A stretch of DNA of 30,631 bases from a virus (Duplodnaviria; Caudoviricetes). Under the pieces are notes generated by a model. That model saw only the letters and a list, made by a program, of their open reading frames with translations, did not search any database and was not told the origin of the DNA. Position numbers and translations under genes: made by a program. The stretch lies in IMG/VR virus record IMGVR_UViG_3300025653_000167, positions 1-30,631 of that record; one strand, given 5' to 3'. Of this stretch, positions 1 to 30,631 are shown one piece after another. Position 1 is the stretch's first letter; every line of letters begins with the position of its first letter.

Positions 1-52
1 CTTTTTCCTAGCGCTGCTTCGTGCAGGCGCCTGGCTGTTTTGGAGGAAACCC

Positions 53-322
53 GTGGCCAAGTCCGAACCACCCACACCGAAGCGGCCCAGGCGGCCTGTG
101 TTCTGTTACAACGTCGGCGACATTCCCTACGACCTCTTCGCCATCGTCCGGATCTCCTGGTACCGCAAGGGCATGCCCTACGAGATCGAGGAGTACCAGA
201 TTGATGAATGCGACGACGCACTGGCTCAGTTCCAGTACGTGGTTGGGACCGCCCTCAAGCAGAACGCAGACGTGTCTGTGTTGACCCAGTACGAGCCCGA
301 GGCGCTGGGGGTGAGGGAATGA
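53..322 (+). CDS. Hypothetical phage protein (89 aa)
   Basis: GTG-start ORF; its TGA overlaps the next ATG (ATGA at 319-322). Confidence 0.7.
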   Translation: MAKSEPPTPKRPRRPVFCYNVGDIPYDLFAIVRISWYRKGMPYEIEEYQIDECDDALAQFQYVVGTALKQNADVSVLTQYEPEALGVRE

Positions 323-408
323 TTCCGCCAGTCGTGGTCTTCGGTCTGACGTGGCTGCTGGGGATGCTGGCAGTCACTGTGTATCTGACTGTTACAGGCA
401 TGGGTTGA
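319..408 (+). CDS. Small single-transmembrane peptide (29 aa, MIPPVVVFGLTWLLGMLAVTVYLTVTGMG)
   Basis: ATGA-coupled to upstream ORF; uniformly hydrophobic. Confidence 0.55.
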   Translation: MIPPVVVFGLTWLLGMLAVTVYLTVTGMG

Positions 409-432
409 CGCCTGCTGTCTCCTGTGTAAACC
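405..432 (+). promoter_or_regulatory. Possible sigma70-type promoter
   Basis: TTGACG followed 16 nt later by TAAACC, with TGTG just before it, upstream of the ORF at 475; -10 match imperfect. Confidence 0.4.
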
Positions 433-433
433 T

Positions 434-463
434 AAGGGCACGCCCGACACGGGCTGCCCTTTT
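434..463 (+). terminator. GC-rich hairpin with short U tail (intrinsic terminator-like or leader hairpin)
   Basis: AAGGGCA-C-GCCCG-ACA-CGGGC-TGCCCTT-TT. Confidence 0.5.
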
Positions 464-474
464 ACTCAATCAAC

Positions 475-720
475 ATGGCAAGCACAACTCCAGTGGACAA
501 CAGCAAACTCAGCCCTTGGTACTTCGGTGTCAACTGGGCCACCATGATCATGAAAGAGCGCATCAAGAAGTTCGAGAAAAAAGGCTGGGATGCGACTTAT
601 GACCGCAAGCAGCTGGCTTACTTAGAGGATCTTGAACAGTTCCTTAAAATGTCTTGGGATACCTGGCTCAACGACATGGAAGAGAACGCCGTCCGTATCC
701 GCGAGCAGGCTTCCAAATGA
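475..720 (+). CDS. Hypothetical phage protein (81 aa)
   Basis: ATG ORF, ATGA overlap with next gene. Confidence 0.75.
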   Translation: MASTTPVDNSKLSPWYFGVNWATMIMKERIKKFEKKGWDATYDRKQLAYLEDLEQFLKMSWDTWLNDMEENAVRIREQASK

Positions 721-959
721 CGGTCCTATCCATTGAAAACCTCCAGTTCCAAGGCGAATACCTCGTCGTCGATGCCTTTGTTGACGAGATTGTTCCAGTC
801 CGTGCGGCGACAAGTCTTGAACCAGCAGAGTGGGGGCCTGCCTTGTGCCGAGGCACCCTCTACTTTTCAGATGAGGACTTGATCCCGGCGACCGATGCCC
901 AATTCCGAAGGATGCTCACCGAAAGAGTCGACGACTGGAACCCCATCGACGACTTCTGA
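717..959 (+). CDS. Hypothetical acidic phage protein (80 aa, MTVLSIENLQFQ...)
   Basis: Start placed at ATG 717 because of the ATGA overlap with the upstream stop. Confidence 0.75.
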   Translation: MTVLSIENLQFQGEYLVVDAFVDEIVPVRAATSLEPAEWGPALCRGTLYFSDEDLIPATDAQFRRMLTERVDDWNPIDDF

Positions 960-1041
960 TCCACGCAACGACGAGGACTACGACACCTTCGAGTACGGCA
1001 CAGAGCCGATACCCGGCGACACCCAATGGGCCAAGCGATAG
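895..1041 (+). CDS. Possible small acidic protein (48 aa, ...RNDEDYDTFEYGTEPIPGDTQWAKR)
   Basis: ATG 895 to TAG 1041 fills the 960-1067 gap but overlaps the upstream gene by 65 nt. Confidence 0.4.
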   Translation: MPNSEGCSPKESTTGTPSTTSDPRNDEDYDTFEYGTEPIPGDTQWAKR

Positions 1042-1067
1042 CCTGGCCCTTCACCTACACACAAATC

Positions 1068-1259
1068 ATGGATTACGACTCGTATTACAAGGAATCACGC
1101 GGCTACAACTGGCACGACCTCATGGAGATGCGCAGTGCGCAGTCAGGCCTGGGGCGCTTCAAAAACGAAGAGGTGCCAGAGGTGTTCAAGCATCAATTTG
1201 CCGACAGAGCGGCATACGATGCTTGGGTTGCAGAACTACGCGAACTGTATTTCGGATGA
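1068..1259 (+). CDS. Hypothetical phage protein (63 aa, MDYDSYYKESRG...)
   Basis: ATG after an A/C-rich leader; ATGA overlap with next gene. Confidence 0.7.
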   Translation: MDYDSYYKESRGYNWHDLMEMRSAQSGLGRFKNEEVPEVFKHQFADRAAYDAWVAELRELYFG

Positions 1260-1513
1260 CTCAACCTCAAGGCCTGCCCTTCTACAGGTCCTACTTGCTC
1301 AACAAAACCATCAGCCTCTCTGAGGTGCCGGACTTGTCTGACTCGGACCTGAAGATGCTCAACATCGAAACCATGGAAGCGCTTGAGGGTGCCCGCCATG
1401 ACTACAACGCGATCCAGAACAAGCAGTCGGATGAGGCAGGCCCTGTTTACCGTCGCTTGAAGGTGGCTGGTTATTTCCAGGCAGCTATCAAGATCGAGCT
1501 AGAACAGGCTTGA
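1256..1513 (+). CDS. Hypothetical phage protein (85 aa, MTQPQGLPFYRS...)
   Basis: ATGA-coupled start at 1256. Confidence 0.7.
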   Translation: MTQPQGLPFYRSYLLNKTISLSEVPDLSDSDLKMLNIETMEALEGARHDYNAIQNKQSDEAGPVYRRLKVAGYFQAAIKIELEQA

Positions 1514-1544
1514 CTTCTCTACTACACTGCTGGAGATCTAAACC

Positions 1545-1919
1545 GTGAACATGCACATTCTCTCTGAATCTCAGTTTGAGAACATCAGCAAAGCTCTGGA
1601 AGCTGCGCAGGCAGCACTCTCCAATTGCCAACATGTTGAACTGGATCTCAACAGCAAGAAAGCCTTCCCTAAGGCGACCCAGGAAAAGATGGAGGCTAAG
1701 CCTCGTAAGACTCGCCGTGGTAAGCGCGGTGTTGCTGTTCTGACTGAGGCGAAGGTGCTGGAGATCAAGCGCCAGCTGGCTGCAGGCGGTAAGTCTGTGG
1801 CGAGTATTGCCCGTGATTTCGGCGTCCACATCACCACCATCAACTGCATTAAGTGGGGTAAGACCTGGAAGCACGTGAGCATTCAGCAGGAGTCCACTCC
1901 TGTTGAGGTGCACGGGTGA
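1545..1919 (+). CDS. Helix-turn-helix DNA-binding protein
   Basis: C-terminal LTEAKVLEIK...SVASIARDFGVHITTINCIKWGKTWKHV HTH pattern; start could be ATG 1551. Confidence 0.75.
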   Translation: MNMHILSESQFENISKALEAAQAALSNCQHVELDLNSKKAFPKATQEKMEAKPRKTRRGKRGVAVLTEAKVLEIKRQLAAGGKSVASIARDFGVHITTINCIKWGKTWKHVSIQQESTPVEVHG

Positions 1920-2425
1920 TTCTTCCAGACATTGAGATCCTTTCGCTTACGCGATTGGGGCTGGTCACACCGTTCGATCCAGAGCTACTGAATCCGGCAA
2001 GTCTTGATGTCCGGCTTGGCGACAACCTGCTGGTAGAGCGTGAAGAGCATCCTTCACTGGAGCCCTACTCCATTGCTGGGTACACGAAGGAGAACCCTTT
2101 CATGCTCTATCCGCATGAGTTCGTACTCGCTGAGACGTTTGAGGAGTTCCAGCTGCCTGACTGCATTGCCGGGCAGCTTGCTCTCAAGTCCAGTAGGGCT
2201 AGGGAGGGTATCGAACATCTTCTTGCGGGATACATAGATCCTGGTTATGTCGGAAGACTAACTCTGGAACTACAGAATGCGCGTAAGTTCCACCCTGTCT
2301 ATCTCTGGCCGGGTATGCGTATTGCGCAGATTGTTTTCCATAAGCTTTCGATGCTGCCTGCAAAGGATTACTCCGTTACGGGCAGATACCAGGGCGACAA
2401 AACTGTTCAAGCATCTAAAGGATGA
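1916..2425 (+). CDS. dcd: dCTP deaminase
   Basis: Motifs NPASLDVRLG, LKSSRAREG, IDPGYVGRLTLEL, RIAQIVF, RYQGD. Confidence 0.92.
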   Translation: MILPDIEILSLTRLGLVTPFDPELLNPASLDVRLGDNLLVEREEHPSLEPYSIAGYTKENPFMLYPHEFVLAETFEEFQLPDCIAGQLALKSSRAREGIEHLLAGYIDPGYVGRLTLELQNARKFHPVYLWPGMRIAQIVFHKLSMLPAKDYSVTGRYQGDKTVQASKG

Positions 2426-2664
2426 CTGACAACGTTAATCACCCCAGCCATTACACCTCGGGCAAAGTTGAGGTCATCGACACTATTGAGGATTGGGTGC
2501 GGGGGGCACCTGATCCAGTCGTTGGTGGCCTTCATTGGCAGGTGATCAAGTACATCAGCAGGGCTTGGCTTAAGAAGGATCCTTACGAGGACTTCTGCAA
2601 AGCCCGCTGGTACTTGACGCGGCTGATTAACACTTTGGCTACGGAGGCTTACCGGGAGAAATGA
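2422..2664 (+). CDS. DUF3310-type phage protein (T7 gp1.7-like nucleotide kinase family)
   Basis: DNVNHPSHYT...EVIDTI...KYISRA...EDFCKARWYL signature. Confidence 0.85.
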   Translation: MTDNVNHPSHYTSGKVEVIDTIEDWVRGAPDPVVGGLHWQVIKYISRAWLKKDPYEDFCKARWYLTRLINTLATEAYREK

Positions 2665-2825
2665 GGCACTGGTGGCGTGTTGTCGCCAAGGCCTTGGGGG
2701 AGAAAGCGCACCAGAACGACCGGATCGCTGATCAGGTTGCGACGGTGCGCTTTTTAATTCTCTTGGCTTACATGACAACCAACTTTTTTATTTGTTCAGG
2801 AGTAATTAGGCACTGGAATGACTAA
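2661..2825 (+). CDS. Small membrane protein (54 aa, MRHWWRVVAKALGEKA...SGVIRHWND)
   Basis: ATGA-coupled ORF below the track cutoff; hydrophobic C-terminal half; pattern recalled from cyanophage small proteins. Confidence 0.7.
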   Translation: MRHWWRVVAKALGEKAHQNDRIADQVATVRFLILLAYMTTNFFICSGVIRHWND

Positions 2826-3282
2826 CTGCAGCCACTTCTTTCGGGAAATCACCAACACGCACAAATGGGCCTACGGCCCTTACCGAACTTACTGGGCTAA
2901 ATGCAAACTTTGCAACCACAAATGGAAGGTCTACATCGACACTGAAAAGCGGCAAGAAATTAAATTGCCCCAGTCGATGATGCGCAGGCGCAAGCTTGAT
3001 GAGCCTGCCGTTAGACGAGTTCTACTAGATGAAAGACCTTATAGTCAGATTGCAAAAGATAACGGGATTAGTCATCAGGCTGTCAGCGAAATAAAGCTGG
3101 GTAAGTCCTACAAATACTTCTGCAAAGACATACCCAGAAAAGCGCCACGCACACAAAAGAAGTGCGTCAACTGTGAGCACTGGTGGCAGGGCAAATGTGG
3201 TTTGTCTGTACCAGAGGCTGGTGGTTGTTTTGCTGGGGATTGCTCGTTCTATAGCCACTACGGGTCAGCTGTGATACAGTAA
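2818..3282 (+). CDS. Cys-rich (putative Zn-binding) HTH protein
   Basis: CxH/CxxC at N-terminus, central YSQIAKDNGISHQAVSEIKLGKSY HTH, C-terminal CxxCxxW...C...C. Confidence 0.75.
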   Translation: MTNCSHFFREITNTHKWAYGPYRTYWAKCKLCNHKWKVYIDTEKRQEIKLPQSMMRRRKLDEPAVRRVLLDERPYSQIAKDNGISHQAVSEIKLGKSYKYFCKDIPRKAPRTQKKCVNCEHWWQGKCGLSVPEAGGCFAGDCSFYSHYGSAVIQ

Positions 3283-3303
3283 GCGGGCATTGCCCCACCA
3301 GGC

Positions 3304-5130
3304 TTGAACTACCTCTTCGGTGTTGCGCACCTGCCTTCCCTCGCAGGTGCCAAAAAGATTTGCTTTGACGTTGAGACGACCCAGTTGCAGCCCAAGTTTG
3401 GACGCATGAGGTTGCTCCAGCTGGCCACCTACGGCAAACCTCCCGTGGTGATTGACTGCTTTGCTCTCGATGACAACGAATGGATTGAGCTTGAAGAGTT
3501 CTTCAAAACTAAGCGCTCTTGGTACGCCCACAACGCTGTGTTTGATCTTGGCTGGCTCCAGGAGCACGAGATTTATCCCGAAGGCAGGGTGTTCTGCACC
3601 ATGCTTGCTAGCCGCATACTCAGAAACGGCTTGCCAAATGTAAAGCACGGCCTGCAGCATGTTGTGCATCGTTATCTCGGTAAGTCCTTATCCAAGGAAG
3701 AGCAGAAAAGTGATTGGTCTGGTCAACTGACTAAAAGTCAACTGGATTACGCGGCTAAAGATGTAGAGATTCTTACTGAGCTTGTAGAAAAGATTCTCCA
3801 TAGGATCGCCATTGGCGTGCTTGCTCCAGCGTGGTGTATTGAGTGCAATGCGCTCCAGTCGATGGCACAGCTTTGGCGGACTGGTTTGCCGTTCGATAAG
3901 AAGGATTTGGAGCAGCTAATTGTTACTTTGGATGCGGAAGCTTTAGAAACTGGTGAGCAGTTTATTCAGGATTTTGATGAGGCTTTGCCCCAGGGAGAGA
4001 AGCTTTGTCGTGATGCCAAGGGTAAACTTCTTTACCGCACCAAGCCTGCAGCTAAGGGGGAAAAGGTTGAGAGGGGGACTTTCAATCTCAATAGCCCTGT
4101 GCAACTGCTGAAAAAGTTCACCGCTTTGCTTGGTGAAGTACCGATTGATCAGAAGAGCAAAAAGCCTAGTGCCAGTAAGTCGGCGCTCCAGGAGTATGCA
4201 GGGCAGCACAAGATTGTGGCGGACTACTTGAAGTGGAAGAAGACTGAGAAGAGAAGGCAGATGGCGGAAACGCTGCTGAAGAATGTGGAGAGTGATGGGT
4301 ACATTCGTGCCAGCTATCTGCAGATGGGGGCTGACACTGGCAGGATGAGTTGCATGAGTCCCAACCTGCAGCAGATTCCCAGGGATCAGCGGTTTAGGGC
4401 GTGTGTGAAAGCTCCAGAGGGGTGGCGCTTTGTGGTGGCTGACTTTGGGCAGATGGAGCTGAGGTTGGCGGCTGCGGAAGCTAAAGATGAACTTATGACT
4501 CAAGCGTTCCAGGCTGGGGATGACCTCCATACGATTACTGCGGTGCAGATTTATGGAGTGGATAAGGATGAGGTCACGAAGGAGCAGCGGCAGGTCAGCA
4601 AGAGCGCGAATTTTGGCTTGCTTTATGGCAGTGGGGCAAACGGGCTTAGGAATTACGCAGCAGCGATGGGCATCCAAATGGATCTTGATGAAGCAGCCGC
4701 AGTCAGGGAAAAGTTCCACGCTGCTTATAAAGGGATCAGCCGGTGGCAGCGTAAGAATGCTGCACTTGCTAATGCGCCTGCGAAAAATCCATCTGTCGAA
4801 ATCCGCATTTCGGGGCTCAGGCGGTTTCTACCGGGAGAGAACAACAAGCTCACGACCCGTTGTAATACGCCGATCCAAGGTGCTGGCGCTGCTGTCCTCA
4901 AATACACGCTTGGCAAGTTGTGGCCGCTCCTTAAATCCGATGGGGAGGACATCGTGCGCTTGGCCGGCGTGGTGCATGACGAAATCATCTTGCTCGTAGT
5001 TGAAGAGCACGCTGATGCTTGGGCGTCCCAGCTGCAAACAGTTATGGAAAACTGTGAATCTAAGTGGCTTGGTGATATACCACCGCTTGCCGAAGCTAAG
5101 GTCGGGTTGAGTTGGGATCAGGCCAAGTGA
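3304..5130 (+). CDS. polA: Family A DNA polymerase with 3'-5' exonuclease domain, no 5'-3' exonuclease domain
   Basis: ExoI FDVET, ExoII HNAVFD, ExoIII YAAKD; TGRMSCMSPNLQQIP; motif A ADFGQMELR; motif B RQVSKSANFGLLYG; motif C VHDEI. Confidence 0.97.
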   Translation: MNYLFGVAHLPSLAGAKKICFDVETTQLQPKFGRMRLLQLATYGKPPVVIDCFALDDNEWIELEEFFKTKRSWYAHNAVFDLGWLQEHEIYPEGRVFCTMLASRILRNGLPNVKHGLQHVVHRYLGKSLSKEEQKSDWSGQLTKSQLDYAAKDVEILTELVEKILHRIAIGVLAPAWCIECNALQSMAQLWRTGLPFDKKDLEQLIVTLDAEALETGEQFIQDFDEALPQGEKLCRDAKGKLLYRTKPAAKGEKVERGTFNLNSPVQLLKKFTALLGEVPIDQKSKKPSASKSALQEYAGQHKIVADYLKWKKTEKRRQMAETLLKNVESDGYIRASYLQMGADTGRMSCMSPNLQQIPRDQRFRACVKAPEGWRFVVADFGQMELRLAAAEAKDELMTQAFQAGDDLHTITAVQIYGVDKDEVTKEQRQVSKSANFGLLYGSGANGLRNYAAAMGIQMDLDEAAAVREKFHAAYKGISRWQRKNAALANAPAKNPSVEIRISGLRRFLPGENNKLTTRCNTPIQGAGAAVLKYTLGKLWPLLKSDGEDIVRLAGVVHDEIILLVVEEHADAWASQLQTVMENCESKWLGDIPPLAEAKVGLSWDQAK

Positions 5131-5306
5131 CGGAGCTTCGTGAGTACCGTGTGCGCATGTGGCCGAAGCATGGTCCCATGCACGACATCTTTGTGGAAGC
5201 TCCAGACATCCTTACTGCAAGGGAATATGCCATGCGGTTGTGTCCTGAGCAGCTGGTGCTTGGTGTCAAACGAAAGGAAGAGGCTGTCTCAGAAGTAAAC
5301 TCGTGA
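5127..5306 (+). CDS. Hypothetical phage protein (59 aa)
   Basis: GTGA overlap with polA stop; resembles a segment of ORF 6108-6416. Confidence 0.7.
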   Translation: MTELREYRVRMWPKHGPMHDIFVEAPDILTAREYAMRLCPEQLVLGVKRKEEAVSEVNS

Positions 5307-5506
5307 GTCGCACCGGGAGGGAGATCGTCCTGGAGTGGCTTTATAAGGAGATCAGGCAAGCGCGGACCGCTGACTTACAGCGGGCCGCTGCTTTTTTGGA
5401 GTGGGCTAGAGGCATTCGTAAGGGCTGCTCCAAGCAGAGGTTTGGGGCGCGGGTGTCCCAGGCAAATGCGTGGCGCAAGCAGGTTGACCAGGATGTTCGC
5501 TGGTAA
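5303..5506 (+). CDS. Hypothetical basic protein (67 aa)
   Basis: GTGA-coupled ORF. Confidence 0.7.
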   Translation: MSRTGREIVLEWLYKEIRQARTADLQRAAAFLEWARGIRKGCSKQRFGARVSQANAWRKQVDQDVRW

Positions 5507-5541
5507 CTACGTGCTACTGTGTGACAAAGCAGCAAGTTGTC

Positions 5542-5814
5542 ATGCCCCTTAAGCACGGGTCGAAAATTTATTGCCAAGTCCTGCTAGACAAAAATAGGTA
5601 CCAGTTGGCCAAAGCTCTTGCGGATAGGCGTGGAGTTCGCGTGACCGCGATGATGCGGGAAGTGGTTTACAAGTTTCTGGAGGCGGAGCTGCCCCAGGAG
5701 TATGGGTTTGCGTTGATGGCTGACAATGAGGCGTGGCAGGAGTCTGTGCAACGGCGAGTTCAAGGCCGCATAAATGCACGAGAACAGAAAAAGGTGCAAC
5801 CAGAAGACTCATGA
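5542..5814 (+). CDS. Possible ribbon-helix-helix DNA-binding protein
   Basis: IYCQVLLD strand then YQLAKALADRRGVRVTAMMREVVYKFL helix pair; ATG 5542 preferred to GTG 5521. Confidence 0.6.
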   Translation: MPLKHGSKIYCQVLLDKNRYQLAKALADRRGVRVTAMMREVVYKFLEAELPQEYGFALMADNEAWQESVQRRVQGRINAREQKKVQPEDS

Positions 5815-5892
5815 GACTTAGTTAAAGTTCTACATAGTCTGCCGGCTTAAGATTCCTTTTACTAGCATTACACAGTAGTTAAAAAGGGTCCG

Positions 5893-6108
5893 ATGACGCG
5901 CTATGTGGTTATGGTCGAAGATCGCTGGGTCACAGCGGTTTACGGCCCAGGTCAAGGAATTGGTGTCACTGCTTGTAAGGAAGACGCTTCAAGCTGGGTC
6001 ACATACGAGCGGGCTGTCAGTGCTGCGAGAATTGTTTCTCAGTGCGTTGACGGTGCTGTTGCTGTTCATAGCGTTGAAGAACCCGCCCACTTCAAATCCT
6101 GGAAATAA
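5893..6108 (+). CDS. Hypothetical phage protein (71 aa)
   Basis: ATG ORF, TAATG overlap with next gene. Confidence 0.7.
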   Translation: MTRYVVMVEDRWVTAVYGPGQGIGVTACKEDASSWVTYERAVSAARIVSQCVDGAVAVHSVEEPAHFKSWK

Positions 6109-6416
6109 TGCCGTTCCAACCTCAGACCGATCCCGAGCAGCGTCTTGGTGAAGGTATCTCTCGCACCAGTGCAGAGAAGACGAAGCTGTTTGAGTTGACT
6201 GTGTGGTTGCCTGGTCAGGGTGCCATGCGGGATCTTGTGCGAGCTGAGAACTTAAAGCAGGCGATTAAGTTTGCTGAAAATCGTTACCCGAATTGCAGGG
6301 TTGAGGTGCCGCCTAAGACGGCCAAAAAACCTAAACTGGCTCGCTCTCATACTGGGCCGAAGCTCAGGCAGAGACTCACTGCAAAAACCGTGGAGGTTGT
6401 AAATGGACAGGGCTGA
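6108..6416 (+). CDS. Hypothetical phage protein (102 aa)
   Basis: TAATG-coupled ORF; shares a motif with ORF 5127-5306. Confidence 0.7.
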   Translation: MPFQPQTDPEQRLGEGISRTSAEKTKLFELTVWLPGQGAMRDLVRAENLKQAIKFAENRYPNCRVEVPPKTAKKPKLARSHTGPKLRQRLTAKTVEVVNGQG

Positions 6417-6567
6417 ATGGGCGCACCTTACTTGGGGTAGGACGATCGTGGATCAGTCGCGGGCGGATTTGCTGGAGCATTTGTACCAGCATGATGGGCG
6501 GGCAGACAAAGATCACCCGCTTCATCACACCTATACCGGGCTGTATCAGAAGTACACGGCTATCTAA
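6403..6567 (+). CDS. Small protein (54 aa, ...LYQHDGRADKDHPLHHTYTGLYQKY)
   Basis: ATG 6403 preceded by GGAGG; TAA 6565-6567; last gene of the + arm. Confidence 0.7.
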   Translation: MDRAEWAHLTWGRTIVDQSRADLLEHLYQHDGRADKDHPLHHTYTGLYQKYTAI

Positions 6568-6785
6568 GCCGAGTCACGATCCATTCCGAATTGGTCGGCC
6601 AGGTTATCTGCAGCTTCGCGGATAGCCCAGGCCGATTTTGTTCTTTCCAGCTGGTGCAGCGTGTTCAGTACCAGTGCTGCTTCCAGCAATCCCCTGTAGT
6701 CCTGCTTGTTGAACATTTCCACTAGCCATTTGTCGTTGGCGGCTTTGTGGAAGGACGACTCCGTGGAGTGTTCGATGGGGCGCAT
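6564..6785 (-). CDS. Hypothetical helical protein (73 aa) downstream of endolysin
   Basis: ATG 1 nt after the endolysin stop. Confidence 0.75.
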   Translation of the reverse strand: MRPIEHSTESSFHKAANDKWLVEMFNKQDYRGLLEAALVLNTLHQLERTKSAWAIREAADNLADQFGMDRDSA

Positions 6786-6786
6786 G

Positions 6787-7911
6787 CTACTTAGGGCGGA
6801 TTTTCATGAACCAGCCCGTGTCGTTGCCTTCGATGAGCCAGCGAGGCAGCCAGTTCTTGCGAGAGTACGCGATTCCCGCGCCTCCCTTGTTGCTTATATA
6901 GCCACCGGAAACCAAGTTGGCCTCACCAAATGGGTCGTTGTGGATGAAATGGGATGGAGTAAAGCCGACGATTACGCTCCAGTGGCCGGTGCCTGTAGGT
7001 TTTGAGACCGGGCCTTTGTGTAGCCAGCCCACTGGTACTGGGTAGCCGTTAAGTATTTCGTTTTGTAGGTCTTCTGCCGTCCCATCCAGCACGAAGGTTG
7101 GTTTTAGTCCCAGTGCAGTTAGGGCTGCTTTTTGGGCGTTGGGGTCTGTGGTGTCACCGAAGCGGGCGCGGAGTTTGTTGTATTCATAGTCGCCCGAGAT
7201 CTTGCCGTAGTAGCGGGCAACCATTGCGCAGCTGGAACTGAAGCACTGGCGGTAACCGCGTGGTCCGTCGTCTGCACCAAGCTGGTATTCGTAGGGCACG
7301 CGCAGTAATTTTTCCTTCTCTTTACGTGCCGGCTTTTTTGCGCAGTTCTCGTTCATTAGTGCAATTAGTTTTTTCGGGTAGGTGGGGTCTGTTGCGTAGC
7401 TTTCTCTGTAAAGCCAGCGGGCTGCTTCCTCTCTGGTGGGCGCGTTGTTGCAGCCTTTGTAATGTTTATAGTCTTTGTACCAGTGATCGACTAGATAAAT
7501 TACGCAGGTCAGTAGGTCGGGGAAGTCGATAAAGCTATCGGTGATTGTGATCCACTGCCCGTTGATAAATACTTGGGTTTTGTGGTCGCTGCCTGCACCT
7601 TTGAGGCCGAAAAAGTTATTGCGGCCTGAAACCAGTTGGCCGTAACTTGACTCCAGTGCCCACTGTGCTGCTGCAAGTTCGGGGAATTTTGCGCCAGATG
7701 CTTCCGCTGCGTGGTAAACGCCTTCCCAGCTATTGGGAAAGTTAATTTGTTTACCTCCGGTGGACCAGGTGTTGAACCAGGGGTTTTTGCGGTCGAGCAG
7801 GGATGGGTCGGCCTTTAGGATGGCCTCCTCCAGTTCTGTGATGGCTGCCATTTGGTGGGGCAGCGCTTTGTAGTAGCGGAATAGATCAATCAGGCGGAGC
7901 TTTTGGGACAT
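6787..7911 (-). CDS. Modular endolysin: N-terminal accessory domain + GH73 glucosaminidase + C39-like cysteine peptidase
   Basis: AQWALESSYG, NNFFGLKG, YATDPTY (GH73); QCFSSSCAM, GHWSVIVGF, HNDPFG (C39 Cys-His-Asp). Confidence 0.88.
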   Translation of the reverse strand: MSQKLRLIDLFRYYKALPHQMAAITELEEAILKADPSLLDRKNPWFNTWSTGGKQINFPNSWEGVYHAAEASGAKFPELAAAQWALESSYGQLVSGRNNFFGLKGAGSDHKTQVFINGQWITITDSFIDFPDLLTCVIYLVDHWYKDYKHYKGCNNAPTREEAARWLYRESYATDPTYPKKLIALMNENCAKKPARKEKEKLLRVPYEYQLGADDGPRGYRQCFSSSCAMVARYYGKISGDYEYNKLRARFGDTTDPNAQKAALTALGLKPTFVLDGTAEDLQNEILNGYPVPVGWLHKGPVSKPTGTGHWSVIVGFTPSHFIHNDPFGEANLVSGGYISNKGGAGIAYSRKNWLPRWLIEGNDTGWFMKIRPK

Positions 7912-8208
7912 TGGACCAGGGGGAGCGGATGGTCATGGCACCACCCAAAAGGCGGCTTTTTCCGGTTTGTAGTGCATCGTTTGGTGCTTCGTGATCCACG
8001 ACAGGTTTGGGGGCTGGCGGTTGTTGTGCCAGCCACTCGTTTACTGCACTGTCTATCTCTGGTTTGATGGTCAGCGCTTTGGGAAGACGACCTTCAGGGC
8101 TTTAAGGATCAGTTGGACCCAGCTGTTCTCTTTGATGGGAAGCAGGGTGATGATTTCGCTGCCAGCGGCAACCAAGATTGCTAGGACAGTGGCGGTTGTG
8201 GGATCCAT
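7886..8208 (-). CDS. Predicted -1 frameshift-extended form of the holin-like protein (107 aa)
   Basis: In-phase slippery C CCA AAG at 8083-8077; -1 frame open for 63 codons to TGA 7888-7886 with no ATG/GTG/TTG between its upstream TAA (8104-8102) and well past the slip site. Confidence 0.6.
8071..8208 (-). CDS. Holin-like small membrane protein (45 aa, MDPTTATVLAILVAAGSEIITLLPIKENSWVQLILKALKVVFPKR)
   Basis: Hydrophobic helix + amphipathic helix + basic C-terminus, upstream of endolysin; missed by the ORF track. Confidence 0.75.
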   Translation of the reverse strand: MDPTTATVLAILVAAGSEIITLLPIKENSWVQLILKALKVVFPKR

Positions 8209-8306
8209 GTGCCAGGTGAAGCTGGTAAAAGTGTAGCTGTAGTAGAGAACAGGGTCTACTGCGTGTGAGTGTCTGACTCGCTACATTTAATCAGCGACTG
8301 CTTGCT

Positions 8307-8624
8307 ATGGACCATCACATTGAGGATGGCGAATATGTAAGTAAAAAGGAAGCGAAAGCCAGATTTCGTCAATCAATTCTTAAGGAGTGGAAGAACAGGT
8401 GTGCTTACTGCGGGGTGGACTTGGGTAGGTCTGCCACGCTGGATCACGTTCACCCCAAGATGAAGGGTGGGCATACGCACCAGCAGAATTTGGTGGCTTG
8501 CTGCTTTGCCTGCAACATCAGCAAGTCCGCTGAAGACTGGCTGGAGTGGTTTAGGGAGCAGGATTTTTGGGAGCCGCATCGGGAGGATGCGATTATCAGC
8601 TGGATTACGGAAGGTCTGTTTTAG
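8307..8624 (+). CDS. HNH endonuclease
   Basis: CAYCG...TLDHVHPKMKGG...NLVACCFACNISK. Confidence 0.92.
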   Translation: MDHHIEDGEYVSKKEAKARFRQSILKEWKNRCAYCGVDLGRSATLDHVHPKMKGGHTHQQNLVACCFACNISKSAEDWLEWFREQDFWEPHREDAIISWITEGLF

Positions 8625-8787
8625 GGTCCCAGCCCATGCCTTCTAAGTACATGCGGGCGATGTATTCGTCTTCTGCATATCGGCAGATGCTGCCGGTACA
8701 GGCGCGGTAATAGATTTCGCCGCGCTCGTTTTCCAGCTGTTCCAGTCGAAAACTTTTGCCGAAGTCGGTGCTGTGTACGACTGTCAT
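8605..8787 (-). CDS. Hypothetical phage protein (60 aa)
   Basis: ATGA-coupled to 8784-9032; overlaps the HNH 3' end by 20 nt. Confidence 0.65.
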   Translation of the reverse strand: MTVVHSTDFGKSFRLEQLENERGEIYYRACTGSICRYAEDEYIARMYLEGMGWDPKTDLP

Positions 8788-9032
8788 TGGCGGCCGATGC
8801 GCATTTCAATGTGCCGCACTCTAGTTTCTAAGTCGCTGAGGCGTTCCTTTGAGTCGTTCTTAAGTTCTTGGATGTCTGAGGCGACGGTGTTTACGGATTG
8901 CTCCAGCTTGGCGACTTGCATAAAAAGGCCGCCCAACCCAATGACTGCGGCAGTCAGTAGGGCTGGGACGGCTTGATTCCAAGGGTTTGGTGGCGCTGCC
9001 ACATCTACCGCGACCTCTTCACTAGAACCCAT
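8784..9032 (-). CDS. Membrane-anchored coiled-coil protein, possible lysis accessory
   Basis: AVPALLTAAVIGLGGLFM hydrophobic segment then heptad-rich LEQSVNTVASDIQELK...LETRVRHIE. Confidence 0.7.
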   Translation of the reverse strand: MGSSEEVAVDVAAPPNPWNQAVPALLTAAVIGLGGLFMQVAKLEQSVNTVASDIQELKNDSKERLSDLETRVRHIEMRIGRQ

Positions 9033-9061
9033 TGCGCTGAATTGGTCGCCTCTTTTATAGG

Positions 9062-9196
9062 TTAGCGACCCTGACCGCGCAGGAGTTTGCGTGTGCCGCG
9101 TGGTTTAGAGCGTTTGCTGTTGCCTTGGCGGGTAAGTTTTGGTTTACCTGCCTGGTGCTCCACTCGCCCCAGTGCTGTTTTTGACTTAACAGCCAT
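9062..9196 (-). CDS. Small basic protein (44 aa, MAVKSKTALGR...RKLLRGQGR)
   Basis: TAATG-coupled to 9196-9384; 14 Lys/Arg versus one acidic residue. Confidence 0.75.
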   Translation of the reverse strand: MAVKSKTALGRVEHQAGKPKLTRQGNSKRSKPRGTRKLLRGQGR

Positions 9197-9384
9197 TACA
9201 GGTCACCATCAAAGACGTACCCCAGCTCTTCGGCGCGGGCTTTAGCTTCGGCTTCGTCTGTGAACAACTCAACAGTGCGAGGGGTTTCCAGTGCAGTGCC
9301 AGCGTCCATCTCGCTGTACTGCAGGTAGCCATCATCGCTGTGGATGATGGCGTAGGTCAGTTCGTCGAAGGTGTAAAGAGCCAT
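9196..9384 (-). CDS. Small acidic protein, possible fibre chaperone
   Basis: Starts 2 nt after the fibre gene stop; function from position only. Confidence 0.65.
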   Translation of the reverse strand: MALYTFDELTYAIIHSDDGYLQYSEMDAGTALETPRTVELFTDEAEAKARAEELGYVFDGDL

Positions 9385-9386
9385 GA

Positions 9387-12083
9387 TCAGGGGTTAAATG
9401 TGATGGTCCAGCCGCGCCCAATAAGCGCGTTATAAGCGTTTTCAGCAGTAACGGTCCAAGTAGCTCGGTTGGCATTAGTACCACCTTCAAGGCTAAGGTT
9501 ACCGTCACTGGTTCCAGCGGCGTTGATGGACACAAGGATATTTTCAATGGAAGTAACATCTAGTGCGCAGTTCAGCCAAGCGCCTAGAAATCGGTTGCAT
9601 GTTGTATTATTAAATCTGTTTGCAGGGAATGTCGTAAGTGATGTGCAATTACGCCACGAGTTGTAGAATCCTGTGTTTACGTTAGACGGGTCGGTTGCTG
9701 CACCTGTAGCGGCGTCAAAATCTAATTGAGGGAATGCGCTAAGACCAGTACATCCGGACCAAGTAGAACCAAAATTAGTACCATTTGATGTAGTGATAGC
9801 TGGAAAAACAGAAAGTCCAGTACATCCCAACCAAGTACCTTCAAAATTTGTACCGTTTGAAAAATCCAGTGGAGGGAAAGCGGCAAGACCGGAGCATCCT
9901 GACCATGTACGTATAAATGTTGTGCCTGATGAGAGCGTTAAATTAGGAAAGGCCGAAAGACCACTGCAGTTGCTCCAAGCAGAATTAAATTGCGTTCCAC
10001 TAGAAGTGTTGATGGGTGGGAAAACACTGAGACTGTTGCAGTTTGACCAGGTGCTGTTGAATATCGTTACGGACGAAGTAACAATACTAGGAAAGGCTAG
10101 CAAGTTAGTGCAGTTGGCCCAAGTGCTGCTAAGCGTAGTAGCGGAAGAGGTTACTATCTGAGGGAATTGCTGTAAACCTGTGCAACTTTGCCAAGCTTGC
10201 GTAAAGTTTGTTCCTGATGATGTATTGATTAGAGGGAAAGCAGTTAGACCACTACAATTCAACCAAGCTTGGGTGAAATCTGTGACGTTTTGAGTTTGAT
10301 TGCCAGCTGGTGTGAATGCAGTAAGTGAACTGCAATTAGCAAAAGCTTCTCTAAGGGTCGTGGCTGAACTGAAATTAAACTGAGGAAATACCCCGCTAAT
10401 GTTGCTGCAATCTCTAAATGCACGGAACCAATCTGTGACTGCACTTGTATTTGGGAGGTTGACTGTTCTTGCTGTGCTGGAAAAATCGAGCTGTGAGCAT
10501 CCGTAAAACGCGGAGTTAAGCGTGCTCGGACTAAGGAAAACGTCGTTGCCGTTGGCGCTGGTTCCCCAGTTAACAATCTGCACTAAGTCTTTAGCGTTAT
10601 CGTCACCGAGAAAACGCAGACCATCTAATTGCCCTTTAATAAAAATGGAGTAGATGCCAGGAGATGAGTAAGTTTTTTGAAGGCCAGGAGCGCCCAGTTC
10701 AGCAGCAGCCCCCTTTAAACCGGATTCCGTGTTATCTCCCCAGGTAATTACAATGTCGTTGTCAGTGCCTGGGCTTGTAGTGGGTAGAGTAAATACGGTA
10801 TCTCCATTATTTAGTTCTCCTTGCGTGTTAATAATAAGTGATAGAGATCCAAGAGGACCAGTAGGAACAAAAGTATCGGCGTTGATCGGGTCGAGTTCAC
10901 CGCGAACCAGTGCTTCGGCTACTGCAGGAGTAAGCTCTCCGCTGTATAAATACACAGCGTTAATGTAACCAGTGAATGCTTTAGTAGGATCTACTGAATC
11001 ACTACCGATTGTGAGTCGCGTCAAATTATTAGGTACTAAACTACTTAGTGATTGAGCAAAACGCGCACTGCTAGTTGTATATTGGTAATTGTTTGCTCCC
11101 CAGGTAATAATGTTGCGCTCTCGGTCAGTTGTAGGGACCGGGAATGGCAGTGTAGGTTTTATGGTGCCTTGAATACTATAAACAAGAGCGGATGAATTAT
11201 AGAGTTCGCTGCGCTCTTCTATTGCTAAGTTAATCTGCTCATTTGCGGCATTTTTAAGGGAGATCAGCGTGGATCCTGTTTCAATTTGGGGTGATTGCGA
11301 ATCTACATAAATAGAACCGCTGCCTGGAATCTGTGAAGAGTTTAAATACAATAGTTCAGCAGCTCTTGTCACAGGTGCTGTTGTAACTGGAATATAGGAT
11401 GTAAACACTTGCCCTACTTCGATCTGCGCCATTGCCAAATCTAATGATTGGCCTGCAGTTAAAGCTAAGGTACGGTAAAGTCTAAGCGCGGTTGCACCTT
11501 GACTTGCTACTCGAAATGCAAACTTATAGCGTGTCCATTCAGAAGTTAGTGTGTAAGACTCAGGTTCGGTGTCTGATCGCACATCGGGGTTAGTCGCGAT
11601 GAGTGGAGTTCCAGGTACTGTTGTTTTTGCCCATACGCTAAAAATAAAAGGAGTAAATTGTGGTACTGTCGCAGCTAAAGGAGCATATGATATAGTTATT
11701 GGCCAAGTAGTAGATGTACTATTACAAGTTAATCGAACATACCCTTGATTGTTTGGACCACCTGATGTAAAATCTGTGTAGGAATAATTTCCGCTATCGG
11801 TGCTGCGAGATGCTGAACCACCGACAGCCAAATTTTGTGATTGTAAAAACCAATTTGTAGACTCTTTTTCTACAATAAGTCCGGCTTGAGCTGCAGCTTC
11901 TCCTGCAACAATTCCACCGAAACGAGGCTGACCTGCCTCGGCAATCCTGTAGTTTTGATCTTGATCAAAGTAAGTTGCAATAGAATCTCGTGTAAAAACA
12001 AACCTGCGATCAATCCTTTGCGCTGCTTTGGGATTAAGCAGCGCAACCGGACGTTGGTCGTAAAACAGCTCTTTGATGGCCAT
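9387..12083 (-). CDS. Virion fibre / receptor-binding protein with C-terminal BspA/DUF285-like repeats
   Basis: N-terminal FTRDSIATYFD...PRF...GLIVEKESTN fibre-type motif, beta-rich middle, ~24-aa WxxCxxLxxFP repeats. Confidence 0.8.
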   Translation of the reverse strand: MAIKELFYDQRPVALLNPKAAQRIDRRFVFTRDSIATYFDQDQNYRIAEAGQPRFGGIVAGEAAAQAGLIVEKESTNWFLQSQNLAVGGSASRSTDSGNYSYTDFTSGGPNNQGYVRLTCNSTSTTWPITISYAPLAATVPQFTPFIFSVWAKTTVPGTPLIATNPDVRSDTEPESYTLTSEWTRYKFAFRVASQGATALRLYRTLALTAGQSLDLAMAQIEVGQVFTSYIPVTTAPVTRAAELLYLNSSQIPGSGSIYVDSQSPQIETGSTLISLKNAANEQINLAIEERSELYNSSALVYSIQGTIKPTLPFPVPTTDRERNIITWGANNYQYTTSSARFAQSLSSLVPNNLTRLTIGSDSVDPTKAFTGYINAVYLYSGELTPAVAEALVRGELDPINADTFVPTGPLGSLSLIINTQGELNNGDTVFTLPTTSPGTDNDIVITWGDNTESGLKGAAAELGAPGLQKTYSSPGIYSIFIKGQLDGLRFLGDDNAKDLVQIVNWGTSANGNDVFLSPSTLNSAFYGCSQLDFSSTARTVNLPNTSAVTDWFRAFRDCSNISGVFPQFNFSSATTLREAFANCSSLTAFTPAGNQTQNVTDFTQAWLNCSGLTAFPLINTSSGTNFTQAWQSCTGLQQFPQIVTSSATTLSSTWANCTNLLAFPSIVTSSVTIFNSTWSNCNSLSVFPPINTSSGTQFNSAWSNCSGLSAFPNLTLSSGTTFIRTWSGCSGLAAFPPLDFSNGTNFEGTWLGCTGLSVFPAITTSNGTNFGSTWSGCTGLSAFPQLDFDAATGAATDPSNVNTGFYNSWRNCTSLTTFPANRFNNTTCNRFLGAWLNCALDVTSIENILVSINAAGTSDGNLSLEGGTNANRATWTVTAENAYNALIGRGWTITFNP
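9560..10515 (-). repeat. Degenerate ~24-aa (72-nt) coding repeat, about 12-13 units
   Basis: Consensus TSSGTxFxxxWxxCxGLxxFPxI, e.g. WSNCSGLSAFPNLTLSSGTTFIRT. Confidence 0.85.
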
Positions 12084-12089
12084 TGCGGA

Positions 12090-15000
12090 TCAGGCGGTAG
12101 TGGTGGACTTGATGATCACAAAGTTGAGGACGACGGCCTCGCCCAATGCGCCTGCCGTCAGGTTGCGCAGAACGATCTTCACCGATCCGCTGGCGATGTC
12201 CAATGTGCTGACCGCATAAGCCCCAGCAGTTGCGCCGGATTTGATGCTGACCGCAACGACATCTTGTGGGGAGATCTGGCTATTGGTAAGTGTAAACGCC
12301 ACCGCTGTATTCGCTGCAAGAGAAGCGGCATTTAATGTGATCTGGCCGCATGGTGTATTCAGCTCCACGCCGGTGGTCTTGTCGATCAGCTGCGTGACGC
12401 TGCCGCCACCCTGGGCGTAGCCGCACCACTCGTCCACAAAGGCCATGCGTCCCAGTTGCCCGGATACTGGGATTTCATTGGCATCGGTGCCGACCTCGAA
12501 ACTCAAGATCTTGGCGCTGAGCAGCGAGTTGTAGTCGCGCCAGTAGTTCAGGCCGAGGTTGGTGATTACCTTGGGCTGGTTGTTGTCCAGAATCGCGGCA
12601 TCGGTGGTCGGCACTGCTGTGCCTTCAATGTCGGTCAGCGTGGCCAAGGAAACTGGGCCAAGAGGTGCGTCACCTGTGGACAGGTCAGCGCTAGTCGTGA
12701 AGGTAGCTTTGCCTGAAATGTTGATGTCGTTGAAGAAGCTTTCGCCTTGGGCCGAGATGCCGCTAGGGAATTCGGTAAGGGGTTCTTCTTCTACGTTTGC
12801 CAGTGAGGTCAGCGTCTGAGTCTGACCCGTGCTCAGGTCTTCAATTCCAGTCGCTTTAACGATGAAGCCTTCTTCGTTAAAGCCCGAGGGGAATACCCGG
12901 CCGCCAAGCTCGTTGGTGAAGTAGTAGGTGAACTTGTTCAGCGCACTCAGTGTTTGCTGTGCTGCCGGGAAGCCCTTGGAGTAGTTGAGGGTTCCAGCCC
13001 ACTCGAAAGCGTGGGCGAACAAGCGCAACACCGAAGGACGGCGGAATTCAGCAGCCCAACAGTTGCGGGCTGTTGCCAAGCCGCCGGATGGGGCGGTTGG
13101 GAACTGGGTGGTGTTGTTTACGTCGCGACGACGGTCAGCTGAAGCACGAGGCTGGAGTGCTGCATGTGCGGCTGCCTCGCTAAAGCCCAATGCGCGAAGC
13201 AGGGAGTAAGCACCCTGATAGTCGTTGCTGCTTTGGTACTGATCTTGAATTGATGCTTCGACTGCATCAGGGCTGCCAGTTGTCCAAAGAGTATTAAAGT
13301 TAAACCCCAGTGTGGTGCTTGCTTGTAGGTTTTCCGTGTCGTTGTCGAGTACCAGCGTGTAGCTTTCGTTGTCGAGCTTTTCGTCAGCTTGGTACGCGCT
13401 CGGCATGTGGACGTAGCTTTCTTGCCAGTCCGCTGCAGCTGGGCCACCAGTAGCTGCTGTCGTTAGATCACGCAGCGCGGTGAAGTGCTTTTCGCTGAAT
13501 TTGACTGTGGTGCCAGCACGGTAGAAAGTGTTGTTGGCAAAAGTAATGTTTGGATTGCTGCGACGTAGCTGGATCTCTTGAGTTTTGTAAGTGCCGGCAA
13601 CGGCAAACTCAGAATAAATCGAGGTGTCAAAGTCAACAGAGGAGATCGTGGTTACGATCAGCGGATCGCTTAGCGGCAACGTGCCGTTTACATACGGATC
13701 GACATCGCCAAACTCTGAAGGTGGAGTTGGGTCAAGCTGCAGCACATACTCGCGCTGCACCAAGCGTGTTGGTGGTTTGGTGGCAAAAAGACCGATAGCC
13801 AAACGGCGTTCTGATGCAGTGCGGTTGTCGATTAGGCGGCGGACATAAACGCGGCGACCAACTGCTCGGTTGATGCTGCTGTTTTGCGGAAGTCCTGGAC
13901 TAACGCCATTTTCATCTTCAAGGACGCCCTTAAGAAAAATGCGGTCAGGATCGCTAGTGCTCCAAGCATTTGCTGATAGCGGGGCACGCCAATCAGTGCC
14001 ATTGGGGTTCTCAACCCAGATGTAACTATTCTCGCGAAGGCTATATCCCAAATCACCAAGGATTTGCGGGATACTCGTGGATCCTTCAGCCGCTACTAAA
14101 GCATCATTCAATTCAAAACGAGTCTGACCATCGGCATAGCTGCTAACAGTACCAAGGAAAAACTTCTGGACGTTCCCAGTTTTTTCGCTGAGATTGAGCG
14201 GAACCTTGAAGTAGGCAAAGCGCCACTCCTTATCCAAATCGAAGGCTTCAGGTTTGTAGCCGCTTGCGATGGCGACGCAACCGCCGAAGGAGCTGTTGCT
14301 GTTGGTGATCGAGACTTCGCCGCCGCTTTCGGTGGAGTGGTGGACGCCTTGGCCGATGGCGAAGATCGAGACCTCTTGGATGAAGGCGTTGTTGATGGCG
14401 CGGATGTGGTAGCTGCGCCGTGTCGGCTTCATCCGAACGTCGTTCGGGTCGCTGCTGATGTAGGTGCTGTAGTTCGGCATCTGAATCCAGGTGCCGCCGC
14501 TGTACAACTCCCAGCTGGACATGTCCCGCTGCAGCGAAACGCCAGTGAAATTGGCGGTAACCATTGACCGCAGGCCTTCGACCTTGGCGCCATCTGCGTG
14601 GATGCCGCCCATGCCGTACTCGGAACGGACCGAGCAGTTGAAGATATAAGGCGAGGCTGACTGGGTGGTGTCCCAGTCCTCATCTGGAGTGTCGTCGATT
14701 GGGCCGACGATCTCGTACTCGGTCGGGCGAGTAACGGTCAGCGCGTTGCTGAGGTTGGCGGGGCTGCCAACGTAAGTGCGAATTTTGGTGTAAAAGTCGT
14801 CCAGCTCTGTTTGGCTGGCAAAACCGAATGCCGACAGCAGGTGATGGCTGCTGGTGCTGTTGATCTTGTCAAAGAACGTGAAGCCGAAGAAGTAGCCAGT
14901 ACCAGTGACCTTGAAAATCTCGCTGCGGTTGCTGCGATCTGCCAGCTCATCGGCAGGAGTCGGTACATAGGTCGGGCGGAATGTGCATTTGCGCAGGTCA

Positions 15001-15596
15001 GGGCCACAAAGTGAGCATCCGCGTGGCAGCAAAATGCCGCCGTTGGTCGGGTTGTACTTGATCAGTTCCGCTGGTGTGGGCTCGTAGCCATCGACCCAGG
15101 TGATTGGGGTGCCGCTGCCGGGGTCGTTGTAGACCGTGTGGACACCGGGCGCGAGGATGATCGAAACGCAATCGAGGTGCGCCCTCGGGTCGGTGATCGT
15201 GTACCAGTTCTTGCTGGTGATGATCGCGGCCTCGATCACCGCACGGTTGATCGTTTTAAACGGGCGCTGAGGGCTGAAGCCGCAAGTGAGGCGCTGTTGA
15301 TCCAGGCGCTTCAGCTTGGCCTCGATGATCTCTTCGTCAGTGCTGCCGCCCGGTGCTTCGTAGGTGTTGTAGCTGCCGCCGGCGAAGGTGTCTTGGCCGG
15401 TGTATGGATTGACGTACAGCGTGAACGGTGCTGTAAGCGGGTCTACTTGCTGGGTTCCGCCGGCTGCCACATTGGCGACGCCGGCCACCTGACGCATCAG
15501 GTCGTTCAGCGTGGCGATCTGCGCCCGGAACTCTGCCTGCGTGGCGTTGATGTTGTCTAGGGCGCCAACAGCACCAGCAAGCTCAAGGGAGGCCAC
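12090..15596 (-). CDS. Large tail fibre / tailspike-like protein (1168 aa)
   Basis: LYVNPYTGQD...PFKTINRA and GCSLCGPDLRK motifs that typically precede beta-helix domains; C-terminal GGSVTQ...GQITL...VLNFVIIK domain; position after tail tip genes. Confidence 0.8.
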   Translation of the reverse strand: MASLELAGAVGALDNINATQAEFRAQIATLNDLMRQVAGVANVAAGGTQQVDPLTAPFTLYVNPYTGQDTFAGGSYNTYEAPGGSTDEEIIEAKLKRLDQQRLTCGFSPQRPFKTINRAVIEAAIITSKNWYTITDPRAHLDCVSIILAPGVHTVYNDPGSGTPITWVDGYEPTPAELIKYNPTNGGILLPRGCSLCGPDLRKCTFRPTYVPTPADELADRSNRSEIFKVTGTGYFFGFTFFDKINSTSSHHLLSAFGFASQTELDDFYTKIRTYVGSPANLSNALTVTRPTEYEIVGPIDDTPDEDWDTTQSASPYIFNCSVRSEYGMGGIHADGAKVEGLRSMVTANFTGVSLQRDMSSWELYSGGTWIQMPNYSTYISSDPNDVRMKPTRRSYHIRAINNAFIQEVSIFAIGQGVHHSTESGGEVSITNSNSSFGGCVAIASGYKPEAFDLDKEWRFAYFKVPLNLSEKTGNVQKFFLGTVSSYADGQTRFELNDALVAAEGSTSIPQILGDLGYSLRENSYIWVENPNGTDWRAPLSANAWSTSDPDRIFLKGVLEDENGVSPGLPQNSSINRAVGRRVYVRRLIDNRTASERRLAIGLFATKPPTRLVQREYVLQLDPTPPSEFGDVDPYVNGTLPLSDPLIVTTISSVDFDTSIYSEFAVAGTYKTQEIQLRRSNPNITFANNTFYRAGTTVKFSEKHFTALRDLTTAATGGPAAADWQESYVHMPSAYQADEKLDNESYTLVLDNDTENLQASTTLGFNFNTLWTTGSPDAVEASIQDQYQSSNDYQGAYSLLRALGFSEAAAHAALQPRASADRRRDVNNTTQFPTAPSGGLATARNCWAAEFRRPSVLRLFAHAFEWAGTLNYSKGFPAAQQTLSALNKFTYYFTNELGGRVFPSGFNEEGFIVKATGIEDLSTGQTQTLTSLANVEEEPLTEFPSGISAQGESFFNDINISGKATFTTSADLSTGDAPLGPVSLATLTDIEGTAVPTTDAAILDNNQPKVITNLGLNYWRDYNSLLSAKILSFEVGTDANEIPVSGQLGRMAFVDEWCGYAQGGGSVTQLIDKTTGVELNTPCGQITLNAASLAANTAVAFTLTNSQISPQDVVAVSIKSGATAGAYAVSTLDIASGSVKIVLRNLTAGALGEAVVLNFVIIKSTTTA

Positions 15597-15637
15597 GCCG
15601 CATCAGTCACTATCTTTCAGAAGTCTACCGACGCTTC

Positions 15638-16651
15638 CTACGTCAACCGTAGGTTTATTTCACCGCTGACAACAAAGTCCGTTGAGCCTGTCAGCACTTC
15701 TGTTGGCCGGACATTCAATCGAGAGTTGGTAAGCAGGAGGTCGCAGCTGTAATAAGCAGTGTCACCAATCTGCGGCCTTGTTGGATTGCGGTCTTTGTAC
15801 AAATAGAATTTTGCGCTCGCCTTTGTGTTGCGTTCAGTCAAAAGCACCAGGCGAAGTAGGTCAGTGCTGGTCTGCTGGCCTTCCTCCAGGTTGGTGTCCA
15901 CCAAAAATTCAAGCGATCCAGCGCCGCGGACCAAGGCTTTTACGTTCTCGCCAAAGGTTTCACCGATGGCTGTCATGTCGAGATTAGCTGCATCTACATC
16001 CAAGACCCACTCAGTAAGTTCCGCTTGTATCAACCAACCGCGTCCGTCTGGATCTTCAGAGATCGCAGTGATTGCTGCCGGAACTGGAATGACATCTTCC
16101 AGCAACTGATTGTCGCTTGGTAGAGCTATACCTGAAATACTTTGACCTGCGCTGCTGATACCCGCAAGGTACGAAGCATCACTGCTATAACGCGCCACCA
16201 CAAAGTTGACGGTTGAAAAGGCACTCAGTGTGATTTCGCTGCCTGCATCGAGATTGTATGCGGCAAGTTCTGATGTAAAAAGTCTTACCCTTCCGAGGGC
16301 ATCTACGTTGATGTAGCCATCGGTAAACTCTGTGGTTGACCCAGTGTCGTAAAAGTTGACTGTGTTATCTGCTTGGTAATAGTTGGCGTTGGGTCCGGTT
16401 ACGTGTAGTCGAGCCTGACTCAATACAAAAGCGCTGCCGAAGTAGACGCCCGCTCCACCTGGATTACTGGGGGAGAAGGGAGATCCACCTGGGAAATTAA
16501 GGATTACTCGATCTCCAGTCCAGTAGTCCGGGTTACCGAGATTGATTCTTGATGGTGTGGTTGAGTGAATTAGCGCTGTAGGGGCAAGCGCCATCGGCTC
16601 CGGCCACTCTCGGCTCAGTTCGAGGATTCCGCCGTTGCCGAGGATTGCCAT
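15638..16651 (-). CDS. Tail protein with tail-tube-like C-terminal part
   Basis: LTEWVLDVDAANLDMTAIGE...GAGSLEF aligns by eye with the major tail protein VRDWSFEITRAEIDVTTIGQ...GTGSATA. Confidence 0.7.
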   Translation of the reverse strand: MAILGNGGILELSREWPEPMALAPTALIHSTTPSRINLGNPDYWTGDRVILNFPGGSPFSPSNPGGAGVYFGSAFVLSQARLHVTGPNANYYQADNTVNFYDTGSTTEFTDGYINVDALGRVRLFTSELAAYNLDAGSEITLSAFSTVNFVVARYSSDASYLAGISSAGQSISGIALPSDNQLLEDVIPVPAAITAISEDPDGRGWLIQAELTEWVLDVDAANLDMTAIGETFGENVKALVRGAGSLEFLVDTNLEEGQQTSTDLLRLVLLTERNTKASAKFYLYKDRNPTRPQIGDTAYYSCDLLLTNSRLNVRPTEVLTGSTDFVVSGEINLRLT

Positions 16652-17067
16652 CAGAAGGAGCCAGTGGGCTTACCGGAGAACGTAAAGCTGATTGGTACAG
16701 AGATCAGATCACCAGCGCTGACACTCGGGCCAACCGTTGTAATCAGTACATCGCCGGAAATTGTTCCCTCGCTGCTGGCGTTGTTCAGTACCAGCTGGAG
16801 GCCGGAAAGTGTTTCGCTGTCCTCCAAGATCTGCTGCATCAGATCAGTTGTGGCGGTGTCGTCAGGGTCGTAAAGCAGCGTGCCACTGCCGCTGGTGCTG
16901 CGGATGCCGTAGGCGTAGGTGCGGTCAGTTTGACCTACGCCTGTGGTTTCCAGTGCATCGCGGTTGATGTCCAACCGCACGTCACGCACCTTGGCGATCG
17001 TGGTGTAGGTCGAGGCTCCACCCAGTTTGAATTTCAGGAGCGCCGTGGCGCTGGTCTTTACGGCCAT
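16651..17067 (-). CDS. Minimal tail-tube-like protein (138 aa)
   Basis: VRDVRLDINRDALETTGVGQ...GIRSTSGSGTL...PISFTFSGKP. Confidence 0.75.
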   Translation of the reverse strand: MAVKTSATALLKFKLGGASTYTTIAKVRDVRLDINRDALETTGVGQTDRTYAYGIRSTSGSGTLLYDPDDTATTDLMQQILEDSETLSGLQLVLNNASSEGTISGDVLITTVGPSVSAGDLISVPISFTFSGKPTGSF

Positions 17068-17080
17068 CGGTCCGCTGTGT

Positions 17081-17485
17081 TTAGGTCAGTCTAAGTTCAG
17101 CGACAAGGTTTACCCTGACGCTGGAACGGTTGGGCGCAACGCTTTCGACGGTTGGCGGTTCCTCAGTGAAGAACCAGAGCATTCCTGCCCCAGTCGATGT
17201 TGTGTCTAACCATCCTTTCAGATTAGTTGATGCGCCGTTGAAGATTGCAGATGGCAAAACTAGATCTGTTATGGCGCCTTTTGCGTCGTTGTAAGCGTCG
17301 ATAATTGCCGCTGCATTGTCGTCGCTAATGTTATTGAACTGCAGTTGAAGTTGCGCTTGGCTAGGTCGGCTGCCCCAAAGCCGGCGAGTGGTTACGCCGG
17401 ACTGCGTAGTCAGTCCAGTGGTCGGCCAACGCGGAGCAGTGAAATTCCTGCTGGTAGGCTCAAGATTTGGAAAAGCAACTGCCAT
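17081..17485 (-). CDS. Minor tail protein (distal tail / lambda gpM-like)
   Basis: Size, position and FPNLEPTSR...LQLQFNNI...F pattern. Confidence 0.65.
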   Translation of the reverse strand: MAVAFPNLEPTSRNFTAPRWPTTGLTTQSGVTTRRLWGSRPSQAQLQLQFNNISDDNAAAIIDAYNDAKGAITDLVLPSAIFNGASTNLKGWLDTTSTGAGMLWFFTEEPPTVESVAPNRSSVRVNLVAELRLT

Positions 17486-20400
17486 TACTCAATTACCCAA
17501 CTTCCAGCATTATCAAATCCTTCGGCAAGGTTTAGGACTCCCGAAGAATTTGTGGGCATGTGGACTGCCTCAATGCTAAAGGTGCCTTCCTCATCAGGCG
17601 TGACCCGCTCGATCTGGTAAGTACGAACTTGTGTGCCAGCCTTTTTGACCGTAAACACTACTCCGGTTGGGGTTGCGGTTCCATCGCTGTTGACTACCAA
17701 GCTGGTGTCAGCTGGTGGCGTGCCCTCAGTTCCATCCCAAGCAATTACGTCGTAGGTGCCGGCGAAAAGGGTTTGGGTGCTTACTACTGCGCCTTCTGCT
17801 GTGACTACGCCGTTGTTGAACTCGTCGTACTGGGTTTCGTCCATTGCGACTCGGATGTAATCGCTTGGTCCCAGCTTTGCCAAGGCGCCTTCGTGCGTGG
17901 TGCGGAAGCTGATTACATGCGTCGGGATGCGGCGCATCCTGATGATGTACTTGGCAGCGTCGATTGCCTGCTCGCGGTTGGTCACATAGTCCGACAGATC
18001 CAGTGCTTCGACGGGATCGGTGTCGCTGCCAAATGGTGCAAACTCGCGAACCAGCACTTCACGCTCGGTGGGGAAGATTCCGGGATTGGTCGGGTCGCTG
18101 CTTGCCCGTTCCTCTCGGTAGCGCACCGAGACTTGGATAGGCTCGCGCTCTTCGGGCTCCAAGTATTGGAGCTTGAAGGTGCCTTCGACGATATTACCGG
18201 CGGTAAAAAGGCCCTTGATTGGCACTGCTGTGAACTGGATGGCTGGGCGCAGGTAGAACTTGCCGTCGCTTTCGCCAAAGATCAGCAGGTTTGCAGCTGC
18301 AGTGTCCGCTGCCCACTGGCGCAGGTTGACCCGATCAGCTTGCACCCCATCAAAGAAGTAGTTCCGGCTGCTGCACCAGTCAGCGGCGTCGGTAAACGCC
18401 ACAAAGTCGATCATGCTGTCCTTGATCAGATCACCAGCGCCATAGGTGGTGTTGGTCATCAGATCCAGCAGCACATCGGGGAACAAGTGCGTCGGCCCTA
18501 AGGTCTGGCCGGAACGCAGCCGCCGACATGTCTTGCCGCCAGTGACGTAGCAACTGAACTGGCCAAACTGCTGCCACTCCACAGATGACAGCACGTTGAT
18601 GCCCAGCAGGGCCAAGTTGTCGTAAACCGGGGCCGGGCTGTTGGGGACGATCTCGTTGACGTAGACCACCTCATGCTCGGGGCCGGACGCTGCAGAGGAT
18701 TGGATCTCTTCATAGATGAAGGCTTCGGCCAGCTTGCCCCAGGTGTCGATGTAAGAAAAATCGCCGTTAGGAAAGTTGATCTTGTCTGTTCTGGGATAAG
18801 TCAGGGTGCCCTTGCTGGCCTGGCGCCGGCCCGTAGGAATAGCGAAGGTGTCCGGAGAGTGAGGGACTGACTCGCCATTGAAAACTACGGTTACGCCGCC
18901 AACCTCGGACACTGTTTGCCTAGTGCCAAGGCTTGCTTCAAGTACGTACAGGGTGCCGAGACTGGTGTTGTTGCGAATCTCCCATCCTGAGTAAGGCTCG
19001 ATCTGAAATTCCCACTGCTTCACAGAGGGCATGCTCAGCTGGATGTAGTTGAAGACGTTTTGCTGTGTTGCCCCACGCACTCCGTAGGCATTGCTGAGCT
19101 TGGTGAAAGCTGCTGCTGAGCCGGCCTCGCGGTAGTAGATGGCAAAAAAGCTGTAACGCTCAACAGGGGCGCTAAGGATGTTGGATTGATAAACATCCGT
19201 TTGCAGAGTGCTGCCCTGCTCAACGATGTCGTCTTTGTAATCCAGACAGGCTCTGTTGTCGCAATCCGAGTAGCTAAGGGCTTCCCGGAAGTTGGTCAAA
19301 CCGTTAATACGAATGCCAAGCCGAGAGCGGATACCAAGCTCAACTGCTTGGCATGGGCGGGTGGTGGAGATGCTGGCGATTGCGCAGCGCAGGATGTGGC
19401 CATCGGTTGTGGCGACGTTGCGCCACTCGCGCAAAGAGGAATCGGTATTTACCCAGTCGAGACCTGATGTCTCGATGTCTGCCTGGGTGTTGGTGTTGAC
19501 GGTTCCAGTGCGGACTGTTTTGAAGGTTGCGGTGATCGAGTTGCCGCTGCCACCAGTAATGTCTGCTTCTGAAATAAACACACCGGGGCTGCGGGTGTCG
19601 CAGATAGCCAAGCCGGAACCGATCTTGTACAGCTCGCCGATGATCAGAGAGTCGTCCCAAGCTTTCTGGCGGCCAGCGACAGTAGATGCGATGTCTTCGG
19701 CTTTTTCGATGTAAGCCTTTTTGGCGTTAAATTTAAGATCTCGGGTGATAGAGATAACTGATGCGGTATCTTCGTTTACTGCGTTTACTCCAGAGCCGCG
19801 AATCTTAAACGTAGGCTTAAAGCGGGTGTTTGTTGTCGTGATATCCGGAATTGTTCCGCCTCCGCCTGAAATGCTCCCACCAGTTAGAAAACCTGTAGTA
19901 GGGTCAACAACTGGAACAAAAGTACCCGCCGATACTGTTCCTCCTGTTTGAAACTCTTGCTTTGTGCGACTTCTTACTAGAATTTTCAAGTTGTATTTAA
20001 CAACCACATCATCTTCGGGATCGCTAGCGGTCAGAGGATTTCGCCACTTAAGCTGAAAGCGTGCAGACTTAAGTGTTTCTAGATCTTCGTTAATGGTATC
20101 GGTAGCGTCGTCGTTGTTGTAAAAACCTGTGATGTTAAAGGATATAGTTACATTAAGGTTACCCTTGCCGTTTGGATCTACCGTGACGCTGTTAATAGTT
20201 GTCGATATCTTGTTTTCAAGTGTTGTAATAGAAGTTGACTGGTCGCGGGTGCTGTCGTAAATGTTGTTCCACCTTCTGCTGCTTGGTTTGGTATAAACTC
20301 CCGCGCCGTCTTTAATAATTGTCTTTATTTCTAAGTTCCAATCACCAATGACTTGCAGGTTCTTTAGGTCGCGGCTGAAAGCGGTGTTTTCGTCGCTGCT

Positions 20401-21420
20401 GGAAAAGAGGGTGTAGCTGGTGGTGCCGCCGATGCTGCTCAGGCCACTGGATGTGATGCCGCTGCGGGAGCCAAAGAATGCCCGAGCTTTCAGGCGCTGA
20501 GACCATGCCGTATCGTCGATAACGCACTTCACCTTGGCGTCGCCGTCATCGCCCTCAGGGATTAGCTGGGCTCGAACTTGCGGTACGAAGCTGGGATTGG
20601 TGCGCATCCCGAAGTCGTTGCCGCAGAAGGCGTAAACGCCAAAGGTGGTTTGGTTGCCAGGCCTGGTGGCAGAGCAGAAGTCCGGCTGCCATGCGCCATT
20701 GCGCCAGACCTGGTACACATCGCCACCGCCGCCGTTTTGGGCGTTACCTAGATCTGTTGAGGCGCTGCGGCCGTAGATCTGATCGCCCGAGGCGATTCGT
20801 GTGGTCAAGCCGCTGTCGTAACGGCCATAAACAGCAAGGCGAGAGCCAACCTGGTTTGCGGTGGCATCACCGAAGTCGTAGCTGGTAAGGGTGTTGCCGC
20901 CCGAGGCAAAGTTGCCCGCATCTACGGTGCTGATTGGCCCCTCGCTAATCAGGAAGATTGCACGCAGCAGTTGCGATCCACCGAGGCTGTAGATCTGTGA
21001 CCACAGCATTGGGGTGCTAACTCGCACGCCGCCGTAGGTAGTTCCAGTGATAACTTCGCGCAAGGCGTAGACCACCGGGATGATGCTGCCCAGCGTGGTG
21101 ATGTCTTGGGTGCTGTCGAAGCCGTAGCGCGGGGTGAAGCGTTCGTTTTCTGTACGGGCTCGGCCACCACGGGCGCGTTCTTTTAACTGTGCAGGACGGC
21201 CGTCGCCTGTATCAGGCAGAGATGGCTTCAGAAATGACGCGGCAATCTGAAAGCCGATGCCAATCACGCTCAGTGTGATGGCAATAACTGTTTCAACGCC
21301 AGCAACTACTGCGGGCTCGGGCTGTTCTCTTGCTCGCTTGCGTACTTCCGCTACAAAAAACTGGTACTGCTCTTCCGTCAGCCCCAGCATTTCAGCCAGA
21401 TAACGATCAGATGGCAGCAT
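17485..21420 (-). CDS. Tail tip / central fibre protein (lambda gpI/gpJ-like)
   Basis: GSIIPVVY, FLISEGPI, VLLDLMTNTTYGAG, FFDGV, VSVRYRE, LGPSDYIRV motifs. Confidence 0.85.
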   Translation of the reverse strand: MLPSDRYLAEMLGLTEEQYQFFVAEVRKRAREQPEPAVVAGVETVIAITLSVIGIGFQIAASFLKPSLPDTGDGRPAQLKERARGGRARTENERFTPRYGFDSTQDITTLGSIIPVVYALREVITGTTYGGVRVSTPMLWSQIYSLGGSQLLRAIFLISEGPISTVDAGNFASGGNTLTSYDFGDATANQVGSRLAVYGRYDSGLTTRIASGDQIYGRSASTDLGNAQNGGGGDVYQVWRNGAWQPDFCSATRPGNQTTFGVYAFCGNDFGMRTNPSFVPQVRAQLIPEGDDGDAKVKCVIDDTAWSQRLKARAFFGSRSGITSSGLSSIGGTTSYTLFSSSDENTAFSRDLKNLQVIGDWNLEIKTIIKDGAGVYTKPSSRRWNNIYDSTRDQSTSITTLENKISTTINSVTVDPNGKGNLNVTISFNITGFYNNDDATDTINEDLETLKSARFQLKWRNPLTASDPEDDVVVKYNLKILVRSRTKQEFQTGGTVSAGTFVPVVDPTTGFLTGGSISGGGGTIPDITTTNTRFKPTFKIRGSGVNAVNEDTASVISITRDLKFNAKKAYIEKAEDIASTVAGRQKAWDDSLIIGELYKIGSGLAICDTRSPGVFISEADITGGSGNSITATFKTVRTGTVNTNTQADIETSGLDWVNTDSSLREWRNVATTDGHILRCAIASISTTRPCQAVELGIRSRLGIRINGLTNFREALSYSDCDNRACLDYKDDIVEQGSTLQTDVYQSNILSAPVERYSFFAIYYREAGSAAAFTKLSNAYGVRGATQQNVFNYIQLSMPSVKQWEFQIEPYSGWEIRNNTSLGTLYVLEASLGTRQTVSEVGGVTVVFNGESVPHSPDTFAIPTGRRQASKGTLTYPRTDKINFPNGDFSYIDTWGKLAEAFIYEEIQSSAASGPEHEVVYVNEIVPNSPAPVYDNLALLGINVLSSVEWQQFGQFSCYVTGGKTCRRLRSGQTLGPTHLFPDVLLDLMTNTTYGAGDLIKDSMIDFVAFTDAADWCSSRNYFFDGVQADRVNLRQWAADTAAANLLIFGESDGKFYLRPAIQFTAVPIKGLFTAGNIVEGTFKLQYLEPEEREPIQVSVRYREERASSDPTNPGIFPTEREVLVREFAPFGSDTDPVEALDLSDYVTNREQAIDAAKYIIRMRRIPTHVISFRTTHEGALAKLGPSDYIRVAMDETQYDEFNNGVVTAEGAVVSTQTLFAGTYDVIAWDGTEGTPPADTSLVVNSDGTATPTGVVFTVKKAGTQVRTYQIERVTPDEEGTFSIEAVHMPTNSSGVLNLAEGFDNAGSWVIE

Positions 21421-21794
21421 CAGCGAAACCTATAAAAACGGAGATTGGGCATGTAAGACAGTGGCACCCAATGAACGCCACGTCTGTGATGCACCAGCAG
21501 CAGTCCATCATCTACAACGATACCGACGCCTAGCCCTGCAGGTCCATTTCTAAACAGCGTTACCGCGTGTTCCTCGGGCTCATCCAACTGGGTGGTTGCG
21601 TTGGACCACATCCGCTCCAGTTGCCGCCAGCGTTTTTGCTTGGCCAGCTCCAACCAGTGGTAGTCGAACTCCGGGTGTTCGATGCCGGCTTCGTCAAGGA
21701 TGTGCCAGACCATTACTAGGCAGTCGGCTGCCTTTCCAAGCTCTGGGTCAGCGCCAAACTCGTGGGGCAGGCCGATCCAGTTCTTCCAGTCCAT
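21420..21794 (-). CDS. NlpC/P60-like tail assembly protein (lambda gpK-like)
   Basis: WIGLPHEFG...ADCLVMV...GVGIVV; lies between gpL-like and gpJ-like genes. Confidence 0.75.
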   Translation of the reverse strand: MDWKNWIGLPHEFGADPELGKAADCLVMVWHILDEAGIEHPEFDYHWLELAKQKRWRQLERMWSNATTQLDEPEEHAVTLFRNGPAGLGVGIVVDDGLLLVHHRRGVHWVPLSYMPNLRFYRFR

Positions 21795-22267
21795 TAGCTG
21801 ATCACCAAGCTGCCGGTGGTTGGCAGGGCGCCAACCAAGCCTGTGGTTAGGCGCCTGCGCGGGATGTTGGCCTTGGTGGCATCCAGGGGGCTGGATAGTT
21901 TGAGGATGATTCGATCAGTGTCCATCTCGTACTGGGATACACGCCACATTTCGGTGCGTACCAGTACGTCGTCCGCGAAGTTGACTGGGACCAGGCTGAC
22001 GGTTTTGATTTCCAGCAACCAGCGGCTTTGGACTGCTTCGGCGAACAGGTTGACTGTCAGTTGGTCCAGGCCGGCGACCAAGCTGGAGTCGCTGCGTTCG
22101 CCGCCTTGGCTGCCGGCACCAAGGCTGTAACCGAATGGCGCGAACTCGTAGGTCACGCCACTGTAAATACGCTGATCGTTGATGCTGAAGTTCTGGTAGG
22201 CGTAGATGGTGGGGGTGCCGTCTTGCTCCAGGAAGCGGGCGTAGTTGACAAAGGCGAAAGCGTTCAT
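21794..22267 (-). CDS. Minor tail tip protein (gpL/DUF1833-like)
   Basis: GVTYEFAPF...LKLSSPLD...IPRRRL; directly follows the tape measure gene. Confidence 0.7.
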   Translation of the reverse strand: MNAFAFVNYARFLEQDGTPTIYAYQNFSINDQRIYSGVTYEFAPFGYSLGAGSQGGERSDSSLVAGLDQLTVNLFAEAVQSRWLLEIKTVSLVPVNFADDVLVRTEMWRVSQYEMDTDRIILKLSSPLDATKANIPRRRLTTGLVGALPTTGSLVIS

Positions 22268-25200
22268 CAGCCGATACCCACCCGCTTGCGTGTCTTAACT
22301 GAGTTCTGCAGGGCTGCCAAGGTGAGAGTCCTGCCGCGTTCTGCCGCTTGAGCCATGCCCTTACGGTATTCCTCGGCCGTCACATATTCAACGTTGTTGA
22401 TCACCTGTGAGTTGAAGCGCACGTCCAGTGGATCTGGATTGCTGAGTGCGGCAACGGTTTCGCGTTCGCTGCGCTCGCTCATCAGGCGCTCGGTTGTCTT
22501 GCTGAACGGCACCGAAGTGCTGCGAAGCGGTCCGAAGACATCCTCGCCGCGTGCTCCAGCAGCAAAGTTGGCAGCCGCGCTGCCCATCTTGCTGAATGGG
22601 ATTACATACTCGGGCTCACCACCCTCGCCAATAATCGCTCTTGTCGGGCTGGTGACGTAACCGCCTTCTGCAAAGGCAATCGGACCAGTAGAAATGCCTT
22701 GTAAAAATGCGCCTGTAAACCCGTCACCACTGGGTAAAGAAACGGGACCGGCGCCGCTAAAGAGAGAGCTGCCAGAAGCTCCGAAGATTCCTGCCAGTGC
22801 CTTAAAGGTTGAAATGACAATCAGCTGAGAGATAATTTGACCGGCCAAGTCAACAAAAGAGTCACCAACAGATTTAAAGAAGTTAGAGAGCACTTCTTGT
22901 GCACTTGTGGTTCCGCTAATCAAATCGTTAAAGGCTGTATTAAATGCGCTTCCGATTGATTCGGCGCCTCTTACAGCAACGTTGATTGGATTGGCTAGAT
23001 CTTGCAGCTTTTCACGCAGTTTGTCGGCGGCTTGGATTTTATCGTCGTTTGGATCTAAGTCCAAAGTAGTATCGAAAGCTCCAGCGCCTTCTCCTTGAAT
23101 AAGGAATCTTGTGTCTAAACCCGCTCGCTTAAAGTATTCTTGTGTGATGTCCCTTTGTAGCTGTCGAATATCGTCAAGTTTTTTACGTTCTGCGTCCCTA
23201 AGTTTTGCGCTTTTAATCTGCAAAATTGTGGTTCTTTCTGTTTCAAAGTTTGTGTTTATAAGTTGCTTAGTCGTATCGCGTTCAATGTCTGCTATGGCTT
23301 TTTTGTATTGTAAGTCTATAACTTTAAGGTCATTATATTCAAATTGTGCATCTCTAATTTGATTCTCAAAGTCACTAATTTCTTCGATAGCTTTAAGGTC
23401 TGCCAAAAGTTGGGCGGTCCTATCTTTTGGTCCTTTTGGTCCTTTTGGTGCGCTCTTGGCGGATGGTGGAGCAATTAGGCGCCTGTCTGCGGCGGTTAGC
23501 GGTATCTGTACAGTTGTGGTTACGCGGTCTTTAAACAGCTCAAGTAGCTCGGCTTTATCTGCTGAAGAAAGAACTCCTGTCTTTCCGCCTCCTCGCCTTG
23601 CCTTTACAGCGGCTTGGAATTCGGCGTCTTCGGCAAGGTCTTTTGAAAGTTCCCTAAAACGTAGATTTCCGCTGATTTGAGAAATCAAGCTATTTACAAA
23701 CTTCAGTAGTCCGTTAAGAGGTCCAGCCAAGAGTGTCTGCAGCTGGAGTGTTAGTGTGTTCCAGAGTTCGGTTGTTTCGTTTGTTGTTTTACCTAGATCA
23801 ATCAAACTCTGCGCTGCTTTGTTTCCAAGTGCATTAGCAAGTTCTTCTGAAAGTAGCGTCGCAAGCTCAGCTGCCTTTCCTTCAGCCTCAAGTTGGATGG
23901 CTTTTTCTGCAGCTGCTTCTGAGCTGAATAGAGTTTTTTCTTGGAGCAGATCAAAAGCTGTAGAAGTGCTAGTAAGGGATCTGGCTGTGTTTAGAGTCGC
24001 TCCAGCGATAAGGTCTAACTGCTGTCCCAGTGCGCTTAGGCCGATCTGTGCGGCCAATGCCTGTGGCCCTGCCCCAAGTACACCGCCAAGACCGCCACCA
24101 ATGACCGCACCAGGGCCTCCGCCGAACAGCAGAGGGAAGCCCGCACCAAGGGTTACATTTGCCAATTTTTCGTTACGTTGTTTGCGACCTCGCGCAACTT
24201 CTGCTTTTGCGTCTGTTCCCGCTTTAAGTCTTTTTTCAAAATCTTTAAGTGCTGCGTCATCGGCTTTTTTCTGTGCAGCCCTTATAGCTTCAATCTTATC
24301 TACCTCTGCTTTTAGTTCCTTTTGGATAAAGTCAAGCTCTCTAAAGTTTGCCTCTTTATCAAAATCTGCCTCAATAAAAGCAAGTCTCTCTTGGTACTCC
24401 TTTCGGAGTTCAAATTCCCGCTCTACTTGTCTTCTGACAGCTGCTTCTGCTTCTACCGCAGCGCCACGAGCAGTAGGTGGAGCACCTCCAGGGCCAAAAA
24501 ATGCGCCGCTGGTTGTAGCTATAGTCCTACGAACGACGCCTCCTGTATCAAAAGGTGCAGGATCTCTAAAGCCTCTTGAAGCAAAAGAAGCCTGACCTTC
24601 TCTTCGTCGTATCTCATCTGCCCGCCTAGATAAAATTTCGCTTGTTTCAGCGGCATCTTCAAAGAATTTTATCCAAGAGGTTCGAGTGTTTAGCGATTTA
24701 GCTTTTAGCGTAGCTGTTACCTCAGCGGCATCTTCAAAGAATGTGGTCCAAGAGGTTCGAGTATTTAGTAATTTAGCTTTTAGCGTAGCTGTCACCCCAG
24801 CGGCATCTTCAAAGAATTTGACCCAAGAGGTTTGAGTGTTTAGGGATTTAGCTTTTAGCGTAGCTGTTACCTCAGCTGCATCTTCAAAGAATGTGGTCCA
24901 AGAGGTTTGAGTATTTAGTGATTTAGCTTTTAGCGTAGCTGTTACTTCAGCTGCGTCTTCAAAGAATTTGACCCAAGAAGTTTGAGTATTTAGTGCTTTT
25001 CCTTTTAGAACAGTTGCGGTAGTTTCTAGGTCACGTAGAAAAGTCTTCCAAGATTCGGCGGCTTTTGCAGTACGGGCTCTATCTGCGGGGCTATCTGGGA
25101 TTACAGGGCCAGAACCAATTCGACCGCTTATTGGGCTCGTTGCGCCAACGCCCTTAACTAATTTAGTTTGCTGTTTAAGTAGTTGTATCTGCCGCTTAAG

Positions 25201-25875
25201 TTTATCTTCGATAATCCTCGCTCTGTCGATCTCATTGCGGCTTATACGCGCATTAAGTTCGTCACGCGCTTCTAGTGCTGTTTTTAGTTTGCTTTCTGTG
25301 ACTCCAAGTAAGCGGAGCTGTTCTATTTGTTTGTTGTAGTCAGATACACTTCGTTTTAGAGCTGCGCTACCTTTTGCTGTACGGTTAAGTTCACGCTGTG
25401 TCTCTAGTAGTCGTCCCAATCCAACGGCAGCTTGTTGGATAAGTTTTAAGTCTTTTTGTTCGAGGCCAAACTCGTACTGCTCCTGAATAGCTTGTATATT
25501 TTTAGCTCGTTGTTTTACATCAAAGGCACCAGCTCGCTGGAGGTTTTTAAGTCTTCTTTCGTACAGTTCTATAGCGTTGTTAAGTTTTAATTGTCCGGTT
25601 AAACCTTCCGCGTACCTTTTCTTATCTGCTTCTGCGTACTCCTTGCTTATGGCAATACCCTGCTTTAGCTGCTTGGCAAGCTCCTCGGCATCAGCTAAAG
25701 CTTGCTTGTTGGGGTTTTTTTGGAATTTGCCGCCTTGAGGCGGTAATACTCTCTTAAGGTTTAACTTTTGTATAGCTTCAATGGTTTCGTTAATTTCGTC
25801 CAGACGACTTTGAAGTCGCTTTAATACTCCTTCGTTCTCTAGCTCAAGCCGAATTTTTGCAGAATAATCGGCCAC
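22267..25875 (-). CDS. Tail tape measure protein (1202 aa)
   Basis: Long Ala/Leu/Lys/Glu-rich helical protein after the chaperone; Gly-rich GAGFPLLFGGG segment; C-terminal FAEGGYVTSPT...GEGGEPEYVIP. Confidence 0.93.
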   Translation of the reverse strand: MADYSAKIRLELENEGVLKRLQSRLDEINETIEAIQKLNLKRVLPPQGGKFQKNPNKQALADAEELAKQLKQGIAISKEYAEADKKRYAEGLTGQLKLNNAIELYERRLKNLQRAGAFDVKQRAKNIQAIQEQYEFGLEQKDLKLIQQAAVGLGRLLETQRELNRTAKGSAALKRSVSDYNKQIEQLRLLGVTESKLKTALEARDELNARISRNEIDRARIIEDKLKRQIQLLKQQTKLVKGVGATSPISGRIGSGPVIPDSPADRARTAKAAESWKTFLRDLETTATVLKGKALNTQTSWVKFFEDAAEVTATLKAKSLNTQTSWTTFFEDAAEVTATLKAKSLNTQTSWVKFFEDAAGVTATLKAKLLNTRTSWTTFFEDAAEVTATLKAKSLNTRTSWIKFFEDAAETSEILSRRADEIRRREGQASFASRGFRDPAPFDTGGVVRRTIATTSGAFFGPGGAPPTARGAAVEAEAAVRRQVEREFELRKEYQERLAFIEADFDKEANFRELDFIQKELKAEVDKIEAIRAAQKKADDAALKDFEKRLKAGTDAKAEVARGRKQRNEKLANVTLGAGFPLLFGGGPGAVIGGGLGGVLGAGPQALAAQIGLSALGQQLDLIAGATLNTARSLTSTSTAFDLLQEKTLFSSEAAAEKAIQLEAEGKAAELATLLSEELANALGNKAAQSLIDLGKTTNETTELWNTLTLQLQTLLAGPLNGLLKFVNSLISQISGNLRFRELSKDLAEDAEFQAAVKARRGGGKTGVLSSADKAELLELFKDRVTTTVQIPLTAADRRLIAPPSAKSAPKGPKGPKDRTAQLLADLKAIEEISDFENQIRDAQFEYNDLKVIDLQYKKAIADIERDTTKQLINTNFETERTTILQIKSAKLRDAERKKLDDIRQLQRDITQEYFKRAGLDTRFLIQGEGAGAFDTTLDLDPNDDKIQAADKLREKLQDLANPINVAVRGAESIGSAFNTAFNDLISGTTSAQEVLSNFFKSVGDSFVDLAGQIISQLIVISTFKALAGIFGASGSSLFSGAGPVSLPSGDGFTGAFLQGISTGPIAFAEGGYVTSPTRAIIGEGGEPEYVIPFSKMGSAAANFAAGARGEDVFGPLRSTSVPFSKTTERLMSERSERETVAALSNPDPLDVRFNSQVINNVEYVTAEEYRKGMAQAAERGRTLTLAALQNSVKTRKRVGIG
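24648..25050 (-). repeat. 75-bp (25-aa) tandem repeat: five near-identical copies plus one degenerate
   Basis: CAGC(G/T)GC(A/G)TCTTCAAAGAAT at 24648, 24723, 24798, 24873, 24948; unit LNTQTSWxxFFEDAAEVTATLKAKS. Confidence 0.95.
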
Positions 25876-25916
25876 CTACCTACCTACTGCACTGGGCTTA
25901 AAGCAGTCTACGACGT

Positions 25917-25942
25917 AAAAAGCCGCCGGGGTTAGCGGCGGC
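25917..25942 (-). terminator. Intrinsic terminator at the end of the chaperone -1 frame
   Basis: GCCGCCG-CTAACCC-CGGCGGC-TTTTT; the TAA stop is in the loop. Confidence 0.8.
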
Positions 25943-26464
25943 GTTTGGCCTTATCCATGGCCTTCTCTTGATCCTCGTTCAGGATCTGGAAGTAGGCGCT
26001 CCAGCCGATCAGCTCTTCGGCGGTCATCTTGGTCCGGATTTCGCTAAGGGTTAGCCCCAGCTCTTTGGCAACCCCGAATTGGAGTAGGAGCCAGTTGTCC
26101 TTGCGAATCTCGGCGCTCAGGATTTTGGGTCGATTGGCTCTTGATCGTCGGTGAGGATTGCCAGCATCAAAGACTGCAGATCTTTATCCTTTACTTCGTT
26201 TTTAAGAACGTCGATCTCGCCAGGGCTAAAAAGTTTCTTGCCGGACTCGTCCAGTGCTTTTGCGATAAGCAGCTGCAGTGCAAATGCGTTGGCGTCGTCA
26301 GACTTTGCCTGCTTTTGAGCGCGTTCGCGTTCTGCTGCAGTCAGCGGGCTGACCCACATCTCAAAGATGCTGCCGTCCGAAAGTTCTACTTCCCTTTTGG
26401 TTGGTTCGAGGTTGGCTGCCTTACGCAGGCGGTCAATCGCACGCACTGGAATGGAGGCGGGCAT
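25932..26464 (-). CDS. Tail assembly chaperone, -1 frameshift product (gpGT-like, 177 aa)
   Basis: C CCA AAA at 26129-26123; -1 frame reads ILSAEIRKDNWLLLQFGVAKELGLTLSEIRTKMTAEELIGWSAYF...KRRR to TAA 25934-25932. Confidence 0.85.
26117..26464 (-). CDS. Tail assembly chaperone (gpG-like, 115 aa)
   Basis: Between major tail and tape measure genes; ends DPKS at a slippery heptamer. Confidence 0.88.
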   Translation of the reverse strand: MPASIPVRAIDRLRKAANLEPTKREVELSDGSIFEMWVSPLTAAERERAQKQAKSDDANAFALQLLIAKALDESGKKLFSPGEIDVLKNEVKDKDLQSLMLAILTDDQEPIDPKS

Positions 26465-26505
26465 GTAATCCTGATGTTCTGGTTCTAATGTAGCGCATTA
26501 CAAAT

Positions 26506-26530
26506 AAAAAGCCCCAACCAAAGTTGGGGC
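26506..26530 (-). terminator. Intrinsic terminator after the major tail gene
   Basis: GCCCCAAC-TTTG-GTTGGGGC-TTTTT. Confidence 0.85.
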
Positions 26531-26554
26531 CCCACGCACTTGATTCCTAGCTTA

Positions 26555-27328
26555 TCAGGAGCTGGTGGAAAGGTCGAAGACCGGGGTGCTGGCGGGACGG
26601 AAGTTGACAGTCACAGACTGTGCGTCGTCCGGGTTCACGTTCATGCTGGCCGAGGTGATCACAGCATCGAAGGCGATCGAGCGGCTCAGTGCATCGTTCA
26701 GAGTGCCGCCGGTGAACACGCGATCGGTGTAGAGCTTGAACGAAGCACCGGTTTGCTGGCGCTGCAGCACGTCCTCGATCAGACGGTTAGACAGTGCGAG
26801 TTCTTCGTCCGTCATGTAGGCGGTCGCAGAACCAGTGCCGTCGCCGAAACCTGGGATGTAGGTACGGAAAGGCACGTACTGGTCAGGGGTTTGACCGATG
26901 GTTGTTACGTCAATTTCGGCCCTGGTGATCTCAAAGCTCCAGTCGCGAACTTGGCCGACTACTTGGTAGTCGGAGTAGGCGATCTGGAACTCGTTGGAGC
27001 CGGTGGCGGTGCCATCGTCAGTGATGGTGATGGTGCCGCCGCCTTCGGTTGCGGAGACCTGCAGCACGCCAGTCGATGCTGCGTAAGCGATCACGTAGTA
27101 GGTGGTTGCAGGGCTGATGCCTGCAGGGAGGGTGCCGGTGCCGGCGCCGCCGGTCTGGCTGTTCACCACGCTGAAAACAACGGGGTCACCAACGCGGAAA
27201 CCGAGATACGGAGCGACGGTGATCTCGTCGGTCAGAGTATCTACATTGGTCTCGCCGAACGTGGCGACGGTTCCAGCGGGTTTGTAGTAGAGGGCGCCGG
27301 ACGTGCCGGACAGTACGGTCGATGCCAT
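26555..27328 (-). CDS. Major tail (tube) protein with an inserted beta domain
   Basis: MASTVLSGTSGALYY...VRDWSFEITRAEIDVTTIG...VTVNFRP; strong C-ending codon bias; ATG 27328 preferred. Confidence 0.88.
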   Translation of the reverse strand: MASTVLSGTSGALYYKPAGTVATFGETNVDTLTDEITVAPYLGFRVGDPVVFSVVNSQTGGAGTGTLPAGISPATTYYVIAYAASTGVLQVSATEGGGTITITDDGTATGSNEFQIAYSDYQVVGQVRDWSFEITRAEIDVTTIGQTPDQYVPFRTYIPGFGDGTGSATAYMTDEELALSNRLIEDVLQRQQTGASFKLYTDRVFTGGTLNDALSRSIAFDAVITSASMNVNPDDAQSVTVNFRPASTPVFDLSTSS

Positions 27329-27401
27329 TGGCTTACCAAAATGGACGTTGTGGGCGGGCACTGCCCGGCTTATTACAGGTTAGCGCCAGTCTTTAAGTTT
27401 A

Positions 27402-27833
27402 TTACGAAAGTACCGTTGCAATGTATGAGGTATCAATCCTGCCAACAAAGTGAGGAGTATTTTCGGTTGCTGAGAATGACGGCCCGTTGATTTGGCCGAC
27501 TTTGAAGTACACCCCCGTGTCGGTCTTGGGGGAATCGTTGAGTGTCTCCAGCACATTTACTGCTGTGGTTAGAAGTTGTTGGTTGCGGGCTGGACCACGC
27601 CCCTTTTCTGTAAATATGCGGATAACAATTGCACCCCGCGCATTATCAAGGCTAGACGTAAGCGTGGGTTCGTTGGTAATGCCGAAAGTAACATTGATGC
27701 GAACGTATTCAGTGGTTGAATTTGGCGGTGTTGCAGTGATGTTGTCAAAGTAGACAGGGATGGCTGGCGACAGACTACCGAATGCCGCAAGCATCGGTCC
27801 TTCTACTGCTGCTCGAATGGCTTGGTAGTTCAT
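27402..27833 (-). CDS. Tail terminator-like protein
   Basis: IPVYFDN...YVRINVTFG...GAIVIRIFTEKGRG; directly upstream of major tail gene. Confidence 0.75.
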   Translation of the reverse strand: MNYQAIRAAVEGPMLAAFGSLSPAIPVYFDNITATPPNSTTEYVRINVTFGITNEPTLTSSLDNARGAIVIRIFTEKGRGPARNQQLLTTAVNVLETLNDSPKTDTGVYFKVGQINGPSFSATENTPHFVGRIDTSYIATVLS

Positions 27834-28396
27834 TAGCCGAATCCTCTACCTGCAACATTACCGCCGCGTGGGCCTTGGCGGAATCCGATGCGTACACCGT
27901 TTCCTAAGTCTTTTTGCATTGCACCGCCGCTTGTGTAGGTGACGTACCAGTCCAAAGGTGCGGTGCTGACTGCAAAGCCCGTACCAGAAGTAACCTGACC
28001 ACGCTTGTCACCAAAGCGGGAGCCTACATTGGTTGGGTCTTTGACCGGATCCAAGATGTTTCCGTTGTCGTCATACTGCGTGCGGAAAACACCTTCTTCT
28101 AGATCAAGAGCCTGCGCTGCGTAACTAGCTCCGTTAACTATTTCGTAGTAAGTACCGGAGCGAAAACGGGCTTTAGGTACATTACGAAGATCGTATTTGT
28201 AAATGCTTCCTCCCGCTGAACGGGGTCCTCCGGGTTCTTGACCAGGCTCAACGGCGTACCAAGCAGATGAAAATTGACCTGAGTAACCGGGTCCCGCTTC
28301 TGCTAGCCCATTCATGATTTCTACGGAAGCCTGCCTTGCAGACTGCGTAACAATTTCTTTTACGTCATTTATAAGATCCTTGAAGTCGCGTGCCAT
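27833..28396 (-). CDS. Neck / tail completion protein (HK97 gp10-like)
   Basis: GPGYSGQFSSAW...IVNGASYA pattern and position. Confidence 0.7.
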   Translation of the reverse strand: MARDFKDLINDVKEIVTQSARQASVEIMNGLAEAGPGYSGQFSSAWYAVEPGQEPGGPRSAGGSIYKYDLRNVPKARFRSGTYYEIVNGASYAAQALDLEEGVFRTQYDDNGNILDPVKDPTNVGSRFGDKRGQVTSGTGFAVSTAPLDWYVTYTSGGAMQKDLGNGVRIGFRQGPRGGNVAGRGFG

Positions 28397-28773
28397 TACT
28401 GGGGCCTCACAACTAGGGAGTGGTAGACGGGGTCGTCGCCGCGATAGGTTCTGATTGCAATGATCTTTGCCTCGCGGGTTGCTCCAGCCTCTGTGTACTG
28501 GATGCGGTCAGCCTCGGTTGGGTAGTAGGTGCCCAGTTCGGTTGTTCCAATCAGGATGCGGAGGTCGGTGGTTTGGTAGAGGCCTTCTGCTTCCTGCGGA
28601 TCGACGCGAAGGATTACTCCCTTTACTGGGACTGGTGTGTCGCCGCCTGTTACCTCGCCGGTGGCTGGGTTATAGGTGCGAGGGGTGGTGGTTTTGATGT
28701 ACGTGAGGTCTTGGCCCCACTGAGGCATCAGTGTTTTGGGGATAGGGGCAAATATGTTGTCGATTAGGCCCAT
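28396..28773 (-). CDS. Head closure protein
   Basis: TYNPATGEV...TTDLRILI...P...DRI pattern; ATG 28773 lies 1 nt after the upstream stop. Confidence 0.72.
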   Translation of the reverse strand: MGLIDNIFAPIPKTLMPQWGQDLTYIKTTTPRTYNPATGEVTGGDTPVPVKGVILRVDPQEAEGLYQTTDLRILIGTTELGTYYPTEADRIQYTEAGATREAKIIAIRTYRGDDPVYHSLVVRPQ

Positions 28774-28774
28774 A

Positions 28775-29305
28775 TCAACCTCGGAATAGGCGGACTGCGT
28801 AATTTGTGGCACCACCGATGCAGTAGGCGCCCAAATAGGTCTCCAGCCACGGGTAAAGGTCGAAAATGTTGTTGATTAGGCCGGGGGTGGTGGAGCTGTC
28901 CTTGTACTTGACCTTCAGTTCGCCCAGTTCCACTTCGTCGTAGAGGCCGGTGGTGCCGCTTGTTCCAGTGATGGAGTCGGTGTCGTTGGCGAAGGCGCGG
29001 GCAAGTTCGTAGGTGGCGACCTTGACCTGCTGGGGGATCAGGGTGCAGACCAGCTTGATGCCGTCAACTTTGTAGTCTTCGCGCGGCCATTTCAGGGCTT
29101 GGGTTTCTGTGCAGCGGTCGCCGTAGAAACTCAGTGCGTCGATCCAGCGCGTGGCGGAGATGATGGCGCGGGTTTTTTGGTCGTCCGTCTTGTCGGTCCA
29201 GGTGGAGGAATCCGGGACTGTCTCGAAATACGTGTCTGCTTCGGCCAGCGTCACATAGCTGTTGGCCGACGCGCCCTGCAGAGTGGCATCAATAGTCGCG
29301 GCCAC
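28775..29305 (-). CDS. Head-tail adaptor (DnaT-like phage family)
   Basis: ANSYVTLAEADTYF...ATRWID...QALKWPR...IPQQVKVATYELA. Confidence 0.82.
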   Translation of the reverse strand: MAATIDATLQGASANSYVTLAEADTYFETVPDSSTWTDKTDDQKTRAIISATRWIDALSFYGDRCTETQALKWPREDYKVDGIKLVCTLIPQQVKVATYELARAFANDTDSITGTSGTTGLYDEVELGELKVKYKDSSTTPGLINNIFDLYPWLETYLGAYCIGGATNYAVRLFRG

Positions 29306-29307
29306 AG

Positions 29308-29493
29308 TTAATACGCTCTTTTTACAATCTTACCTCTGGCACGCCTTGGCGCCTTTGCTTCCACTAGCGAGGCGTGGTAAATCGTCGCTCCAGTCATCTC
29401 TATGTCGGCGCTGCGCTCTAGATGGTCGCCGTAAGGCATGTCCTCATGCCAACGGCGATTATTGTGTGACACGTAGAGACGAACCAGTTTCAT
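29308..29493 (-). CDS. Small hypothetical protein (61 aa, MKLVRLYVSHNNRRWHED...)
   Basis: ATG at 29493-29491; stop 2 nt before the adaptor start; fills the gap. Confidence 0.55.
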   Translation of the reverse strand: MKLVRLYVSHNNRRWHEDMPYGDHLERSADIEMTGATIYHASLVEAKAPRRARGKIVKRAY

Positions 29494-29776
29494 GCCGACC
29501 CGTAAAAATGCCGATGCTGGCTCCAGCGTAAAGCCGGCGGTGGTCAAAGAAAATCCGGCTCTTCCCGGTGACAAAGTACGCAAACTTAAAGATGTTGCTC
29601 TTGAAGTGCGCAGGATGCGAGAGGAAGAGGGCCTTGATATTTCGCAAATTGGCGAAAAATTGAAGGTCAGTTATGACGTGTTGAATCAGCTGATTCTCCA
29701 GTCATATAAGAGCACCATGAATACTCCTGTGGTGTTTGAGGTGCAGGAGAAGATTCGGCTGGGGATCGAATACTGA
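29492..29776 (+). CDS. HTH protein, antisense to the late arm
   Basis: VRRMREEEGLDISQIGEKLKVSYDVLNQLI HTH pattern; stop abuts the capsid terminator. Confidence 0.72.
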   Translation: MPTRKNADAGSSVKPAVVKENPALPGDKVRKLKDVALEVRRMREEEGLDISQIGEKLKVSYDVLNQLILQSYKSTMNTPVVFEVQEKIRLGIEY

Positions 29777-29779
29777 CAT

Positions 29780-29803
29780 AAAAAAGGCCCCCGTTAGGGG
29801 GCC
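29780..29803 (-). terminator. Intrinsic terminator after the major capsid gene
   Basis: GGCCCCC-TAAC-GGGGGCC-TTTTTT. Confidence 0.88.
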
Positions 29804-29820
29804 AGTCCGTTCGTCCGGGA

Positions 29821-30630
29821 TCAAGCGTAAGCGCTGGGGTCGAAGGGAGTGTTGACCAGCAGGCGGGCAACGGGAACCATCTTCGTGGTGCTGAACACCA
29901 GGTTCCAGCTGTTCACGTCGGCCAGGTTGCCGGTGGTGGCAGCGTTGGTGGGGTTGTCGCCGGAGGCGGCCCACTTCGTGCCAGTCACGTGGTAACCATA
30001 GTGGTAGTCCACGGCCAGCACGTCCTGCATGGACAGGATGTTGCGGTCGGCGGCGAGGCGCAGATCCTGCTGGATGCCCTCGGAAACAACGCCCGAGCGG
30101 AACAGGTACACCGGGTACTTGACCACATCGCCGGTGGTGCCACCAGCCAGGAAGGTCAGCTGGTCGTCGATCACGACCCGCATGCCGGCGTAGAAGGGTA
30201 CGTCGGTCGAGCGGACGCCGATGCCGCCTGCACCCCAGGTCACGGCGCCGGAGGCTGCCAGTGCAGAGGTGCTGAAGGTCAGCATCCCGGTCTGTTGCAG
30301 GTAATAAGCAACGTTCGAGTGCATAGCGATGCTATCCATCTCGTCGCCGCGCTCACCCAGCACAGCCTTGGCGGCCACCACGTTGGGTACCGTCAGGTAG
30401 TTTGCCTCGGTCATCGAACCGGGCGCACCAGCGAAGGACTTGTCAACTTGGTTGGGGCCAAGCACGCCGTTGCCGGCGATGCCGCCGAACAGGCCCAGCA
30501 GGTGGTTGGACAGGGTGGCGGTCTTCAGCTTGTTGATCGCAGCGGTCAGCTGGTCACGAACATGGCTCAGGGGGTCGGAGCCAGTGCCGAGCTTGCTGAG
30601 GTCGTCGGCTGCGTACGCGAAACCACGATG
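29821..30630 (-). CDS. Major capsid protein (5' end outside the window)
   Basis: Frame open to the window edge: HRGFAYAADDLSKLGTGSDPL...AMHSNVAYYL...GMRVVIDD...DRNIL...YGYHVTG...W; strong codon bias; followed by terminator. Confidence 0.88.
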   Translation of the reverse strand, partial: HRGFAYAADDLSKLGTGSDPLSHVRDQLTAAINKLKTATLSNHLLGLFGGIAGNGVLGPNQVDKSFAGAPGSMTEANYLTVPNVVAAKAVLGERGDEMDSIAMHSNVAYYLQQTGMLTFSTSALAASGAVTWGAGGIGVRSTDVPFYAGMRVVIDDQLTFLAGGTTGDVVKYPVYLFRSGVVSEGIQQDLRLAADRNILSMQDVLAVDYHYGYHVTGTKWAASGDNPTNAATTGNLADVNSWNLVFSTTKMVPVARLLVNTPFDPSAYA

Positions 30631-30631
30631 A

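What the first reader, a model, noticed from the sequence alone, without database searches (positions are those of the whole stretch)
7886..8208. Candidate programmed -1 frameshift in the holin-like gene: a recoding-controlled lysis cassette
Seen: the 45-aa membrane peptide (8208-8071) ends TTC CCA AAG CGC TGA, with an in-phase X XXY YYZ heptamer (C CCA AAG, 8083-8077). The tail chaperone of the same genome ends GAC CCA AAA TCC TGA, so both sites are C-CCA-AAR, one codon ending in C, then TGA. The -1 frame is closed upstream by TAA (8104-8102), has no ATG/GTG/TTG until far into it, and is open for 63 codons (ALTIKPEIDSAVNEWLAQQPPAPKPVVDHEAPNDALQTGKSRLLGGAMTIRSPWSNVPKAPPD), filling what would otherwise be a 159-nt gap before the endolysin. 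Known: -1 slips are standard for gpG/gpGT, and holin/antiholin pairs are classically made by dual starts (lambda S105/S107) or separate genes. Inference: one gene makes a 45-aa holin and a 107-aa form with a soluble Pro-rich tail (antiholin, endolysin adaptor or envelope-spanning factor) at a fixed ratio. I do not know of this being described.
Basis: partly seen in the sequence, partly recalled or inferred. Interest (0 to 1): 0.9.

Follow-up and report, generated by a model that had tools for sequence, protein, structure and literature searches.

The report
Conserved frameshift in cyanophage lysis gene
A 45-residue membrane-peptide gene beside the cell-wall-cutting enzyme of this cyanobacterial virus ends in a slippery site that 231 of 233 relatives with the downstream frame also keep, so ribosomes very likely slip back one base and make a second, 107-residue form, probably a lysis helper, a use of frameshifting I found in no paper.

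Summary
Observation confirmed. Gene A (45 aa, 8208-8071) ends TTC CCA AAG CGC TGA. The -1 frame (B) is open for 63 codons and overlaps the endolysin start. Among 276 distinct homologous loci, 233 carry B in the -1 frame, and 231 of these have an in-phase C_CCA_AAR, A_AAA_AAG or G_GGA_AAG; only 10 of 39 loci lacking B do. Synonymous choices are nearly fixed (CCA 135/136; AAA-AAG 96/96). B is under purifying selection from the junction on (dN/dS 0.14) and has no conserved start. Cultured sipho- and podoviruses (S-CBS1, S-CBS3, KBS-S-2A, S-EIV1, S-B28) share the arrangement, unannotated. A programmed -1 ribosomal frameshift is very likely (about 0.93) but was not measured. I found no stimulator, so the rate is probably low. 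A lysis role rests on gene neighbourhood. 'Holin' is unproven, and the function of the long form is inferred. B also exists as a stand-alone gene in S-CBS2, S-CRES1 and T4-like cyanophages, which argues against a pure antiholin. My literature searches found no description. This scan noted what is probably the same family on other DNA (e1-9799134).

The parts
8071..8208 (-). Gene A: 45-aa peptide (PHROG 22542, unknown function). One hydrophobic helix (res. 3-22, with conserved Ser-Glu), a loop, a basic amphipathic helix (30-41).
   Evidence: AF2 pLDDT 88.6
8077..8083 (-). In-phase slippery heptamer C CCA AAG, followed by C
   Evidence: named as highly shift-prone in E. coli in PMC5009743
7886..8077 (-). 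-1 frame B: 63 codons (helix, Pro-rich linker, conserved LLGG-x-M-x-I-x-x-PW end). Would give a 107-aa A-B product.
6787..7911 (-). Endolysin (glucosaminidase + C39 peptidase). Its start is overlapped 26 nt by the end of B.
8784..9032 (-). Gene X: 82-aa membrane helix + predicted coiled coil. A recurring upstream partner and a second holin or spanin candidate.
   Evidence: an X-type gene within 1.2 kb upstream in 177 of 233 B loci and 26 of 39 B-less loci; weak 'hemolysin' and 'Rz-like spanin' hits for counterparts, E 0.002-0.03
8307..8624 (+). HNH endonuclease on the opposite strand, between X and A
25932..26464 (-). Tail assembly chaperone G with -1 frame T at C CCA AAA (26129-26123); used as internal positive control

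Best explanation
Gene A ends in a conserved in-phase slippery heptamer, so most ribosomes would make the 45-aa membrane peptide while a likely small share slip -1 and make a 107-aa form carrying domain B, probably a membrane-tethered helper of host lysis. Shown by sequence: heptamer conservation tied to the presence of B, purifying selection on B from the junction, no conserved start, and lysis-gene neighbourhood. Inferred: tandem tRNA slippage (Pro CCA to CCC, Lys AAG to AAA) at a low rate, because no hairpin or Shine-Dalgarno stimulator was found. Also inferred: A is a holin-like, membrane-disrupting peptide, and A-B joins it through the shared membrane helix and displays B's conserved C-terminal motif to a partner in the envelope or lysis machinery. 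Other cyanophages anchor the same B domain with its own N-terminal helix. A possible side effect is that only shifted ribosomes stop just past the endolysin start, which could couple endolysin synthesis to the slip. Odds: frameshift about 0.93; lysis role of the module about 0.75; A as holin about 0.45; whole statement about 0.6.
For: 231 of 233 distinct loci with B in -1 have a strict heptamer, against 10 of 39 without B. In loci picked by A alone it is 178 of 179 against 10 of 28; after thinning to under 80% identity, 57 of 57 against 5 of 19. FPK type: TTC 136/136, CCA 135/136; CCA is 70 of 450 Pro codons in the body of A and 10 of 23 in B-less FPK loci. xKK type: the preceding codon ends in A in 95 of 96 across nine amino acids, then AAA 96/96 and AAG 96/96, against 14 of 268 in long ORFs. 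The three main heptamers are the three that PMC5009743 names as most shift-prone in E. coli. dN/dS over 95 pairs: B 0.145, its first 15 codons 0.137, other frames 1.36 and 2.12. The first ATG is beyond codon 30 or absent in 201 of 229. An endolysin motif follows within 520 nt in 193 of 233, and B overlaps the endolysin start in 182 of 183. In S-B28 and 7B11-B, A lies between the tail-fibre genes and the terminase small subunit, the slot of the T7 holin (recalled). B is homologous to a stand-alone family (hhalign 96.8%) that lies near lysin genes in S-PM2, S-CRM01, S-B68 and DSL-LC03. One database protein joins B to a lysozyme (P0213).
Against: No translation product or rate was measured. No conserved stimulator. 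183 of 233 loci have an NTG (152 CTG, 22 TTG, 9 GTG) overlapping A's stop, so reinitiation could contribute. Two B loci lack a strict heptamer (L043, L168), and 10 B-less loci keep one. No significant holin, Pfam, NCBIfam, PDB or fold match for A; the best is a holin PHROG at E 0.025 for 1 of 21 members. Some loci have no endolysin next door (L005, L043, L267, L269, S-EIV1), one A clade sits before a gene that looks by eye like a head-tail connector (L283), and B-like genes of S-CREM1 and S-CBS2 show no annotated lysin within 2 kb. Gene X is a rival holin candidate. P0213 could not be confirmed in DNA. No true in-frame A-B fusion in 276 loci. Relatedness inflates all counts.
Confidence: 0.6

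Rival explanations
1. B is a separate protein made by reinitiation at a CTG/TTG/GTG overlapping A's stop codon; the heptamer is incidental.
For: NTG overlaps the stop in 183 of 233 loci. S-CBS2 and S-CRES1 encode A and B as separate genes. L043 has lost the heptamer and has a GTGA overlap.
Against: 50 of 233 loci read CTA/GTA/TTA there, and 30 have no ATG, GTG, TTG, CTG or ATH from 2 codons before to 7 after the stop, including S-CBS3 (CTC TAG). Reinitiation does not explain fixed synonymous codons upstream of the stop, or three alternative shifty heptamers.
Confidence: 0.05
2. The frameshift is real and A-B is a dedicated antiholin that delays A, a recoding version of lambda S105/S107.
For: A-B shares A's whole membrane part; A and B stay neighbours even as separate genes; a minority isoform suits a timer.
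Against: B exists in T4-like cyanophages where tblastn found no A. 39 of 276 A loci lack B, with 13 parsimony changes on a weakly supported tree. A is not shown to be a holin.
Confidence: 0.15
3. The frameshift is real and A-B, with gene X, is a spanin-like or outer-envelope-breaching pair, X or another gene being the holin.
For: X has a membrane helix plus predicted coiled coil and a weak Rz-like hit for the P60 counterpart (E 0.03). B has an anchor - long helix - Pro linker - conserved tip layout.
Against: No lipobox in A or B, by eye. A's basic C-terminus suggests a cytoplasmic tail (positive-inside rule, recalled). X is kept in 26 of 39 B-less loci.
Confidence: 0.12
4. The frameshift is real but the pair works outside lysis (virion assembly or host-membrane takeover).
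For: Several loci lack an adjacent endolysin. The phage frameshifts in the review passages I read are mostly in morphogenesis genes. A small Microviridae genome with no annotated endolysin has an A homologue.
Against: Recurring lysin neighbourhood in sipho-, podo- and myoviruses.
Confidence: 0.08

Closest known systems
Lambda-type tail assembly chaperones G/GT (-1 frameshift, about 30:1; PMC5009743 passages)
   Same: Heptamer a few codons before the stop, short major and extended minor product, no evident stimulator. The window's own G/T uses C_CCA_AAA (strict heptamer in 55 of 67 relatives).
   Different: Unrelated proteins; membrane peptide in a lysis module. The site is more strictly kept (231 of 233).
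E. coli dnaX / IS-type A_AAA_AAG, C_CCA_AAG, G_GGA_AAG -1 sites (PMC5009743 passages)
   Same: Same heptamers, AAG in the A site, usually followed by C (175 of 231).
   Different: No conserved 3' hairpin or upstream Shine-Dalgarno detected.
Lambda S105/S107 and phage 21 dual-start holin/antiholin (recalled)
   Same: Two isoforms of a small membrane protein from one lysis-cassette gene.
   Different: Isoforms differ at the C-terminus by a 44-107 aa domain, by recoding; no sequence likeness; holin activity not shown.
MS2 lysis gene expression by coat-gene frameshift (Kastelein 1982, as cited in PMC10885494 and PMC5009743; the later title in the same list attributes it to termination coupling)
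   Same: Ribosomes delivered to an overlapping lysis start; B's stop overlaps the endolysin start in 182 of 183.
   Different: Here the shift makes a conserved fusion domain in a dsDNA phage.
GeneMarkS-predicted frameshifts near holins and endolysins in Streptomyces BI phages (PMC9671017 passages)
   Same: Suggests recoding near lysis genes.
   Different: Untested software calls in genes near, not in, the holin; no heptamer or conservation analysis in the passages read; other hosts.
PHROG 3316 (T4-like cyanophage protein, e.g. S-PM2 p161) and S-CBS2 gp48 / S-CRES1 gp104
   Same: Homologous B domain (hhalign 96.8%, E 2e-10).
   Different: Own start and own hydrophobic or amphipathic N-terminus; function unknown.

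Membership tests
Programmed -1 ribosomal frameshift | In-phase X_XXY_YYZ heptamer in the overlap | tested here: met
   231 of 233
Programmed -1 ribosomal frameshift | Conserved, coding -1 ORF without own start | tested here: met
   dN/dS 0.145; no conserved start
Programmed -1 ribosomal frameshift | Site conserved beyond protein need and lost when the -1 ORF is lost | tested here: met
   CCA 135/136 with B, 10/23 without
Programmed -1 ribosomal frameshift | Stimulatory hairpin/pseudoknot or upstream SD (optional; absent in some tailed-phage sites) | tested here: not met
   mean z -0.41 against -0.27 to -0.59 in other windows; no SD peak; pseudoknots not tested
Programmed -1 ribosomal frameshift | Transframe product detected | not testable with these tools
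   needs reporter, MS or ribosome profiling
Transcriptional slippage | Long homopolymer run and indels in mRNA | tested here: not met
   C_CCA_AAG is no homopolymer and the last base is a fixed G; no indel listed at the junction in 4 RNA-library contig sets (weak)
Holin | At least one membrane helix, small size, basic C-terminus | tested here: met
   KD19 peak 2.07; helices 3-22 and 30-41
Holin | Next to a signal-less endolysin or in the holin slot | tested here: met
   exceptions
Holin | Homology to a described holin family | tested here: not met
Holin | Oligomerises and makes timed membrane lesions that release endolysin | not testable with these tools
Spanin (i-/o-/u-) | Outer-membrane lipoprotein signal in one component | tested here: inconclusive
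   no lipobox seen by eye in A or B or in the stand-alone family; no predictor run
Dual-start holin/antiholin | Two in-frame start codons near the N-terminus | tested here: not met
   single Met in the window's A and in nearly all aligned members

The most novel reading that the evidence does not exclude
Cyanophages of several morphotypes share an unrecognised lysis module in which a holin-like peptide and a membrane-tethered accessory are made from one gene by a -1 frameshift. The same slip would set how much endolysin is translated, because only shifted ribosomes end on its start. The B domain, also used as a stand-alone gene by T4-like cyanophages, would be a missing component for breaching the cyanobacterial envelope, and the A peptide, also present in a microvirus without an annotated endolysin, a new class of lysis protein.
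Probability: 0.3. Interest if true: 0.88.

Novelty: new variant of a known kind. Interest (0 to 1): 0.72.

Why it matters
I found no holin or spanin named for these phages in the annotations and papers I saw. This gives specific candidates in cultured phages (S-CBS1, S-CBS3, KBS-S-2A, S-B28, 7B11-B, S-EIV1) and a one-codon synonymous change that separates the two products. It extends phage -1 frameshifting from morphogenesis to a probable lysis gene. It also explains a recurring misannotation: B is called with false starts, or missed, in these genomes. The family is abundant: the scans estimated about 1,100 and 940 matching stretches in IMG/VR for two clades.

Tried and rejected
Natural in-frame fusions: the longer-protein search gave apparent A-B fusions, but cluster members have inconsistent junctions and 49-aa mates, and the DNA of close relatives shows the split form with A_AAA_AAG. 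I read them as probable gene-caller joins and do not count them. The B-lysozyme protein P0213 found no matching DNA. Stimulator search: negative. Promoter/terminator scan: nothing above chance. The AF2 model of the long form (P0140) had low confidence (pLDDT 59.8, pTM 0.24) and was not fold-searched. PDB sequence searches: none. ESM Atlas: only hypothetical clusters. A-versus-stand-alone-family profile comparison: no homology (prob. 2%), so the myovirus protein is not an A-B fusion. Longer B relatives over 176 aa: none. Reads: no indel listed at the junction in 4 DNA and 4 RNA-library contig sets, but the listed pieces have under 31 letters on one side and cannot show expression. Host tRNA-Lys: only UUU was seen, but just 30 loci from 71 tRNA matches in two incomplete genomes were typed, so not used. 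Literature searches without a description. The library lacks most subscription papers; I did not see the original S-CBS1/S-CBS3 or S-EIV1 genome papers, or any supplements.

Full report
Observation. The window is a virus record of 30,631 bases whose genes match Synechococcus phages. A is a 45-aa ORF (8208-8071) ending TTC CCA AAG CGC TGA. The -1 frame B is closed at 8104-8102, is open for 63 codons after the heptamer, and ends 26 nt inside the endolysin (glucosaminidase plus C39 peptidase). Four shifty heptamers occur in phase 3 times in 9,476 codon positions of 38 ORFs that I listed by hand. Two of the three are the ends of A and of the tail chaperone, each 3 codons from the stop with 63 open codons in -1.

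Homologue set. I collected 393 loci from IMG/VR, metagenomes, GTDB and cultured phages. 391 had A, and 276 were distinct. In 233, B lies in the -1 frame across A's stop (231 by profile; 2 podoviruses, 7B11-B and S-B28, by eye). 39 have no B, 3 are cut by the contig end and were left out, and 1 (S-CRES1) has B as a separate gene. The scans returned only the best 80 of several hundred hits each, so distant members are under-sampled.

Evidence for a programmed -1 slip. 231 of 233 B loci have a strict in-phase heptamer, against 10 of 39 B-less loci. For loci picked with A alone the figures are 178 of 179 and 10 of 28; thinned to under 80% nucleotide identity they are 57 of 57 and 5 of 19. In the FPK clade the codons are TTC 136/136, CCA 135/136 and AAG 131/136, whereas CCA is 70 of 450 Pro codons in the rest of A and 10 of 23 in B-less FPK loci. 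In the xKK clades the preceding codon ends in A in 95 of 96 loci across nine amino acids, followed by AAA 96/96 and AAG 96/96; the background is 14 of 268. S-EIV1 uses G_GGA_AAG. These are the three heptamers that Atkins et al. (PMC5009743; passages read, the first 300,000 of 449,034 characters held) list as highly shift-prone in E. coli. B has dN/dS 0.145 over 95 disjoint pairs and 0.137 in its first 15 codons, against 1.36 and 2.12 for the other frames. The first ATG is absent or beyond codon 30 in 201 of 229 loci. Presence of B changes 13 times by parsimony on a tree of 92 representatives; the sequences are short and the tree is weak. As a control, the tail chaperone site is strict in 55 of 67 relatives.

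Evidence against, and limits. Nothing was measured at the protein level. I found no conserved hairpin or Shine-Dalgarno; the same review says some tailed-phage shifts work without stimulators at low efficiency, so I expect a minority product. NTG overlaps A's stop in 183 of 233 loci, but 50 have CTA/GTA/TTA and 30 have no near-cognate start nearby. L043 and L168 lack a strict heptamer, and 10 B-less loci keep one. Apparent fused proteins in the database look like gene-caller joins, and no in-frame fusion was seen in DNA. PMC12312397 (passages) notes that the csoS2 slippery site is absent from many alpha-cyanobacteria, so it gives no measure of slippage in this host group.

What the products are. 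A folds as a hydrophobic helix (3-22) and an amphipathic basic helix (30-41). It matches only unknown-function PHROGs 22542 and 15106. An endolysin motif follows within 520 nt in 193 of 233 B loci and 33 of 39 B-less loci. Cultured S-CBS1, S-CBS3 and KBS-S-2A have the order X, A, B, endolysin. In T7-like S-B28 and 7B11-B, X-A-B lies between the tail-fibre genes and the terminase small subunit; in P60 and S-SRP01 a B-less A relative neighbours the lysin. That slot holds the T7 holin (recalled). Exceptions exist. X, a membrane helix plus predicted coiled coil, is an equally good holin or spanin candidate. B is homologous to PHROG 3316 and to S-CBS2 gp48 / S-CRES1 gp104, which have their own start and hydrophobic or amphipathic N-terminus. 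These lie near annotated lysins in S-PM2, S-CRM01, S-B68 and DSL-LC03, but not within 2 kb in S-CREM1, S-CBS2 or ACG-2014f. A profile search found 94 B-type proteins; I read 25 of them, among them stand-alone forms and one B-lysozyme fusion not confirmed in DNA. B's end overlaps the endolysin start in 182 of 183 loci, and in B-less loci A's stop lies within 4 nt of it in 22 of 27.

Mechanism. Shown: the anatomy, the coupling of heptamer and B, and selection on B. Inferred: tandem slippage gives a major 45-aa and a minor 107-aa product; A acts as a holin-like peptide; A-B tethers B at the same membrane as a lysis helper; endolysin translation may be coupled to the slip. A pure antiholin role is less likely because B persists where tblastn found no A.

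Known and new. The mechanism is of the lambda G/GT and dnaX kind; the gene class is not. Nine literature searches (listings only) found no description. Passages of PMC5009743, PMC10885494, PMC6157547 and PMC13704836 mention no frameshifted holin. The nearest precedents are MS2 lysis expression and untested GeneMarkS calls near Streptomyces phage holins (PMC9671017). Earlier notes of this scan report what is probably this family (e1-9799134) and a different three-helix/endolysin frameshift; they are unchecked notes, not support.

Verdict. A real, strongly conserved -1 frameshift signal in a probable cyanophage lysis gene; new variant of a known kind; interest 0.72.

Noticed in passing
L303:1989-2126 (Microviridae sp. 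MH572431): Unannotated A homologue (PHROG 22542, E 6e-8) with a strong Shine-Dalgarno, between the scaffold and replication genes of a 4.3-kb microvirus with no annotated endolysin; a candidate single-gene lysis protein.
   Followed up: partly
P0213: 218-aa database protein with domain B fused ahead of a phage lysozyme (PF00959); no DNA found.
   Followed up: partly
L396:1684-2174 (S-CBS2) and L024:2462-2951 (S-CRES1): A-like and B-like genes adjacent but separately initiated: the frameshift-free version of the module.
   Followed up: yes
L043: B retained, heptamer lost (CCG) and a GTGA overlap present: a possible switch from frameshift to coupled initiation.
   Followed up: no
L088, L089, L090, L096: Heptamer kept but B reduced to a 27-codon Arg-rich remnant before the endolysin.
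   Followed up: no
window 25932-26129 (-); L431-L510: Tail chaperone T frame; 12 of 67 relatives use GAC CCC AAG instead of a strict heptamer while the -1 frame stays open.
   Followed up: partly
L283, L286: A homologue directly before a gene that looks by eye like a head-tail connector, with no B and no endolysin.
   Followed up: no
window 9055-9186 (-): Short basic ORF (43 aa) between the tail-fibre region and gene X with no PHROG match.
   Followed up: no
window 29492-29776 (+): 94-aa ORF on the strand opposite the head and tail genes, right after the capsid gene.
   Followed up: no
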